From a virus: DNA of 64,000 bases. Shown here piece by piece: positions 1-64,000 of this stretch (position 1 is the first letter of the stretch; each line of letters starts with the position of its first letter). The stretch is taken from positions 27,540 through 91,539 of IMG/VR virus record IMGVR_UViG_3300028423_000904; one strand, written 5' to 3'. Made by a program: the position numbers and the translations under genes. The notes below the pieces were generated by a model that saw only the letters and a list, made by a program, of their open reading frames with translations, made no database searches and was not told where the DNA came from.

Positions 1-5
1 ACACA

Positions 6-2099
6 ATGCCAACTGGTCCAGCAAATGGTAACCAGATTTGGTTGGACACAGATGCTAGTTCATTTGGTCTACACGTTTATGACTCATCGTCAGCAAGCTG
101 GGTCTTGCAAGAAGTCACAGTTGAGGTTTCACTTTCAGCTTCAGCTGGTGAAATTTCAGACCCAAGCAGTTATGCACCAACCGCATCAGCAGGAACCGCA
201 GGAGACTTCCTGGTTGCTGTTCTAAGCGACGGAACCACTGGTTTTGTTCTTGGATATTTTTATGATGATGGTGCTGCATGGCAGCCAGTAGAAGTTGGTG
301 GTGAAGCAGCTCTAGCCGCAACCACTGTTACATATGATGCACATTACAACAGCCCTGCAACACCTGCAGGAGACGACATTTGGGTTAAAACAACTAGCCC
401 AGGTAATGGTTTGAACTTGGTTGTTTACCAGTCAAATTCAAGCGGTGTGTTTGGATTGTTGGAAGTTGAAGGTGTTTCAAATGATGGCGGCACAACATAT
501 GTTGCGCAGGACGGAAGCAGCACAACTGACATCGTCAGCAGCATGGACGATAATAACATTGCTATCAATTTCACAGCAGCAAATGGCGGTGGAGAAATCC
601 TACGCATTGAATCGAGCACTGCAACTTCACTAGATGAGGCAGTGTATGCTCAGGATGATGAACCAACAGGCACAGCAACCGCTGGGACATATTGGTTTGA
701 CGATACAGCTACTGATCTTGATATTCTTATCAATACTGGATCAGACTGGGAACGTATTGATGAAGCAAATATCACATTTTCAACAAGCGAGCCACTAACA
801 CCAAGTGATGATGATATCTGGATTGATACAGGAGCACCTGAATCAGAATATCCAAAACTTTACCGTTATGACAGTGGTGCAAGCGCATGGTTGCTTTATG
901 ACAATACTGACCAGAGTACAGACCGTGGTGTCATCTTTGACGACTTTACTGTTGCAGATCGTAGCTCACTATCAAGTGGTGCAGTTACAGGTGCTAACTT
1001 GTTTGATAGTGCACCAGAAGCAGCACTATATCCAACAAACATGTTGGCAGTGAACATGGCACACTCAAGCAACACCCTGCGTGTATGGACTGAAAGCATT
1101 TCAGTAAACAGTGGTGGCTCAACAGTTGATGGATGGGTTAATGCTGTGGCAAACAATGCAAACGGTAGTGGTGTATTTGGTCGCCCTGCACAGCACAAGT
1201 TGGTTGCAACATCAATGCAGGCGGCGGTTTCAGGAAACGAAGACCTTCGCGATCCAAACCGTAACTTTACCCTGTTGTGTGCACCAAACTTCCCAGAGCT
1301 CACTGATGAGCTTGTAACACTCAACAGTGACCGTGGTGAAACAGCGTTTATCATTATTGATGCACCAATGCGCCTAACACCAACAGAGGCAGTTTCATGG
1401 ATCCAAGGCACTGGTGCAAGTGAAAATGGCGATGAAGGTCTTGTAACCAAGAATACCTACAGTGCTGTTTACTACCCTTCAGGACGTTCAACAACACCAG
1501 CTGGCGACACTGTTACCGTTCCAGCAAGTCATATGGTTCTTTACACATATGCTTATAACGACAACATTAGTTATCCATGGTTTGCACCAGCAGGCCTAAC
1601 ACGTGGCGTTGTTCAAAACGGAAGCGCAGTAGGCTATATCACAACTGAAGAAGAGTTCAAAGCAATCAGCTTGAATCAGGGTCAAAGAGATTCAATGTAT
1701 CTTAACAAACTTAACCCAATCACTCAGTTCCCACTTGAAGGTGTCGTGGTTTACGGTCAGAAGACCCTGCACCCAACATCAAGTGCACTTGACCGAGTAA
1801 ATGTTGCTCGTCTTGTTGCTTACTTGCGTGAACGTTTTGACGAAATTGCTCGTCCGTTGCTTTTTGAACAGAATGACAAACTCACTCGTGATCGTGCAGT
1901 TCAGTTGTTCAATTCATTCCTCGCAGACCTACTTACCAAGCGAGCACTAACAGACTTTGCAGTGGTTTGTGATGAAAGCAACAACACACCAATTCGAATC
2001 GATAGAAATGAACTTTATATTGACGTTGCTATTGCTCCAACAAAAGCAGTTGAGTTCATTTACATTCCGATCCGTATTGTTAACACTGGTGCCCTCTAA
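6..2099 (+). CDS. gp18: Tail sheath protein (5'-partial; gene begins before the window)
   Basis: C-terminus has sheath motifs PWFAPAG..RG, NPITQFP.EG.VVYGQKT, ALDRVNVARL, VVCDESNNTP..ID.NEL..D.AI.PTKAVEFI. Confidence 0.95.
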   Translation: MPTGPANGNQIWLDTDASSFGLHVYDSSSASWVLQEVTVEVSLSASAGEISDPSSYAPTASAGTAGDFLVAVLSDGTTGFVLGYFYDDGAAWQPVEVGGEAALAATTVTYDAHYNSPATPAGDDIWVKTTSPGNGLNLVVYQSNSSGVFGLLEVEGVSNDGGTTYVAQDGSSTTDIVSSMDDNNIAINFTAANGGGEILRIESSTATSLDEAVYAQDDEPTGTATAGTYWFDDTATDLDILINTGSDWERIDEANITFSTSEPLTPSDDDIWIDTGAPESEYPKLYRYDSGASAWLLYDNTDQSTDRGVIFDDFTVADRSSLSSGAVTGANLFDSAPEAALYPTNMLAVNMAHSSNTLRVWTESISVNSGGSTVDGWVNAVANNANGSGVFGRPAQHKLVATSMQAAVSGNEDLRDPNRNFTLLCAPNFPELTDELVTLNSDRGETAFIIIDAPMRLTPTEAVSWIQGTGASENGDEGLVTKNTYSAVYYPSGRSTTPAGDTVTVPASHMVLYTYAYNDNISYPWFAPAGLTRGVVQNGSAVGYITTEEEFKAISLNQGQRDSMYLNKLNPITQFPLEGVVVYGQKTLHPTSSALDRVNVARLVAYLRERFDEIARPLLFEQNDKLTRDRAVQLFNSFLADLLTKRALTDFAVVCDESNNTPIRIDRNELYIDVAIAPTKAVEFIYIPIRIVNTGAL

Positions 2100-2125
2100 G
2101 GCTAGTCAGAAAATTTAACTAAGTA

Positions 2126-2153
2126 AGGGGGCAGGACATAATGTTCTGCCCCT
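2126..2153 (+). terminator. Stem-loop after sheath gene (terminator or processing site)
   Basis: GGGGCAGGAC-ATAAT-GTTCTGCCCC hairpin; weak U tract. Confidence 0.5.
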
Positions 2154-2172
2154 CTCACTCAAAGGATAAAAA

Positions 2173-2625
2173 ATGAACATGAGATTCTGGAAGTTCTGGA
2201 CTGTTTTCGTTCTGGTGATTTTTTCACTAGTTACAGGACAGATTTATTTTGGTTTGTTTGACCATATACTCGCGTATGACCAAACATATATTACATTCGT
2301 TAATATCGGTATATTGATACTTGCTCATTTAATGATGTTACGATTGCATTGGAAGAAAAAATACGCAGAACAACATCATAGAATGTTGCATTACCTAGCA
2401 GACACTGTGATTGTTTTGGGTCTTATCGGAACCCTGATTGGATTTATTATCATTCTTTGGTCTGTATTTGGACCAGGTGTTGTAATTGATCCGACAAATG
2501 TATCGTTAATGACAGACATGATTTCTCAAGTTGCACAGGGTATGGGTGCAGCATTGATTACGTCGCTTTCAGGTCTTATTAGTTCAGCTATTATTAGCCT
2601 TCAATTGGTATTTTTAGAAGAATGA
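2173..2625 (+). CDS. MotA/TolQ/ExbB proton-channel family membrane protein
   Basis: Several TM helices; LGLIGTLIGF and GMGAALITSLSGL match the TM signatures of the family. Confidence 0.8.
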   Translation: MNMRFWKFWTVFVLVIFSLVTGQIYFGLFDHILAYDQTYITFVNIGILILAHLMMLRLHWKKKYAEQHHRMLHYLADTVIVLGLIGTLIGFIIILWSVFGPGVVIDPTNVSLMTDMISQVAQGMGAALITSLSGLISSAIISLQLVFLEE

Positions 2626-3218
2626 GAAATGTAGCATCACTATTTGCGTTCATTGATATGCTCTTTAATTTCTTATTGGGGTTCACCTCATTGTTGATTC
2701 TCTCTTTTTTGATAATCAACCCGCCTGGCGACGTAGGAAAGATTGATCCCCCAGTAAAATTAATGGCCACAATTGAATGGGACGATGAAAGTTTGGCTGA
2801 TATAGATATATGGGTCAGAGGTTATGATGAAGAATGGGTTGGCTTTACAAATAAGGACGGTTCTTATGTTTCACTTGAACGTGATGACCGTGGACAACGC
2901 ACTGACATTATAACTGTCAATGGTGAAGACCAAATAATCATGCGAAATTTTGAAATTATGAATTTTACTGAATTACCAGCAGGAGAGTATTTTTTCAATA
3001 TACATCACTACAGTAATGGTGGTGATCTAGAGAGCCCAGATGTTGAAGTGAAAGTAACAGTTACCAATATGGATCCACACGAGCTTATATTCCAAGACAC
3101 AACGGTGTTGTCATTAAAAGAAGAAAAAACAGTTCTCTCATTTGTTGTTGATCATGAAGGTAAAATATCCGATATCCGGACCGATGTTAGACTGCCACAT
3201 AAAGAAATTGGAAATTAA
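2622..3218 (+). CDS. ExbD/TolR/MotB-like single-pass protein with YfaP-like periplasmic domain
   Basis: N-terminal FIDMLFNFLLGF (Asp in TM helix); W..ES.ADIDIWV, LERDDRG and PAGEY..NIHHY motifs; ATGA-coupled to upstream gene. Confidence 0.65.
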   Translation: MRNVASLFAFIDMLFNFLLGFTSLLILSFLIINPPGDVGKIDPPVKLMATIEWDDESLADIDIWVRGYDEEWVGFTNKDGSYVSLERDDRGQRTDIITVNGEDQIIMRNFEIMNFTELPAGEYFFNIHHYSNGGDLESPDVEVKVTVTNMDPHELIFQDTTVLSLKEEKTVLSFVVDHEGKISDIRTDVRLPHKEIGN

Positions 3219-3220
3219 TT

Positions 3221-3664
3221 ATGAATTTAATACTTTCTCTGGTCGTTTTATTTGCAATTACGATAGCATTTTTGACATACCGTTCAGATTCTCATTGGTC
3301 ATTGAAATCTGTTGTCCTTCCAATTTTTTTGATTATAGCGTTATTAGGATATGAACATTATGTAGATCATTTAGGAAAGCCACTCCTTGAAAAGCCAAAG
3401 GGAGATTATGAATATCATCACCATGTTGTAACATCTGAGTCAAATATTATTGCTTGGGTAAGAAATCGCGACGGTGAGCATCGTTTATATAAATTTCCTT
3501 ACAATCGAGAAGATGCCAAAAAACTCGAGAAAGCCAAGCAAGAGACAAAACGAACGGGCAAGCCCGTTCGTTTGAAATTCAAAATGGGTGAAATAAGTCG
3601 AGTGAAAGACTCTGAAGAATGGGATATGCTTCCAAACAACCCAGTCAAACAGCCTGAAAATTAA
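3221..3664 (+). CDS. Membrane protein (2 TM), third gene of the ExbBD-like operon
   Basis: Two N-terminal hydrophobic helices; 2 nt from previous stop. Confidence 0.7.
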   Translation: MNLILSLVVLFAITIAFLTYRSDSHWSLKSVVLPIFLIIALLGYEHYVDHLGKPLLEKPKGDYEYHHHVVTSESNIIAWVRNRDGEHRLYKFPYNREDAKKLEKAKQETKRTGKPVRLKFKMGEISRVKDSEEWDMLPNNPVKQPEN

Positions 3665-3852
3665 GCAGCAGAGTTCTGCACATCGGCCATCATAACCGGC
3701 GCCAGCCAGGGCGCAACCGTAATAAGTGCACATACCAGAACAGTGCTAGCCACCATACTGGGAACCAAAAGAGTCTCGCCGTTATTGATAATCATCAAGC
3801 CAGCCGGCGAGATATTGACTTCAGTATCTTTGATCTTCATGTTCATCTCCAT
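3661..3852 (-). CDS. Small hydrophobic hypothetical protein
   Basis: ORF with TM-like segment; late-promoter-like TGTAAATA upstream (3863-3870, - strand). Confidence 0.5.
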   Translation of the reverse strand: MEMNMKIKDTEVNISPAGLMIINNGETLLVPSMVASTVLVCALITVAPWLAPVMMADVQNSAA

Positions 3853-3911
3853 GCTTGTGTTGTATTTACAATATAAGGTAAGCTGTCTTGGTTGTCAAGC
3901 TAAATAATAGC

Positions 3912-4379
3912 ATGAGATGGTATCATTTAAATGAAGAATATGCAATCGATAATGTGGATGGTTGGGGCGCAGTCCCTAATAACCAGGAAGTAGATTATCT
4001 GGGATTGCGTGTTAAGATGACACCGCGAAATTTTATTAAATTGGCTGCACCACTAGGACAAGACCCTAGTGAAGAAATGATATCATACATTAAACAGAAC
4101 AAACCAATTGGCGCTCCGTTTTTAATAGTTTCAATACCAGCCGAATGGGAAGATGGCGACTTTAGCGAGCCTGCTCGTATATTAGGGCATGAGGGACGGA
4201 ATCGAATGACAACAATACAAGCGTTGCATGGTGATCATCCTCTTGAAGTTCATCTTTTCTTTACAGACGGTATGCGAGCACGTCATCTTACACCAGAAAT
4301 GATAGAGAATATGAATTCTGGTATGGTTAAAGAAAAGTCTCGTCGAGTCATACCAGGCCCGCTGTTTAAGGCTGTATAA
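3912..4379 (+). CDS. ParB/Srx-like domain protein, probable virion internal protein
   Basis: P.L......ILGHEGRNR motif; start MRWYHLNEE five nt after late promoter GCTAAATA. Confidence 0.55.
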   Translation: MRWYHLNEEYAIDNVDGWGAVPNNQEVDYLGLRVKMTPRNFIKLAAPLGQDPSEEMISYIKQNKPIGAPFLIVSIPAEWEDGDFSEPARILGHEGRNRMTTIQALHGDHPLEVHLFFTDGMRARHLTPEMIENMNSGMVKEKSRRVIPGPLFKAV

Positions 4380-4396
4380 TTTTTTTTGTCAAGATC

Positions 4397-4404
4397 GATA
4401 AATA
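4397..4404 (+). promoter_or_regulatory. T4-type late promoter (GATAAATA)
   Basis: (N)ATAAATA upstream of tail tube gene; same motif at 5747, 7137, 10908, 15614, 54761, 58293, 61734, 62125, 63932. Confidence 0.75.
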
Positions 4405-4438
4405 CTCATAACAGAGCGCATTATGAGGAGATAGACGA

Positions 4439-5041
4439 ATGGCAGTTCTTGATAAACTAAGTGTTCCAGTAAATGGAGAAACACAGGGCACACTGATGCC
4501 AAAGCTTCAGTATCGCTTCCGCGTCAACTTCATTAACATGGGACAAGGCGACACAAAAGTTGCAACCAATAACGTTGTCAGCGTCACACGTCCAAACGTT
4601 ACACACGATGAAGTCCTAGTGGATACATACAATTCACGTATCTATCTAGCTGGTAAACATGCATGGGAGCCAGTTACTATTGAACTACGTGACGATATTA
4701 CATCAGCAACCAGTGCATTGCTAGACCAGCAAGTTGCACGTCAAATCGACATGGCAAACCAGAGTTCACCACAAGCTGGTGTAAGCTATAAATTCCAGGT
4801 AGACATTGAAAACTTGAATGGTGCTAACCCAGATCCAGTCGTTCTTGATACTTGGAGACTGTATGGTTGCTATGTATCAAACCTAACATATAACGAGACA
4901 AACTACGGTTCAGGTGGTGAATACCAGACCATCTCAGTCCAACTTCGTTACGACAATGCTGCTCACGTTGTCGGTAGTGTTGATAACCTCAGCAACCCAA
5001 CATTCTCAGCAAATCCAAACGAACAAGACGCAGCTAACTAA
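4439..5041 (+). CDS. gp19: Tail tube protein
   Basis: YRFRV.F, V.RP, YLAGK..WEP.TI.LRDD, W.LYGC, L.YD pattern; follows sheath. Confidence 0.85.
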   Translation: MAVLDKLSVPVNGETQGTLMPKLQYRFRVNFINMGQGDTKVATNNVVSVTRPNVTHDEVLVDTYNSRIYLAGKHAWEPVTIELRDDITSATSALLDQQVARQIDMANQSSPQAGVSYKFQVDIENLNGANPDPVVLDTWRLYGCYVSNLTYNETNYGSGGEYQTISVQLRYDNAAHVVGSVDNLSNPTFSANPNEQDAAN

Positions 5042-5052
5042 TAGCACAAATT

Positions 5053-5100
5053 AACCGGCTAGGATGATCTCAGATGAGCTGCCAATCCTAGCCGGTTTTT
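5053..5100 (+). terminator. Rho-independent terminator
   Basis: AACCGGCTAGGAT...ATCCTAGCCGGTT stem followed by T run. Confidence 0.75.
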
Positions 5101-5113
5101 CTAAGAGGTAAAA

Positions 5114-5743
5114 ATGGGTATTGTAAACTTTGCACAAAATACATTTAGAAGTGATAGTGACCAAATTCTTGTACCAAGACAGAGGTTCAATTTCACGTTG
5201 GTTTTGGATATATTTGATCGCAACCCCGAAGTTTTTACCCGCGTTTCAAACGTAAGTGCAGCATCATATAATATCGATTCACAGTTAATGAATCAATACA
5301 ACAAAAAACGAGTAGTACAAACTCGTCTGAATTATGAACCAATTCAGGTAGCATTTTACGATACATTTGATAGCCAGTGGCATACAATCATGACTGAATA
5401 TATGTCACATTACTACAATAACGGGGCTGGCGTCAACGTCAGAGAAAATCTTGAAGGATCCTCCACTGTTGATCCAAATTTTGAAACTGATCACGGATTC
5501 ACCCCAAATGCCGATCGTTATTTCTTTCCTCAGATTCGTATTATCCAGAATGGACATCGCAATAGCTATCGTGAAACTATATTAAAAAATCCACACATTA
5601 CAAACATGCAAGGCGATACATTAGATTATTCAGACAGCCAGCCTGTAATGTATACAGTTTCATTTCAACCAGAAAGTATTCAGACAAAAGAACATGCAGG
5701 GCAATTTGACTTACCATCATACCTTACAAGATCTGATTTCTGA
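5114..5743 (+). CDS. Tail-tube-like / tube initiator (gp19/gp48/gp54-like) protein
   Basis: PRQRFNF, NQYNKKRVVQTRLNYEPI...FYD, LDYSDS.P..YTV.FQPE; tube-fold paralogue. Confidence 0.65.
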   Translation: MGIVNFAQNTFRSDSDQILVPRQRFNFTLVLDIFDRNPEVFTRVSNVSAASYNIDSQLMNQYNKKRVVQTRLNYEPIQVAFYDTFDSQWHTIMTEYMSHYYNNGAGVNVRENLEGSSTVDPNFETDHGFTPNADRYFFPQIRIIQNGHRNSYRETILKNPHITNMQGDTLDYSDSQPVMYTVSFQPESIQTKEHAGQFDLPSYLTRSDF

Positions 5744-5759
5744 CTGAATAAATAAAATT

Positions 5760-6236
5760 ATGTCGAGTTATCAGCAAGGAAATTATCAACCCAAGAATAC
5801 TGAAAAATATCTTGGGAAGCATGTGCCCAAATATCGTTCAGGTTGGGAATTGCAATTTATGCGTATGTGCGACAATCATCCAAATGTTTTGGGATGGGCT
5901 AGCGAAAGCCATCGAATTCCATATATCAATCCTGTTACAGGAAAGCGCTCAACATATGTTCCGGATTTTTTTGTGATTTACGTTGATAAAGAAGGCAAGC
6001 GACATGCAGAAATGGTAGAAGTCAAACCCAGTAGTCATGTGGTTGGAAATGCAAAAGGTCAATATGACAAGGCTATGGCAGTTGTTAATGAAGCAAAATG
6101 GAAATATGCGAGACAGTGGTGCCAGCAGCAGGGAATTGGATTTCGTATTATAACTGAAAACGAAATATTTAACAAGCCACAAAAACCAAAAGCACGCCGT
6201 GGCCCAAGAAAAGTGGCTAAGAGGAAAAAAAGATGA
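5760..6236 (+). CDS. gp4: Head completion nuclease (T4 gp4 / TnsA-like)
   Basis: YRSGWE..FM..CD..P.V..W.SE, Y.PDF, EVKP, N.AKW..A..WC...G..F..ITE. Confidence 0.9.
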   Translation: MSSYQQGNYQPKNTEKYLGKHVPKYRSGWELQFMRMCDNHPNVLGWASESHRIPYINPVTGKRSTYVPDFFVIYVDKEGKRHAEMVEVKPSSHVVGNAKGQYDKAMAVVNEAKWKYARQWCQQQGIGFRIITENEIFNKPQKPKARRGPRKVAKRKKR

Positions 6237-6610
6237 AAATACTAACATTTCTCTCGATGATAACATTAGCAATGTTAGCAAGTAAACCAATCTTAGGGGC
6301 TGAGCGTGAAAGCTACTATTCAGGTTTGATTTGCGAACAAGAATATAATGGTTACGAACAATCATTGCCTAGCGGCCTTCGCCCAGACTGTCAGACTCCA
6401 TTCGTAATCATGGAATTTGATTGGGCTACACGATCAAAATCTTATCAGTGTATTGGGCAGTCATTAATTTATGCACAAGAATCCGGTCTGATTCCTGTTT
6501 GTATTTTACTCGCTAGAGATGATCAAGAACTTGAATTTGGTAACAGTTTGGATTTTTCAGAGTTTGGTATCATATTACACGTGATAGATACCAGACCATA
6601 TGACCCATAA
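6233..6610 (+). CDS. Exported protein with degenerate PD-(D/E)xK-like fold
   Basis: Signal-peptide-like N-terminus; LPSG.RPDC....MEFDW...IGQSL.YA. Confidence 0.45.
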   Translation: MKILTFLSMITLAMLASKPILGAERESYYSGLICEQEYNGYEQSLPSGLRPDCQTPFVIMEFDWATRSKSYQCIGQSLIYAQESGLIPVCILLARDDQELEFGNSLDFSEFGIILHVIDTRPYDP

Positions 6611-6619
6611 GGAAATATC

Positions 6620-7141
6620 ATGACCAAGAAATTGGAAGAAGTTTTTAATTTACCCCCTATGGATCTTCCTAAAGATAAGGATGATACATCTGAATATTCT
6701 GAAGAAGAAATCCATGAAATCATGGAACGTGCAGATAAAATCGACGCTGCACTTCCACAAGTATCTGGTTTGGATAACATGGATGCAGATTATGATACAT
6801 ATGCAGATAAGGCCATATCAGCGTTTGATGATCTTGTAGATTTAAGTAAAAATGTTGAAGATCGTCATGCTGCTGATATTGCCCAAGCAGCGAGTAGCAT
6901 GTTAGGAAACGCTCTTACAGCAAAAACCAATAAAGCACAGAAGAAATTGGATATGGTAAAGCTTCAATTGCAAAAAGAAAAAATAGACCATGAAAAAGAA
7001 AAGCTTGCTTTCCAGAAAGAGCGTTATCTTAAAGATTATACCAGCGAAGATACTACTGAGACAGAAGGAAGAGTAATTGCAACACGCAATGACATGCTAA
7101 ATGAAATTCTCGAAGGTATGAAAAAAGACAATGACTCATAA
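6620..7141 (+). CDS. Putative terminase small subunit
   Basis: Helical/coiled-coil protein upstream of large terminase with T4 gp16-like organisation. Confidence 0.5.
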   Translation: MTKKLEEVFNLPPMDLPKDKDDTSEYSEEEIHEIMERADKIDAALPQVSGLDNMDADYDTYADKAISAFDDLVDLSKNVEDRHAADIAQAASSMLGNALTAKTNKAQKKLDMVKLQLQKEKIDHEKEKLAFQKERYLKDYTSEDTTETEGRVIATRNDMLNEILEGMKKDNDS

Positions 7142-7164
7142 ATACAGTATAATGGGAGACTCCT

Positions 7165-7674
7165 ATGGTTAAAGATTTAGGGCAATATTTGGCAGAAAAC
7201 GAAGCGATTCACGAGTTTCGTGTAAAGGTCGCTACTGAACCAACTGATGAGCAGCTCGACGCGATGGAGTTGCACCTGAGAAAATATGACGGGTTTGATA
7301 TTACCACACCCAAAAAAACAATTATTCAACGTAATCCACGAGATTTCCGTAGCATTGACGCCGCAGAAGTCTATATGATAGATTTCAAAACACGTCAACC
7401 AGCAAGTCCACATCTTCTACTTGCTGAACTATCGCAAAAAATGGGCATACATGAACGTTTTCTAATCGTTCGTAACAAATTAGAGCCTCTGCATGTTGAA
7501 GACGAATCAGAGGAAATGCCCGAAGAAGATTACCAGACACGCCTTACAGATGAAGATTATAGCGAAGTTGAAAATACGAAAGCTGAAGACTTTTATGGTG
7601 AAGACTTTAAAGAATCATTTCTTAAATCAATTGCAAAAGAGCGTGCAGATCATCTAAAAAAGGTAGAGGACTAA
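7165..7674 (+). CDS. Hypothetical late (virion) protein
   Basis: ORF after late promoter CATAAATA 7137-7144; GGAG RBS. Confidence 0.75.
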   Translation: MVKDLGQYLAENEAIHEFRVKVATEPTDEQLDAMELHLRKYDGFDITTPKKTIIQRNPRDFRSIDAAEVYMIDFKTRQPASPHLLLAELSQKMGIHERFLIVRNKLEPLHVEDESEEMPEEDYQTRLTDEDYSEVENTKAEDFYGEDFKESFLKSIAKERADHLKKVED

Positions 7675-8393
7675 TGGATCAGAAAGAAATTGAAAGACTA
7701 CGACGTCTTGCAGGGAACGAAATTGCTCCGGAGCAACCAGAAGATCGTTCACGCAAGAACATGTATGAAATTCGTCAGACTCTTAACGAAGCTGCAAAGC
7801 CAGACTATGCTGACATTGATGGCGATGGCGACAAAAAAGAAACAATGAAGAAAGCTGCCAAGGACAAAGAAGAAGCTAAAGAATCAGTTGAGGAAGAGCT
7901 CGAAGAAGAAGTGGACGAGCTAGAAGAACTTCGTCAGCTTTCCGGTTTTCCAGTAAATGAAAAATCCGAGTCAAAATCACAGCAAAGAGCAGCAGGCATG
8001 GCACTATCCGCAAAACGTGGAGAAATGAAAGTATCAGAATTAAAAGGTGCTGCAAAAGAAATGTATGATGGTATGAGTGAAAAAGAACTGGAAGATTTTG
8101 CAGAAACCAAGCATAAAGGACTTCCTGACAAAGTTGAAGAAACAGCCGACCCATACCAAAACACAGGACATATCAAAGACGACGCAGAAATGATGCGCGA
8201 ATGGTCTAATTCAGTTTACAAGCAATATGATGACCGTGGGCATTATCAGGAACAGCCAGAAGGCGAAATAGTTGATCTCAGTCTACGTCGTTATTTGAAT
8301 GCTGAACCACAAAAGGTTCAACTTGAAGAAGATATTGAAGAAGATGATATGCTTCGTGAATATAAAGAATTTAAAGGAAAGAAAAATGACTGA
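7674..8393 (+). CDS. Acidic head-internal/scaffold-like protein with DUF3008-like segment
   Basis: SKSQQRAAGMALSAKRGE..VSELKGAAKEMY..MSEKELEDFA.TK.KGLP; DIDGDGD; RLRRLAG. Confidence 0.65.
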   Translation: MDQKEIERLRRLAGNEIAPEQPEDRSRKNMYEIRQTLNEAAKPDYADIDGDGDKKETMKKAAKDKEEAKESVEEELEEEVDELEELRQLSGFPVNEKSESKSQQRAAGMALSAKRGEMKVSELKGAAKEMYDGMSEKELEDFAETKHKGLPDKVEETADPYQNTGHIKDDAEMMREWSNSVYKQYDDRGHYQEQPEGEIVDLSLRRYLNAEPQKVQLEEDIEEDDMLREYKEFKGKKND

Positions 8394-8907
8394 TCTAAAC
8401 CGTCTTCGTCATCTTGCAGGAATTTTGAATGAGAGCATAAATCCCGTACAAAAAGTTGACGGAAACTGGACTGATGGGACATACACGCATGGTGATCCGG
8501 TAGTTATTAATGGTCAGGGAATGAACCTTGAATGGGATCCTGAATCAGAATCATGGTGGGCAATCGGTGATGACGGTGACGAGATTGAATTTGATCCGGG
8601 TATGGAAGATCGTCATGATCCTCAATATAACCCATACGTGAAAAAAGAAGGTCTTGAAGAAGAATCCATAGAAGAAGATATGGAGCTCGAAGAAGAGACT
8701 GTTCGTAATCTAATGGCAAACGTTCAAGATATGGCCGAGCGTATTGAAAGCATTGCCAAAAAGAATGGTCGACTACATCAAGCTATAATAGATCTTGGCG
8801 GCGACGCAACACCACTTAAAGACCTAATACAAGCTGCTGATGATCTTTATCGTGCTAGTGAAGAAGTTGAATATAATGCTCTAGCTCATCGCACACCGCG
8901 TGAATAG
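8386..8907 (+). CDS. Hypothetical head-internal protein
   Basis: Start MTDLNRLRHLAGILNES with AAGGA RBS; upstream extension in track overlaps prior gene. Confidence 0.7.
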   Translation: MTDLNRLRHLAGILNESINPVQKVDGNWTDGTYTHGDPVVINGQGMNLEWDPESESWWAIGDDGDEIEFDPGMEDRHDPQYNPYVKKEGLEEESIEEDMELEEETVRNLMANVQDMAERIESIAKKNGRLHQAIIDLGGDATPLKDLIQAADDLYRASEEVEYNALAHRTPRE

Positions 8908-8916
8908 GAGTAATCA

Positions 8917-10476
8917 ATGAATACGGTCAATACAGACCTGATCAAGAAACCATACCAATCAGAAAAACTGACGAAAGAAGAATTAAGATCGCTTGCTCTT
9001 TCGTCATTTGATCCTCTGTATTTTATCCGTAATTTTTGTTATATTCAGCATCCTACAAAAGGACGTATGTCTTTTGACCTTTTTGATTATCAGGAAGGCT
9101 TGATAAATTCATACAATGATTACCGTTATTCTATCAGTCTTCTCTCACGCCAGACTGGTAAATCAACATGTGCAGCCGCTTATCTACTGTGGTTTGCAAT
9201 GTTTAAACCAGACAGCACAATCCTAATCGCAGCACACAAACGAGACGGCGCAAACGAAATCATGACACGTTTGCGTTATATGTATGAGAGCTGCCCAGAT
9301 CATGTCCGCGCAGGTGTAACAGCATATAATAAAGGTAGTGTTGAGTTTGATAACGGTAGTAAAATTATTGCACAAGCTACCACTGAAAATACCGGACGTG
9401 GTTTGTCACTTTCGCTAGTTTATTTGGACGAATTTGCATTCGTGCCGCCGCGCGTCGCACAGGAATTCTGGACCAGTATTTCACCTACATTGTCCACTGG
9501 TGGTAAATGTATTATTACATCTACACCCAACCAGGATGATGACCAATTTGCACAAATTTGGAAACAAGCTAACAAGCGTATTGACGAATACGGAAATGAA
9601 ACAGACGTTGGTATCAACGGATTTCGACCATACTTGGTCACGTGGGAAGGACACCCGGACCGAGACCAGGAATGGGCAGATAACGAACGTGCCAAAATTG
9701 GCGAAGAAAGATTTCGACGTGAACACGAATGTGAATTTATTGCATTTGACGAAACACTGATTAACAGCATGTTCCTTAGTGGCATGGATCTTGGAATGGA
9801 ACCCATGCGCCGTAGTGGACAAGTGAGATGGTATGATCGTATCCAGGACGGACAAACCTATATTGTTGCTCTTGATCCAAGTCTAGGCACAGGTGGTGAT
9901 CCATCTGCAATACAGGTTTATGCAATTCCAGGTATGCGCCAGATCGGCGAATGGCAACACAACAAAACACCTGTTCAAGGTCAAATCAAGATCATGAAGG
10001 GTATATTAGAAGAACTAGAAGAACATGCTCCAAACAGTGAAATTTATTATAGTGTTGAAAATAATACACTGGGTGAAGCTGCGATTGTTTCAATTGACGA
10101 AATGGGGGAAGAAAATATACCTGGTATATTCTTAAGCGAGCCCCGCCGCAAAGGCAATGTCAGAAGGTATCGCAGGGGGTTCAATACTACAAACTCAACT
10201 AAACTGTCTGCATGTGCAAAACTCAAACGTTGGATTGAAGAAGGCACAATGAAGATACGTAGTAAAAATCTCACACGTGAATTAAAAACATTTGTTGCTC
10301 GTGGTAATAGTTATGCAGCTAAAGATGGAGAAACCGACGATCTGGTAATGTCAAGTTTGCTCGCAGTTCGTATGGCAATGCAAGTTGCAAAATATGATGA
10401 AGAAACATTCAGTGATCTTAAAGATAGTTTTGATGATACAGAACTTCGTCGTCCAATGCCAGTAGGTTTCATATGA
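8917..10476 (+). CDS. gp17: Terminase large subunit
   Basis: SRQTGKS Walker A, YLDEFAF Walker B, ITSTPN, RFRREHECEF, DPS.G.G.D nuclease, DDLVM. Confidence 0.97.
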   Translation: MNTVNTDLIKKPYQSEKLTKEELRSLALSSFDPLYFIRNFCYIQHPTKGRMSFDLFDYQEGLINSYNDYRYSISLLSRQTGKSTCAAAYLLWFAMFKPDSTILIAAHKRDGANEIMTRLRYMYESCPDHVRAGVTAYNKGSVEFDNGSKIIAQATTENTGRGLSLSLVYLDEFAFVPPRVAQEFWTSISPTLSTGGKCIITSTPNQDDDQFAQIWKQANKRIDEYGNETDVGINGFRPYLVTWEGHPDRDQEWADNERAKIGEERFRREHECEFIAFDETLINSMFLSGMDLGMEPMRRSGQVRWYDRIQDGQTYIVALDPSLGTGGDPSAIQVYAIPGMRQIGEWQHNKTPVQGQIKIMKGILEELEEHAPNSEIYYSVENNTLGEAAIVSIDEMGEENIPGIFLSEPRRKGNVRRYRRGFNTTNSTKLSACAKLKRWIEEGTMKIRSKNLTRELKTFVARGNSYAAKDGETDDLVMSSLLAVRMAMQVAKYDEETFSDLKDSFDDTELRRPMPVGFI

Positions 10477-10919
10477 GATACCGTCAGCTGATAGAAAGTC
10501 AGTCATTGGAAAAGCATACAATGTCTGGTGACGACATGGTACGATATATTATTAACCATGAAGATAAAAACTCAAATGTATTTGATCGTCTTAGATACCT
10601 TAATCCAAATGAAATGCAGAGAGAAATACATTTTTTCCATGCAGACCAAGGAAAGATTATATCGAGTTTGGCCTTGCAATCCAATCCATATGATGATACT
10701 GAACTCTGGTTAAAACATGTTGTTGTTGATGAAGAATATCGCAACCGTGGTTTAGCGTCAGAACTTTATCAAATGGCTGTAGATTATGCTCGTAATCAGT
10801 CCAAGGCAATTAAACGCAGTAGTGCAACAGATATGGGACAAAAATACTTGTCACATGTTGTTGACCGTATTAAACGAAAAAACACAGATGTAGAAATACG
10901 CGATCAGGATAAATATTAA
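10473..10919 (+). CDS. GNAT family acetyltransferase
   Basis: V.VDEEYRNRGLASELY acetyl-CoA binding motif A. Confidence 0.85.
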   Translation: MRYRQLIESQSLEKHTMSGDDMVRYIINHEDKNSNVFDRLRYLNPNEMQREIHFFHADQGKIISSLALQSNPYDDTELWLKHVVVDEEYRNRGLASELYQMAVDYARNQSKAIKRSSATDMGQKYLSHVVDRIKRKNTDVEIRDQDKY

Positions 10920-10920
10920 C

Positions 10921-12480
10921 ATGACAAGCTCAATTGAACATATTTCACAACAGGTTTTCAAAATCTTAAAGGGTTTTGGACATGATATCGTTTTGTTTGA
11001 TGAAGACGGACAAAAAACAGTAGATCCTGATGAAGCACGTAGATTTTATATTAAAAATCTCAAAGCAATGATTAATTTTGATGCTGATACAACCAACAAT
11101 GACCTTACTATCAATCTTTCTAAAGGAACAGAGATTGACAACATCAAAAGTATGCTCAATTCTCTGCGTAAACTGTCAAGCCGTTATATTTTGAATTACA
11201 CAGTCAAGACATTCGGAAAAACAATCGGACCAAAGGATTTTTCATTCATGGCGAAGAAAAAAGTAGACGAAAACAAAACAGTTAAAGAGTCAAGAAAGCT
11301 TAGACAACTTCCTGATATACCACAAGACGGAGACCAACTTCTTCTCAAAGGACAAGAAGCTTTTGATAAGATGTCTATGCTAAAAAGAAAAGGCTGGAAA
11401 GTAACCAATCAGGGCACGGCACCTGATGGAACAAAATACATGGTATTTCATTACAGCATGAAAAATCCTCCATCAAAATATGAAGCAGCTGAAAGCACAG
11501 TCAACGAAGGCTTTAGCGGCTGGCACGGGTCAGCTAAAAAGAGTATCAACGAGCTTGGTGATGCAAGATTGGTTGTCAAGCATCGTCGCACCGTTGATGA
11601 AGAAAAGCGCGGCGCAAGAACACGTCAAATTGAAAGTATTTTTATCGAAAATTCAGAAGGTGAACGCTTCAAGTTTCCAAGCAAAAACATCACCGCAGCC
11701 AAGGCAATGGTTCGTCATGTTAAAGAAGGCGGAACACCATTTGATGAATTTGGGCAATATATTTACGAAACCATGGAAGAGCTCAATCAGTTGAAGACAT
11801 TCCAGCGTAAGAATCGCCGCAATGATTTCTTTGAAGATGCACAGATTGGAGAGGAAATTGGCGGACGTATCAATGAACTACGGTCCAATCTCAAGCAAAT
11901 TTCAGGAGTTAAAGGATACGCATATCATTTTGAAAACTTTACCCGTGAAAATGCTGATGTAGATAAAGAAAAGCTTGACGAACTCAAGGATAGTGTTACT
12001 ATCCAATACTTCGATGAGAGCATCTCAGACAGCCTTCCATATGTAGCAAAGGTGATTGAAAACATGCGTGGACGTCAAGCGAAAGAAAATCACATTGTTG
12101 AACTTGCGCAGTATGTCATGAACAATAAAGATGACATTACAATGAGCCGTGAGATCGATAATGACGATCCAGAAAATCCATCAACACGGAATTTCAAAGA
12201 TCCTGCAACCGCAGTCTCAGCTTGGGTTAACTACCTTGCACCTATGGTAAAGGACGATAAATTGTCCAATCTTATGATGCAAGCATCAGATTCGGTTTTT
12301 GAAGTTAGCACCAAACATATTAATATGGCAGCAGCCGCAATCAATGTTATTCGTAAGAATGCGAAGATTGATGAAGGTGCAGAAGAGATCAACGAACAAA
12401 AGCCATTATACGATGAAGAGATTTCATCCATTAATGAAACATTCAGCAAGTATGATATAAAGCATATCTTCCGCGGATAA
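10921..12480 (+). CDS. Hypothetical virion structural protein
   Basis: 519 aa ORF; late promoter GATAAATA 10908-10915; followed by terminator. Confidence 0.75.
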   Translation: MTSSIEHISQQVFKILKGFGHDIVLFDEDGQKTVDPDEARRFYIKNLKAMINFDADTTNNDLTINLSKGTEIDNIKSMLNSLRKLSSRYILNYTVKTFGKTIGPKDFSFMAKKKVDENKTVKESRKLRQLPDIPQDGDQLLLKGQEAFDKMSMLKRKGWKVTNQGTAPDGTKYMVFHYSMKNPPSKYEAAESTVNEGFSGWHGSAKKSINELGDARLVVKHRRTVDEEKRGARTRQIESIFIENSEGERFKFPSKNITAAKAMVRHVKEGGTPFDEFGQYIYETMEELNQLKTFQRKNRRNDFFEDAQIGEEIGGRINELRSNLKQISGVKGYAYHFENFTRENADVDKEKLDELKDSVTIQYFDESISDSLPYVAKVIENMRGRQAKENHIVELAQYVMNNKDDITMSREIDNDDPENPSTRNFKDPATAVSAWVNYLAPMVKDDKLSNLMMQASDSVFEVSTKHINMAAAAINVIRKNAKIDEGAEEINEQKPLYDEEISSINETFSKYDIKHIFRG

Positions 12481-12509
12481 CAAGACGTATCGGATATAAA
12501 ATTTATTAG

Positions 12510-12538
12510 AAGGGCGTTGAGTTTTCAGCGCCCTTTTT
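12510..12538 (+). terminator. Rho-independent terminator
   Basis: AGGGCGTTGA-GTTT-TCAGCGCCCT then TTTT. Confidence 0.85.
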
Positions 12539-12573
12539 GATAAATAAAAATGAACAAGAAATTCAATAAGTTG

Positions 12574-12602
12574 TTGACTTAGATGGGTTTATTGTTTATA
12601 TT
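12574..12602 (+). promoter_or_regulatory. Sigma70-type promoter for SSB operon
   Basis: TTGACT-N17-TATATT. Confidence 0.75.
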
Positions 12603-12687
12603 CAAGATGTTACACCAAAAGAATTGGTAACATGCTTGTCTCAGGCACAAACACAGGCTAATATAGGCTAATATAGGAGAAAACATT

Positions 12688-13692
12688 ATGGCTACACTAG
12701 CAGAAATCCGTGAGAAACTTCTCGCTCAAGAAAAGAAGAAGACACAAGGTGGCGGCGGTTTTGATAACGCCATTTACCCACACTGGAACACCCCCGAAAA
12801 CGAAACAACAGTTGTGCGTTTCCTGCCAGATGGAGACGACAGCAACGATTTCTTCTGGCGCGAGCGTCAGATGATCAATCTGGAATTTAGCGGCATCAAA
12901 GGGCAGGACGAAGGCAAGCCTGTTACAGTTAAGGTTCCTTGCATTGAAATGTGGGAAGGACAAAAGTGTCCAATCCACGAGGAAATCCGTCCATGGTTTA
13001 AAGACCCAAGCATGGAAGACATGGCCCGCAAATATTGGAAAAAGCGTTCATATCTTTTCCAAGGATTGGTTGTTAACAGCGCATTCACTGAGGAAGAGAC
13101 TCCTGAGAATCCAATCCGTCGTTTTGTAATCAGCAAGCAGATTTACAACATTATTCAGAGTGCACTTATGGATCCAGATTTTGGTGACGTGTTGCCAACT
13201 GATTACGACGAAGGTGTAGACTTCCGCATTACCAAGACCAAGAAAGGTCAGTATGCAGATTACACAACCAGTAACTGGGCACGTAAAGAACGCAGTCTTG
13301 ATCAAGAAGAAAGAGACGCGATCGCAGAACATGGTCTGTTCAACCTATCTGACTTCCTGCCCAAGAAACCAACTCCAGAAGAGCTGGATATCATTTTCCA
13401 AATGTTTGAAGCCAGCGTAGATGGTGAGCTTTACGATCCTGAACGTTTCGCAGACTATTACCGTCCATATGGTATGGACAAGCCAGATTCTGGTGCAAGT
13501 GATCGTTCAGCACACAAGAATGAAACACCAAAAGCAGAGCCTGCTAAAACTGAGAGCAGTGCAACATCTGAAGATAGTGAAGAAGATACTTCTGCCAAGC
13601 AGCCAGTGGAAACCCCAGAAGAATCATCTGGTGGTGGCACGGATGCAAAAGACATTCTTGCCAAGATCCGCGCTCGTAAAGAAGCCGGATAA
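12688..13692 (+). CDS. gp32: Single-stranded DNA-binding protein
   Basis: VRFLP, CPI, YWKKRSY, G.DF.I.K..KG.YADY..S; acidic tail; upstream of uvsX. Confidence 0.9.
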   Translation: MATLAEIREKLLAQEKKKTQGGGGFDNAIYPHWNTPENETTVVRFLPDGDDSNDFFWRERQMINLEFSGIKGQDEGKPVTVKVPCIEMWEGQKCPIHEEIRPWFKDPSMEDMARKYWKKRSYLFQGLVVNSAFTEEETPENPIRRFVISKQIYNIIQSALMDPDFGDVLPTDYDEGVDFRITKTKKGQYADYTTSNWARKERSLDQEERDAIAEHGLFNLSDFLPKKPTPEELDIIFQMFEASVDGELYDPERFADYYRPYGMDKPDSGASDRSAHKNETPKAEPAKTESSATSEDSEEDTSAKQPVETPEESSGGGTDAKDILAKIRARKEAG

Positions 13693-13710
13693 TTTTTCAC
13701 ACTCAACTCA

Positions 13711-13739
13711 AGCCAGGCCCTTGGGGCCTGGCTCTTTTT
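13711..13739 (+). terminator. Rho-independent terminator
   Basis: AGCCAGGCCC-TTG-GGGCCTGGCT then CTTTTT. Confidence 0.85.
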
Positions 13740-13759
13740 GCCCTTATTAAGGAGTTCTC

Positions 13760-14869
13760 ATGGCGAATAAACCCTTTGATGTTTCAAAATTTAGAAAATC
13801 AATCACGAAAAGTGTTACTGGACTCAGTGTGGGATTTCGTGACCCAGATACCTGGATCTCAACAGGTAATTATACTCTCAATAAATTAATCAGTGATGAT
13901 TTCCATAAAGGTGTTCCTCTTGGTAAAGTAACGATGTTCGCAGGCGAAAGCGGCGCCGGCAAAAGTTTTATTGCGGCTGGTAATCTAGTTCGTAATGCAC
14001 AGGACCAGGGTATCTTTGTGGTATTGATTGACACTGAAAACGCACTAGACGAAGCTTGGTTGCAAGCACTCAATGTGGATACCAGCGAGGACAAAATACT
14101 CAAACTCAACATGGCAATGATTGACGATGTTGCCAAAGTTATCAATGACTTTGTCAAGGACTATCGCAGCGAGTATGGCGCTCTTGATGAAGATGACCGC
14201 CCTAAAGTCCTGTTTGTTGTTGATAGCTTGGGCATGTTGCTGACACCTACTGATGTTGATCAGTTCAGCAAAGGTGATATGAAAGGCGACATGGGCCGCA
14301 AAGCACGACAACTCAAATCACTTGTAACCAATTGTGTAAACATGTTTGGTGATCTTAATATCGGAATGGTGTGCACTAACCACACATATGCTAGCCAGGA
14401 CATGTTTGATCCGGATCCAAAAATTTCAGGTGGTTCCGGAATGGTATATGCAGCTAGTATTGTTGTCGCCATGAAAAAGATGAAGCTTAAAGAAGATGCC
14501 GAAGGCAACAAATCTGGTGATGTTCATGGTATCCGTGCCGGCTGTAAAGTAGTCAAGTCACGATACAGTAAACCATTTGAGAGTGTTCAGATCAAGATTC
14601 CTTGGGATACAGGCATGGATCCATACAGTGGATTGGTTGAATTTCTTGAAGCACAAAAGCTTCTTGTTAAAACAGGAAACAAGTTGGAGTATACGAGTCC
14701 GGAAACTGGTGAAGTGATCAAACAATTCCGCAAGGAATGGCAATCAAATAAAGATGGTTGCTTGGATCAAATCATGCAGGAATTCGGACATCATGATGTA
14801 ATGTCTAAATTACATGAAGGTGTTGGAGAGCTAAATAGCTCAGAAGACGACGAATCTTCAGAAATTTAA
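13760..14869 (+). CDS. uvsX: RecA-like recombinase
   Basis: GESGAGKS, IDTENA, VVDSLG, NHTY, SGGSG. Confidence 0.95.
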   Translation: MANKPFDVSKFRKSITKSVTGLSVGFRDPDTWISTGNYTLNKLISDDFHKGVPLGKVTMFAGESGAGKSFIAAGNLVRNAQDQGIFVVLIDTENALDEAWLQALNVDTSEDKILKLNMAMIDDVAKVINDFVKDYRSEYGALDEDDRPKVLFVVDSLGMLLTPTDVDQFSKGDMKGDMGRKARQLKSLVTNCVNMFGDLNIGMVCTNHTYASQDMFDPDPKISGGSGMVYAASIVVAMKKMKLKEDAEGNKSGDVHGIRAGCKVVKSRYSKPFESVQIKIPWDTGMDPYSGLVEFLEAQKLLVKTGNKLEYTSPETGEVIKQFRKEWQSNKDGCLDQIMQEFGHHDVMSKLHEGVGELNSSEDDESSEI

Positions 14870-14879
14870 GAGGATAATC

Positions 14880-15134
14880 ATGAAGTTACATGCAACTGAA
14901 GCAGTTGCGCTGGTTGAACTTTGGGCAGGGATTAAAAATTATGTTCCTGCCAAAGATCAGCGCAACTGTGCGGATCAATTCATCAATAATATTGACGAAG
15001 CAGGACTAGTTGATATAGGCATGGTAAGCCAGGATTTGTATGGCGTTTGTGAGACATTTGATAAAGCATTACGCTCATACTGTCAGGAAAATGGCCTGGA
15101 TGATGACATGGATTTAGAAGACTGGGATGAATAA
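14880..15134 (+). CDS. Hypothetical protein
   Basis: GAGG RBS; packed between uvsX and uvsY. Confidence 0.7.
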   Translation: MKLHATEAVALVELWAGIKNYVPAKDQRNCADQFINNIDEAGLVDIGMVSQDLYGVCETFDKALRSYCQENGLDDDMDLEDWDE

Positions 15135-15596
15135 ATGGCCGGTTGGTATAACAAGGTTAAAGACAACCTTGGCAATGTAGTAAATGCAATAGATTATTAC
15201 GAAGCAGAATTCGAGGAAGCCCGTAAAGAAACCAGTCTACATGGTAACCTTGAACGAAATAGCAGAGATCTTCCTGGGCTGGTCTCGTATCGATTTGGCC
15301 AGCTACAGGAAATCGAAGCTATTCTAGAATATCTCAACATTGAATTACGCAAGATACATCGCGCAAAATATCGCAAATACCTTGAGCATTATAATAGAGC
15401 GTTGAGCAGTCGAGATGCTGATAAGTTTGCTGAAGGCGATCAGGAATATATTGACATGGAGCATATTGTCAACGAGTTTGCCCTTGTGCGAAATAAATTT
15501 TTGTCTCTTATGAAAGGATTGGATGCAAAACAATTTCAAATCAATAATATCACGAAGTTGCGAACGGCTGGTCTTGAAAACATCCACTTAGACTAA
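15135..15596 (+). CDS. uvsY: Recombination mediator
   Basis: Helical; YLE.Y.RALSSRD..K...GD; KGLD.KQFQI.NI.KLR.AG; downstream of uvsX. Confidence 0.8.
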   Translation: MAGWYNKVKDNLGNVVNAIDYYEAEFEEARKETSLHGNLERNSRDLPGLVSYRFGQLQEIEAILEYLNIELRKIHRAKYRKYLEHYNRALSSRDADKFAEGDQEYIDMEHIVNEFALVRNKFLSLMKGLDAKQFQINNITKLRTAGLENIHLD

Positions 15597-15607
15597 GAAC
15601 TACAGGT

Positions 15608-15635
15608 ATGGAGCATAAATAGATGTATGCTCCAT
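15608..15635 (+). promoter_or_regulatory. Start-codon-sequestering hairpin containing a late promoter
   Basis: ATGGAGCATA(15608-17)/TATGCTCCAT(15626-35) perfect 10 bp inverted repeat; CATAAATA at 15614-21. Confidence 0.7.
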
Positions 15636-15764
15636 TTCATTTACAAAACTTCATCACCATCAGGAAAATACTACATCGGCCGTCATTCAACTACTGACCT
15701 GAATGACGGCTATTTAGGATCTGGAAAATGGATACGCCAGATGGAAGATATTTCACTAGATTAA
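15627..15764 (+). pseudogene. Truncated GIY-YIG (Seg-like) homing endonuclease
   Basis: 45 aa MLHFIYKTSSPSGKYYIGRHSTTDLNDGYLGSGKW... then stop; not in ORF track. Confidence 0.8.
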
Positions 15765-15775
15765 CAAAAAAGTGG

Positions 15776-15804
15776 TTGACTTACCAAGGCACTTTGCTTA
15801 TATT
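15776..15804 (+). promoter_or_regulatory. Early sigma70-type promoter
   Basis: TTGACT-N17-TATATT. Confidence 0.8.
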
Positions 15805-15830
15805 GATACTGTAAGCAAAGGAGATACGAA

Positions 15831-16004
15831 ATGCAAGTTAAGGTTTTCATCCGCAAAGACAACTGGACGCCCAGCAAGCCCTGGACTGCCGATCTTGAAC
15901 TGGACGGTAACATGTTCCGGAGTTGGATTTCCAATCACAAGACCAAGAAGGCATTGCTTCAAGAAGTCACCGCTGTTGCTCCCAAAGCTGAGGTTATTGG
16001 TTAA
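15831..16004 (+). CDS. Small early hypothetical protein (57 aa, MQVKVFIRKD...)
   Basis: AAGGAG RBS; TAATG coupling to next gene; not in ORF track. Confidence 0.75.
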   Translation: MQVKVFIRKDNWTPSKPWTADLELDGNMFRSWISNHKTKKALLQEVTAVAPKAEVIG

Positions 16005-16255
16005 TGACTGCTATCATCGATTCCAACCGCTTCACCTACTCCAAAGAAACCCAGACGTTTGTCGTTGATCTGAGCGATGTTCAAGCCGAAGCCAATGAAT
16101 ATGGATTGGCTGTGTTTTGCATCCGCAGCACCCGCACTGGCGACATTCGACTGTTCAATTTCGAAGGTGTTGACTACGACCATGAAGGAGATGTTGCTGG
16201 TTATCGTTTTGTTAACGCCAGCCAAGGTCTCCGCGCCCTCCTCATCAACGACTAA
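16004..16255 (+). CDS. Early hypothetical protein
   Basis: Coupled start; in early operon. Confidence 0.75.
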   Translation: MTAIIDSNRFTYSKETQTFVVDLSDVQAEANEYGLAVFCIRSTRTGDIRLFNFEGVDYDHEGDVAGYRFVNASQGLRALLIND

Positions 16256-16270
16256 TCAGGAGTCAAGATA

Positions 16271-16471
16271 ATGACGAAAGAAATCAAATATCACCAAGAA
16301 CGTATTTCTGAAATCAAAGACCGCATTGCTGATAACCGGCGTGAGCTCGAAGAACTTAAAAATTCCGATGCTCCTGGATATCTGATTCCTATGAAAGAGT
16401 TGGAAATAAAGGATAACACCAAAATCCTTCGCAAGCACGAGCGCCAGCTTAAAAAACTTCAAAACCAGTAA
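16271..16471 (+). CDS. Early small coiled-coil protein
   Basis: AGGAG RBS. Confidence 0.7.
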   Translation: MTKEIKYHQERISEIKDRIADNRRELEELKNSDAPGYLIPMKELEIKDNTKILRKHERQLKKLQNQ

Positions 16472-16479
16472 TTTTTTGC

Positions 16480-16508
16480 TTGACGCGGCAAAGCGTCTTG
16501 CATATAGT
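16480..16508 (+). promoter_or_regulatory. Early sigma70-type promoter
   Basis: TTGACG-N17-TATAGT. Confidence 0.8.
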
Positions 16509-16538
16509 GAACACACAAGACACAACAGAGGTTAGAAA

Positions 16539-16829
16539 ATGTCACTCACTGCCAAAGAAGTTCGTGAAATCCGCAGCATCCTTGAACGTTGCGATATGGA
16601 AGATCTGCGCCTTGTTCATCGGCTGATGAAAACCCGCCAGGATTCCATTGGTCGCATGAGCATTGCTACTCTCCGCCGTGGCGCAAAAGTCAAATTCAAG
16701 CCCCGCAAGCGCGGCGGCTATGTTACCGGCGTTGTCGAAAAAGTCAACCAGAAAACTGTTACCATTGGAAAGTGCTCGGATGGTAAAATTTGGCGTGTTC
16801 CGGGCACCATGCTCGAGGAGGATCAATAA
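16539..16829 (+). CDS. Early small basic protein with SH3/KOW-like C-terminus
   Basis: GAKVKF....G.V.KVNQKTV.......WRV; GAGG RBS. Confidence 0.7.
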   Translation: MSLTAKEVREIRSILERCDMEDLRLVHRLMKTRQDSIGRMSIATLRRGAKVKFKPRKRGGYVTGVVEKVNQKTVTIGKCSDGKIWRVPGTMLEEDQ

Positions 16830-17596
16830 TGTTTTATCGTCCTACTGCTGAAACTTATCCGATCATGGATGCAATGGCTGTTGCTGTTTCTGTGGATCGA
16901 GTCCAAGGCTTTGTCAAAAGCGGTCTTGGTTATTACGACAATGAACGTGATGTCAAAGTTGACGACAACCGGACCATGGCTCTACGGACTCTCCGTGTCA
17001 TGCATGGAAAAATGAATCGTCATGATTCGGATGGCAACGAACATTATGTTGTTGAGCCTACTGATGAGGATCGAGCCAAAGCAAAGGAAATCATGGAATA
17101 TTTTGACCAGATCTTGCTCATGGATAAAATGGGCGACAATTTGGTCAAGCAAGGCAAGAATGGGGTCGTCAACAGCTACAATCTTGAACTTAGCCGCGTG
17201 TTTGACAAAGAAGATGTCGACGTGGGTAAAGAGCTTGCGATGATTGTGAGCCTTCCCAATAGTCGCCGCATTGCGACCAAGCGTGATGAGATGGATGCAT
17301 TTTATGCAGAGCATCGTAATCGTGGCTATATCAGTGATGTCAAACAGCGTATCAAGGTTACAGCCAATGTCGTAGATGTAAAATATATTCCGCGCCATTC
17401 CATTCACCTGGCAACCATTGTCACGCCGGAAGGCAAAGTCGGTAAATTCTTTATGAATGACAAGATGAGCGACCTTGCCAAGTCGATTACTGGAACGGAC
17501 GTCACGTTCGTTGGCACTGTTAAAAAGCAGGAAGTCAATGAACACACTGGTTGCCAGGAAACGGTGTTCAATCGAGTGAAATTCCAAGACTCGTGA
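16829..17596 (+). CDS. Early hypothetical protein, possible C-terminal OB-fold
   Basis: Start MFYRP at TAATG overlap with GAGGAG RBS; C-terminal beta pattern ending ETVFNRVK. Confidence 0.7.
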   Translation: MFYRPTAETYPIMDAMAVAVSVDRVQGFVKSGLGYYDNERDVKVDDNRTMALRTLRVMHGKMNRHDSDGNEHYVVEPTDEDRAKAKEIMEYFDQILLMDKMGDNLVKQGKNGVVNSYNLELSRVFDKEDVDVGKELAMIVSLPNSRRIATKRDEMDAFYAEHRNRGYISDVKQRIKVTANVVDVKYIPRHSIHLATIVTPEGKVGKFFMNDKMSDLAKSITGTDVTFVGTVKKQEVNEHTGCQETVFNRVKFQDS

Positions 17597-17618
17597 ACAA
17601 ATGAAAATGTCGTTGGTA

Positions 17619-17651
17619 TTAGCCCTGGGTAGTTCCCGGGGCTAACCTTTT
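17619..17651 (+). terminator. Rho-independent terminator
   Basis: TTAGCCCTGGG/CCCGGGGCTAA stem then CCTTTT. Confidence 0.75.
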
Positions 17652-17693
17652 GAAATCGCTAGAAACAAAAATCCAAATTCGTCCTATGCTTTG

Positions 17694-17722
17694 TTGACTA
17701 TGGTCTCTTTTGAAGCTATAGT
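17694..17722 (+). promoter_or_regulatory. Early sigma70-type promoter
   Basis: TTGACT-N17-TATAGT. Confidence 0.8.
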
Positions 17723-17749
17723 GATAGGGTAGGCAAAGACGAGGACACA

Positions 17750-18781
17750 ATGACTGAAATTATCGTTCGCAAAGGCACATACGCCCGGGAGCAAATCGAG
17801 AACAAGCGGTTCAAGATGCTTCTCAGCCCGCGCATGGGTAAGAAAGGCATGTATGTGACTGTTGATGGCAGCCCGCTAGGGTTTGATGGTCGCAAGATTC
17901 GTATCATGCTTGATCGTGAAGACGATGTTGTTCGCGCCGAAGGCGAAACAGAACCGCAAGTGGAAGAGACTCAGCCCGAGCCCGATGAATCAGACGATGA
18001 GATCATGGAACGGATGCGTCAGAAATTCCAGATTGTGGATGGTATGACGTTGGCCGCAATCCAGGGCAATGTTCGCAGCATGATTATTACTGGTCCTCCG
18101 GGTGTTGGCAAGAGCTTTGGTGTTGAAAACACCATTGAGAGCCTTGATGTTATGGTCAAGATGGAGTTGCTTGATCCCAACACTGTGAATCTAGATGCAC
18201 AGATGAACATGGAGAAGGTTGCTAGCGCCAGTCCGCTTGGTCTTTACCAGCTTTTGTATGAATATCGCAAGCCGGGCTCGCTCCTGGTGCTGGACGACAG
18301 CGACAGCATCCTTTACGATGAAGCTTGTCTCAACATGCTTAAGGCTGTTACTGACTCGGGCAAGCATCGTCGACTAACCTGGCGCACCGAGAGCCGCGTT
18401 CTTGATGATAACGATATTCCGACGCAGTTTGAATTTGAAGGTGCTGTGATCTTTATCACCAACCTTGATTTTGAAAACAGTCGTGGTAAGATCGGTGACC
18501 ACCTCAGGGCAATCGTTTCGCGGTGCCACTACATTGATGTTGGCATTCACGACGTTCGGGAAAAATTCCTGCGTTGCAAGCAGATTATTCGTGATGGTAT
18601 GCTTGACAAGTATGAATTTGAACCGTTTCAGGAGGCAGAAATCCTGAACTATATTGATAAAAACAAGCATAGGCTTCGTGAAATTAGCCTGCGTATGGTA
18701 ACCAAGATTGCTGATCTGGTTCGTATGGATCCGGACGGTTGGCAGAATTACGCAGATAATACTTGCCTTAAAGGCAAGTGA
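17750..18781 (+). CDS. AAA-type ATPase
   Basis: GPPGVGKS Walker A, LLVLDDSD Walker B, IFITN, SRC. Confidence 0.85.
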   Translation: MTEIIVRKGTYAREQIENKRFKMLLSPRMGKKGMYVTVDGSPLGFDGRKIRIMLDREDDVVRAEGETEPQVEETQPEPDESDDEIMERMRQKFQIVDGMTLAAIQGNVRSMIITGPPGVGKSFGVENTIESLDVMVKMELLDPNTVNLDAQMNMEKVASASPLGLYQLLYEYRKPGSLLVLDDSDSILYDEACLNMLKAVTDSGKHRRLTWRTESRVLDDNDIPTQFEFEGAVIFITNLDFENSRGKIGDHLRAIVSRCHYIDVGIHDVREKFLRCKQIIRDGMLDKYEFEPFQEAEILNYIDKNKHRLREISLRMVTKIADLVRMDPDGWQNYADNTCLKGK

Positions 18782-18799
18782 TACACTCCTAGCCGCAGG

Positions 18800-19780
18800 T
18801 CAGTCTCGGGTTTGAAACCCGAGCTCTGCGGCTTTAGCTTCTGAAATGGTCCAAGCTGAACCTGTATCAGGATTGGTTGTAAATATTTCTTTAAATGGTT
18901 TTCGTACCATTTCAACGGTTTGATCAGAACCAAATCCGTCTGTGGTTCCAGAACGAACTACGTGTCTTAGGTTCTTGCCCGCGTCGGCACCTTTAAAAGC
19001 TCTTACACTGCTACATACTGCTAACACGTCATACCCTGTATCAAAGTCTGTTGTAAGCGTGGGTTGGGTATATGTTTGTCGTTGTCCTGTGGTGTCTGAC
19101 TCTACAAAGGTAGAATCGCTTACATCCACACTGTCAAATTGAGTATAGTCTCCACCTGCCCACTCTGTATATGTTCCATCAGCCGCAGGCCATGTTTGGA
19201 TGTATTGCATATCTAGGGTAGGCTCATCAGCAATGATGACGGCAGATTGGATACAGTATCCACCGCCACCCCACGAGCCTACACGGAATTGTGTGGTTCC
19301 AGTGCGGGTGCCACTGGCCGAAGTATCACCACGGAAGTTATTTCCATACGGAGATCCATTCTTATACAGGTCTATTGCGCCATAGGTCGGATCAATCTTG
19401 AATCTAAAATCCCACCTTGCACGGCTTGTAAAGTTGCCGCCCCATGAACCCAGCAACTCACGCCATGTAGATCCATCATACCAGTCAAAATCGATATTGG
19501 ACCAGCTATTATAATTTTTGACCATACGAAAAATTGCATCTCCATTATCATCATATATAACGATAATTGTTCCGCTAGCGTCGTCCTCTTGCATTCTCAT
19601 GTAAAAGCTTACCCACACTTCTGATGTATTTGTCCAGGTCAAATACGCTAATGGTGATCTGTTACGAGTAATGAGTCCACGACGCACATATGGTGCTATA
19701 CTGGTTGTGGTGTCGCCAGTTTGGTTGGGATCACCTTCATAAAACTCTGTTACACTTGTGCCGTATTGCAATATAGCCAT
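18800..19780 (-). CDS. Virion appendage family A paralogue 1 (lectin-like beta-sandwich plus conserved C-domain)
   Basis: MAILQYGTS start; QT.P...G.Y..W, RSGTTDG, NP.TG..WT...AKAAE.G. Confidence 0.8.
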   Translation of the reverse strand: MAILQYGTSVTEFYEGDPNQTGDTTTSIAPYVRRGLITRNRSPLAYLTWTNTSEVWVSFYMRMQEDDASGTIIVIYDDNGDAIFRMVKNYNSWSNIDFDWYDGSTWRELLGSWGGNFTSRARWDFRFKIDPTYGAIDLYKNGSPYGNNFRGDTSASGTRTGTTQFRVGSWGGGGYCIQSAVIIADEPTLDMQYIQTWPAADGTYTEWAGGDYTQFDSVDVSDSTFVESDTTGQRQTYTQPTLTTDFDTGYDVLAVCSSVRAFKGADAGKNLRHVVRSGTTDGFGSDQTVEMVRKPFKEIFTTNPDTGSAWTISEAKAAELGFQTRD

Positions 19781-19789
19781 GGTATTTCC

Positions 19790-20773
19790 TTATAGTCTAA
19801 CCTGGAAACCCAATTCAGCATTTTTTGCATCAGCAAGTGTCCAAGCAACACCTGTGGCTGGGTCTGTTTCGAATATTTCTTTGAGTGGTTTTTTGACTAA
19901 TGATACTGTTTGGTCTGAACCAAATCCGTCTGAGGTTCCTGAACGAACCATATGCCTGATATTATTTCCAGAATCAGCGCCTTTGAATGTTCTAGTCGTC
20001 TGACATAGAGCAGAAACGTCATAACCAAAATCAAAATCAGTGGTGACAGTTGGCAAGGTATATGTGTATCTGTCTCCGTTATTTTGTCCTTCAATTAAAT
20101 CAATATCATCTATACCCACTTCGTCAATTGCGGTGTAATCGCCACCTGCCCATTCAGTATATGTTCCATCTGTTGCTGGCCAGGTTTGAAGGTAGTGCAT
20201 ATTTAATGTAGGCTCATCAGCAATGATAACGGCTGAAATAACATAATATCCTTCACCACCCCATGATCCGATTCGGAAGGAATTCAATCCAGATCGCGCC
20301 CCACCATTTGTGGTGTCTCCTGGACGATGGTCGACTTCAAGCCTGCCGTCTTTGTAGATATCAAATGCACCATCAACTGCATCAATTTTGCATCTAAAAT
20401 CCCAGCGCGTTCTAGTTTCATAACTACTATCACCCCAGCTGCTTTTGACATCAGTCCAAGATGAACCATCATAATATTCAAAGTCAATATTACCAGTTGA
20501 ATTCCAATTTTTTTGTAATCTGAAAAAAGGTGTGTCGTCATTAGCATAAACAACAACAAAGTCGCCATTGTTATCATCCAACCTACCACGTAAATAGAAG
20601 CTTACCCAAACTTCTGACGTGCTGGTCCAGTTTAGATAAGCAAGGGGCGAATTACTATATATAACCGTACCACGTCTAACATATGGAGCATCACTTGTTG
20701 TAGTATCATTTGAAGAGTTGGGAATACCGTCATAAAATTCTGATACACTTGTGCCAAATTGTAAAATAGCCAT
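19790..20773 (-). CDS. Family A paralogue 2
   Basis: Same family motifs. Confidence 0.8.
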   Translation of the reverse strand: MAILQFGTSVSEFYDGIPNSSNDTTTSDAPYVRRGTVIYSNSPLAYLNWTSTSEVWVSFYLRGRLDDNNGDFVVVYANDDTPFFRLQKNWNSTGNIDFEYYDGSSWTDVKSSWGDSSYETRTRWDFRCKIDAVDGAFDIYKDGRLEVDHRPGDTTNGGARSGLNSFRIGSWGGEGYYVISAVIIADEPTLNMHYLQTWPATDGTYTEWAGGDYTAIDEVGIDDIDLIEGQNNGDRYTYTLPTVTTDFDFGYDVSALCQTTRTFKGADSGNNIRHMVRSGTSDGFGSDQTVSLVKKPLKEIFETDPATGVAWTLADAKNAELGFQVRL

Positions 20774-20782
20774 TTTATTTCC

Positions 20783-21772
20783 TTAAATTCTGATTTGAAA
20801 CCCGAGCTCTGCGGCCTTGGCTTCTGATATTGTCCAAGGAGAACCAGTAGCAGGATTTACTGTGAATATTTGTTTGTATGGTTTCTTAATTAGAGATAGT
20901 TCTTCTTTTTGACTGAAATCATCCGTAGTTCCAGAACGTACCATGTGACGAAAATTTTTACCATCAACGTTCTTTTTATCTGCTCTTACCGTTTGACATA
21001 CTGCAACGACTTTGTGTCCGATATCGAAATTGTTTGTAAGTGTGGGCAAAGTGTATGTATATCTGGTATCAGTGTCTTCTGATTTAAGAGAATCGGTATC
21101 ATCAATACCAGTTTCGTCAATGGCTGTGAAATCTCCATTACCCCATTCAGTGTATGTTCCGTCAGCCGCAGGCCACGTTTGTAGGTATTGCATATTAAGC
21201 GTTGGTTCGTCTGCAACAATAAGAGCAGAAATCGTGTACCATCCTTCAGCACCTGCAAAGCTTCCGATCCGGAATGAATTAAGTCCAGTCCTTGCTCCGC
21301 CATTTGTTGTATCACCTGGTAAATATTCTGCATCAAGAAAACCGTTTTTGTAGATACTCACTCCGCCATCAACCGCATCTACTTTGAAACGCATATCCCA
21401 TCTCACAGTGGTATACCAGTTTGTATGACCCCAACTGCTTTTAAAATCTGTATAGCTGTTGCCATCATTATATTCAAAGTCAATATTGGTCACTGAGTTA
21501 TTAACTTTTTCCATACGAAAGAATACACTATCGTCATCACCATAAACAACTACAATACTTCCGTAATTGTCATCAAGATAACCTCTCATGTAAAATGTAA
21601 TCCATACTTCGGGTGTTGACTCCCAGTTAATGTATGCGAGTGGTGTGCTTCTATACATTAGTGTTGATTTTCGAGTATACGGAGCCTTGCCATTGTCATG
21701 ATCAATTGCACCGCCTGTATCGTCACCCTCAAAAAATTCTGTAATACTGTTAGCATATTGAAGAATGGCCAT
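20783..21772 (-). CDS. Family A paralogue 3
   Basis: Same family motifs; late promoter at 21791-21798. Confidence 0.8.
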   Translation of the reverse strand: MAILQYANSITEFFEGDDTGGAIDHDNGKAPYTRKSTLMYRSTPLAYINWESTPEVWITFYMRGYLDDNYGSIVVVYGDDDSVFFRMEKVNNSVTNIDFEYNDGNSYTDFKSSWGHTNWYTTVRWDMRFKVDAVDGGVSIYKNGFLDAEYLPGDTTNGGARTGLNSFRIGSFAGAEGWYTISALIVADEPTLNMQYLQTWPAADGTYTEWGNGDFTAIDETGIDDTDSLKSEDTDTRYTYTLPTLTNNFDIGHKVVAVCQTVRADKKNVDGKNFRHMVRSGTTDDFSQKEELSLIKKPYKQIFTVNPATGSPWTISEAKAAELGFQIRI

Positions 21773-21793
21773 GTCTTTATCCTTTACATGTAT

Positions 21794-23524
21794 TTACAAG
21801 GTTCCACTGTAAAGATCTGAAATTTCAGATCCGGTAAGTGGCCTTGCCCAGAGACGATATTGGTCAATCCAACCACTAAGTGGTTTGCTTGAAGTTCCCT
21901 GGTATGACCTTGGATGGTTACCAATGGTAATGTCACCACCAGCGGGGCGATTGTCTATGTCGGTTGATCCAACTTCAACATTATCCAGATAAATTTTGGT
22001 TATACCAGTATTTCCGCGTGTCACAACGACGTGATGCCATGTGTCTGCGGTAATGGTCCCAGTGCTAGAAACAGTTGTCCCGCCCTCTGAAACAAGCTCT
22101 AGGGTGTTGTCGCTGCGTATCTGCAAAACACGACCATTGTTAGAACCATTCTGGCTTGACCAGACGATCTGCTCCTGTCCTAAGCTTCCTGATGGTATTT
22201 TAACCCAAGTTGATGTAGCAAAAGTTTCACTTTCAACGAGAACATCAGACGATCCAGTCAATTCTATATCACCCCCAGCAAAGAACATAGATCCATTATC
22301 GTTTACGCCTCGCTCGAACAGTGGATATTCCTCTCTTACATTTTCAGCACCTCCTACCCATACTGGACCAAATTTTGTGCCATTTGTTGCTGACCCTGAG
22401 TCATCTGTCACAGTGTCACCATATACAAGGAAATAATCAGTGAACACTGTGTCACGAGGAACCGTTGTTTCATAATATGCAATCCATGCATCACCACCAA
22501 GGGCAGGTCCATCAAATACAGCATCACCATAGATACCGTTTAGGTCGTGTGGCCCTGACACGGTCCCTGTTCCAGGATACAAATCAATAAAAGCATATGG
22601 TGTTGCGCCTGTGGCGACTAGTATGTTTTCTTCATTACTTCCAGTAAACCCACCCAAAACATTTCGTCCTGTCCATTCATATCTGTCGCCATTTTTGGTA
22701 ATCCATATTGGAATATCCACTGTGCTATCTGATGAAAAATCATAATCAAGACTTGGTGATGCTACAATGGCAACATCATTTGTTAAGTCAGAAACATCAC
22801 TCGATGTAAGTTCTGTTCCAGTCCAAATTTTTAGATCCGTAATAATTTGCGAACCATAAGCAACACGATCGTTTGTGCCGTCACCACTTCCTTTGAGTGT
22901 TGCTCCAATCTCAAATTGTGCAGCTAGACCAGTATCAGGGTGTTGAGCACTGGAGAAGCTATCAGTGCCCAAGAGAACGTCGTTGAAGTAGAATGAAACA
23001 TTGTTGGAAGCATCTGCTGTTATAGTGTATCTACCACCATCGCCATGAGCTTGGTCAGCATTTGCACCTGAAGGTGTTAGTTGTGATTCGGCTTGCCCTT
23101 CAGCCCCCACATACATTACCGGTTTTCCTGTTGTGCGGTCTACATCAAAACGCAAAACATCCCAATTTGAGGTTGCAGATGTATTTGCAAATGCACCCAA
23201 AATAACAGAGTTTTTGCTTGGGTCTTCTCCAGGGTAGATCACAGTTGAAATACTCCAGGCAGTATCTTTTGGCAATAGTGTCGAAAGACTGACAGGCACT
23301 TGCATATAATCATCAGTGCCATCATAATACAGTCCAGTGCTGAACAAGGTAGGTTTCACTTGTGAAGCGGAACCTGCTCTATTTGCTGTTAATAAATTGT
23401 CAGCACTGTTGGTTACTGAATCACCATCCGCCGAATCCAGTGACAAGATAAAAACTTCTTCACTTCCAAAGCTTCTGTCACTGCCTGATATCAGACCGCC
23501 ATCTTGTATCATTCCTGGTAGCAT
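21794..23524 (-). CDS. LamG/concanavalin-like fibre tip protein (T3)
   Basis: YDGTDDY; WHHVVVT..; GWIDQYRLWARPLT.SEI..LY; N-terminus MLPGMI. Confidence 0.75.
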   Translation of the reverse strand: MLPGMIQDGGLISGSDRSFGSEEVFILSLDSADGDSVTNSADNLLTANRAGSASQVKPTLFSTGLYYDGTDDYMQVPVSLSTLLPKDTAWSISTVIYPGEDPSKNSVILGAFANTSATSNWDVLRFDVDRTTGKPVMYVGAEGQAESQLTPSGANADQAHGDGGRYTITADASNNVSFYFNDVLLGTDSFSSAQHPDTGLAAQFEIGATLKGSGDGTNDRVAYGSQIITDLKIWTGTELTSSDVSDLTNDVAIVASPSLDYDFSSDSTVDIPIWITKNGDRYEWTGRNVLGGFTGSNEENILVATGATPYAFIDLYPGTGTVSGPHDLNGIYGDAVFDGPALGGDAWIAYYETTVPRDTVFTDYFLVYGDTVTDDSGSATNGTKFGPVWVGGAENVREEYPLFERGVNDNGSMFFAGGDIELTGSSDVLVESETFATSTWVKIPSGSLGQEQIVWSSQNGSNNGRVLQIRSDNTLELVSEGGTTVSSTGTITADTWHHVVVTRGNTGITKIYLDNVEVGSTDIDNRPAGGDITIGNHPRSYQGTSSKPLSGWIDQYRLWARPLTGSEISDLYSGTL

Positions 23525-23536
23525 ACGGTATTCCTT

Positions 23537-25366
23537 TTATGAACGTGGATGCGGAGTTCTTGGTGGATCAAACGCCGCCGTATAAACTGGTTCGCCTGAA
23601 GTAAGACGAACATCTGAAATATATCCATCATACGGCGCAGGGCTTATTCCGCGGCCAATCCAAATTTGTTCACTGTCACCACCAAAGTTAAATCCACTAC
23701 TTGTAGTTTGAGCATCTACCTCTCCGTCAAAATAGAGTCGAATAGTTCCAGATTCTCTTACAAGAGCAACGTGGTGCCATGTTTCGTCTGTTACTGCACT
23801 GTCAAATGTAATGTTTGGGCCGCCGTTGGTTTGCAGTCTGATTCGTCTTCCATTACCCTGGTCGATAAGCAATCTCCAAGTATTATTGTTAAAGAAGTTA
23901 CTGTCATAATCACCTACAATTTGTGCAACACCTGATGTTGGTGCTGAGCTATCACGCCACACCCAAGCTTCAATACACAGATCTCCATTTCCCAGATATT
24001 GAGCAGGAAGTGCACCTCCAGGAGTATAAACCCGTGAATCACTTCCTGCTGTGAAATTACCGCTCTGTGCATCAGATAGAAGGAATGGATCATCATTTGT
24101 ATATGAGAACAACTGTGATGACATGCTGATACTGTTGTTACTATAATCAACGATATCACCATCCATCGGAACCAAGAGCACAACATTACTAAATGTTGGC
24201 TGTGGTGGCTCTTCAGCACCTGGCTCAATTCCGGTAATCGCATTGATAAAGATACGATCAGAAGTAAGTGCCTTATAGAAAAGTAGATCTTCAGCATTTG
24301 CAGTGGTTGAAAGAACAGGAGGGTTTCCTGCTGCAAACTCATATCCATATCCGTATGTAATAGTTCTGCTGCCTGTTCCGTCCTGAACAACACGTATATG
24401 TCCTGATTGACCTGGTTTTGCGTTTGATGGAGTTTCAAGTATACGATCGCCATCTAGTGTAATTGTAAAGTTTATTCCTGAACTCAAATCAAACGGAATT
24501 AACCCGCTGACATCGCTGAGTGTTTTTTCTTCAACTGAAGTCCATAGTTGATCAGTGCTAATCAATCTATCCGGGGTGTTGTCAAGATATTCGGCTTCTG
24601 TCGCTTCTGGCAAGTATGCAATACCAACCGTTCCGGAGGTGATGTCGTCACCTGAAACCGTTACACTGCCAGGAACATGTGTAATTGTAGCAACGCCGCC
24701 TACATCTGTTACTGTGATTTCTGCACCCACAAAATTAAGTGTGGAAGCTTCGGTAACAACGCCTGAGCCTTCTTCTTGAACATTTACACCTGATGTGAGA
24801 TTGAGTATCGTATTGTTATTTGCGTCGATTGTCTTATTGGTAAGTGTTTGTGTATCAGTCGTGCCAACAATATTGCCTGTAACACCATGAACACCAGATG
24901 TGGGGTTATCAACTTCTGATCCGTGTGCAAGGTTGCTAATTGAATTGTTGTCAGCATCAATTGTCTTGTTGGTAAGCGTTTGTGAATCTGACGTTCCAAC
25001 TACATCGCCAGTTGGCACACTTTTACCACTGTCAATAATTGTTGAAGCGCCCCATTCAACGAAATTGCCTGAAGCACCAGAAGGAGTTTCGGTTTCGCCA
25101 CCTACTTCGATCCACGTAGCAGCACCCGAAGCGTTGCCTGTGCAATAGTAAAGTTCATTCCCGTTCGTATCTAACCAAAAATCACCAATGTTATATGAGT
25201 CATCAGTTGCTAAAGGCGCCCTTGCAACAGTAGCGATAAATGAAACGCTGTCTGCAACGTTATCTAGTTGTGTTCTTAAATCACCCGCATCAATTTCTCC
25301 CACACCGTTTGTGGGAAATAATGCATCAGTCTGATTTCTAAAACTATCTGGATTTAATTTGGCCAT
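23537..25366 (-). CDS. Fibre protein B2 with QTLTNKT repeats and C-terminal LamG domain
   Basis: QTLTNKTIDA x2; DLSSGINF..TL.G.R.L..PSNAKPGQSG domain; WHHVALVR; GYISDVRLT. Confidence 0.75.
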   Translation of the reverse strand: MAKLNPDSFRNQTDALFPTNGVGEIDAGDLRTQLDNVADSVSFIATVARAPLATDDSYNIGDFWLDTNGNELYYCTGNASGAATWIEVGGETETPSGASGNFVEWGASTIIDSGKSVPTGDVVGTSDSQTLTNKTIDADNNSISNLAHGSEVDNPTSGVHGVTGNIVGTTDTQTLTNKTIDANNNTILNLTSGVNVQEEGSGVVTEASTLNFVGAEITVTDVGGVATITHVPGSVTVSGDDITSGTVGIAYLPEATEAEYLDNTPDRLISTDQLWTSVEEKTLSDVSGLIPFDLSSGINFTITLDGDRILETPSNAKPGQSGHIRVVQDGTGSRTITYGYGYEFAAGNPPVLSTTANAEDLLFYKALTSDRIFINAITGIEPGAEEPPQPTFSNVVLLVPMDGDIVDYSNNSISMSSQLFSYTNDDPFLLSDAQSGNFTAGSDSRVYTPGGALPAQYLGNGDLCIEAWVWRDSSAPTSGVAQIVGDYDSNFFNNNTWRLLIDQGNGRRIRLQTNGGPNITFDSAVTDETWHHVALVRESGTIRLYFDGEVDAQTTSSGFNFGGDSEQIWIGRGISPAPYDGYISDVRLTSGEPVYTAAFDPPRTPHPRS

Positions 25367-25408
25367 GCGTTGATCCTCTCCGTGTAATATTTATCGGATC
25401 AAGCAAAA

Positions 25409-26407
25409 TTAAGTTTCACCCTTGATGCCAAATTCAGCGGCTTTCGCATCAGCGACTGTCCATCCAAGTCCTGTACCAGGATCAGTTGTAAAAATTTCCT
25501 GGAAACCTTGTTTGGTTGTAGATATCGCTTGTTGAGCTCCTTCACCGTCGGTGGCATTTGAACGTGTAATTAGTCGTATATTTCCGAGAGGAGAGTCAAC
25601 TGAACCATTAAAGGCACGGGCCGTTACGCCCGTTCCAACAACCACATAACCACTATCAAAATCTGTTGTTAGTGTTCCTGCGGTGAATGTAGAGCGATGC
25701 CCATTCGTTTGTGTAGAGATCGTATCAGAATCATCAAAACCGAGCTCATCAATACTTGTATAATCGCCAGTCCAGTCGTTATATGTTCCATTGGCAGCTG
25801 GTTTGGTCTGAATGTAACGCATGTTCTGCGTAGGGCGTCCATCGGTCACCATGATTCCTGAATAACGCCCACGCCCACCATTTGGATCCAATCGTGGGTT
25901 AAGAGCACCAATACCAAGAGATCCTACTCCTGTTCTGCCACTGGTTCCAATAGTATCCCCACTGTAAGATGCATGTAATGATCCATTGTCATATACTTCG
26001 ATGGCACCAGTTGTTCCGTTTATAAGAATACGAATATCAATTCGTAAACGAGTATTCATTGGTCTCCAAGTGCTAGAAAATGTGTTCCATGCAGCACCGT
26101 CGTAATAATCACAACGAATGTTTGAATCTGGGTCATATTTGTAGATACGGAAAAGAGCACCACCACTATTGTCATAAACACTTATGATTGATCCATCAGT
26201 CCAGTAAACTTCAGGCATTCTAAAATCAAAAGCGATCCACGCTTCAGTTACCGGTGTCCAGCTTAAAATGCCTGTGGGGCTGTCTTTATTGGTTGCAATG
26301 CCTTCCTGACAGTATGGCGCAATATCTGTGGATGATGTGGTGGTCCCCGCATTTGCTGTGCCATCATAGATGTCATAAAATGTAGTTGCATAAGCGATTA
26401 GTGACAT
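25409..26407 (-). CDS. Family A paralogue 4
   Basis: Family motifs; late promoter 26432-26439. Confidence 0.8.
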   Translation of the reverse strand: MSLIAYATTFYDIYDGTANAGTTTSSTDIAPYCQEGIATNKDSPTGILSWTPVTEAWIAFDFRMPEVYWTDGSIISVYDNSGGALFRIYKYDPDSNIRCDYYDGAAWNTFSSTWRPMNTRLRIDIRILINGTTGAIEVYDNGSLHASYSGDTIGTSGRTGVGSLGIGALNPRLDPNGGRGRYSGIMVTDGRPTQNMRYIQTKPAANGTYNDWTGDYTSIDELGFDDSDTISTQTNGHRSTFTAGTLTTDFDSGYVVVGTGVTARAFNGSVDSPLGNIRLITRSNATDGEGAQQAISTTKQGFQEIFTTDPGTGLGWTVADAKAAEFGIKGET

Positions 26408-26441
26408 AACGGTTCCTTGAATTTTGTCATGTATTTATTGC

Positions 26442-26885
26442 TTAACCGACATCAGTATGTTTACCAACCATGTTCCATTTATCAGCGGAAATCTTGATAA
26501 TACTAACTAAAGAATTTTGACCAAATAATGCCGCGGATCCAGCTGACACATTGTTAAGTGTTACACCTGTATCAGCTGAAACAGTTGTTAGTCCTGCACC
26601 GTCTTGGATTATGGTAACCACTGTGCCAATTGGAAAAGCAACACTTGCATTCGCTGGAATAGTGATTGTGTTTGCACTGGCATTATTCATAACAACAATA
26701 TTGTTTAGATCAGAAAGCGCCAGCGTATAAGTGGCCCCAGTCTGTGTATTCACTGAATAGACATGAATATCTGCAATTTCTTGCAGAGTTGTCTGGCGAC
26801 TGTTCCCGCCCTGAACAATATGCACACTCTCTGTACCATCTAATGTGCCAGCATTTGTAAGATCAGTGATTCCTTTATTGGTCAT
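26442..26885 (-). CDS. Short fibre adaptor (K.ITDL anchor plus TYTL..SD domain)
   Basis: NKGITDLT...VQGGNSR; NTQTGATYTLALSD..MNNASANTITIP. Confidence 0.75.
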   Translation of the reverse strand: MTNKGITDLTNAGTLDGTESVHIVQGGNSRQTTLQEIADIHVYSVNTQTGATYTLALSDLNNIVVMNNASANTITIPANASVAFPIGTVVTIIQDGAGLTTVSADTGVTLNNVSAGSAALFGQNSLVSIIKISADKWNMVGKHTDVG

Positions 26886-26920
26886 TGGATATCCTTGTTA
26901 TGTAGTATTTATTCTAAATC

Positions 26921-29900
26921 CTAGTCAGGAAGTTTTCTTGAAATATAGTTATAAACCCACTCTCTTTCAGAAGTTCTTAATACACGATCAATAAAGATTA
27001 AGTTATAAATTCGTCCGCCTGGTGACATTCCAAAACTTTTTGATGGTCTATCAAAAAATGTCATTGCTCCTGTTGCATTACTTGCAGATGGTGTAAATGT
27101 TGAATCACCTGAATATATGTTAAATTGATTTGAATTTAAATGATATTCAGGATTGAAACCTTCTTGGTAGTATCCTTGTATAACATAATTTGATGTTGTG
27201 TCTGAAATTGTGTCAGACGTATACACATTAAATGTAGGATTTCCACTTGATCCTGAACTAACAAACCACCTCCAGGCATTATTTGAAGTTCCTGATCTAT
27301 CTTCAATACCAAAACTTGATCCAATCTCTGCTGTTGCCCAATCACCAGTAGAAAATATAGTACTAAGATTATTAGGATTTGTTGACCCGCTAGGACGTAT
27401 TGCTGCTGCAAATTCACTACCTGTTCCGTCATGGAGGAAATTAAATGAACTGTTATCTCCTGTGATATTACTCATATCAGCCCCTCCCCCTGTTTCAAGC
27501 CAGTATTTTCCATCACTTATTTTTAAAAGAGGTTTATCAGTTCCAGCCGGCCCACTTTGCATGTGGATCCCAGGAATCTCTTCAAGAGAAACATTATCCC
27601 ATTCTACCCAAGCACCATTAGTAGACATATTGCCATTAGATAAAATAAAATTTCCTGTTGTTGTAGGAGTTATAATGTATATATATGTCCCGATGCTTAG
27701 TGTTCCGCTAGTATCAGTGCCTCCAAATAAAAATCTAAAATTTGTTCCTGTGCTAGCTGCCACGATATCGAATTTAATAAGATATGGAACACCTATAGTT
27801 GGTGTAAAGTTGTCTAATATGGCATAACCGGCTGTTGCGTCTCCATTAGTAATTCGTAAACGACCATTTTCTTGTGATAAGTTTGATGCGGCATCACCAG
27901 GAATCCAACCTGATGTATCTGTGTCAAATGTTCCATTTGTTATTAACTCACCACTCCAATCATGTTGTTGTCCCTTATCAAGAATAATATGAACAGGATC
28001 ATCATTTGCAGAAACTTGTGTTCTTGCACCCTGCGATCCTGTGAACATCGTGCTTGTATCACTCGGGTCATACCATCTCATAACATCATTTGTGCTTAAA
28101 AGATTGTAAATTGTAATTGAAGTCCCTAGATTATAAAGATCTTTTACATCTGCAGGTGATAGTGCGTATTCATAGACACGAAAGTCGTCAATCCATCCTT
28201 GGAATTTTCGATCAAAAGTGGACTCGGGGGTATTGTCACCAATGGTTAAATCTGCTCCTGATGGACGATCATCCATAAGAGTGTTTGAATCAATTTCCTG
28301 ACCGTCAAGATAAAGTCGACCAGTTCCTCCGCGTTCTCTGACAAATACACAATGATACCATTTGCTTCCTCCTATTGGGTAGTCAGTTGTATCAAGTAGC
28401 AATTGACTTGATCCATTAGCAACACCCTGTAAAGTGTTATCACTCTCAATACGTAATCCTCTGCCTGTTCCAACGCCGCTTTGTGTTGACCAAAGAAACT
28501 GTCTTCTATTTAACCCAGCAGGGTCTAACCAAAACCATAATGATACAGAGACATCACCACTTTCAAGTAATCCGGTGGTATTACTAATTTGAATATGACT
28601 TTCTGCTGTGTCTGATGCTCCGTTGAAATGCAATGCTCCTTGGCTATCTATACTCGTTGGAATTGGGCTGTCTGGAATGATATCTGAAGCCATCCATAAT
28701 GCTCCAGAAATTGTGCCATTTCTATTATTGCCAGAAACATCAGTAACAGTTGAACCAGTGTTATCGTCAAAATTCATTTCAAGGGCTGGTGTATATGGAA
28801 CACCAGATCCTGATGAAAGGTCTGCTACTTCCTGGGCAGTGAATTCTGTTCCGTTGTAGATTGCAAGGTGAGTGATAATTTGGCTTCCGTAGCTAACACC
28901 ATCCGTACTGCCTCCGCCACCTCCATATGCAGTGGCACCAATTTCAAATTGATCTAATAGTCGTGTAGTTGGGTGATTAGCACTATCAAATGACCCAGTG
29001 CCTAATAATTCATTGCCATAATAGAAATTAATATTGTTCAATGCGTCGCAAGTAATAGTATAACGTCCAGGATCTCCTCCCCAGTGTACGGTATTCCCTG
29101 ATCCATCAATTGGAACAATCAATTCCTGTGCCTGTCCTTCACGAGCAATTAAGAATCTTGGCGCTCCTGAAGACGGATCGAAGTCAAAGCGAATAGCATC
29201 CCATAGAGCACCGGTTTGATTATATTGAGCGCCAAGTATAGTTCGATTACTAGCATCTACTGTATGACGAGGATAATATTCAAAAGTAACACTCCACGCA
29301 GTGTCTACAGGTATCAGTGTTGTTCCAAGATTAACTGGCACCCTTACATAATCATCTACCCCATCAAACCAAATACCATTTGTAAATGTTTCGGGAAATT
29401 CAATTTTTGACACATAACCGACACGTTCTGGTTGATATTCGTTATCAGATTCATTGATAACCAATACATTATCTATATTTTGCATGTTCATGTAAATGGT
29501 GTAATCATTTATACCTATAGAACTTGCTTCAACAATGCCGCCGTCTGAAATATCACCAGCCCATTGTCTAATTACACGCATGGTTCCGTTAAAATCACCA
29601 TTTGCTTGGCCACTTGTAGAACCTAGAGGAAATTCGCTGTTTGAAATTGACGGAAGTCCAGATGATATAGCTGTTTCTGTAGATCCGTTGATTGAAGTAT
29701 TGAGTTCGCTAGTTGTATTTCTCCATGCAACATTAAAGTCAGTAAAATAACCAGACTGTGGTCTAGCTGCGGGTGTATGTGTATAAACAGTTCCGCCTGC
29801 AACCAATTGTGTCTCCCAGGGAAGATCACCACCAAAATGTGTGCCTGTGTTTTCAGACCAACGTATGAGGTATCTGTTATTATTATCTACCCCGTTATTC

Positions 29901-30949
29901 CAGCCAGTCAGGTAGTTTGTTGTGTCTCCACCTATGCCTGAAACATTGAGTTTACCATTAAACGCAAAGCTGTATGCACTTGCTGAATATGTCATATCAG
30001 AAGCATTGATATAAAATGTTTCTGCCTCCAATGTGTTATATGTGGTTGATGGATTATCAATATAACTTGAGGGCGGGCGACTATGAGGTTCAATTTGAAA
30101 GAATCCACAATGTATTCCGGTACCAGCTGTTCCTGTATATGCAACTTCGCCATTTGTATTCGTTGTGGGTGTTCCTGAATCCACAAACATAAGACCAAAT
30201 TTTTCACTGACAGTGGTAGAATCTTGATTCATCACAGCCCAAATTCGATACAGACCATTACCAAAATCTTCTATTCCCGAACCACCCAAGGATATCCCTG
30301 TGGCATTTTCTTGTGTTACAACGCCTTCTTGGAGATCGTATGTAACTAACGCATAGTTGTTCCCACCTGCGTAAAGCCACCAAGCAACATATCTTTGATC
30401 AATATCTTTTACGAAACATGATAATGAATACCAACCAATAGGCCAGTTGTTGTCTCGTATTACAACTCCCTTTTCTTCGTTGGTTGTATCAGTAATCGTC
30501 ATGCGTGTCATACTGGCGTTACTGTCAGGACCAGTTGCGTCGTTTGCAGTTAGCGTGACGCTATCACCACGATAGATAGCCCACAATCCATCAGCAACAC
30601 CAGCCACGGGATCATTTGAATATGGAACCTGGTTATTTGAATTTAATTCAAATAGCAAGCCTTCGTTGACCCATTCAGATCCGTTGTAAATGTAATGTGG
30701 GTATCTTGCTTCATTGGCAATTGCCGTTTGCATAATACCGTTTGCATCGAAATATGTGGCTGTGCTGTTTCTTGTAAAAACACACATGCTGGAAAAATCA
30801 GTATCTACGCCGTTTTCACGAAAATAATCGTTTTCAAAATCACAGACAGTGTCTGGTTCAATACTATTTGCGGTGTAATCAACAACTACACCTCCATTTG
30901 TATTGCGTAGCGATACAGAATTGAGAATTCCAATTGCGGTTCCAAGCAT
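26921..30949 (-). CDS. Large multidomain fibre/spike tip protein (T2) with LamG and carbohydrate-binding-like domains
   Basis: FTRNSTATYFD.NG; FDGVDDY; WYHCVFVR; GWIDDFRVY; ELITNGTFDTD; N-terminus MLGTAIG. Confidence 0.8.
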   Translation of the reverse strand: MLGTAIGILNSVSLRNTNGGVVVDYTANSIEPDTVCDFENDYFRENGVDTDFSSMCVFTRNSTATYFDANGIMQTAIANEARYPHYIYNGSEWVNEGLLFELNSNNQVPYSNDPVAGVADGLWAIYRGDSVTLTANDATGPDSNASMTRMTITDTTNEEKGVVIRDNNWPIGWYSLSCFVKDIDQRYVAWWLYAGGNNYALVTYDLQEGVVTQENATGISLGGSGIEDFGNGLYRIWAVMNQDSTTVSEKFGLMFVDSGTPTTNTNGEVAYTGTAGTGIHCGFFQIEPHSRPPSSYIDNPSTTYNTLEAETFYINASDMTYSASAYSFAFNGKLNVSGIGGDTTNYLTGWNNGVDNNNRYLIRWSENTGTHFGGDLPWETQLVAGGTVYTHTPAARPQSGYFTDFNVAWRNTTSELNTSINGSTETAISSGLPSISNSEFPLGSTSGQANGDFNGTMRVIRQWAGDISDGGIVEASSIGINDYTIYMNMQNIDNVLVINESDNEYQPERVGYVSKIEFPETFTNGIWFDGVDDYVRVPVNLGTTLIPVDTAWSVTFEYYPRHTVDASNRTILGAQYNQTGALWDAIRFDFDPSSGAPRFLIAREGQAQELIVPIDGSGNTVHWGGDPGRYTITCDALNNINFYYGNELLGTGSFDSANHPTTRLLDQFEIGATAYGGGGGSTDGVSYGSQIITHLAIYNGTEFTAQEVADLSSGSGVPYTPALEMNFDDNTGSTVTDVSGNNRNGTISGALWMASDIIPDSPIPTSIDSQGALHFNGASDTAESHIQISNTTGLLESGDVSVSLWFWLDPAGLNRRQFLWSTQSGVGTGRGLRIESDNTLQGVANGSSQLLLDTTDYPIGGSKWYHCVFVRERGGTGRLYLDGQEIDSNTLMDDRPSGADLTIGDNTPESTFDRKFQGWIDDFRVYEYALSPADVKDLYNLGTSITIYNLLSTNDVMRWYDPSDTSTMFTGSQGARTQVSANDDPVHIILDKGQQHDWSGELITNGTFDTDTSGWIPGDAASNLSQENGRLRITNGDATAGYAILDNFTPTIGVPYLIKFDIVAASTGTNFRFLFGGTDTSGTLSIGTYIYIITPTTTGNFILSNGNMSTNGAWVEWDNVSLEEIPGIHMQSGPAGTDKPLLKISDGKYWLETGGGADMSNITGDNSSFNFLHDGTGSEFAAAIRPSGSTNPNNLSTIFSTGDWATAEIGSSFGIEDRSGTSNNAWRWFVSSGSSGNPTFNVYTSDTISDTTSNYVIQGYYQEGFNPEYHLNSNQFNIYSGDSTFTPSASNATGAMTFFDRPSKSFGMSPGGRIYNLIFIDRVLRTSEREWVYNYISRKLPD

Positions 30950-31335
30950 TAAGCGATTGCTCCGATTTCACCAGAAATAATCCATGAGTCAGTTCCGGTT
31001 TTGATCAAGCTTGCTGCTTTATATTGTCCAGAAATATCTCCACCTCCGGCACTGACACCGTTTACAGTAACACCAGTATCTCCTGTAACAGAAGTTGTGC
31101 CGGCACCGATTTGATATATCACAACTACACTTCCAACATCAAATGCCACTGCGCTATTTGCTGGTATTGTAACAGTATTTGCACTTGCATTGTTCATCGT
31201 TACAACCTGACCGCGATCAGAAAGTGCCAGTGTATAAGTGGTTCCGGTTTGAGCATTCAAACTAGCTGTTTCAATAACACTTTCGTCGATTTCAGCACTG
31301 TTGAGAAATGTATTTTCTGTTGACGATACTGGCAT
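30949..31335 (-). CDS. Stand-alone TYTL..SD adaptor domain protein
   Basis: NAQTGTTYTLALSD...GEIGAIA; TAATG-coupled to T2. Confidence 0.75.
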   Translation of the reverse strand: MPVSSTENTFLNSAEIDESVIETASLNAQTGTTYTLALSDRGQVVTMNNASANTVTIPANSAVAFDVGSVVVIYQIGAGTTSVTGDTGVTVNGVSAGGGDISGQYKAASLIKTGTDSWIISGEIGAIA

Positions 31336-31344
31336 TGTAATTCC

Positions 31345-31695
31345 TTATTTGAGGAGGTCGTCGAGAGTGATCTTGACAAGCTCTTCTGGTGTTTTTGCAT
31401 TGTCGATTGCAGCATGTTTAGTAGCATCACGCAATTTTTGTTTCTTTTCAACAATTGGCTTGGTATCCTGTCCTTGCTCCATTGCTTTGAAGTAATCAAC
31501 ATCTAGCTGCTTTAATTCAGGCTCACGTGCCTGACGTATTTCATTTCTCTTGATTTCTTTTGCTTTATCCATATCGACTTCAATCAAATCATCATTAAAT
31601 TTCCAAGCATTACGAAACGCTCGACCCGATGTTGGAAGTTTCATTGATGAAACTTGACGTGTCTCTCCATGGATATTAATATAAGTTTCACTCAT
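31345..31695 (-). CDS. Fibre-assembly-chaperone-like protein
   Basis: FRNAW; DMDKAKEI....IR.AR...L..LDV.Y.KA.E; KKQKLRDAT. Confidence 0.6.
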   Translation of the reverse strand: MSETYINIHGETRQVSSMKLPTSGRAFRNAWKFNDDLIEVDMDKAKEIKRNEIRQAREPELKQLDVDYFKAMEQGQDTKPIVEKKQKLRDATKHAAIDNAKTPEELVKITLDDLLK

Positions 31696-32297
31696 TGTAA
31701 TTCTCCTTGATCAACCTGCTGATCTTGTTTGATTTTCCAAGCATTGCGGTAGGTCCTGTCAGTAGGGATTGCATGCCTAGGAACAATTTTTAAAATTTCT
31801 CTATTGCCTTTATAGTCTTTCCACACTCGATCAGGAATATCTTTCATGATTAGATATTCTATTGCCTCTTCTTCAGTCATGGCCCGCATAGGAGGTGTGT
31901 TGTGAAGTAAATGGCCTCGTGTATGGTGTTTAAAATTAGAATGTGCTTCGTCTTCTTTGAGTGCCCAGTAGACTTCTACGGGTGGCAGGATACCACCATG
32001 TGTAGCCATACCGAGCCAAGTGGGTGACGGGACAGTAACCTTGGCAGGCGCATCCAGATCGTCCGGATCTTCCCAGATGATCGCATATTGAGACTGAGGA
32101 AGATTTTTGCGAAAATTTTTAAAAACAGCTTCACGCTCGTAAAGACGAAAGAATGTGAAGTCTATGTCATAAACTGTTATTCTAGACCAATCACCGTCTA
32201 CATCATCCTTGTCAAAACCCGCAGACATACGTAGTCTTTGATCAAAGCTGTATTTCTGCCAAGGAAGTATGTTGTTATCTTTTCTATAATTTGTCAT
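31692..32297 (-). CDS. Hypothetical fibre-associated protein
   Basis: MTEEEAIEYLIMKDIP..VW; P.DRTYRNAW motif shared with next gene. Confidence 0.65.
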   Translation of the reverse strand: MTNYRKDNNILPWQKYSFDQRLRMSAGFDKDDVDGDWSRITVYDIDFTFFRLYEREAVFKNFRKNLPQSQYAIIWEDPDDLDAPAKVTVPSPTWLGMATHGGILPPVEVYWALKEDEAHSNFKHHTRGHLLHNTPPMRAMTEEEAIEYLIMKDIPDRVWKDYKGNREILKIVPRHAIPTDRTYRNAWKIKQDQQVDQGELQ

Positions 32298-32662
32298 GCG
32301 AGGACTCCTGCTCGAAAGCTATTTGCTCTATCATCGTCGTTGTTAGTCCCAGACATGTTTGAAATGCGCCAATCAATATCACCAGTAGTATACGGAGTTT
32401 GAGAATCATCGTTGAACATATTTCCACCATTACCGGATACAAGCCCGCAAGTTTCAGGCTCAGTTTCTAAGAAATTGTTAGTGTGGCTTTCAGTAAAAAG
32501 ACCTGTGCCGTTGTCAGTTATACTAGTATTATTATATGAATGAATAATTGTTTGTGTGGCGAGATTAGCATGAAGAGAAGATTTCATTGTTCCATGAATG
32601 ACAGCAGACGCAGGGACGCTATCGGTGCCATCACTATAATTTTCCACATTTAATGTGCTCAT
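32294..32662 (-). CDS. Small fibre accessory paralogue s3
   Basis: MSTLNV; N.TSITDNGTG. Confidence 0.7.
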   Translation of the reverse strand: MSTLNVENYSDGTDSVPASAVIHGTMKSSLHANLATQTIIHSYNNTSITDNGTGLFTESHTNNFLETEPETCGLVSGNGGNMFNDDSQTPYTTGDIDWRISNMSGTNNDDDRANSFRAGVLA

Positions 32663-33030
32663 GCGAGTGTGCCCTTATTTGCGAAGTGCGCATAATCAAG
32701 ATCAATTGCAGCCCCGCCGTTATCATCATTTGCTGCCAACCTGAAGCCGCTTGAGGTGGGAGCCGTGCCAACACCGTTTGATATTAACGGGTCTGCTCCC
32801 ACCACGCCTCCACCAAGTAAGATTGCATAGTTTGCATTGGCCATGCTGTTTGTGAACGAAAAATCATACCTTCCTGTTCCGCCATCAGTCACAGAACTGA
32901 CGTTGTAGCTATCTCTCAGGCTAATTGTCCCCGTTCCGTTAAGGTTAGCCCAAGCCTTCGCAATCCCCTCGATCCCGAAGCTGGTGCCACCTGCGCTTGG
33001 CGTGAAGTTGTCAACTGCTAATGTGCTCAT
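32659..33030 (-). CDS. Small fibre accessory paralogue s2
   Basis: Start MSTLAVD at ATGA overlap; AKAW.NLNGT..I.LRDS.NVSSVTD.GTG.Y. Confidence 0.7.
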   Translation of the reverse strand: MSTLAVDNFTPSAGGTSFGIEGIAKAWANLNGTGTISLRDSYNVSSVTDGGTGRYDFSFTNSMANANYAILLGGGVVGADPLISNGVGTAPTSSGFRLAANDDNGGAAIDLDYAHFANKGTLA

Positions 33031-33422
33031 GCTAGGTCTCCCCACATAGTTGCCCACATTTCTTGAGCGTCAAAGTCTGCTCCATTGTCTGTGGCTTGTG
33101 TAATCATAGAAATTTCTGAAGTAAGCTTATTTGTCATTGGACCAGAGCTAGTGTCAGATAAGGGATGGTGGTTAGCTGATATTCCATCACTAAACGGGGC
33201 AGTGCTATTCACCGCATAAGTGACCGCGTTAAAATTATTCGTGAAAGACGGAGTAATCTTACCTGCGGCATCGTCAGTAAAACTAGAGATATTTAAATCT
33301 ACGTCAATTGCCACATTAACTTGGTCTATAGTATACCAAGCCTTAGACGCACTCTGCCCCGTAAGCGTAACAGGCCCCGTGCCCGCTGTATTGCTGATTG
33401 TTGTTGCTCTTATTTCACTCAT
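33027..33422 (-). CDS. Small fibre accessory paralogue s1
   Basis: MSEIRATTI; SKAW; LNISSFTD. Confidence 0.7.
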   Translation of the reverse strand: MSEIRATTISNTAGTGPVTLTGQSASKAWYTIDQVNVAIDVDLNISSFTDDAAGKITPSFTNNFNAVTYAVNSTAPFSDGISANHHPLSDTSSGPMTNKLTSEISMITQATDNGADFDAQEMWATMWGDLA

Positions 33423-33431
33423 TTCATCTCT

Positions 33432-35204
33432 TTAAATGATGCGTAGATTACCACCAGATTGCACTGTAAGTGTTACACCAGTTGCGACTGTTAATGGTCC
33501 TGTGCAACTTGCGTTTTCTGTGCTGCCTATGGTTGTATCAGTATTTAGTGTTTGTTCATTAACACGGAAAATGTCACCTGCGCCGTTTGTCACGTCACCA
33601 GTGGTGCCATTTTCACCTTTGAAAAGTCCTGCTCCACTGCTTACATTACCAAATGCAGTGTCAATACCTTTAAGATGTGCTGCAAGGTCATCCACATCAC
33701 TGGCTTCTGAGATACTTGAATCTGGCGTGTAGTTTGCAGGATCCCACGTAATTGGAATCTGGTCACCATCTATAGAATCTACATTGATTAAGCCGGTTAC
33801 ATTGTAACGATATACTGTGATGTCTACTGCATCAAATGTACCTGATTCCACGAAAAATTGAACTGCATCATAAACAGTGGCCGAATCAATTATACCATTA
33901 AGAACCCGTGAACGATCACTACCAGTTGCACTTGAAGATTCAAATTTTGTATAATTGGTTTCTTTTGCACCAACAAATTTCAAATGTCCGTAATGACTGC
34001 TCGTTGCGGCAGCACTACCAAAATAAAGTTGTGTGTCTGTATTTGCATATGTATTGTCAGCGACGTTCATTAATTTGTATACAGAACCAGTTTCCAGTGT
34101 CGCACCTCCGTCTGCAGATACTCTTGCAAGAACGTTTTCACTGGCTGTTGATGAAAGACTGTTGACTACGATTTCACAAACATCATAACCGCTTATATCA
34201 ATATTTAATTGTGTGTCACCTGTTTCAAGATCAGCAGGTGCATAGGTATCGACTTGGATGCCGTTTGTAGTGTATACATTTACGGAACGATATTTGTAAA
34301 CGGTGATATCAACTACATCAAAACTACCAGTGGGGAGGTAAAATTGTAGCGTGTCATATACATCAGAAGTTTCAACTGAACCGTCACGTAACACGCTGGT
34401 AGAAGTCGCAGTTCCTGTAGAAGTTTTATATACTGTTACGTCTGATTTCCCGTGTCCTGTGAGTGTAATTATGCCACTAAGGCTATTAAAGGTATCAACC
34501 GAACCAAAAAATACACTGTCTCCATCATTTTGACTTGATGCTGAATCGGTAATAAATTGGTTACGGTAAACATTACCGCTCTCAACAGTGCTTCCTCCGT
34601 CTGTTGAAAGCCTCCATCTTGGTCTTTCAGACGTATCTGAAGAAATATCTGATACTGCAATTACTACTGAATCCGAATCAGACAAATCAATATTTAAATT
34701 ACCACTGACATCAACATCTGACAACGTATATGTTTCAACTGTCATATAGGGTTGTGTTGCAGGCCCTGAACTACCACCACCTGCTGTTAATAGCGCAGTA
34801 TCAATACCTTTGAGATGAGCAGCGAGGTCGTCAATATCACTGGCTTCTGCAATGCTTGAATCTGGCGTGTAATTTGCAGGATCCCAGGTAATTGGAATAA
34901 TATCACCGTCCAGCGTATCTTCACTAACTGTGGCATTGCCAATTGCAGTGTCAATACCTTTAAGATGTGCTGCAAGGTCATCTACATCACTGGCTTCTGC
35001 GATACTTGAATCTGGTGTGTAATTTGCAGGATCCCAACTGATTGTAAGAACATCACCGTCAAGCGTTGTGACGTCAACAGAGCTCAGGTCGGCAATATCT
35101 TGAGTTGTGGTTTTTCTACTATTTCCAGTTTGCACAATATAAACATTTTCTGTTCCTGAAAGTGCACTGGCATCAGTAAGTTCGGTAATTTTCTTATCAG
35201 CCAT
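33432..35204 (-). CDS. Fibre protein F3
   Basis: DKKITELT anchor; 3x NYTPDSS..EASD.DDLAAHLKGID; two LNID.S domains; C-terminal GPLTVATGVTLTV..GGNL.II. Confidence 0.75.
   Translation of the reverse strand: MADKKITELTDASALSGTENVYIVQTGNSRKTTTQDIADLSSVDVTTLDGDVLTISWDPANYTPDSSIAEASDVDDLAAHLKGIDTAIGNATVSEDTLDGDIIPITWDPANYTPDSSIAEASDIDDLAAHLKGIDTALLTAGGGSSGPATQPYMTVETYTLSDVDVSGNLNIDLSDSDSVVIAVSDISSDTSERPRWRLSTDGGSTVESGNVYRNQFITDSASSQNDGDSVFFGSVDTFNSLSGIITLTGHGKSDVTVYKTSTGTATSTSVLRDGSVETSDVYDTLQFYLPTGSFDVVDITVYKYRSVNVYTTNGIQVDTYAPADLETGDTQLNIDISGYDVCEIVVNSLSSTASENVLARVSADGGATLETGSVYKLMNVADNTYANTDTQLYFGSAAATSSHYGHLKFVGAKETNYTKFESSSATGSDRSRVLNGIIDSATVYDAVQFFVESGTFDAVDITVYRYNVTGLINVDSIDGDQIPITWDPANYTPDSSISEASDVDDLAAHLKGIDTAFGNVSSGAGLFKGENGTTGDVTNGAGDIFRVNEQTLNTDTTIGSTENASCTGPLTVATGVTLTVQSGGNLRII
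33655..35037. repeat. Three near-identical ~90 bp dispersed repeats (about 33655-33746, 34795-34886, 34945-35037)
   Basis: tcaataccttt.agatg.gc.gc.aggtc.tc.a.atcactggcttctg...a..cttgaatctgg.gtgta.tttgcaggatccca. Confidence 0.85.
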
Positions 35205-35250
35205 GTTGTGAATTCCTATTTCTAATATTTATATGTGTAATCTGGAAATA

Positions 35251-36915
35251 TTACTTCAACCCGTATATCACCATTGTTCCGCCTGTTGCGGCATTTCCAT
35301 TTTCTGAGTATGCTCTGAGATGACTTACTGCGCTGGTTGTTGCTGATAGATAGCCATATTGACTTGATCCGCCTGTTGATGTTCCATAGTTTCCCTGATA
35401 GAAAACATTCAAACCACCCTGATTCAAATTGAAAATATCAGTGATACCAAATGTTGTGGTTGTATTTGATGTGGTTATAGGTATACCATCTAGCGCCGTG
35501 TTGCTTGAAAATCCATCGTTCCATCTGTGGCTTTCATATGTAGATGTTGAATAAAATGTGGAGCCATTATCATCTGACAGACGCAATCTCACACCACTAG
35601 AGGTTCCAAAGGTCGAATCAATTACTATAACTTTTGCTGAAATGTATCCTGTGAGATCCACATCAATTTCATTTCCTGTGTCAAGGGTTTGTACGGAAAG
35701 ATCATAACTGCCGATCAATTCAAGTGATGAAGAAAGAGCACTATCAATGCCCTTGAGGTGCGCGGCAAGATCATCCGCATCATCCGCTTCAGATATGCTT
35801 GAGTCTGGTGTATAATTTGTAGGGTTCCAGGATACAGGAATTTTATCGCCATCGACTCCATCAATGTTGATGTTGCCACTTACATTATAACGATACACCG
35901 TTATGTCGACGCCATCAAAAGCACCAGTGTCAGCATATATATTTAGAGTATCATATACGTCAGTAGTCGGGACTACCCCTTCGCGTATATAAACCGAACC
36001 TCCTGAATCTTCAGATGCTGCGCATCGATAATAAGTGTGGTTTGGAGAATTGTGTCCGGTAATTTTGATATGTCCGATATAGCTGTTTGAAACATCTTGG
36101 TTTCCAAAAAAATCGTTTGCTACATTATTAAAATAGATTTCCCCAGTTGCATTGAGTGCCCATCTTTTGTGGTTCGTTGAATTAAAAGTTGATCCGCCAT
36201 CGGTTGAAAATCTAAATTCTGCTTTGTCGGCAAGTGTATTTGATATTTGACTAACAACAACTTCAGCAACATCATAACCTCCTAGATCTATGTTTAATTC
36301 CGTATTGGAGTTTACAAGATCTGACAAGCCATATGTTGTAACTTGCATCCCATCTGTAGTATAAACCACTGAAGAACTGTATTTGTAAACTGTGATATCA
36401 ACAGCGTCAAAATTTGCAGTTCCGGGCTGAACTTGTAGCGTATTATAAACAGTATTGTTATCTACAAAACCATCCCAGAAATACAATGCATCCTGTCCTA
36501 CTGTTCCATATGATGCACTGTATTTTGTCTTGTTTGTGGTGGCTGCACCGGTTATGTTGATAATACCATAATGATTTCCTGTGCTATCCCCAGTAGCACC
36601 ACCCCAAACAGCAACATAAGTGGCATTTGTATTCACAGCATTTGATGTCCCACTTGTTCGGATATTATTATAAATGTTAGTCACGGCGGTAGATCCGCTG
36701 TCTTCTGACAGATATAGTTCTCCACGATCTGCTGAATCAAGTGATAATGTACCTACGATTTCAACTGTGTCTGCACCAGATAAATCAATATTTAAATTAC
36801 CACTTCCATCAACATTCGATAAACCATAAGTTTCGATTGTTACGTAGGGCTGTGTAATTCCATCTGAACCTGAAAATATGGATAAAAATCCTTGTTCTTT
36901 GCTGTCTACTGCCAT
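35251..36915 (-). CDS. Fibre protein F2
   Basis: LNIDL domains; DDLAAHLKGID linker; late promoter TATAAATA 36937-36944. Confidence 0.75.
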   Translation of the reverse strand: MAVDSKEQGFLSIFSGSDGITQPYVTIETYGLSNVDGSGNLNIDLSGADTVEIVGTLSLDSADRGELYLSEDSGSTAVTNIYNNIRTSGTSNAVNTNATYVAVWGGATGDSTGNHYGIINITGAATTNKTKYSASYGTVGQDALYFWDGFVDNNTVYNTLQVQPGTANFDAVDITVYKYSSSVVYTTDGMQVTTYGLSDLVNSNTELNIDLGGYDVAEVVVSQISNTLADKAEFRFSTDGGSTFNSTNHKRWALNATGEIYFNNVANDFFGNQDVSNSYIGHIKITGHNSPNHTYYRCAASEDSGGSVYIREGVVPTTDVYDTLNIYADTGAFDGVDITVYRYNVSGNINIDGVDGDKIPVSWNPTNYTPDSSISEADDADDLAAHLKGIDSALSSSLELIGSYDLSVQTLDTGNEIDVDLTGYISAKVIVIDSTFGTSSGVRLRLSDDNGSTFYSTSTYESHRWNDGFSSNTALDGIPITTSNTTTTFGITDIFNLNQGGLNVFYQGNYGTSTGGSSQYGYLSATTSAVSHLRAYSENGNAATGGTMVIYGLK

Positions 36916-36939
36916 GACTAATCCTTGAATATCATATAT

Positions 36940-37920
36940 TTATAGCGTGTAAGTTCTTGATGTTCCGAAGCCGTATGTTTGTGCTGTGCGTGTCAATATA
37001 GGTGTCCAATCAGTGCTGTTGTTTGATGCCTGTAAAATATAACCTGCTGGTGCACGGTCAGATACTGATCCACTATCACGTGCTTTTAGGTAAAGTTCAC
37101 TTACAAATTGCTCATTTCCGCTACCAAAATCCCATTGTATCCATTCTGGATTTCCAACAGTGGATTCGGATGTAGCCCAATAGCCTGAACTGTTTGCAAA
37201 CGCTCCAGAAGCAGGATATGATCCTTGAGCAGAGGATGTAGAAGCGGAACCACCAACACTAACACAGAGATCTGTGCCTGAACCATCGCGTAATTCAATT
37301 TCATCCAAGCAAAATAAACGATTCCCTCCGCCGTCACTTTGAAAACAAAACAAACGCCAGTAACGATGAGCTACTGTTTGTGGTTGTTCTTGAAATAATT
37401 CTCTCTGGTCTGATAATTCATATGCTGTGGTGCTAGACGCAAAACCACCAGAGCCCAATGATAAAGTATTACTAGGAACACCACATAACGGTGTCCAGTT
37501 AACACCGTCATCTGAAAATTCAACAAGTGCTTGTCTAATTCTTTGAGATGATAAACCGCTCACAGGGGTGTGAACGATTTCTCTAATTGACCTTTCTTCA
37601 CCAGAACCAAAATCCCAGCCGATCCAAGCATCAAAATCTCCATTTTCAGCCCATTTCGAAGACCCGCTGTCAAATGCATTGCTTGGTGTATAACTGCTAT
37701 TGTATTGACCACTAGCAATTGCAGATCCCCCCACATTACCTGTGACATCTGGACCTCCAACTTCTTCTCGAAATTCAAGATTGCTCAACTGAACATTCGA
37801 ACTTCCATGCAAACAATATAGGCGCCAATACCTAGCCGATGGATATCCGCCATTTCCCAGTCCACGACGTTTACCGTTTGAACCAAATGAAGAGAAAGCA
37901 CCTGCCGCGGTTCCTAACAT
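36940..37920 (-). CDS. Tip protein T1 with two discoidin (F5/8 type C)-like domains
   Basis: RYWRL.C x2, W..WDFGSG x2; true start MLGTAAG at TAATG overlap. Confidence 0.75.
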   Translation of the reverse strand: MLGTAAGAFSSFGSNGKRRGLGNGGYPSARYWRLYCLHGSSNVQLSNLEFREEVGGPDVTGNVGGSAIASGQYNSSYTPSNAFDSGSSKWAENGDFDAWIGWDFGSGEERSIREIVHTPVSGLSSQRIRQALVEFSDDGVNWTPLCGVPSNTLSLGSGGFASSTTAYELSDQRELFQEQPQTVAHRYWRLFCFQSDGGGNRLFCLDEIELRDGSGTDLCVSVGGSASTSSAQGSYPASGAFANSSGYWATSESTVGNPEWIQWDFGSGNEQFVSELYLKARDSGSVSDRAPAGYILQASNNSTDWTPILTRTAQTYGFGTSRTYTL

Positions 37921-39485
37921 TAAGCTATTGCTCCAATCCCACCTGTTGCAATCCAATTATCAGAACCCAGTTTCATCAACGAAACTGCCTCATATTGAGA
38001 CGAAATATCACCTGAACCTGCACTGACATCATTGAGCGTTACACCTGTGTCGGCAGTAATCGTTGTTGCACCAGCACCAATTTGAATTACAGAAATTACT
38101 GCTCCTGTAGCAAAATTCACGGAAGCTTCTGTTGGTATTGTAACTGTGTTTGCACTTGCATTATCCATGGTTATTACTGATCCTGCATCATCTAAAACCA
38201 ACGTGTATGTAGTTCCGGTTTGTGTGTTTATCGTTGCATGACCAAATCGAATATCAATACCTTTTAAATGTGCCGCAAGATCATCTACATCACCTGCTTC
38301 TGCTGGAGAAGCATCAGGTGTATAATTGTCAGGTGTAAAATCAACAGGCACTGTGTCTCCGTCAATTGCATTTGAATTTACGTTCCCTGCAAAATTATAT
38401 CGATAGGCTACCACATCTAGTGAAGATATTGTTGTCCCGGAAACATAGAGTTTACATGCATTGTATACATCTGCGGTATTAACATATGCATCCCTGGTGG
38501 CGGCGCCGGACCCGGCCCCAGATGATACCTGTGCAGATGTGAAGTCAGTCTGATTATGGCCGGTTATTCTTAATACAAAATGGTGAGTAGTTTCTGAGCT
38601 AGATGGTGTTATTGGAATTTCAGTTCGTTCAGAATATGTTGGTGCCTGGTCAACTTTGAATTCGCGATAAACCGAGGCAGTTTCGTAAGTAGATCCGTTA
38701 TCAGTTGAAAATTGTAGATACGGTGCTGTATTAGCCGCAGCCGTGAGTGATCCTATAATCTCGATACAATCATAACCATCGAGACTAACAATAAGATCTG
38801 TATCTCCTGTTTCTAGGTCAGTGGCAGTATAGGATGTAACCTGAAGTCCATCAGTAGAATAAATATCACGGGTGACATATTTGTAAACAGTTACATCGAC
38901 AACGTCGAATGTTCCAGTTTCAACATATAATTGTAATGTATTATACGCATCAATAGTGTCAATAATACCAGACAGCACTCTTGATTTATTACTGTCTGGT
39001 GTGCCTGATGTTGTTTCAAACAAGGTATTTTGTGTTTGTGTGGCACCAACGAGCCGCATAACGCCATAATGTTCACCAGTACTTGTCGCACTACCAAAAT
39101 AAATTTGTGTTGTATCTGACGTATAAGTCGTGTCACCAATATTTAGAAGATGATACACAGACCCTGTTTCTAGAGTGCTGCCACCGTCTGTTGACACACG
39201 ACCCAAAACAGTTTCCGATGCTGTAGAGCTCAGCCCTTTTATTACGATTTCAACAATTTCTGCATCTGAAAGGTCAATATTAAGAGCAGCATTTCCTGCT
39301 TCTAAATCACCTGAACTGTATGTTTGCACTGTGAGAGCAGACGCTTGTGATCCACCGCCACCTCCCAGATCGGCAATATCCTGTGTTGTTGTTCTACGAC
39401 TATTGCCGCCCTGAACAACATGGATCAATTCCGTTCCAGCAAGAGCACTGGCTGCGGTTAAATCAGGTACCTTTTTATTAGCCAT
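37920..39485 (-). CDS. Fibre protein F1
   Basis: NKKVPDLT anchor; two LNIDL-type domains; DDLAAHLKGID; C-terminal TYTL..D adaptor ending GAIA. Confidence 0.75.
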   Translation of the reverse strand: MANKKVPDLTAASALAGTELIHVVQGGNSRRTTTQDIADLGGGGGSQASALTVQTYSSGDLEAGNAALNIDLSDAEIVEIVIKGLSSTASETVLGRVSTDGGSTLETGSVYHLLNIGDTTYTSDTTQIYFGSATSTGEHYGVMRLVGATQTQNTLFETTSGTPDSNKSRVLSGIIDTIDAYNTLQLYVETGTFDVVDVTVYKYVTRDIYSTDGLQVTSYTATDLETGDTDLIVSLDGYDCIEIIGSLTAAANTAPYLQFSTDNGSTYETASVYREFKVDQAPTYSERTEIPITPSSSETTHHFVLRITGHNQTDFTSAQVSSGAGSGAATRDAYVNTADVYNACKLYVSGTTISSLDVVAYRYNFAGNVNSNAIDGDTVPVDFTPDNYTPDASPAEAGDVDDLAAHLKGIDIRFGHATINTQTGTTYTLVLDDAGSVITMDNASANTVTIPTEASVNFATGAVISVIQIGAGATTITADTGVTLNDVSAGSGDISSQYEAVSLMKLGSDNWIATGGIGAIA

Positions 39486-39584
39486 GTTAAAATCCTCTAT
39501 TTCTGATATTTATATCACGAATAGAATGCTATGAAGAAATTTAGCAGGTATAATTTCATTAAATTGCTCTTATACCTAACTCAG

Positions 39585-40565
39585 CTATAGAAGCTTTGCA
39601 CCAATTTCCGCTGATTTGGCTTCTGAAATAGTCCATTCTGCCGTTGTATTTGGATTTGTTGAAAAAACTTCTCTGTATGGCTGCAACGTTGTGCTCACAG
39701 TATTGGTGGATCCATCGCCATCCGTAGTCCCTGAACGAACCATGAAATTAAAATCCTTGGATGATGCTGATCCAGCCCATGCCCTTGCTGCAACACCTAC
39801 ACCAACTACCACATATCCTGAATCAAAATCAGTGGTAAGAGTTCCAACATCAAAACTTGATCTATTCCCGGTTGTCTCTGTGCTAATATTATCTGCGTCA
39901 TCGAAACCAATCTCGTCAATGTCTGTGTGCGCCCCTGTCCATTGTGAATATGTTCCTGCTGCACTTGGACGTGTTTGGATATAGTGCATTCCAATCGTGC
40001 TTTCATCGGCAGCCATAAATGCAGACAATGTCAAGCCACTGTTGTCCCAGCCACCTAGACGCACAGTATTGATACCAGTTCTGGTTCCGCCAACAGTTGT
40101 ATCAATTGTTCCACTATCACCATGTAAAGTACCGTTTTCATAGATTTCAATAATTCCAGAAGCATCAGTAAGAAAACGAACATCAAACCGAACCAGTGAC
40201 CATGCACCAAATCCAAGAGGACCAACATTTGTCCATCCTGAACCATTATGCCATTGCCATTGGAAATTTCCGCCAAATCCGTTTGAACCGTAAGCTCTTA
40301 ATACTGGATCTCCATTTGCATCATCAAGGTAAATTGGCGTATCAAAACTATCGTCATCATTGTTGTATGCATAAAAGGACAGCCAAAAATCAGATGTTGC
40401 GGAGAAATTCAATTCAGATCCGGCAGGAGCATTGAACAAGTCTTGCATCTGAATTCCTTCATTAACATATGGACCTAAACGACCACTGTTCGTATCAGAA
40501 TTTACTCGTGATACAGTTCCAGGAAACCAATCGGCCATGGAAGTCGCAAAACTAAGAATTGCCAT
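39585..40565 (-). CDS. Family A paralogue 5
   Basis: Start MAILSFATS with GGAG RBS; late promoter 40587-40594. Confidence 0.8.
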   Translation of the reverse strand: MAILSFATSMADWFPGTVSRVNSDTNSGRLGPYVNEGIQMQDLFNAPAGSELNFSATSDFWLSFYAYNNDDDSFDTPIYLDDANGDPVLRAYGSNGFGGNFQWQWHNGSGWTNVGPLGFGAWSLVRFDVRFLTDASGIIEIYENGTLHGDSGTIDTTVGGTRTGINTVRLGGWDNSGLTLSAFMAADESTIGMHYIQTRPSAAGTYSQWTGAHTDIDEIGFDDADNISTETTGNRSSFDVGTLTTDFDSGYVVVGVGVAARAWAGSASSKDFNFMVRSGTTDGDGSTNTVSTTLQPYREVFSTNPNTTAEWTISEAKSAEIGAKLL

Positions 40566-40603
40566 TATTTTCTCCAAATCTACTAATATTTATAGTAATA
40601 TCT

Positions 40604-41584
40604 TTAAACAATTTTGATACCAATTTCCGCTGCTTTTGCTTCAGAAATTGTCCATGCAGTACTCGTATCAGGATTGACGCTAAAAATGCTCTGGTATGGC
40701 TTCTTAGCTACACCTATTGTTTTTGTTGATCCTGATCCGTCAGTTGTTCCTGATCGAGCTACTAGACTAACATCGCTTGAACTAGCTGCTCCTCCCCAGG
40801 AACGAGAACTAACACCAACACCAATAACATCGTAACCGGTATCAAAATCAGTTGTTACTGTGCTAATATTAAATGTGCTAATTTCATTTGAATTATTTGC
40901 TGAAATTGCATCGTTGTCGTTGAAACCAGATTCGTCAACATCAGTATAACTACCAGTCCAATCAGAATTTGAACCTGCCGACCCAGGACGTATTTGCACA
41001 TAATGAGCATTTCTTAGATCTTCGTCAGCACACATGATAGCACTGATATAAGTGTTTGTTCCTGGTGCACCATTGTGAATTATCGGTCTAATCTCAACTT
41101 GATTTACACCGGTTCTTGTACCACCATTGGTAGTGTCAAGGCCAGTTACCTCTCCATCTAATGTTCCGTTTACATAAACTGCTACCGATCCTGACGTTCC
41201 ATCAGTAACAAAATTCATATCAAAACGCACACTTCCACTGGTTCGATGTTCGCCAAATTTGACCATGCCAGCCCCAATATCATAATAATAGTCCATATCA
41301 CGGTAAGATGAGCATCCAAATTTCATGACCATGTCGCCATTATCTGCATAAACTCTCACTGGGCCTTCACCATCTGTAGACTGGTCAGCGTTAAAGCCTA
41401 TGTAAAACGAAAGCCAAAAATCTGTTGTTGTGGCAAAATCTAATGTTCCTAGTGTTGTCCCAAAATTGTCTAAAAAAATTCCTTCATTCACATACGGTGC
41501 TTTATAATTAGTTGTAGTTCCAACATCTGACGGATTGCCTTCGTAAAGTTCTGCTGGTGATGTTGCAAAAGCTAGAATTGCCAT
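40604..41584 (-). CDS. Family A paralogue 6
   Basis: Family motifs; late promoter 41607-41614. Confidence 0.8.
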   Translation of the reverse strand: MAILAFATSPAELYEGNPSDVGTTTNYKAPYVNEGIFLDNFGTTLGTLDFATTTDFWLSFYIGFNADQSTDGEGPVRVYADNGDMVMKFGCSSYRDMDYYYDIGAGMVKFGEHRTSGSVRFDMNFVTDGTSGSVAVYVNGTLDGEVTGLDTTNGGTRTGVNQVEIRPIIHNGAPGTNTYISAIMCADEDLRNAHYVQIRPGSAGSNSDWTGSYTDVDESGFNDNDAISANNSNEISTFNISTVTTDFDTGYDVIGVGVSSRSWGGAASSSDVSLVARSGTTDGSGSTKTIGVAKKPYQSIFSVNPDTSTAWTISEAKAAEIGIKIV

Positions 41585-41609
41585 GAAATTTCTCCATTCT
41601 TTCTAATAT

Positions 41610-42176
41610 TTATGGGGATGACGGTTTAACAATCATTGCTCCGTCAAGACTTGATGCAGATCTTATTGGCTGTTCTTTAACAATCATTGCTCCGTCAAGA
41701 CTTGATGCAGATCTTATTGGATGTTCTTTAACAATAATTGCTCCGACAAGACTTCATGATCTAGTAGCAGTATCTTGCTTGACGAATATTGCTCCGCCAA
41801 GTGTTCCTGTATTTGTTGATGTATCTTGCTTGACAAATACACCACCACTCATGGTTCCAATACGGGTTGAATTGTCTTGCTTGACAAATACACCACCACT
41901 CATGGTTCCAATACGGGTTGAATTGTTAACATCTACTGCAATCACACCACTCAATGCACTTAGGCGAGTGTTGTTATCAGGTTCGACGACAATGGCACCA
42001 CTTAAAGCTGTGAGTCTTGTATTAAGGTCGTATTCAAAGAAAATAGCACTATTCAAGCCATAAACCGTCGGACCTTCTTCTTGGGTGAAGAAAAGGCTGG
42101 TGCTAAGAAAGCTTACATTTGTTAAGCTCGTAGTTCCATGTAGTCCTCCCACAAGGCTGATACCAGGAATAGGCAT
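41610..42176 (-). CDS. 17-aa repeat protein R2, interrupted by in-frame TGA at 41754-41756
   Basis: Repeat continues in frame 47 codons beyond the TGA (SLVGAIIVKEHPIRSASSLDGAMIVK...PSSP, TAA at 41610). Confidence 0.75.
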
Positions 42177-42194
42177 TCGGTTATCTTCTCCATT

Positions 42195-43184
42195 TTATGA
42201 CGACAATTTGACGCCAGTCTCAGCAGCCGCTACATCAGTAACAGTCCATTCTACGCCAGTAGCAGGATCAACATCAAACAAATGCTTTACGCCTTTCTTT
42301 GCAACTGTGATGCTTTCAAGATCGCCGGTTGCGTCTGTGGTTCCAGACCGTGTGAGCATTTGGATATTTGGCAATGCCCTGACAGAACCATTGAACACCT
42401 GTGCACTTGTTCCCAGAGCTTTGATATCCCATGCAGTATCAGTAAAACTTGGATCAAGTGAAGTTTGTGTAAAGGTTGATTGGGCACCGTTCGTTTGTGC
42501 ATACAATACATCTGTATCATCCATACCAACCTCGTCAATATCCGTATAATCGCCATTCCAGTCAGTGTAATTACCATCAGCGGCAGGCTTGGTTTGGACG
42601 TAGAAAAAATTTAAAGTATTTTCATTAGCTGCAACTAGACCGGAATAATACACATATCCGCTATTCTGATTTCCGCCTATTTCGATTTTTTTGCAAAATG
42701 ATCTTGCAGCACTGTTCGTAGTGTCGAAATTTTCCTGCGACGCATACAGACCGCGATCCTTATACATATAAACGGCGCCAGTTGTTCCGTTCATCACAAC
42801 ACCGAAATCTAGACGTCGTGCAACGTCAACATTTTCATTAAAATCAGCCGCAATATCATTCCAAGCAGATCCATCCCAATACTGGAAGTGTAATCCATTT
42901 GCTACACCATTTTCTTTCCAGAGTCTGATAATAGGATTGTCATTTTCATCAAGAAATTGCATATAAGTTCCGCTTATTGCACTGGCTTCGTTAGAATAGT
43001 AATACCATGTAAACCATACTTCTGTTTCATCTGATGTCCATTCTAGATTTGAAGTTAGTGATGCATGGCTTGTCCTGAAACCTTCAGAACAATATTCTGC
43101 AATATTGTTGGTCACAGTGCTCACACCAACCACCGTGTCTCCATAAAGTTCATATGCTGTTGTTCCAAAATCAAGAATTGCCAT
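42195..43184 (-). CDS. Family A paralogue 7
   Basis: Family motifs. Confidence 0.8.
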   Translation of the reverse strand: MAILDFGTTAYELYGDTVVGVSTVTNNIAEYCSEGFRTSHASLTSNLEWTSDETEVWFTWYYYSNEASAISGTYMQFLDENDNPIIRLWKENGVANGLHFQYWDGSAWNDIAADFNENVDVARRLDFGVVMNGTTGAVYMYKDRGLYASQENFDTTNSAARSFCKKIEIGGNQNSGYVYYSGLVAANENTLNFFYVQTKPAADGNYTDWNGDYTDIDEVGMDDTDVLYAQTNGAQSTFTQTSLDPSFTDTAWDIKALGTSAQVFNGSVRALPNIQMLTRSGTTDATGDLESITVAKKGVKHLFDVDPATGVEWTVTDVAAAETGVKLSS

Positions 43185-43196
43185 TGTTTTAATCCA

Positions 43197-44183
43197 TTAA
43201 CTCGTTGAAGATCTAAGTCCTATTTCTGCTGCATCAGCATTTGTTACAGTCCATGCACTGGCGGTGTTGGGGTCTGTAGCATATATATGTCTATAGGGTT
43301 GTTTTGTGAGTGCAAGTGCGTTTGATGTTCCGGCTCCGTCTGTGGTTCCTGATCTTACTAGTGTTTCGAGATTCCAGTTGGTTGTATCGACTGATTTCCA
43401 AGCACGGGTTGAAACCCCAACTGCTACCACGTCGTGGTCTGTGTCATTAAATGCGGCAGGAATAGATGCTTTTCCAAACGTGATACTTTCGCCAGCGGTA
43501 TCATATGAAACTACATAATCTGAATCAGTATAGCCGTTCTCATCTACATCTGTATAGGCACCAGTCCAGGCTGTATAGTTACCCGCACTTGTTGGTTTTG
43601 TTTGAACATAATCAATATTCAGAGTAGGCTCGTCTGCAACCATGACAGCGGAAATCCTCAATTGGTCGCCAATATAATCATCTCCACGTATCTGAATCCC
43701 ACTTATTCCTGTGCTGCCTCTTGGGTTGGTATTTCCGCTAAATGCGGATCCGAGCAAAACGCCGTTTGCATATGCTTCAACAACACCACTCACTGCATCA
43801 AGCACGATTCTAATATCAAATCTGACCGTTTGTTCCCATGGAAAACCGGTAGAGTCGGTAACAAGGTCGGTTGTTGATGCTCCGTCATAACTACGAAAAT
43901 AAAATATATCATTATCGACTGGTGCATTGATATAAAAAATTTCTTGATCATTTTCATCCAGAAAACGCACAAAATTGCCATCAACACGCTGTCCTTCACG
44001 ATACATGTAAGCTGAGAACCAGATTTCCGTGCTGGATGTAAACGGAATAATATCACTTGTTACTGCGCCGATCCTAGCCCCCTCATTAACATATGTTCCA
44101 ATACCACTGGCAGTTGCAGAAATGCCAGATTGACTGCCTGTGTAAAAATCTGCTATGCTTGTGCCGAATGTAAGAATTGCCAT
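43197..44183 (-). CDS. Family A paralogue 8
   Basis: Family motifs; late promoter 44201-44208. Confidence 0.8.
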   Translation of the reverse strand: MAILTFGTSIADFYTGSQSGISATASGIGTYVNEGARIGAVTSDIIPFTSSTEIWFSAYMYREGQRVDGNFVRFLDENDQEIFYINAPVDNDIFYFRSYDGASTTDLVTDSTGFPWEQTVRFDIRIVLDAVSGVVEAYANGVLLGSAFSGNTNPRGSTGISGIQIRGDDYIGDQLRISAVMVADEPTLNIDYVQTKPTSAGNYTAWTGAYTDVDENGYTDSDYVVSYDTAGESITFGKASIPAAFNDTDHDVVAVGVSTRAWKSVDTTNWNLETLVRSGTTDGAGTSNALALTKQPYRHIYATDPNTASAWTVTNADAAEIGLRSSTS

Positions 44184-44211
44184 AGTATCTCCTGTTCACG
44201 TATTTACCACA

Positions 44212-45021
44212 TCACTCGCTTACCAACAGCACGTCATCTCCGTCGGTTGCATCACCTGACAATGCAAGAACATTTCCGTCCTCATCGCCTGAGTAACCCA
44301 GGCCTTCTTTTGAACGCAAGAATACAGCACCATCAATACTGGATCCACGAACACCATCTGTTTGTTTGACAAATGCAGCGCCATCAATACTGGATCCACG
44401 AACACCATCTGTTTGTTTGACAAATGCAGCGCCGTCAAGACTTGATGAGGCCGCGGCTCCAGATACTTTTACAAACAATGCACTGTTAAAGGTAGAGACC
44501 TTTGCTGATGTTTCGGGTTTCACAATAATAGCGCCTTCGGCATCAGTAACTTTGGGATTTGGATTAGCTTTGACGATAATAGCGCCTTCGGCATCAGTAA
44601 CTTTGGGATTTGGATTAGCTTTGACGATAATAGCGCCTTCGGCATCAGTAACTTTGGGATATTCAGATGCATTGACAATAACTGCACCCTCGGCATCATA
44701 TACATCAACAGTTTCGTTTCTGCGCATAATCAATGCGTTATTCATTGAGGTTACATGAGAATCGTCACCTGAACGTCCAATAATAACAGCATTGTTAATT
44801 GTGGATACATATGATTTGATATCAAATTTGAATATGATAGCGCCGCCCAGAGCATCCGTTCTGATTTGAACGTCTACTGTGTAAAAAACAGCACCACTAA
44901 GTGTTTGCACACTTGGGCCGTCGTCTTGTTGAAAGAATATAGCACCGTTCAATTGCTGGACGGCGGTAAGACTGGTTGTCCCCATTAAGGCACTGATGGG
45001 CGTGATACCAACAATAGGCAT
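44212..45021 (-). CDS. 17-aa repeat protein R1 (about 13 repeats)
   Basis: PKVTDAEGAIIVKANPN and VRGSSIDGAAFVKQTDG units; N-terminus MPIVGI..GTTSLT shared with R2. Confidence 0.8.
   Translation of the reverse strand: MPIVGITPISALMGTTSLTAVQQLNGAIFFQQDDGPSVQTLSGAVFYTVDVQIRTDALGGAIIFKFDIKSYVSTINNAVIIGRSGDDSHVTSMNNALIMRRNETVDVYDAEGAVIVNASEYPKVTDAEGAIIVKANPNPKVTDAEGAIIVKANPNPKVTDAEGAIIVKPETSAKVSTFNSALFVKVSGAAASSSLDGAAFVKQTDGVRGSSIDGAAFVKQTDGVRGSSIDGAVFLRSKEGLGYSGDEDGNVLALSGDATDGDDVLLVSE
44331..44660. repeat. 51-bp tandem coding repeats inside R1
   Basis: Near-exact 51 nt units at about 44331-44431 and 44524-44660. Confidence 0.85.
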
Positions 45022-46115
45022 TATGCATCACCCTCGAGTTTCAATTTGCTTGACCCATCACTCATGTCACCTGTAAGTGTAATTTGGTCAGTTCCGGTTT
45101 GTTCATCACCTTTGAGCAATACGAAGTTTTCCTGTATTGCTCGTACTCCTATTTCGGTTGATTTGGCGGCAGGGACAGACCATTGAAATCCAGTGCTAGG
45201 GTCGTTGGTTATTATTTGAGTTAGTGATCTTTTTGTTGGAGTTAATGAAAGTGATCCTAGATCACTCAGTGTTCCACTTGAATTTGCGACCAATTCAATA
45301 CCATTAAGAGTAGAGCTGGTTGAACCCTGATAAGAACGTGCACCAATACCAACAGCCACAACTTCAAATTGTGAATCAAAATCTGTTGTCAGAGTATCTG
45401 GACTAACAGTGAACCTTGCTCCTTCTGTTCCTGTTCCAATATTCGTGCTTGAATCAAAGCCAACACCGTCAATGAATTGATATCCGCCTTGCCACTCGGT
45501 ATATGTTCCATTTGATCCTGGAGTTGTTTGGACATAACGCATGATAAGTGTGTCTTCGTCTGCTGCTATGATAGCTGAATAATATGCTGTGCCGCCAACG
45601 CCATTTGTTTCGCTAAGATCTCCAATACCCAAGCTTTTAACACCTGATCTGCTTCCTGAGTTGGTTGTGTCACCGGTGAATGTAGCTTGCAGGGTTTCAT
45701 CACGATATACTTGTATAGATCCAGATTCATCCATAACAATGTGAATGTCAATTCTTGCAAGTGTGGTTACGTCTTGCGCCCAGGTTGTGTCAAAAGCAAC
45801 CCATGAAGTTCCATTGAAGTATTCACTATCTAAACGATCTGTTTCTTGGTGTGGTTTGTAGAGACGAAAAATTCCTGTGTCATTTTCATCATAAATGTAT
45901 ATCGCTGTGCCTTGTGTTTCAAAGTTTTCATCGCATTTGAAATAAAAGCTGACCCAAGCTTCTGAAACCGGTCTCCATTCGATAGTCTTGGTAGCGGTCG
46001 CATCATATGTTACAATTGATTCATTACAATACGGAGCGGTGTAATTAGTAGATGACCCGCCCTCGTTTTCATCAAAAATATCCCGACGTGACGTTGCAAA
46101 TCCAAGAAGTCCCAT
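45021..46115 (-). CDS. Family A paralogue 9 with LxGD C-terminal tail
   Basis: Family motifs plus FVLLKGDEQTGTDQITLTGDMSDG. Confidence 0.8.
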   Translation of the reverse strand: MGLLGFATSRRDIFDENEGGSSTNYTAPYCNESIVTYDATATKTIEWRPVSEAWVSFYFKCDENFETQGTAIYIYDENDTGIFRLYKPHQETDRLDSEYFNGTSWVAFDTTWAQDVTTLARIDIHIVMDESGSIQVYRDETLQATFTGDTTNSGSRSGVKSLGIGDLSETNGVGGTAYYSAIIAADEDTLIMRYVQTTPGSNGTYTEWQGGYQFIDGVGFDSSTNIGTGTEGARFTVSPDTLTTDFDSQFEVVAVGIGARSYQGSTSSTLNGIELVANSSGTLSDLGSLSLTPTKRSLTQIITNDPSTGFQWSVPAAKSTEIGVRAIQENFVLLKGDEQTGTDQITLTGDMSDGSSKLKLEGDA

Positions 46116-46128
46116 CAATTACCTTTCG

Positions 46129-47109
46129 TTAGCTGTTAACTGACTTGACGCCAATTTCGGCATTTTTTGCATTGGTTACAGTCCAAGTTGCACCGGTATT
46201 TGGATCTGTATCAAAAATTGCGTTGTATGTTTGTTTACCAATATCCAAGTTCTTGGTAGAACTAAATTCATCAGTTCCGCTTGAATGAACGGCAAATTGT
46301 ATGTCTGGTGAGCTAGGAGTACCTTTGTTTGCTCTGCCACTAACTCCCACGGCTGAAACATAATAGCCACTGTCAAAGTCAGATGTTATTGATCCTTGAC
46401 CAAAAGTAGAAATTTGATCAGGGCCTGGTGTTCTAATAGAGTCTAGATCTCCAAACCCTGTTTCGTCGATAGCAGTATGATCACCACTCCATGAAGAATA
46501 TGATCCCACGCTGCTTGGTTTGGTTTGAACATAATATGTTGAACGTGTATCTGCGTCTGCAACAAAAACTGCCGACACTGTGGTATGTACGTCATAAAAT
46601 CCCGATGCTTGGCCGGATCCAGCCCATCCTGCTTTGGCTATTTGTGTTGCTGAGCGTAGTATGGTATCTCCGTCAAAACGTCCCTGGCTGACTCCTCCTT
46701 CGAAAAACTCCACAACTCCAGCTGAATTATCCATAACGATGTGCAAATCCCAGCGACCTCGATTTAATGCACCAGTGGTAAACAGGGTAGTCCAGGTTGA
46801 ACCATCATAAGATTGAACATTCACTGCACTGCTTTCGTCAATGGTATCAATTCGAAACAATGTTTCATCATTTTCACCATAAATTGTTACATAATCTGTA
46901 TTCATATCACCAGGGCGATTGCAATACTGATACCATGCAATCCACACATCGGTTTGACCAGTCCAGCTAAGATAAGCTCTTGACCCACTATCAACCCAAA
47001 GCATTCCTTCATGTGCATATGGAGAAACATTTGATGTTGTTGACACCGGTTTGGCTGGTTCTGATGTAAAGAAATCAATAATTGATGTTCCGAATGTAAG
47101 AATTGTCAT
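46129..47109 (-). CDS. Family A paralogue 10
   Basis: Family motifs. Confidence 0.8.
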   Translation of the reverse strand: MTILTFGTSIIDFFTSEPAKPVSTTSNVSPYAHEGMLWVDSGSRAYLSWTGQTDVWIAWYQYCNRPGDMNTDYVTIYGENDETLFRIDTIDESSAVNVQSYDGSTWTTLFTTGALNRGRWDLHIVMDNSAGVVEFFEGGVSQGRFDGDTILRSATQIAKAGWAGSGQASGFYDVHTTVSAVFVADADTRSTYYVQTKPSSVGSYSSWSGDHTAIDETGFGDLDSIRTPGPDQISTFGQGSITSDFDSGYYVSAVGVSGRANKGTPSSPDIQFAVHSSGTDEFSSTKNLDIGKQTYNAIFDTDPNTGATWTVTNAKNAEIGVKSVNS

Positions 47110-47121
47110 TGTCGTTCCTTT

Positions 47122-47889
47122 TTATGATATGTTCAATGCTGAATTGACAAATATTTTGGTAGGTGAAAGAACTACATAAAATAGCATGTCTTCTGCCGAC
47201 GGAGTTGTTGTCAATGTAGGAGAAGTTCCTGAAGGAAAGACCCAGTTAGCACCATATGACAATGTTCTAGATCCTGTGCCGTCTTGGATTACACGGATAT
47301 ATCCACTTTGTCCGGGTTTTGCATTTGATGGGTTGTCCAGTGTTCTATTTCCAGCAAGTGTCAATGAGAAGTTTATGCCTGTGCTGAAATCAACGCTCAC
47401 TGTTGCAGCATCCGTGAGCGTGGTTTCACTGGCTGCACCCCAGGTTTGGTCAGTTGAAAGTATTTTGTCAGCTGTGTTGCTGAGAAAATCTGCGCTTGTT
47501 GCTTCTGGCAAACGAGCAATATCAATGGTGCCTGAAACAATAGCACTTCCTGACAAGTTAGTAATATTGTTGCTGGTGGCATCAATTGTTTTGTTTGTTA
47601 GTGTCTGTGCTGTGTCTGTGTCTGCAATTTGTTTCCACACTGCGGCACTTGCTGTGTTGTCCAAGCAATAATAAACTAGGTTATTATTGGAATCTACCCA
47701 AAGATTTCCTAGTTTGTATTCGTCGTCATTTACTGTTGGCGCTGTTGTGTCTGTGGCAACAAATGCCACGCTGTCAGACGTGTTGTCTAGCTGTTCTCGC
47801 AAGTCTTCAGCACTAATAGCACCGACACCGTTCGTTGGAAACAAGCTCAGTGTTTCAGCACTGTATGTTACTGGATTTAATCTACTCAT
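47122..47889 (-). CDS. Short fibre protein B1
   Basis: Paralogue of B2 N-half (LFPTNGVG.I...DLR.QLDN..DS; QTLTNKT; DFSTGINF domain) without LamG; late promoter 47908-47915. Confidence 0.75.
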   Translation of the reverse strand: MSRLNPVTYSAETLSLFPTNGVGAISAEDLREQLDNTSDSVAFVATDTTAPTVNDDEYKLGNLWVDSNNNLVYYCLDNTASAAVWKQIADTDTAQTLTNKTIDATSNNITNLSGSAIVSGTIDIARLPEATSADFLSNTADKILSTDQTWGAASETTLTDAATVSVDFSTGINFSLTLAGNRTLDNPSNAKPGQSGYIRVIQDGTGSRTLSYGANWVFPSGTSPTLTTTPSAEDMLFYVVLSPTKIFVNSALNIS

Positions 47890-47945
47890 TGACAATCTCC
47901 CTTCAAATATTTATCGAAACTCTGGATGATAATAATAAAGCGAGA

Positions 47946-49010
47946 TTAGTAAACGAGGTGGTCGTTTCCATCTGTTGCGTCACCTTCAAGGTGAACAGTG
48001 TCAGTCCCAGACTGTTCATCACCTTCAAGCAAGACAAAATCATTTACACTATTTTCAGATTGGAAGCCTATCTCGGCTGCCTTTGCATTTGCAAATGTCC
48101 AAGATAAACTAGTAGACGGATCGAGATGAAATACGCTTTTTACGTGTTCAGGATAATCTGCCAAGCTTTCTGATTCTCCGAAATCATCTGTTCCACCAGA
48201 ACGCATCATGAGTCTTAGACCGTCAACACCGGCATTGTCTGACCATGTTCTTGCACTTAATCCAACACCGATAACTTCAGTCAAGTTACCAAATTCTTCT
48301 AGAATGTCTGTTTGGTTATATGTAACCCTGTCGCTGGCAGTCGTTGATGCTACAAACTCTCGGTCATATACACCAGTTCCGTCGATCAATCCAAAATCAG
48401 TTGTATTCCATTCTGCATAGGTTCCAGCCGAAGCTGGCTTGGTTTGGACATATTCGATCTCTGTGGATATTTCGTCTGACACAAAGAATGCAGAAAATGT
48501 AGTGGTTCCAGTATTGTTGCTTGAACCTGTCATGCGGTTAGTAAAAGACCGTGCCCCGCCGTTTGTGGTGTCTCCTGACCATGAACTAGCCAAAACACCG
48601 CTATTATAAACTTCAGCAACGCCAGTTGCATCGATAAGAATATGCACGTCTTGTCTTATAGCAGTTGTAGATATATCACCAAATGTGGCTACTGGTTGGT
48701 ATGCAGCACCGTCGTAATATTCCCAGACACAATTTGTTCCAGCAACACTACAACGCATAACAACTTCATTGTTTTCGTCATAGATATAAAATATGTCTCC
48801 ATCAGAACCTGTTGACAGGTTTCTCATATGAAAACTGATCCAGATTTCTGTAGCGTTCTGCCATTCACCCAAATCAACGAAATGGTCATTGGGCAATTGT
48901 ACACCTTCCTGCACAAACGGACCTATATATGTAGAATCGGTTTGTGCATTATAATGGTAAAAGCCCGAGCCAAAGTCTGCTGGAGAAGTTCCGAAATTAA
49001 GAATAGCCAT
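47946..49010 (-). CDS. Family A paralogue 11 with LxGD C-terminal tail
   Basis: Family motifs plus FVLLEGDEQSGTDTVHLEGDATDG; late promoter 49031-49038. Confidence 0.8.
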   Translation of the reverse strand: MAILNFGTSPADFGSGFYHYNAQTDSTYIGPFVQEGVQLPNDHFVDLGEWQNATEIWISFHMRNLSTGSDGDIFYIYDENNEVVMRCSVAGTNCVWEYYDGAAYQPVATFGDISTTAIRQDVHILIDATGVAEVYNSGVLASSWSGDTTNGGARSFTNRMTGSSNNTGTTTFSAFFVSDEISTEIEYVQTKPASAGTYAEWNTTDFGLIDGTGVYDREFVASTTASDRVTYNQTDILEEFGNLTEVIGVGLSARTWSDNAGVDGLRLMMRSGGTDDFGESESLADYPEHVKSVFHLDPSTSLSWTFANAKAAEIGFQSENSVNDFVLLEGDEQSGTDTVHLEGDATDGNDHLVY

Positions 49011-49048
49011 AAAAATACCTGATTTTCAAATATTTATGTGTTTCTCTA

Positions 49049-49077
49049 TTGACATGATAGTGTGTTTGTATTATGTT
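49049..49077 (+). promoter_or_regulatory. Sigma70-type promoter upstream of candidate sRNA
   Basis: TTGACA-N17-TATGTT. Confidence 0.65.
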
Positions 49078-49083
49078 TAGGTA

Positions 49084-49170
49084 TAGAGCCAGCCAGTATC
49101 ATCTCCCTTCCTATCATGCGTCCCTGGTTGGTTGAACGGGTCGGTCAAGAGATCGGCCCGTTCGTTCTCT
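49084..49170 (+). ncRNA. Candidate small RNA: stem with CU-rich loop plus terminator hairpin
   Basis: Stem 49087-96/49124-33; loop contains CATCTCCCTTCCT; 13-bp hairpin 49134-49163; G-U pairs favour + strand. Confidence 0.55.
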
Positions 49171-49209
49171 AGATAAGTAAAATACAATACAAGCTAAACT
49201 TGTAAGTAT

Positions 49210-49238
49210 TTGACATCACTAGAGAAAAACCGTATATT
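49210..49238 (+). promoter_or_regulatory. Sigma70-type promoter for uvsW (leaderless)
   Basis: TTGACA-N17-TATATT; ATG 7 nt downstream; no SD. Confidence 0.75.
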
Positions 49239-49245
49239 AGTCAGT

Positions 49246-50808
49246 ATGGAAGCTAAAATTGAATTATTGGATGAAGTGAATTGTAAAATTCACGGACTCA
49301 ACACCTCAACTCGAAGAAAATTATACGACCGGTTCAGCTTTATGCTGCCTCATGCCTATCATGTTCCTGCATTTAAAATGGGCAGGTGGGATGGAAAAAC
49401 AAATTTCTTTGCCATTGGTGGAAAAACATATACCAATCTACTAGAAGATATTTTGCCTATTCTCATTGAAGAAGGTTACGAAGTATCTCTGGTTGATAAT
49501 CGTATAAATTACGATATTGATTTTCATAAAATCGACCGAGAACATTTTAGTGAACGCAAATGGCCAGAGGGTCATCCTGTTGAGGGTGACCCTGTTATCT
49601 TGAGAGATTACCAAGTTGAAATTATTAATAATTTCCTTGAAAATCAGAAAGCATGTCAAGAAGTTGCAACTGGCGCTGGTAAAACTCTAATCACTGCCGC
49701 ACTCAGTGACCTTGTTCAAAGAAGCTTTACTGATGAACAAATGGTCATGTATAAATTACAAACGGGGCGTGACGGCGGTGCAAGAACCATTGTTATTGTT
49801 CCTAACAAAGGACTTGTTACACAAACAGAAGACGACTATCGCAATCTTGGACTTGATGTTGGAGTGTATTATGGTGACAGAAAAGAATTAAACTGCACAC
49901 ATACAATTTGCACTTGGCAAAGTCTCGAAATAATCCAAAAGAACTTCCGTGAAGGCAAAAGTGATATGAGTCTTGAAGATTTTGCCAATGGTGTTATGGC
50001 GGTTATTGTAGACGAAGCTCACGGTGCAAAAGCAGATGTCCTTAAAAAAATGCTTATAGGGCCGTTTCGCAATGTTCCTATTCGATGGGGCTTGACAGGA
50101 ACAATACCTTCAGAAGAACATGCTGCGATAGGTATTCATGTTGGTCTGGGACCTGTTGTTGGTAACCTAGCAGCAAAAACACTACAAGATGATGGGGTGC
50201 TTTCAAACTGTCATGTTGATATTATCCAAATGCAGGATAATGTTTTTTATGATAACTATCAGAGTGAATTGTCATACCTGACCACAGATCCTGACAGGCT
50301 GGATTACATGGCAGGACTAATCACAGAAATGTCAAAATCTGGAAATACGCTTGTCTTGGTCGATCGTGTTAAAGCCGGCAAGGGATTGCTAGAACGCCTG
50401 CCTGAAGACAGAACTGTTTTCATCAGTGGCGAAATGAAAAACGAACAGAGACGAGATCATTATAAAGAAGTTTCAAGTAGTGATAATAAAATCATTATTG
50501 CAACATATGGTGGTGCTGCCGTGGGTATTAATGTTCCGAGAATTTTTAACATGGTGATGGTTGAACCTGGAAAAAGTTTTGTGCGTGTTATCCAGAGTAT
50601 TGGTCGCGGATTGAGAAGAGCAAAGGACAAAGACTTTGTTCATATATATGACATAACTTCTAGTGCCAAATTTAGCAAACGACATTTGACTGAAAGAAAA
50701 AAGTTTTACCGAAAGGCACAATATCCATTTAAGATTACAAAAGTTAAATGGCGTGAAGAAATGAACATGATACAAGATTTGTTCAAAAAATTAAATAAAA
50801 AGGAATGA
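49246..50808 (+). CDS. uvsW: SF2 DNA helicase
   Basis: LRDYQ, ATGAGKT, VDEAH, GLTGT, QSIGRGLR; start MEAKIELL. Confidence 0.92.
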   Translation: MEAKIELLDEVNCKIHGLNTSTRRKLYDRFSFMLPHAYHVPAFKMGRWDGKTNFFAIGGKTYTNLLEDILPILIEEGYEVSLVDNRINYDIDFHKIDREHFSERKWPEGHPVEGDPVILRDYQVEIINNFLENQKACQEVATGAGKTLITAALSDLVQRSFTDEQMVMYKLQTGRDGGARTIVIVPNKGLVTQTEDDYRNLGLDVGVYYGDRKELNCTHTICTWQSLEIIQKNFREGKSDMSLEDFANGVMAVIVDEAHGAKADVLKKMLIGPFRNVPIRWGLTGTIPSEEHAAIGIHVGLGPVVGNLAAKTLQDDGVLSNCHVDIIQMQDNVFYDNYQSELSYLTTDPDRLDYMAGLITEMSKSGNTLVLVDRVKAGKGLLERLPEDRTVFISGEMKNEQRRDHYKEVSSSDNKIIIATYGGAAVGINVPRIFNMVMVEPGKSFVRVIQSIGRGLRRAKDKDFVHIYDITSSAKFSKRHLTERKKFYRKAQYPFKITKVKWREEMNMIQDLFKKLNKKE

Positions 50809-50811
50809 TAC

Positions 50812-51018
50812 ATGAATAAAAATTTAATTGACGACATAGTGTATTTTTTAGAAAAAGACACACTTAAATCATATCAATCAGCACAAATTTTAATAAATGC
50901 TGAAGTGGAACGGAAATTTCTTTTGGAGCATGGTATCGACGTAGGTGAAATGCCCAGCGAGGATATCAAAAAACATATAGAGATTTCCAAAGAACATTTT
51001 TTCAGGAGTAACGATTGA
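50812..51018 (+). CDS. Hypothetical protein
   Basis: AAGGA RBS; tight packing. Confidence 0.6.
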   Translation: MNKNLIDDIVYFLEKDTLKSYQSAQILINAEVERKFLLEHGIDVGEMPSEDIKKHIEISKEHFFRSND

Positions 51019-51515
51019 AAGTATTAACAAGTGAAAATCAGACATATGAATTGGATTTTGTACCAGAAGAAATTGATGATATACGATACTGTGTCCTAGA
51101 TTATAGTGATAGGCAAAATCCTGACTATTTCTTTATGCCCTTGGTTTTTCTGGAAATTTTTAATGCGCCAGCGGCTGTATTACAAGTAGGTGAACATACC
51201 TTCAAAATGCCTATTGACTGGAGTCTGATTATTTGTGACAGTGAGATTGGAGAGCCTGAAGTGGTTCCTATCACATCATTGAATGATAGGGGATTTACGG
51301 CATTCACTATGAATCCTATCACTAGCTATATGCCTAGTTTTCAACCGATTGAAATTGTAAATGTGTATAGCGAAGTAAAATGGCATTTTCCTAAACTCAA
51401 GCAAGGACATCTATTAGCAGTGCCACTAAGTGATGGTGAAGACCAACACTGTGCATTTTTTGTTAAAGAAACCAACAAGATTCCTGATGTATTGGATATT
51501 GGTGAGCTCTGGTAA
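51015..51515 (+). CDS. Hypothetical protein
   Basis: TTG start with AGGAG RBS. Confidence 0.75.
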   Translation: MKVLTSENQTYELDFVPEEIDDIRYCVLDYSDRQNPDYFFMPLVFLEIFNAPAAVLQVGEHTFKMPIDWSLIICDSEIGEPEVVPITSLNDRGFTAFTMNPITSYMPSFQPIEIVNVYSEVKWHFPKLKQGHLLAVPLSDGEDQHCAFFVKETNKIPDVLDIGELW

Positions 51516-51524
51516 TGACAGAAA

Positions 51525-51803
51525 ATGAATTCAACTCTACACAATATATCACCTGATAAAATTGCAAGAGATATTATCGGAGTTCAGCCTGTAACAAAAC
51601 CTACTGGCCTAATATTTGGTCTTCATTCTCGTTACGGCCATGTTACAATATGTGGAAATAGATCTACGTCAATCTCGATTGCATCTTTAAGTTGGATTAG
51701 GAGACAATTATCATGCCGACAATTAAAGAAGAAATGGCGGCGCTTGATCGTCGAGACTTTTCATGGTATGGAAATCTGTCCGAAGATGAACAGAAAAGTT
51801 TAA
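51525..51803 (+). other. Mini-ORF or remnant carrying a major capsid (gp23) segment
   Basis: IARDIIGVQPVTKPTGLIFGLHSRY resembles gp23 IA.DI.GVQPM..PTG.IFA.R..Y; 3' part overlaps next gene. Confidence 0.6.
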
Positions 51804-52180
51804 GTATGTGGGTTCTCATGCGTTACTGTTCAAGCACGAGCAGTAAAGTAGACGAGATCAACCAGCATTACTTGATAATGACCAATGAACTTGTGAATGT
51901 TCATTTTAATGATCTCCGTCATTATCCAGATATGCAATGGCGCTTGATGCAATGCGTTGGCATTGGCAGCAACCAATTTCATGCCTGGATCAAACCCATG
52001 AAAAGAAAAAAAGCACGAACTGGCAATGCAAAGCTTACTGAGTTTTACCTGGGTTTGTATCCACATCTTAAAGATGACGAAGTAGCCATGGCATTGGATT
52101 CCATGGATCAAGATGAAATCAAGTCTCTGCTCGAACAAGCTGGAGTTCCCAAGAACAAAGTAAAAGACTATCTCAAATGA
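51713..52180 (+). CDS. Putative clamp loader small subunit (gp62-like)
   Basis: Helical; S.W.LMRY.S, N..VN, QW, WIK..K.KK pattern; replication cluster. Confidence 0.45.
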   Translation: MPTIKEEMAALDRRDFSWYGNLSEDEQKSLSMWVLMRYCSSTSSKVDEINQHYLIMTNELVNVHFNDLRHYPDMQWRLMQCVGIGSNQFHAWIKPMKRKKARTGNAKLTEFYLGLYPHLKDDEVAMALDSMDQDEIKSLLEQAGVPKNKVKDYLK

Positions 52181-52845
52181 ACTTTCGTTGTGAATATTGT
52201 AAAAAAGAGTTCAAACGAGAATCCACTCTTACTAGGCACATGTGTCGTGACAAGAAGCGTTGGCTACAAAAAGAAGACCGCCATGTTCGTTTAGGTCTCA
52301 AGCTTTTTAATGACTGGTATCGTATTGCGATGGGGGCAAACGGTAACAAGACATATGAAGATTTTGTTCGTAGCCGTTATTATGGTGCATTTGTGCGTTT
52401 TGGTTTATATATACTAGAAACTCGGGTATTGGCTCCTGAGAGATATCTGCGTTGGTTGATCGAGAAACAGAAGCCAGTAGATCTCTGGTGCAAGGATTCA
52501 GTATACAACGAATATCTAGCCGAGCAAAGCAAGCGAGAAACAGCTGAGAGAGCGTTAGAACGCTTTGTGCTACATGCAGAAACATGGAGTGAACGAACAG
52601 GTTTTCATTGGAGCGAATATTGGAATCAGGTCAAACCACATGTGTTGGTTAATGACATCAAGATGGGTAAAATATCTCCTTGGGTATTCCTGGGATATAC
52701 TCAAGCTAAACAACGCCTAGAAGACTTGCCGGGTGAAATGTTAAATGACATAGCAAGTACCATTGACTTGCCATTTTGGAAGCGTAAAATTGATGTAAAC
52801 CAACCCACAGTCGAGTGGATAGAAAGCATATTAGAATCTTCATAA
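52177..52845 (+). CDS. C2H2-type zinc finger protein
   Basis: FRCEYCKKEFKRESTLTRHMC. Confidence 0.75.
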   Translation: MNFRCEYCKKEFKRESTLTRHMCRDKKRWLQKEDRHVRLGLKLFNDWYRIAMGANGNKTYEDFVRSRYYGAFVRFGLYILETRVLAPERYLRWLIEKQKPVDLWCKDSVYNEYLAEQSKRETAERALERFVLHAETWSERTGFHWSEYWNQVKPHVLVNDIKMGKISPWVFLGYTQAKQRLEDLPGEMLNDIASTIDLPFWKRKIDVNQPTVEWIESILESS

Positions 52846-52855
52846 AGGAAAAGAG

Positions 52856-53098
52856 ATGATAATCACATCGGAAAAACGCAGTTATGTAATTGGTCTCAAG
52901 AGCAAGCTCTATGATCGTGTAACCAGAGAATGTTCTGAAATGAGCCGAGCTGATTTGCAAAGGTATATTAATGACAATTTTGAAAAAGCAAACGCACTGA
53001 AGTCAAAAACCAATTCAGGGGCCTGGAGACAAGGCAACATGCATCATGACAAAGCCAAGGTAGCCATAATTGAAATGGACAAAAGACGGTCATCATGA
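52856..53098 (+). CDS. Hypothetical protein
   Basis: AAGGA RBS; ATGA-coupled to next gene. Confidence 0.65.
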   Translation: MIITSEKRSYVIGLKSKLYDRVTRECSEMSRADLQRYINDNFEKANALKSKTNSGAWRQGNMHHDKAKVAIIEMDKRRSS

Positions 53099-53670
53099 AG
53101 CCTGTTGTAACTGATATTGATATCGATGTTCCTGATCGCGAACAAGTATTAGAGCTGTTCCCTCATACAATTGCGAGCAACGGAAAGCGAAAGCACAATA
53201 CAGGAGTGTATTTTCATCGTGTTCCGGAAAATCCATTTAACGGACGTTGCAGTATTGATTACCAGGAGGCAGAGGATTTAGGCTATTTCAAAATCGATAT
53301 TCTAAATGTGAGTATATACAAGAATGTTCGAAATGAAGAACATTTAAATGCATTGTTGGAAAAAGATCCTCCTTGGGAATTGCTTGAGGAAAAGGATTTT
53401 TGTGACATGGTTTTTCATATGCGAGGACATCACGATATCTGTCGGAAGATGCAACCTCGAAACCTAACACAACTTGCCGCTGTGCTAGCTATGATTCGTC
53501 CAGCAAAGCGGCATTTGATCGGCAGTGACTGGGACACTGTTATGAAAAATATCTGGACCAAGCCAAAATCAGGAGAATATGCATTCAAAAAGAGCCATGC
53601 TATTTCATACGCGATGGCCGTAAAGTTGCATATGAATCTTTTGATTGAGCAAATTAGCCAAGGAAAATAA
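53095..53670 (+). CDS. dnaE: Minimal DNA polymerase III alpha (C-family)-like protein
   Basis: DIDID..DR, KH..GV, GYFKIDIL, A.IRP, YAFKKSHA.SYA. Confidence 0.85.
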   Translation: MKPVVTDIDIDVPDREQVLELFPHTIASNGKRKHNTGVYFHRVPENPFNGRCSIDYQEAEDLGYFKIDILNVSIYKNVRNEEHLNALLEKDPPWELLEEKDFCDMVFHMRGHHDICRKMQPRNLTQLAAVLAMIRPAKRHLIGSDWDTVMKNIWTKPKSGEYAFKKSHAISYAMAVKLHMNLLIEQISQGK

Positions 53671-54360
53671 ATGCATCCACTAGAACAGTTTTTATCTCAA
53701 GGATACGGTGTCTGGAAAGATCTATTACCAAAAGCCAGTATATATGAGTTAATATATAATATCGATTTGTATGACTATCCTGACAGGGGTCACGATATAA
53801 ATGGACAATATCATGAAAAACGAACCACTGACATTGAGTGGGGTAGTTATTGGACAATCCCGCTCAATAACAATCCTAGAGTGGACGAGATCCGAAATAT
53901 TACTGACAGGATTGCGTCTAAAATTTTACTGGAGCCCGTCTTCTATCATTCAGATATCAGTGTCCTCACCACTTCCTCACATTCCATCAGGCCTCATGTC
54001 GACACGCCACATCGTCACGAACCTTGGTCCAATAAAATCTCCAGGACGCTGGGTATCCAATTGGCTATACCATTGCAAGATCATGGAAGCCTGAGTGGCA
54101 CCACTGCATTTCTACCCAATAGCCATCGTCGTCATTGGGATATAAGAGATTGTTACGCAGGAAAATATGATCAGGAGTTTCTAGAAAACTATCATCAACC
54201 CGAGATTCATTTCGGTGATTTTTTAATGTGGGACGCAAGAACATTGCATTCAGCAATGCCAAACAAAGGCCATTCAAAAAGATACATGCTTCTTTTCAAT
54301 TATCTTGAAAAATCAATTGTTACAGATGTAATGGACTATGAAGCTAGTCTGATCGCCTAA
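53671..54360 (+). CDS. PhyH-like 2OG-Fe(II) dioxygenase
   Basis: PHVDTP (HxD), G.T.FLP.SH, GD.LMWD.RTLHSAMPN...R. Confidence 0.85.
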   Translation: MHPLEQFLSQGYGVWKDLLPKASIYELIYNIDLYDYPDRGHDINGQYHEKRTTDIEWGSYWTIPLNNNPRVDEIRNITDRIASKILLEPVFYHSDISVLTTSSHSIRPHVDTPHRHEPWSNKISRTLGIQLAIPLQDHGSLSGTTAFLPNSHRRHWDIRDCYAGKYDQEFLENYHQPEIHFGDFLMWDARTLHSAMPNKGHSKRYMLLFNYLEKSIVTDVMDYEASLIA

Positions 54361-54724
54361 TCAATTGAACGTTTTTGCGTTTGACTCGTTTTTGCATGAT
54401 ATCTTTGAGACATACACTTGGCCCATATTTAATTTCAAAATCCTTGATATTAAATGTTCGCAAACAATCTTTAAACGGCTGAAATTTCCTACCAAGAATA
54501 ATGTTAATAGGAATCATGCGGTTTGTCTCCCACCACCATTCTGCACCAAATTCCAGAAATAGGCGACGCAATTCAGGTGATTTGATTTCTTCATAAACAT
54601 ACATGCTGATCAGATTTGCATCTTGATTCTGTATGATACCTAAATATTCATTCTTTCCATAAGCAGCAACGGTAAGGAATGGATATTCTTCAAGTAATTG
54701 TTCTAGTTTGTTGTTTCCTGCCAT
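54344..54724 (-). CDS. Hypothetical late protein
   Basis: Start MAGNNKL five nt after TATAAATA (54730-54737, - strand). Confidence 0.7.
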   Translation of the reverse strand: MAGNNKLEQLLEEYPFLTVAAYGKNEYLGIIQNQDANLISMYVYEEIKSPELRRLFLEFGAEWWWETNRMIPINIILGRKFQPFKDCLRTFNIKDFEIKYGPSVCLKDIMQKRVKRKNVQLIRRSD

Positions 54725-54773
54725 GCACCTATTTATACGCATGACGTTTTGGTGATCGACGATAAATATTAAC

Positions 54774-55211
54774 ATGACTGTATTTGTATATCACACACCC
54801 CAAGTTGCTAGCCCGTCAGAAACTCGCCGCGGCGGCACTTATCGTATCAGTAGCAATGATGATAATCCAATTAAAATTACACGTGGCTGGGACAAAGTCA
54901 TGTATTTTGCTTTTCGTGATTATACACAGCGTCCTTTTTTTCTAACAGGAAGAACGGTTACAGCTCGACTCTACAATACTGAAAATGTCGAAGTTTGGAC
55001 TGGTGAAATGTTACCAGATGCTATTGTAGATGGTGCAGCCAGTCTTGTAATGCCCAAAGTCCAGACTGAAACTTTACAACCTGGGTTGTATAGTTTGGTT
55101 GTTGAGTATAGTGATGATTTTGGAAGAACATTGCTAGCACACACAACACACAGTCTCAACCGCCTTGTTGTTGAAATCTTGGACCAGACAACAGTGAATC
55201 TTAACATCTGA
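54774..55211 (+). CDS. Hypothetical late protein (Ig-like beta pattern)
   Basis: GATAAATA-N5-ATG; divergent from previous gene. Confidence 0.7.
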   Translation: MTVFVYHTPQVASPSETRRGGTYRISSNDDNPIKITRGWDKVMYFAFRDYTQRPFFLTGRTVTARLYNTENVEVWTGEMLPDAIVDGAASLVMPKVQTETLQPGLYSLVVEYSDDFGRTLLAHTTHSLNRLVVEILDQTTVNLNI

Positions 55212-55240
55212 TAGACAGGGTGTTTTAACTGTAATATACT
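55212..55240 (+). promoter_or_regulatory. Sigma70-type promoter for primase (leaderless)
   Basis: TAGACA-N17-TATACT; ATG 6 nt downstream; no SD. Confidence 0.65.
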
Positions 55241-55246
55241 GAAAAT

Positions 55247-56263
55247 ATGCACTTTTTTGTTGAGTTTGTCCGTAGTCGTGTTCCGGCTAATTGGCACCAG
55301 AACAGCACTGGCTGGATTTCTGGCAATTGTCCTATGTGCGTAATTAATGGTGAACCACGTCCTGACAAGTTTGGACGTGGCGGGTTTCTGTTTGGCCAGG
55401 ATGAGTGGCGTTATCATTGTTTTAATTGCAAATACGTTGCGGGCTGGAAATCTGGCGAACATATGTCATCCAATGTCAAGAAACTGCTTAAACAACTTGG
55501 CATGGATGAAGCTGAAGTGCAGAGGGCAGCTCTTGAATTGCTGCGTGAAGAAGAAACAACGCAGATGCTTAATCCAGAGCCTGCTGGTCCGCCAGTGTAT
55601 CGCCCGGATTGGCCTGAAATAGATTTGCCCGAAGGATCAGAATTTATACATGATATAAATCCTGAAACAGCACATGCGAATTTCCATGAAGGCCTTGTTA
55701 TGCTGCAAGAGCGTGGGTTGATACCACACTGGACAGATTGGGCCTATACGAGCAAAGAATTCAAATATCGCAAGCGAATGATATTGCCTTATCGTTACAA
55801 AGGAAAAATCGTAGGATATAACTCAAGATACATAGGAGACCCGCCCAAAGGAACGCCCAAATATCTCGTGACAAAGCCACCCAATTATGTGTTCAATTTG
55901 GATCGACAAAAACCAGATCGAAATATCGTGGTCGTGGTAGAAGGAGATTTAGATGCCATAAGTATTGATGGTGTTTCAGTAGGAACAAATACTATAAGTG
56001 ATGAAAAAGCTAGCTTGATCAAACAGCTCAACAAACGTGTGATTGTTTTGCCAGATGCTGATAGATCAGGTAATTCGCTTATCGAGCCTGCAATACAATA
56101 TGGTTGGAATGTTGCATTTCCTGAATGGATGGAATATTACAAGGATGCAAATTTAGCCTGTCAGAAGTATGGACGAACGTTTGTTTTGCGGTCTATCATT
56201 TCGAGTGCAACAAGCAATTCAACAAAAATAAGAGTATTAGCTAAAAAGTATTTGCAAGGTTAA
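55247..56263 (+). CDS. gp61: DNA primase
   Basis: CP.C...YHCFNC Zn finger; VVEG.LDA and PDADRSG TOPRIM motifs. Confidence 0.9.
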   Translation: MHFFVEFVRSRVPANWHQNSTGWISGNCPMCVINGEPRPDKFGRGGFLFGQDEWRYHCFNCKYVAGWKSGEHMSSNVKKLLKQLGMDEAEVQRAALELLREEETTQMLNPEPAGPPVYRPDWPEIDLPEGSEFIHDINPETAHANFHEGLVMLQERGLIPHWTDWAYTSKEFKYRKRMILPYRYKGKIVGYNSRYIGDPPKGTPKYLVTKPPNYVFNLDRQKPDRNIVVVVEGDLDAISIDGVSVGTNTISDEKASLIKQLNKRVIVLPDADRSGNSLIEPAIQYGWNVAFPEWMEYYKDANLACQKYGRTFVLRSIISSATSNSTKIRVLAKKYLQG

Positions 56264-56288
56264 CGTTTTTCATATTCTAGGAAAATAG

Positions 56289-56609
56289 TTGGCAAAAAAC
56301 ATAATAACTCGAGTATACGAAATACAAGATGTCTGGGTAGATGAACCAAGATGGACTTGGTATGGGTCTCCAATATACCAATGCGAGGCCACCAAGTTGA
56401 TATTTAAATCATCTTCTCCGGGAATAAAAATGCAGGCGTTAATGAATCATGTTAGCGGCAGTTTGGGTGTTCAAGATTTAGTTGCAACCGCATCATATTA
56501 TGTGTATTTTAAAAAAGAAGAATTTGTAATGTGGAAAATGCAATCAATGGAAGACCAAAATGGAAATTATGATTTTGATGAATTGAGACAAGGTATAATT
56601 TATGCTTAA
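56289..56609 (+). CDS. Hypothetical protein
   Basis: TTG start with AGGA RBS; AT-rich insert between primase and helicase. Confidence 0.55.
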   Translation: MAKNIITRVYEIQDVWVDEPRWTWYGSPIYQCEATKLIFKSSSPGIKMQALMNHVSGSLGVQDLVATASYYVYFKKEEFVMWKMQSMEDQNGNYDFDELRQGIIYA

Positions 56610-56919
56610 CGATTTAAAAGAACACAGTATAAAAAAAATAAAAAGACGGCTTCCAAAAAATTCTAAAAATTATAATTATACCTTTACTGTTCGTCCAATC
56701 AGAGCAATTATACCCAGAAAGGGTTTTTCGGGTTCTATTATTTTCCCCGGACAAATGTTCTGGCAAGTAAAATTAACCACGATGGTTATTAAAAATAATC
56801 AAGAACCTTTTAAGGCCAATTCAATATATTATCAATCTGTTTGTGTTAATTTGACTGATGAAGAATATTTGATGGCCAAAATAATTGGTGATATAGAGTT
56901 TGTAGGTGAATATGGCTGA
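56602..56919 (+). CDS. Hypothetical protein
   Basis: AT-rich; overlaps both neighbours. Confidence 0.55.
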   Translation: MLNDLKEHSIKKIKRRLPKNSKNYNYTFTVRPIRAIIPRKGFSGSIIFPGQMFWQVKLTTMVIKNNQEPFKANSIYYQSVCVNLTDEEYLMAKIIGDIEFVGEYG

Positions 56920-58288
56920 GGAATATAATACGGAATTACAGAGATTATATTTGGAGTTTCTCACAAGTGACCATGAACTTTTTGTTCGATGTAATAGTAT
57001 TCTGGATGAAAATTATTTTGACCGTAATTTGAGAGACAGTGTGAAGTTTTTGCGCGAGTATGTAGATGAATATGGCGCAGTCCCTGAACTCAAGCAGATA
57101 AAAGCCAAGACTGGTCTTGACTTGCAAGACATTGGACAAGCAAGCAAAGAACACAGGAAATGGTTTCTTGACGACTTTGAAAAATTTTGTAGACACAAAG
57201 CCATTGAAGCTGCGATCTTGCAGTCAACCGATAAATTGGAACGCAAAGAATACGGTGCAGTTGAAGAGTTGGTTAAAAACGCAGTTCAAATCGGACTAGC
57301 AAAAGAACTTGGAACCAATTATTGGGAAGATCCTGCAACACGTTTGCAGCGTATTATTGAACGCAAAGGCGGAACCAGCACTGGCTGGACCACAGTAGAC
57401 TATTATCTCTATGGAGGATTTAACCGCGGCGAACTTAATATCTTTGCTGGTGGTAGTGGTGCAGGTAAAAGTCTTTTCTTGCAAAACCTAGCCCTTAATT
57501 GGGTTGAAAAGGGATTTAATGTTGTTTATGTCAGTCTAGAACTTAGTGAAGATCTTTGTAGTATGCGTCTTGACAGTATGCTCACGGGTTATACCACGAA
57601 AGAACTACTCAAAAACATTGACGATGTAACACTCAAGGTCAAAATGAAAGGAAAGAAATCTGGTAGCCTGCAAATCGTGCAATTGCCCAACGGTATTAAT
57701 GTAAACGACCTCAGAGCATATATTAAAGAATACCAGATACAAAATAATATAACAGTTGATGCTATTCTGGTTGACTATCTTGACCTCATGATGCCAGCAA
57801 AAGCAAAAGTAAGTGCCGATAATGTGTTCCTTAAAGATAAACACGTATCAGAAGAATTGCGCAACTTTGCAATGGAAGGCGATTACTTGTTTGCAACAGC
57901 CAGCCAGCTTAACCGCGGCGCGGTTGACGAAGTTGAATTTGATCATAGTCATATTGCAGGTGGTTTGAGTAAAATTCAAACAGCTGATAATGTTATTGGT
58001 ATTTTTTCAAGCCGGGCAATGAGAGAACGCGGCCGGGTGCAAATTCAGTTCATGAAAACTCGTAGTTCCAGTGGCGTTGGTCAGAAAATTGATTTGGGAT
58101 TCGATATTGATAGTTTGAGAATACGCGATCTAGAAGAGGATGAAGAAGATGCAGAAACAGCAACAACCAATTCTCTTTATGACAAATTGTCTAAAAACCC
58201 AGCGGAAAAAACAGAACGTGCAGATAATACCGAGAAGGCTATAACCAATGGTGACAAGCTCAAGGCCATCTTGCGCCGTTCCGAATGA
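56912..58288 (+). CDS. gp41: Replicative DnaB-like helicase
   Basis: GGSGAGKS, SLELSE, VDYLDLM, TASQLNR, K.QTAD, MKTR. Confidence 0.95.
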   Translation: MAEEYNTELQRLYLEFLTSDHELFVRCNSILDENYFDRNLRDSVKFLREYVDEYGAVPELKQIKAKTGLDLQDIGQASKEHRKWFLDDFEKFCRHKAIEAAILQSTDKLERKEYGAVEELVKNAVQIGLAKELGTNYWEDPATRLQRIIERKGGTSTGWTTVDYYLYGGFNRGELNIFAGGSGAGKSLFLQNLALNWVEKGFNVVYVSLELSEDLCSMRLDSMLTGYTTKELLKNIDDVTLKVKMKGKKSGSLQIVQLPNGINVNDLRAYIKEYQIQNNITVDAILVDYLDLMMPAKAKVSADNVFLKDKHVSEELRNFAMEGDYLFATASQLNRGAVDEVEFDHSHIAGGLSKIQTADNVIGIFSSRAMRERGRVQIQFMKTRSSSGVGQKIDLGFDIDSLRIRDLEEDEEDAETATTNSLYDKLSKNPAEKTERADNTEKAITNGDKLKAILRRSE

Positions 58289-58324
58289 TTGCGATAAATA
58301 AGATTAGAAATAAGGGATCCAGTA

Positions 58325-58597
58325 ATGGTAAAAAAGCGCACTAGAAGTATTCTTGAGGAAATTAGTCGTATTGACATCCACAAGGATAAAGAGCACTTTA
58401 TCGAAAGCAAGGCGAGTAATATTATCGCAGGAACAGAAAATTTATTAACACTAATTTCTGAAACTTACGATGAAGAAACTGCACATGACTTAACCAAGCG
58501 TCTTCTTAATGCCATACGCACCCAAGATCCTAAAAAATTCCAGCGAGGCATAAGAAAAATCAATGAAAGTAGGGGACATTCTAAGCGGGGGTCATAA
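58325..58597 (+). CDS. Hypothetical late protein
   Basis: After GATAAATA 58293-58300. Confidence 0.7.
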   Translation: MVKKRTRSILEEISRIDIHKDKEHFIESKASNIIAGTENLLTLISETYDEETAHDLTKRLLNAIRTQDPKKFQRGIRKINESRGHSKRGS

Positions 58598-59474
58598 ACG
58601 ACACAAGCGTCGAGGACCACGTCTTGGTAGAATAAAAGGAATCGAGCTTGCTCCAATAAAGCTTAAAGAAGGCGGACACATGGACGGTGTCGGCGCAATT
58701 CACATCTCAGAAATTAAACCGACACTGGCAGTTCTTGAACGTGAGTTGGGAATAGATTTAACCAACAATACGCTCGGCAGTGTTGGTAAAAAAGAATTTA
58801 GTGGCGATATTGATGTTGCCATAACACTTGAAGACGATCAGATTCCTGAGCTCATGAAAAAGCTTGATTCTATTGGTATCGTGGATGAAGTGAAAAAAGG
58901 TCCACTGGTGGTCCTTTCTCGTGTTGAAATTCAAAACTACCAAGAAGATCTTGAAACAGATCGTCCACGCACGGGTTATGTCCAAGTTGATTTCATGATT
59001 GACGAAGATCCTGAATGGCTCAAAACATTTTATCATTCACCAAGCGACAAAGAAAGCAAATACAAGGGTGCTTTTAGAAATATTGCCCTTGGTGCATTGA
59101 GCCAGTTCGTTGATAGACAAGAAAGCCAGGAAAAAACTGAAGACGGTCGTCCACTTGAGACTGAACGTTATATGTTTTCAAGCAAGAAAGGATTGGTTCG
59201 AGTTATCCGCCGTCCGGTTCCCAAGAAAAACGGCCAGGGCTATACCAAGAAAAATGATAATGAAGTAATTGACGGTCCATGGAAACGTGGTGATGAAATT
59301 GCAGAAAAACTCAGACTGGGAGATGTAAAGAATCTCAATAGCTTTGAAACTGTTTTTGATGCTATCAAAAAGAACCACGGTCCAGAAATTACAAAGAAAT
59401 TTTCTCGTGCTTTTGCAGCAGACCAAACCGTGCAATCCATGGGTATTCCAGACGAAATCAGGGAGTATCTATGA
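58563..59474 (+). CDS. Pol-beta superfamily nucleotidyltransferase
   Basis: LGSVGKK..SGDIDV (GS + DxD); third Asp in QVDFM. Confidence 0.75.
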   Translation: MKVGDILSGGHKRHKRRGPRLGRIKGIELAPIKLKEGGHMDGVGAIHISEIKPTLAVLERELGIDLTNNTLGSVGKKEFSGDIDVAITLEDDQIPELMKKLDSIGIVDEVKKGPLVVLSRVEIQNYQEDLETDRPRTGYVQVDFMIDEDPEWLKTFYHSPSDKESKYKGAFRNIALGALSQFVDRQESQEKTEDGRPLETERYMFSSKKGLVRVIRRPVPKKNGQGYTKKNDNEVIDGPWKRGDEIAEKLRLGDVKNLNSFETVFDAIKKNHGPEITKKFSRAFAADQTVQSMGIPDEIREYL

Positions 59475-60568
59475 GACTTCGTCAGCTATTAACAGAAGAA
59501 CGCAAGAAGATGGGACGAGACCTTAACCATGTCGAGGATCTTGTATTGTTCTATGGCAAAGAAGGTGCTGAAGAAGCTCTTGATATTCTATCCGACCTAA
59601 CAAACGATCAACAGCATGATATCAGTATCAAATGGGACGGCAAGGTTGCTATTTTTTATGGACGTGATGAAAATGGCGAGTTTGCAATGGGCACAAAAGG
59701 CAATTGGGCAAAAAACAATCCACTCAAATCACCCGAACAGGCTCGAGAATATATCACCCAGGGAGGCCAGGGAGAAGACTGGCGTCAAGCTATGGGCCAA
59801 GACTTTTACCAGATTTTCCCTTTATTAGAAGCTAGCGTCCCTTCTACATTTACTGGATTTGTTATGGGTGACTTGATTTATTCTCCCACCCTTGCACCTA
59901 AAAAGAAAACCAAACAAGGTATTGAGTTTACATCGAACCAAGTAACATATATTGTAAATCCCAACTCTGAAATTGGCAAGCGCATAGCAAATACAAAAGT
60001 AGGAGTGGCGTTACATGTGAAGCATGATGCTTGGAATAGTCCAAACAAAGCTGTTGTTGGAAAAGAAACAGTTCAACAATTAAACTCAGACGATGTTCTT
60101 GCAATGGGTCAGACATATGCACCCCATGCACCCAAGCTCGACCAGAACGTTTTACAAACCCTCAAGTCACTTATAAGCAAACACGGAAATTTAGTTGACG
60201 AGTTAATTGAACGCAAGCCCGGCTTGAGTGATATTCCAAATATACTATATACATATAACAACCAAACAGTTCGAGGCGGTGGAGAAGTTTCGACCAAAGA
60301 TTTCTTTAATTGGCTTCCTGGATCCAAAGTTAGTGCAAACAAGCAAGCCAAGTTGCAATCAATCAATGAGGAGAATCCTCGTGCCTTTCCAGCATTGTTT
60401 GAACTTTTCCATGCAGTTGCAAATGCTAAAAATGATATTATTGCACAATTGGATGCAAATGAAACTGATATTAGAGCAGTAACAGACGGCCAACCTGGCG
60501 GCGAAGGATACGTTAGTTTGAAACACAAGGTAAAATTGGTTCCACGTCATTTGTGGAAACCAAAGTAA
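59471..60568 (+). CDS. ATP-dependent ligase-like (RNA ligase / DUF6267-like) protein
   Basis: KWDG motif I, GDLIY, EGYV motif IV, K.KLV.R motif V. Confidence 0.7.
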   Translation: MRLRQLLTEERKKMGRDLNHVEDLVLFYGKEGAEEALDILSDLTNDQQHDISIKWDGKVAIFYGRDENGEFAMGTKGNWAKNNPLKSPEQAREYITQGGQGEDWRQAMGQDFYQIFPLLEASVPSTFTGFVMGDLIYSPTLAPKKKTKQGIEFTSNQVTYIVNPNSEIGKRIANTKVGVALHVKHDAWNSPNKAVVGKETVQQLNSDDVLAMGQTYAPHAPKLDQNVLQTLKSLISKHGNLVDELIERKPGLSDIPNILYTYNNQTVRGGGEVSTKDFFNWLPGSKVSANKQAKLQSINEENPRAFPALFELFHAVANAKNDIIAQLDANETDIRAVTDGQPGGEGYVSLKHKVKLVPRHLWKPK

Positions 60569-60584
60569 ATGGAGCAAGATCAAA

Positions 60585-61295
60585 ATGGATCTCAAAATCA
60601 TAAACCAGTTTAATGAAAGTTCACAGTATCGAAGCACCAGTGCTCTTAAACAGACCAATGCACGTGAAGTTTGCGACATGGCTTTCATGGATATGATTGC
60701 TATCTGGATCTTATTTAACGAATATGAATTTGCACCTGTTGCTCGTGCTTATGCAGAAAAAACAGCGACATTTAATCGTTTTGACAATTATAGACAGATG
60801 GGAACAGATCTTTACCTTAATTTGCATGTTATTACCCAAAAACGCACAGACCTATTAGGAGAAAGCGAAGCAGACGCCATGCTTTTGGACCGAGTAGAGC
60901 TTGACGTCAGGCAAGTAGTGCGTTATCTTAGACAAATAGGAAGAAACTCTTTGTCCCAAGCTCTGGCGCGACAATTCCTGCAACGTCAAGAGCAAGCTCT
61001 CCACATACAGAATTCAAACTATCGCTCTGTTAGGCGGCTAGCACAAAATTGGACCGAGTTGACAACATCACAAAAGAGAACAGTATTAACACGCATGACA
61101 TTTTTTTATAGAGCACATGCTCCACGCAGTGAGATGTTTAGATACATCAAACAATTAGCTGCGAAGAAAAATCTAGTTGATCCCGATGCAAGCAATCCAG
61201 AAAAGCCTGGAATTGCCAAAACAGCAGCGGCGGCAGCCGCAGCAGGTGCTGGTGGTTTTGCGGCAGGATGGAATCTTGGTAAAGGTCTTGTATGA
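60585..61295 (+). CDS. Hypothetical virion protein with Ala/Gly hydrophobic C-terminus
   Basis: GGAG RBS; AAAAAAAGAGGFAAG tail. Confidence 0.7.
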   Translation: MDLKIINQFNESSQYRSTSALKQTNAREVCDMAFMDMIAIWILFNEYEFAPVARAYAEKTATFNRFDNYRQMGTDLYLNLHVITQKRTDLLGESEADAMLLDRVELDVRQVVRYLRQIGRNSLSQALARQFLQRQEQALHIQNSNYRSVRRLAQNWTELTTSQKRTVLTRMTFFYRAHAPRSEMFRYIKQLAAKKNLVDPDASNPEKPGIAKTAAAAAAAGAGGFAAGWNLGKGLV

Positions 61296-61705
61296 CCCAA
61301 CAAATAGAAGCGTTTACGCTTGTTGATATAACAAACACAGGTATTGTTCGTGTTTGTGATAACAATAAAAAAGAATATCATCAGCAACAAAACCTTAATG
61401 CTCTTTTGCAGACTATTAGTCTGAGATCACAGCCCCTTGAACCTATTGTCAAAATAATTGATGATGCTGATCTAAAACAATATGATTTTGATGACATTTA
61501 TGGCAATGGTCCACATCGTGTCTGGAAGCTTCGTTTTTATGTAGAGCATGATGTTCCTTGGACTGATGGACAGGATGACCTTGCATTTTTAAAATCTGAT
61601 ACACATGGCATTGCAATAACAAGCGACTTGGATAACACCGCAGAATTTGATGTGAATATGTTTGATACGCACAACAAGCGCAATATCTATTTCATCATGA
61701 GTTAA
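61292..61705 (+). CDS. Hypothetical protein
   Basis: ATGA coupling; FTLVDITNTG. Confidence 0.7.
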   Translation: MTQQIEAFTLVDITNTGIVRVCDNNKKEYHQQQNLNALLQTISLRSQPLEPIVKIIDDADLKQYDFDDIYGNGPHRVWKLRFYVEHDVPWTDGQDDLAFLKSDTHGIAITSDLDNTAEFDVNMFDTHNKRNIYFIMS

Positions 61706-61759
61706 CTGGCTATCTAATTCTTGCGCTAACCCATATAAATATTGACGTAGGGAGAGCGC

Positions 61760-62065
61760 ATGTCAAAAAACAATGCACCATTTAATAGTGAGTTGGAAAA
61801 AACCAACCTCGAAGTTCACGTTGATATGTCTAGACAACGTTACTTGATGCTCTCTGAAAAAGTAGAAACACTAGATGAGCGCATGGATGCAATGATAATT
61901 GAACTGGCTGATTTTAGAAAAGAACATTCAAAAAACATGACACAGCTAAGAGAAGAAAATGCGCTCAATACACAAGGCACACATAAATTATTCGTAGGAG
62001 CCGCAGCAACAATTATTGGTGGATTGTTAAGCACAATCGTGGTTCTATTAATCGCCTTTATCTGA
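61760..62065 (+). CDS. Coiled-coil protein with C-terminal TM helix
   Basis: Late promoter TATAAATA 61734; GGAG RBS; hydrophobic C-terminus. Confidence 0.7.
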   Translation: MSKNNAPFNSELEKTNLEVHVDMSRQRYLMLSEKVETLDERMDAMIIELADFRKEHSKNMTQLREENALNTQGTHKLFVGAAATIIGGLLSTIVVLLIAFI

Positions 62066-62148
62066 TCACTCAGCACTACTTCAAGGAGCACCATCTCACG
62101 ATGGTGATTTCTTGGTTTCAAATCGATAAATATCCTAAAGGATGAATC

Positions 62149-62433
62149 ATGAAATTAAATGATATCACAGGAGAATCAGATAGTCTAGTTGAAACCAAGA
62201 TGGTCTGGGCTCGCAAGGGAAAGAAAGTTGCTCGTAAATTTCGTTGCACGTTCGGTAAACGTAAAGGACGAGTGGTTAGCGATCCAAGCCAGTGCAATAA
62301 GCCTGTTGATATGAAAAAGCGTTTCACACTGCGTCGAACAAAAGCTCAGAAGGGATCACGCATGACCCGTAAAGCATCAAGAACAAAGCGCACGAATCCG
62401 GCAAGCAAAATGGTTAGGGCATTGAACAAATGA
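62149..62433 (+). CDS. Small very basic late protein
   Basis: K/R-rich after acidic N-terminal MKLNDITGESDSLVE; late promoter 62125. Confidence 0.7.
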   Translation: MKLNDITGESDSLVETKMVWARKGKKVARKFRCTFGKRKGRVVSDPSQCNKPVDMKKRFTLRRTKAQKGSRMTRKASRTKRTNPASKMVRALNK

Positions 62434-62918
62434 AGTTATTTGAAGACATAGATGAATTGGGCGGAAGTATTCACGATGCTATTCAAAAGATAGTCAATGA
62501 TTTGTTTCGTGAAGAACTAGACGATGATGAAATTGATGAAATTGTCAATGATTTAAGCTTGAGTGATATGCTTAACCTTGATCGAGCATACACAGAAAAA
62601 GACCGAGAAGCTATTCGTGATATTCTTGGTCCGCTACCGCAACTAGACGAATATTCAATGGGACAGGGACGAAAAGCAACCAGTTCAGCAGCTGAACGCC
62701 CATCGCCGAGCCGTCGAGAGCCCGCTGGTAGTGAAAAGAAGTCAGGCAGTGGCAATGGTGTTCAAACAAACCGTAATTACTCGGGCGGTGTTCAGACTAC
62801 TCAAAACATTGGTAGCGATGAAGAAGACAGTCCAGAAAAAGTAATGAAAGACCAAGAGCCAAAAGAAAATGTTCTAGAAATGTTATCCTGGCTTCAGCGT
62901 CGAGCAGGAATTAAGTAA
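62430..62918 (+). CDS. Acidic hypothetical head protein
   Basis: MKLFED start; C-terminal WLQRRAGIK. Confidence 0.7.
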   Translation: MKLFEDIDELGGSIHDAIQKIVNDLFREELDDDEIDEIVNDLSLSDMLNLDRAYTEKDREAIRDILGPLPQLDEYSMGQGRKATSSAAERPSPSRREPAGSEKKSGSGNGVQTNRNYSGGVQTTQNIGSDEEDSPEKVMKDQEPKENVLEMLSWLQRRAGIK

Positions 62919-63136
62919 TGCGTTCAGTTTTGACAAAAGGTGGTATTCCAACTTTCGTATCAAAGATTGAATATGACTTTCTTGAAAGCATGGGAGATGC
63001 TATATACAAGAAAGACTTAAATGAACATCAAGCTGAAATGGCCAAGATGTTAACAGGGCGTGGTGTCCTACAAAGATTCAAGGACGCAGACCAAGGGATC
63101 TATTATCTTAGAAACCAGAATAAAGGAATAGAGTAA
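62918..63136 (+). CDS. Hypothetical protein
   Basis: TAATG coupling. Confidence 0.65.
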   Translation: MRSVLTKGGIPTFVSKIEYDFLESMGDAIYKKDLNEHQAEMAKMLTGRGVLQRFKDADQGIYYLRNQNKGIE

Positions 63137-63312
63137 TGGTCGTTCCAGTGTGGCAAATTTGCCCTAAATGCCGTCGTCACTTCGAAGGTTCAGGTGCTGT
63201 TGGCGATCCATGCCCGACATGCATGGGATTGGATGAAGCTGGACTTCAAGAGGCACTCAACCAAATGTATTATCAAGAGGAAGAGAACAATGACAGACAA
63301 ATCACAAGTTGA
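63136..63312 (+). CDS. Small Zn-ribbon protein (58 aa)
   Basis: MVVPVWQICPKC...PCPTC; TAATG coupling, AAGGA RBS; not in ORF track. Confidence 0.65.
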   Translation: MVVPVWQICPKCRRHFEGSGAVGDPCPTCMGLDEAGLQEALNQMYYQEEENNDRQITS

Positions 63313-63919
63313 TGCAATGGAGAATATCCTAGGAAAACTAGGACAAATTGAGAGCGGAGAAACGCCCTCTAAAACACCAAAACAGCCTGGTCAACACGAA
63401 GACCCAACATCTAAAGCAGCACAGACTGAAGCAATGGCCTCAGTATTAGAAAAACTACAAGCTGCATCCGGATCAGCAGCTCAAGAAATCGTTACCGAAA
63501 GCCAGAATGAACCTGACCTTGGGTTTGCAGTTCAAGCTGAACGCACGGAAACTGGTGTTACAGTTTCAAAATATGATATTCGTGCGGAAAAGAAAACAGT
63601 GAATGAAGGTCTCAAGAAAACTTTTTATAATGTAATTGATAACCGCAGTGGCGATATCATTTATGAAGATCTTGGACTGTTTGAAAGTGCAATGGGTATT
63701 GTAAAGCACTTGCTTTATACAAAGAATAATAATAAATTAAATCGTCTCGTCGACTTGGATCGTGAATATGTGAGCTCGGTCCTTGAAACCCACGGACACA
63801 AGCACCGCCTTGGTCGAATGAATGAAAGCTCAACCAAGTATGATGTTACCAGTGCAAAATATTCAAATGCAAAATCACGTATGCAAGCGGCCAAGGTTAA
63901 AATTCTCAAAGCCTTGTAA
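63290..63919 (+). CDS. Hypothetical virion protein
   Basis: Start MTDKSQ with GAGG RBS. Confidence 0.7.
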   Translation: MTDKSQVDAMENILGKLGQIESGETPSKTPKQPGQHEDPTSKAAQTEAMASVLEKLQAASGSAAQEIVTESQNEPDLGFAVQAERTETGVTVSKYDIRAEKKTVNEGLKKTFYNVIDNRSGDIIYEDLGLFESAMGIVKHLLYTKNNNKLNRLVDLDREYVSSVLETHGHKHRLGRMNESSTKYDVTSAKYSNAKSRMQAAKVKILKAL

Positions 63920-63964
63920 ACAAGGGTTTCGCATAAATACATTATAGAAAAACGGAGATCTGAA

Positions 63965-64000
63965 ATGATTCTTAAAGAATTTACAACACACGGGCAAAGT
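63965..64000 (+). CDS. 5' end of late gene (MILKEF...), runs off window
   Basis: CATAAATA 63932; GGAG RBS. Confidence 0.6.
   Translation, partial: MILKEFTTHGQS

Follow-up and report, generated by a model that had tools for sequence, protein, structure and literature searches.

The 64,000-nucleotide stretch analysed here (the window, to which all coordinates refer) contains 11 genes of one paralogous family, A, which are named below by the lower coordinate. A minus-strand fibre block begins with an A gene for a 354-aa protein (47946..49010; phrog_6368, E 3e-28) that has an acidic Gly-rich tail at its C-terminus. It is followed by the gene of a 257-aa fibre-type protein (47122..47895; PHROG tail-fibre families, phrog_4757, E 5e-18), and then by A genes for 326 aa (46129..47109; phrog_6368 over the full length, E 9e-30) and 365 aa (45021..46118; a tail is encoded at 45024-45137). 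The ATG of the repeat gene R1 (44212..45021) shares one base with the TAA stop of A 45021. Next on the same strand come A genes for 328 aa (43197..44183; phrog_6368, E 1e-40), whose product was chosen for modelling, and 329 aa (42195..43184), the latter immediately upstream of a second repeat gene, R2, the open part of which (41757..42176) encodes 140 aa. Immediately downstream of R2 there is an A gene for 326 aa (40604..41584; phrog_6368, E 3e-33), and then one for 330 aa (39585..40577), with a T4-type late-promoter octamer just upstream of it at 40587-40594. The minus-strand order A 46129, A 45021, R1, A 43197, A 42195, R2 bears out the initial annotation, in which a unit of two A genes and one repeat gene was said to occur twice in tandem. 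Most A genes in the window come after proteins without an R-type end. Both R genes have ribosome-binding sites and tight operon spacing. The genes flanking the block match PHROG tail-fibre, baseplate-wedge and virion structural families. The A/R block most likely belongs to a cluster of tail-fibre and adhesin genes in a giant T4-like phage.

R1 contains 13 units of 17 residues (aa 18-240) with two single-residue insertions, and the R2 frame holds 10 units in the same register. The unit number given earlier for R1 was therefore correct, but R2 had been taken as one reading frame of 10 units open to 41610, which is contradicted by an in-frame TGA (41754..41756, minus strand, codon 141) within unit 8; seven units and the start of the eighth precede it. 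Arrays of 51 nt were detected in both genes by Tandem Repeats Finder, with 79-100% matches. The units fall into distinct classes, and the recent duplications that had been claimed were confirmed, since R1 units 7 and 8 are identical at 51/51 nt and R2 units 5 and 6 at 48/51 nt. In the whole 91.5-kb record, a 17-residue period was found in no other frame. As a feature of the sequence pattern only, unit hydropathy peaks at the adjacent positions 10-12 of 17 (means 2.4, 3.9 and 3.6) and does not alternate with polar positions.

The N-terminal module of R1 (44818..45021; aa 1-68), a 17-residue leader plus units 1-3, is paralogous to the R2 N-terminus (46% identity). Over these 68 codons pS was 0.76 against a pN of 0.40, which indicates that the two N-termini are under purifying selection as protein. 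The R1 N-terminus is also similar to one unit of P0024, a long and presumably fibre-like repeat protein. Units 4-10 of R1, three copies of which are near-identical, form a spacer (44455..44817), and the last three units (44302..44454; aa 190-240), of a Ser-Ser-Leu/Ile-Asp-Gly-Ala class, form a C-terminal module. The latter could be aligned with the modules of R2 and of a protein on another viral contig, L005 (44% identity to L005), and the C-terminal set is a block of exactly three units in all of them. R1 ends in a tail (aa 241-269, with the TGA stop; 44212..44301) that weakly resembles the A tails (50% over 24 aa to that of A 47946, E 0.014 in a small database). In R2, the open part comprises the N-terminal module, units 4-7 and the start of unit 8. 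Its TGA differs by one base from the TCA Ser codon with which it aligns in units 9 and 10. Beyond the TGA the frame continues for 47 codons to a TAA at 41610-41612 (41610..41753), completing unit 8 and adding units 9 and 10, with no additional defect; together with the start of unit 8 this is the three-unit C-terminal module. The gap between R2 and the next gene is 25 nt if the continuation is translated and 169 nt if it is not.

Seven A proteins were compared with the HMM of PHROG 6368. All of them gave full-length matches (E 3e-28 to 1e-40), which covered at least positions 20-325 of 328 and started at position 1 in six of the seven. The AF2 model of A 43197 (pLDDT 89, pTM 0.88) shows a lectin-like jelly roll followed by a C-terminal sandwich. 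Its predicted N-domain (residues 1-194) superposes on ConA-like lectin/glucanase (LamG-like) folds (Z 12-16.6, rmsd about 3 Å, 160-187 residues), with lectins, polysaccharide lyases, carbohydrate-binding modules and phage baseplate modules as neighbours (Foldseek probability 1.00). The whole-length model matches many phage proteins (TM up to 0.88). Judged from the model, the jelly roll is probably glycan-binding. In a 28-row alignment of the family, columns conserved at 90% or more were confined to the C-domain, initial Met excepted. This is compatible with a conserved mount that carries a variable binding domain, and the absence of such columns from the N-domain would argue for binding over catalysis. 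For PHROG 6368, a family of so far unknown function, this provides a fold assignment and a place among tail-fibre genes.

It was noted initially that most A proteins end shortly after a conserved Gly, as if the last strand of the sandwich were missing. The first part is right: 9 of the 11 stop 5-7 residues past this Gly, the other two having a tail of 35-40 aa. (The tail of A 45021 is 59% identical over 29 aa to that of A 47946 and is preserved in an orthologue, P0007.) The second part, an interpretation and not something seen in the sequence, is contradicted by the model of A 43197, in which a helix (313-318) is followed by a last strand (320-327, pLDDT 86-97) made by the conserved C-terminus, and no segment is of low confidence. 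The A protein is thus predicted to be a complete two-domain protein whose C-terminal beta-sandwich is closed by its own conserved C-terminus, so that a donated strand would be unneeded.

The single-sequence AF2 monomer of R1 is all-beta with two strands per unit, at a mean pLDDT of 63 (70-85 in the centre) and a pTM of 0.61. Its neighbours in VIA were parallel beta-helices, among them phage tailspikes, AlgE4 and the antifreeze protein 3p4g (Z 15-17 over about 220-250 residues, scores that are inflated by repeats), and Foldseek returned pentapeptide-repeat solenoids (best E 0.008). Two single-chain predictors both gave a regular solenoid (pTM 0.53-0.61), and the repeat length is constant over the 13 + 10 units but for two one-residue insertions, as in beta-solenoids. 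On these models, each 17-residue unit most likely forms one coil of a parallel beta-helix or solenoid. With one repeat per coil, the R1 model resembles single-chain parallel beta-helix and solenoid proteins such as phage tailspikes, the AlgE4 A-module (2pyg), the Marinomonas antifreeze beta-helix (3p4g) and the pentapeptide-repeat protein 3du1. In contrast to these known proteins, with which no sequence homology of R was found, R has a 17-residue coil, no catalytic or receptor domain, a length of only 188-269 aa and a modest model confidence.

Neither R1 nor R2 was present in a collection of 15 billion proteins, and no R homologue was found among 1.84 billion representatives. Among the 2.9 million viral contigs of IMG/VR, R-type units were found in one further contig, the siphovirus-like L005 (63% GC), and a detectable A relative in only 10. 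L005 encodes a 131-aa protein with three R-type units as its C-terminus, 69% identical (E 1e-16) to the three R2 units of the post-TGA module; at the DNA level the two modules are 58% identical, with a GC content of 61% versus 38%. This protein ends 21 nt upstream of an A homologue, and the module (69%) is better conserved across the genomes than the neighbouring A proteins (35-39%). The N-terminal 85 aa of the L005 protein, different from the R1/R2 N-terminus, would be an anchor domain. The same domain heads gp79 of Bordetella phage CN1 (YP_009793933, 225 aa; 39% identity), a protein of the tail module that one of two database records annotates as an F5/8 type C (discoidin lectin) domain protein. 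Whereas gp79 joins this domain and the annotated lectin-type domain in a single polypeptide, L005 has the anchor and three coils, with A encoded separately; by analogy, the coils may stand in for the covalent anchor-lectin link.

The complete genomes of Vibrio phage VpV262, Ruegeria phage V13 and Brevundimonas phage Polewnik have a full-length A homologue and no R gene, and R is absent from the IMG/VR records 96-100% complete that hold C-domain relatives of A. VpV262 ORFO (AAM28406, 359 aa, PHROG 6368) is 32% identical to A over 99% of the length (model TM 0.88) and shares its conserved start and C-terminal end. It lies in the tail gene region, adjoining tubular tail protein B. A passage in Hardies et al. 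(PMC4819975) describes a frame of this region with polysaccharide-lyase similarity as a prospective tail-fibre module, and this frame is presumably ORFO. ORFO has no tail, and its 46-kb podovirus genome encodes a single copy without a repeat protein in the vicinity, whereas the giant myovirus-type genome analysed here has 11 paralogues. What remains of the initial reading is a looser claim, namely that R-type units go with A proteins; this seems to be so, with synteny from one contig.

We tentatively favour the explanation that R1 and R2 are paralogous, lineage-specific, rod-like connectors, the C-terminal module of which mounts or contacts a neighbouring A protein that is complete without a donated strand. 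An R protein would consist of a conserved N-terminal module (about 68 aa), a spacer of 4-7 coils that would lengthen or shorten by gain or loss of 51-nt units, and a conserved three-coil C-terminal module, probably the end that mounts or touches the lectin-like A encoded beside R. In an unrelated phage, the C-terminal module recurs immediately ahead of an A gene, fused to another virion anchor. Several results count against such a connector. The synteny comes from the single contig L005. The R1 model is a single-sequence prediction of modest confidence, and modelling as a monomer is known to mislead for obligate trimeric beta-helices (bioRxiv 10.1101/2023.03.14.532539). The three module-A pairs show no co-variation, the L005 A homologue being no closer to A 40604 than to the other paralogues, and most A genes of the window follow non-R ends. 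In R2 as assembled, the TGA cuts off the C-terminal module. How uncultured giant phages assemble the products of their many adhesin-like genes is a wider question. Should the three-coil module prove to be a portable mount for a widespread lectin-like family, it would be a small transferable docking element that explains many different glycan binders on one tail, and spacer length would be tunable by simple repeat gain or loss.

A possible but doubtful alternative sees in R1 and R2 fibrous proteins in their own right (a whisker, a side fibre or a spacer) without direct contact to A, brought next to it only by the clustering of fibre genes. The wide occurrence of A homologues without R, the self-contained beta-helix modelled for R, the lack of co-variation and the window A genes behind unrelated proteins all agree with this. 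This alternative agrees less well with the sole other contig found with R-type units, where the units lie just upstream of A although so few contigs have an A relative, and with a module that is better conserved than the neighbouring A proteins in genomes differing strongly in GC.

With about the same reserve it may be considered that the repeats build a shaft that is an obligate homotrimer, a triple beta-helix or beta-spiral of the kind seen in many phage fibres, and not a single-chain solenoid, a question of fold only that fits either functional reading. Hydrophobic residues at adjacent positions 10-12 (mean hydropathy 2.4-3.9) would suit burial on several faces, a single-chain solenoid of only three coils, the number in L005, would be very small, and the likeness of the R1 N-terminus to a unit of P0024 points the same way. 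A trimeric gp5 C-terminal family is among the neighbours of the Atlas model. On the other hand, both single-chain predictors gave a regular solenoid, and known trimeric shaft families gave no sequence match.

An extension of the connector explanation, which we regard as unlikely, is that R1 and R2 are rigid rods linking A lectins end to end, so that a segmented fibre with several lectins results. An MPIPG-type peptide opens the N-terminal module, which would dock the A encoded upstream; the C-terminal module would dock the A encoded downstream, and the number of spacer coils would set the lectin spacing in 51-nt steps. If true, this would be a real beads-on-a-string appendage without strand donation. 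It is very improbable that the R genes are decaying or non-functional repeat frames: the premature TGA of R2 and the absence of R from the large protein collections would fit, but R1 is intact, the N-terminal modules are under purifying selection, ribosome-binding sites and operon spacing are kept, and R2 beyond the TGA is otherwise undamaged and 69% identical to an intact protein of another phage.

The mechanism proposed initially, in which each 17-residue unit donates the last strand of an A C-domain and the R gene is a barcode for the number and order of lectin beads, can hardly be upheld: the two tandem units of A, A and R, the unit classes and the R-type units beside A in L005 agree with it, but the A model has a confident last strand of its own, all family members share the C-terminal end point, including single-copy ones in R-less complete genomes, 23 units (some adjacent ones identical) face 11 A genes, the C-terminal three-unit block is kept intact like one domain rather than three sockets, and the hydrophobic positions do not alternate with polar ones. 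The repeats themselves stand, and so, it seems, does the R/A association, while all three findings that the initial annotation had named as contrary to donor-strand complementation, and with it to the barcode, were obtained: a complete A C-domain, R1 modelled as a self-contained beta-helix (though only at the modest pLDDT given above), and A proteins in genomes lacking R. This negative outcome is useful, as the pilus-like idea can be set aside. The likeness to chaperone-usher pili (Fim, Pap) was an analogy of the initial annotation, bead-like beta-sandwiches with a strand-rich partner. In those pili, the donor strand belongs to an N-terminal extension of the next subunit and does not come from a separate scaffold. 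Unlike in that system, the A acceptor fold is modelled as complete, and the would-be donor is absent from most genomes with the acceptor.

Tail adhesion modules of the jelly-roll class of the A N-domain (Z 12.4-12.9, and by Foldseek) are found among the accessory carbohydrate-binding modules of siphovirus baseplates: the evolved Dit CBM2 of Lactobacillus phage J-1 (5ly8), the baseplate of mycobacteriophage Douge (8zdo) and TM4 gp23 (9n6a). These are insertions or domains of larger baseplate proteins, whereas A is free-standing and has its own conserved C-domain. Separately, and as a lead only, the look-alikes of the A C-domain in the Atlas include stand-alone viral proteins of 140-181 aa.

The window makes up the 3'-terminal 64 kb of an IMG/VR record of 91.5 kb, which CheckV rates as about 25% complete. 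Its minus-strand block at 18800-49010 carries matches to PHROG tail-fibre, baseplate-wedge, minor-tail and virion structural families, and includes both the repeat region under study (41610-47109) and 11 paralogues of about 330 aa each (family A, each named by its window coordinate). The minus-strand order is A 46129, A 45021, R1, A 43197, A 42195, R2, A 40604, A 39585, where R1 (44212-45021) and R2 (from 42176 down to 41610) are the repeat proteins. The unit of two A genes and one repeat gene thus occurs twice in tandem, as the initial annotation had described. Intergenic gaps in this run are 10-28 nt, except that A 45021 and R1 have one base in common, shared between the TAA of the former and the ATG of the latter. 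In the tree of A paralogues, the A genes immediately before R1 and R2 cluster with A 25409 (support 87/89), which lends weak support to an origin of the three-gene arrangement by duplication of the unit.

Tandem Repeats Finder detected 51-nt arrays in both R genes. At the protein level R1 keeps a 17-residue period for 13 units and R2 for 10, interrupted by just two single-residue insertions, and the period was found in no further frame of the record. The units form distinct classes; some adjacent units are identical at 51/51 or 48/51 nt, other pairs at 11-30/51, so the recent duplications proposed earlier are borne out. Over the first 68 codons, R1 and R2 differ by a pS of 0.76 (synonymous, saturating) and a pN of 0.40, values by which both are judged to be real genes. 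Both also have Shine-Dalgarno sites and operon-like spacing. Each protein consists of three parts: first, a conserved N-terminal module (46% identity between R1 and R2); secondly, spacer units particular to each protein and partly recent duplicates; and thirdly, exactly three C-terminal units, all of a single class. R1 ends in a 29-aa acidic Gly-rich tail (44215-44301, minus strand), weakly similar to the C-terminal tails of A 45021 (45024-45137) and A 47946 (47949-48050), both on the minus strand, each 35-40 aa with a period of about 13 residues. The two A tails share 59% identity, and the tail is retained in orthologue P0007. The motif was not found elsewhere in the window, and a tail-region search returned the query alone. 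A foldon-like role for the C-terminal tails was considered and not adopted.

The earlier count of 10 units for R2 stands for the repeat period, with the qualification that the frame is interrupted by a TGA at 41754-41756. The frame then stays open for 47 codons to a TAA at 41610, and the TGA removes the best-conserved part of the protein, the C-terminal module. The TGA is one base from the TCA serine codon at the equivalent site in the next two units. Because the frame beyond it shows no further defect, and the gap between R2 and the next gene is of normal size only when the post-TGA frame counts as translated, the TGA probably reflects a recent change, a polymorphism or an error. General recoding of TGA was rejected as unlikely, since TGA is the ordinary stop of six other genes in the block and no tRNA gene was found in the 91.5-kb record. 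Two public runs with matches to the stretch gave only contigs of 81-246 nt, none of which spans the TGA.

The initial annotation had proposed that A proteins lack the last strand of their C-terminal sandwich and that each R unit supplies it by donor-strand complementation. An AlphaFold2 model of A 43197 (43197-44183), built with a 28-sequence alignment, has a pLDDT of 89, a pTM of 0.88 and no low-confidence segment. Residues 1-194 of the predicted structure superpose on lectins of the ConA/LamG type, polysaccharide lyases, carbohydrate-binding modules and phage baseplate modules (Z 12-16.6), and all rows of the VIA structural alignments fall within these residues. The C-terminal part is modelled as a seven-strand sandwich, in which the conserved C-terminus forms a short helix (313-318) followed by the last strand (320-327, pLDDT 86-97). 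The strand said to be missing is therefore present in the model. This last segment is among the best conserved across the paralogues (50% identity, versus 30% in the lectin domain), and A relatives from other phages share the same C-terminal endpoint.

A proteins are also found without R. VpV262, Ruegeria phage V13 and Polewnik, all with complete genomes, each have a single full-length homologue, and IMG/VR records rated 96-100% complete contain more distant relatives whose match is mainly to the C-domain; six-frame searches of all of these with R1 or with an R1/R2 profile detected no R. The expected co-occurrence of the two families thus does not hold, and A folding therefore does not depend on R. 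Together with the complete A model, this is the outcome that the initial annotation had named as refuting the completion of one A subunit by each R unit.

The A homologues are located in tail modules. In VpV262 the homologue adjoins tubular tail protein B, in a region for which a tail-fibre module has been proposed (Hardies et al., PMC4819975), and that of Brevundimonas phage Polewnik is encoded two genes 3' of the tape measure. Full-length matches to phrog_6368 (function unknown) were obtained for each of the seven A proteins scanned, and whole-length structural matches occur in many phages, several of them multi-copy. The closest orthologues, P0006-P0008, lie on a 32-kb Logan contig (up to 74% identity); a metagenome scan with the A profile gave no match. 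As a lead only, look-alikes of the A C-domain in the ESM Atlas include stand-alone viral proteins of 140-181 aa.

Modelled alone with AlphaFold2, R1 is all-beta with two strands per unit, at a mean pLDDT of 63 (70-85 centrally). In structure comparisons the model falls with parallel beta-helices (Z 15-17) and pentapeptide-repeat solenoids, and the ESM Atlas model is of a similar kind. Such a fold would speak against strand donation, at the confidence just given. Since monomer models of obligate trimeric beta-helices may mislead (bioRxiv 10.1101/2023.03.14.532539), the models give only moderate support to an autonomous beta-helical rod.

A profile search of the records with A relatives gave an unexpected link between R and A, a single match in a 9.6-kb contig of 63% GC (L005). 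This contig encodes a 1016-aa J-like tail protein (phrog_1101, E 1e-182), followed by a 131-aa protein whose frame stops 21 nt short of an A homologue that shares 39% identity with A 43197. Three 17-residue units make up the C-terminal 45 residues of the 131-aa protein, and they match the three post-TGA units of R2 at 69% identity (E 1e-16). The corresponding DNA is just 58% identical, and each copy fits the GC content of its own genome, which argues that selection has kept the amino-acid sequence in both of these very different phages. The first 85 aa of the 131-aa protein form a virion anchor domain, which in Bordetella phage CN1 and its relatives heads a protein of 225 aa with the annotation F5/8 type C domain protein; in L005 it is joined to three R-type units. 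The three units behave together like a single conserved domain that accompanies A genes rather than like three separate sockets, and for this reason R1 and R2 are read as putative rod-like connectors. The C-terminal module would mount or contact the lectin-like A protein, and the spacer coils would set connector length; for the contact between A and R, we infer it from one extra contig and gene order. A weaker lead comes from a 142-kb viral contig (L006), in which the gene at 11000-11491, next after the A homologue, begins with the five-residue peptide found at the start of R1 and R2 and is otherwise unrelated to R. Among all DNA fetched, only these three genes start with this peptide, which may be a shared N-terminal docking peptide.

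Across 2.9 million viral contigs, two pattern scans and one profile scan found R-type units in L005 only. No R relatives were found in Pfam, PHROGs, PDB sequences, a 5.8-billion-cluster search, 50,697 phage records, JGI metagenome contigs or 401 genomes of one bacterial class; a search of 1.84 billion representatives returned only unrelated repeat proteins, and pattern scans of GTDB genomes gave four matches, all by chance. The blanks at protein level are weak evidence, because R1 and R2 (41757-42176 for the pre-TGA frame) are themselves missing from a 15-billion-protein collection in which their same-contig A neighbours are present. Protein databases may under-represent repeat genes of this kind. 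Ten GC-rich IMG/VR contigs (L021-L027, L029-L031) matched one pattern and were set aside; their repeat, of about 17 codons and Arg/Val-rich in the matched frame, is probably the wrong frame of an unrelated repeat gene.

In a saltern metagenome run, four contigs of 81-246 nt match window positions 42310-42555, 44353-44488 and 44887-45061; the window sequence recurs without change in three of them and with 8 differences in the fourth, which hints, at low coverage, that the phage or a close relative is present in the sample. Four fibre-block genes are each closely preceded on the minus strand by an exact T4-type late-promoter octamer (35226-35233, 36937-36944, 39507-39514 and 40587-40594), with none within 41000-49000. 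Fibre-type proteins of 590, 521 and 147 aa (33432-35204, 37920-39485 and 26442-26885) are nearly identical over their first 40 residues, and a C-terminal domain of about 100 aa is common to the latter two and to a 144-aa protein encoded upstream of the L006 A gene.
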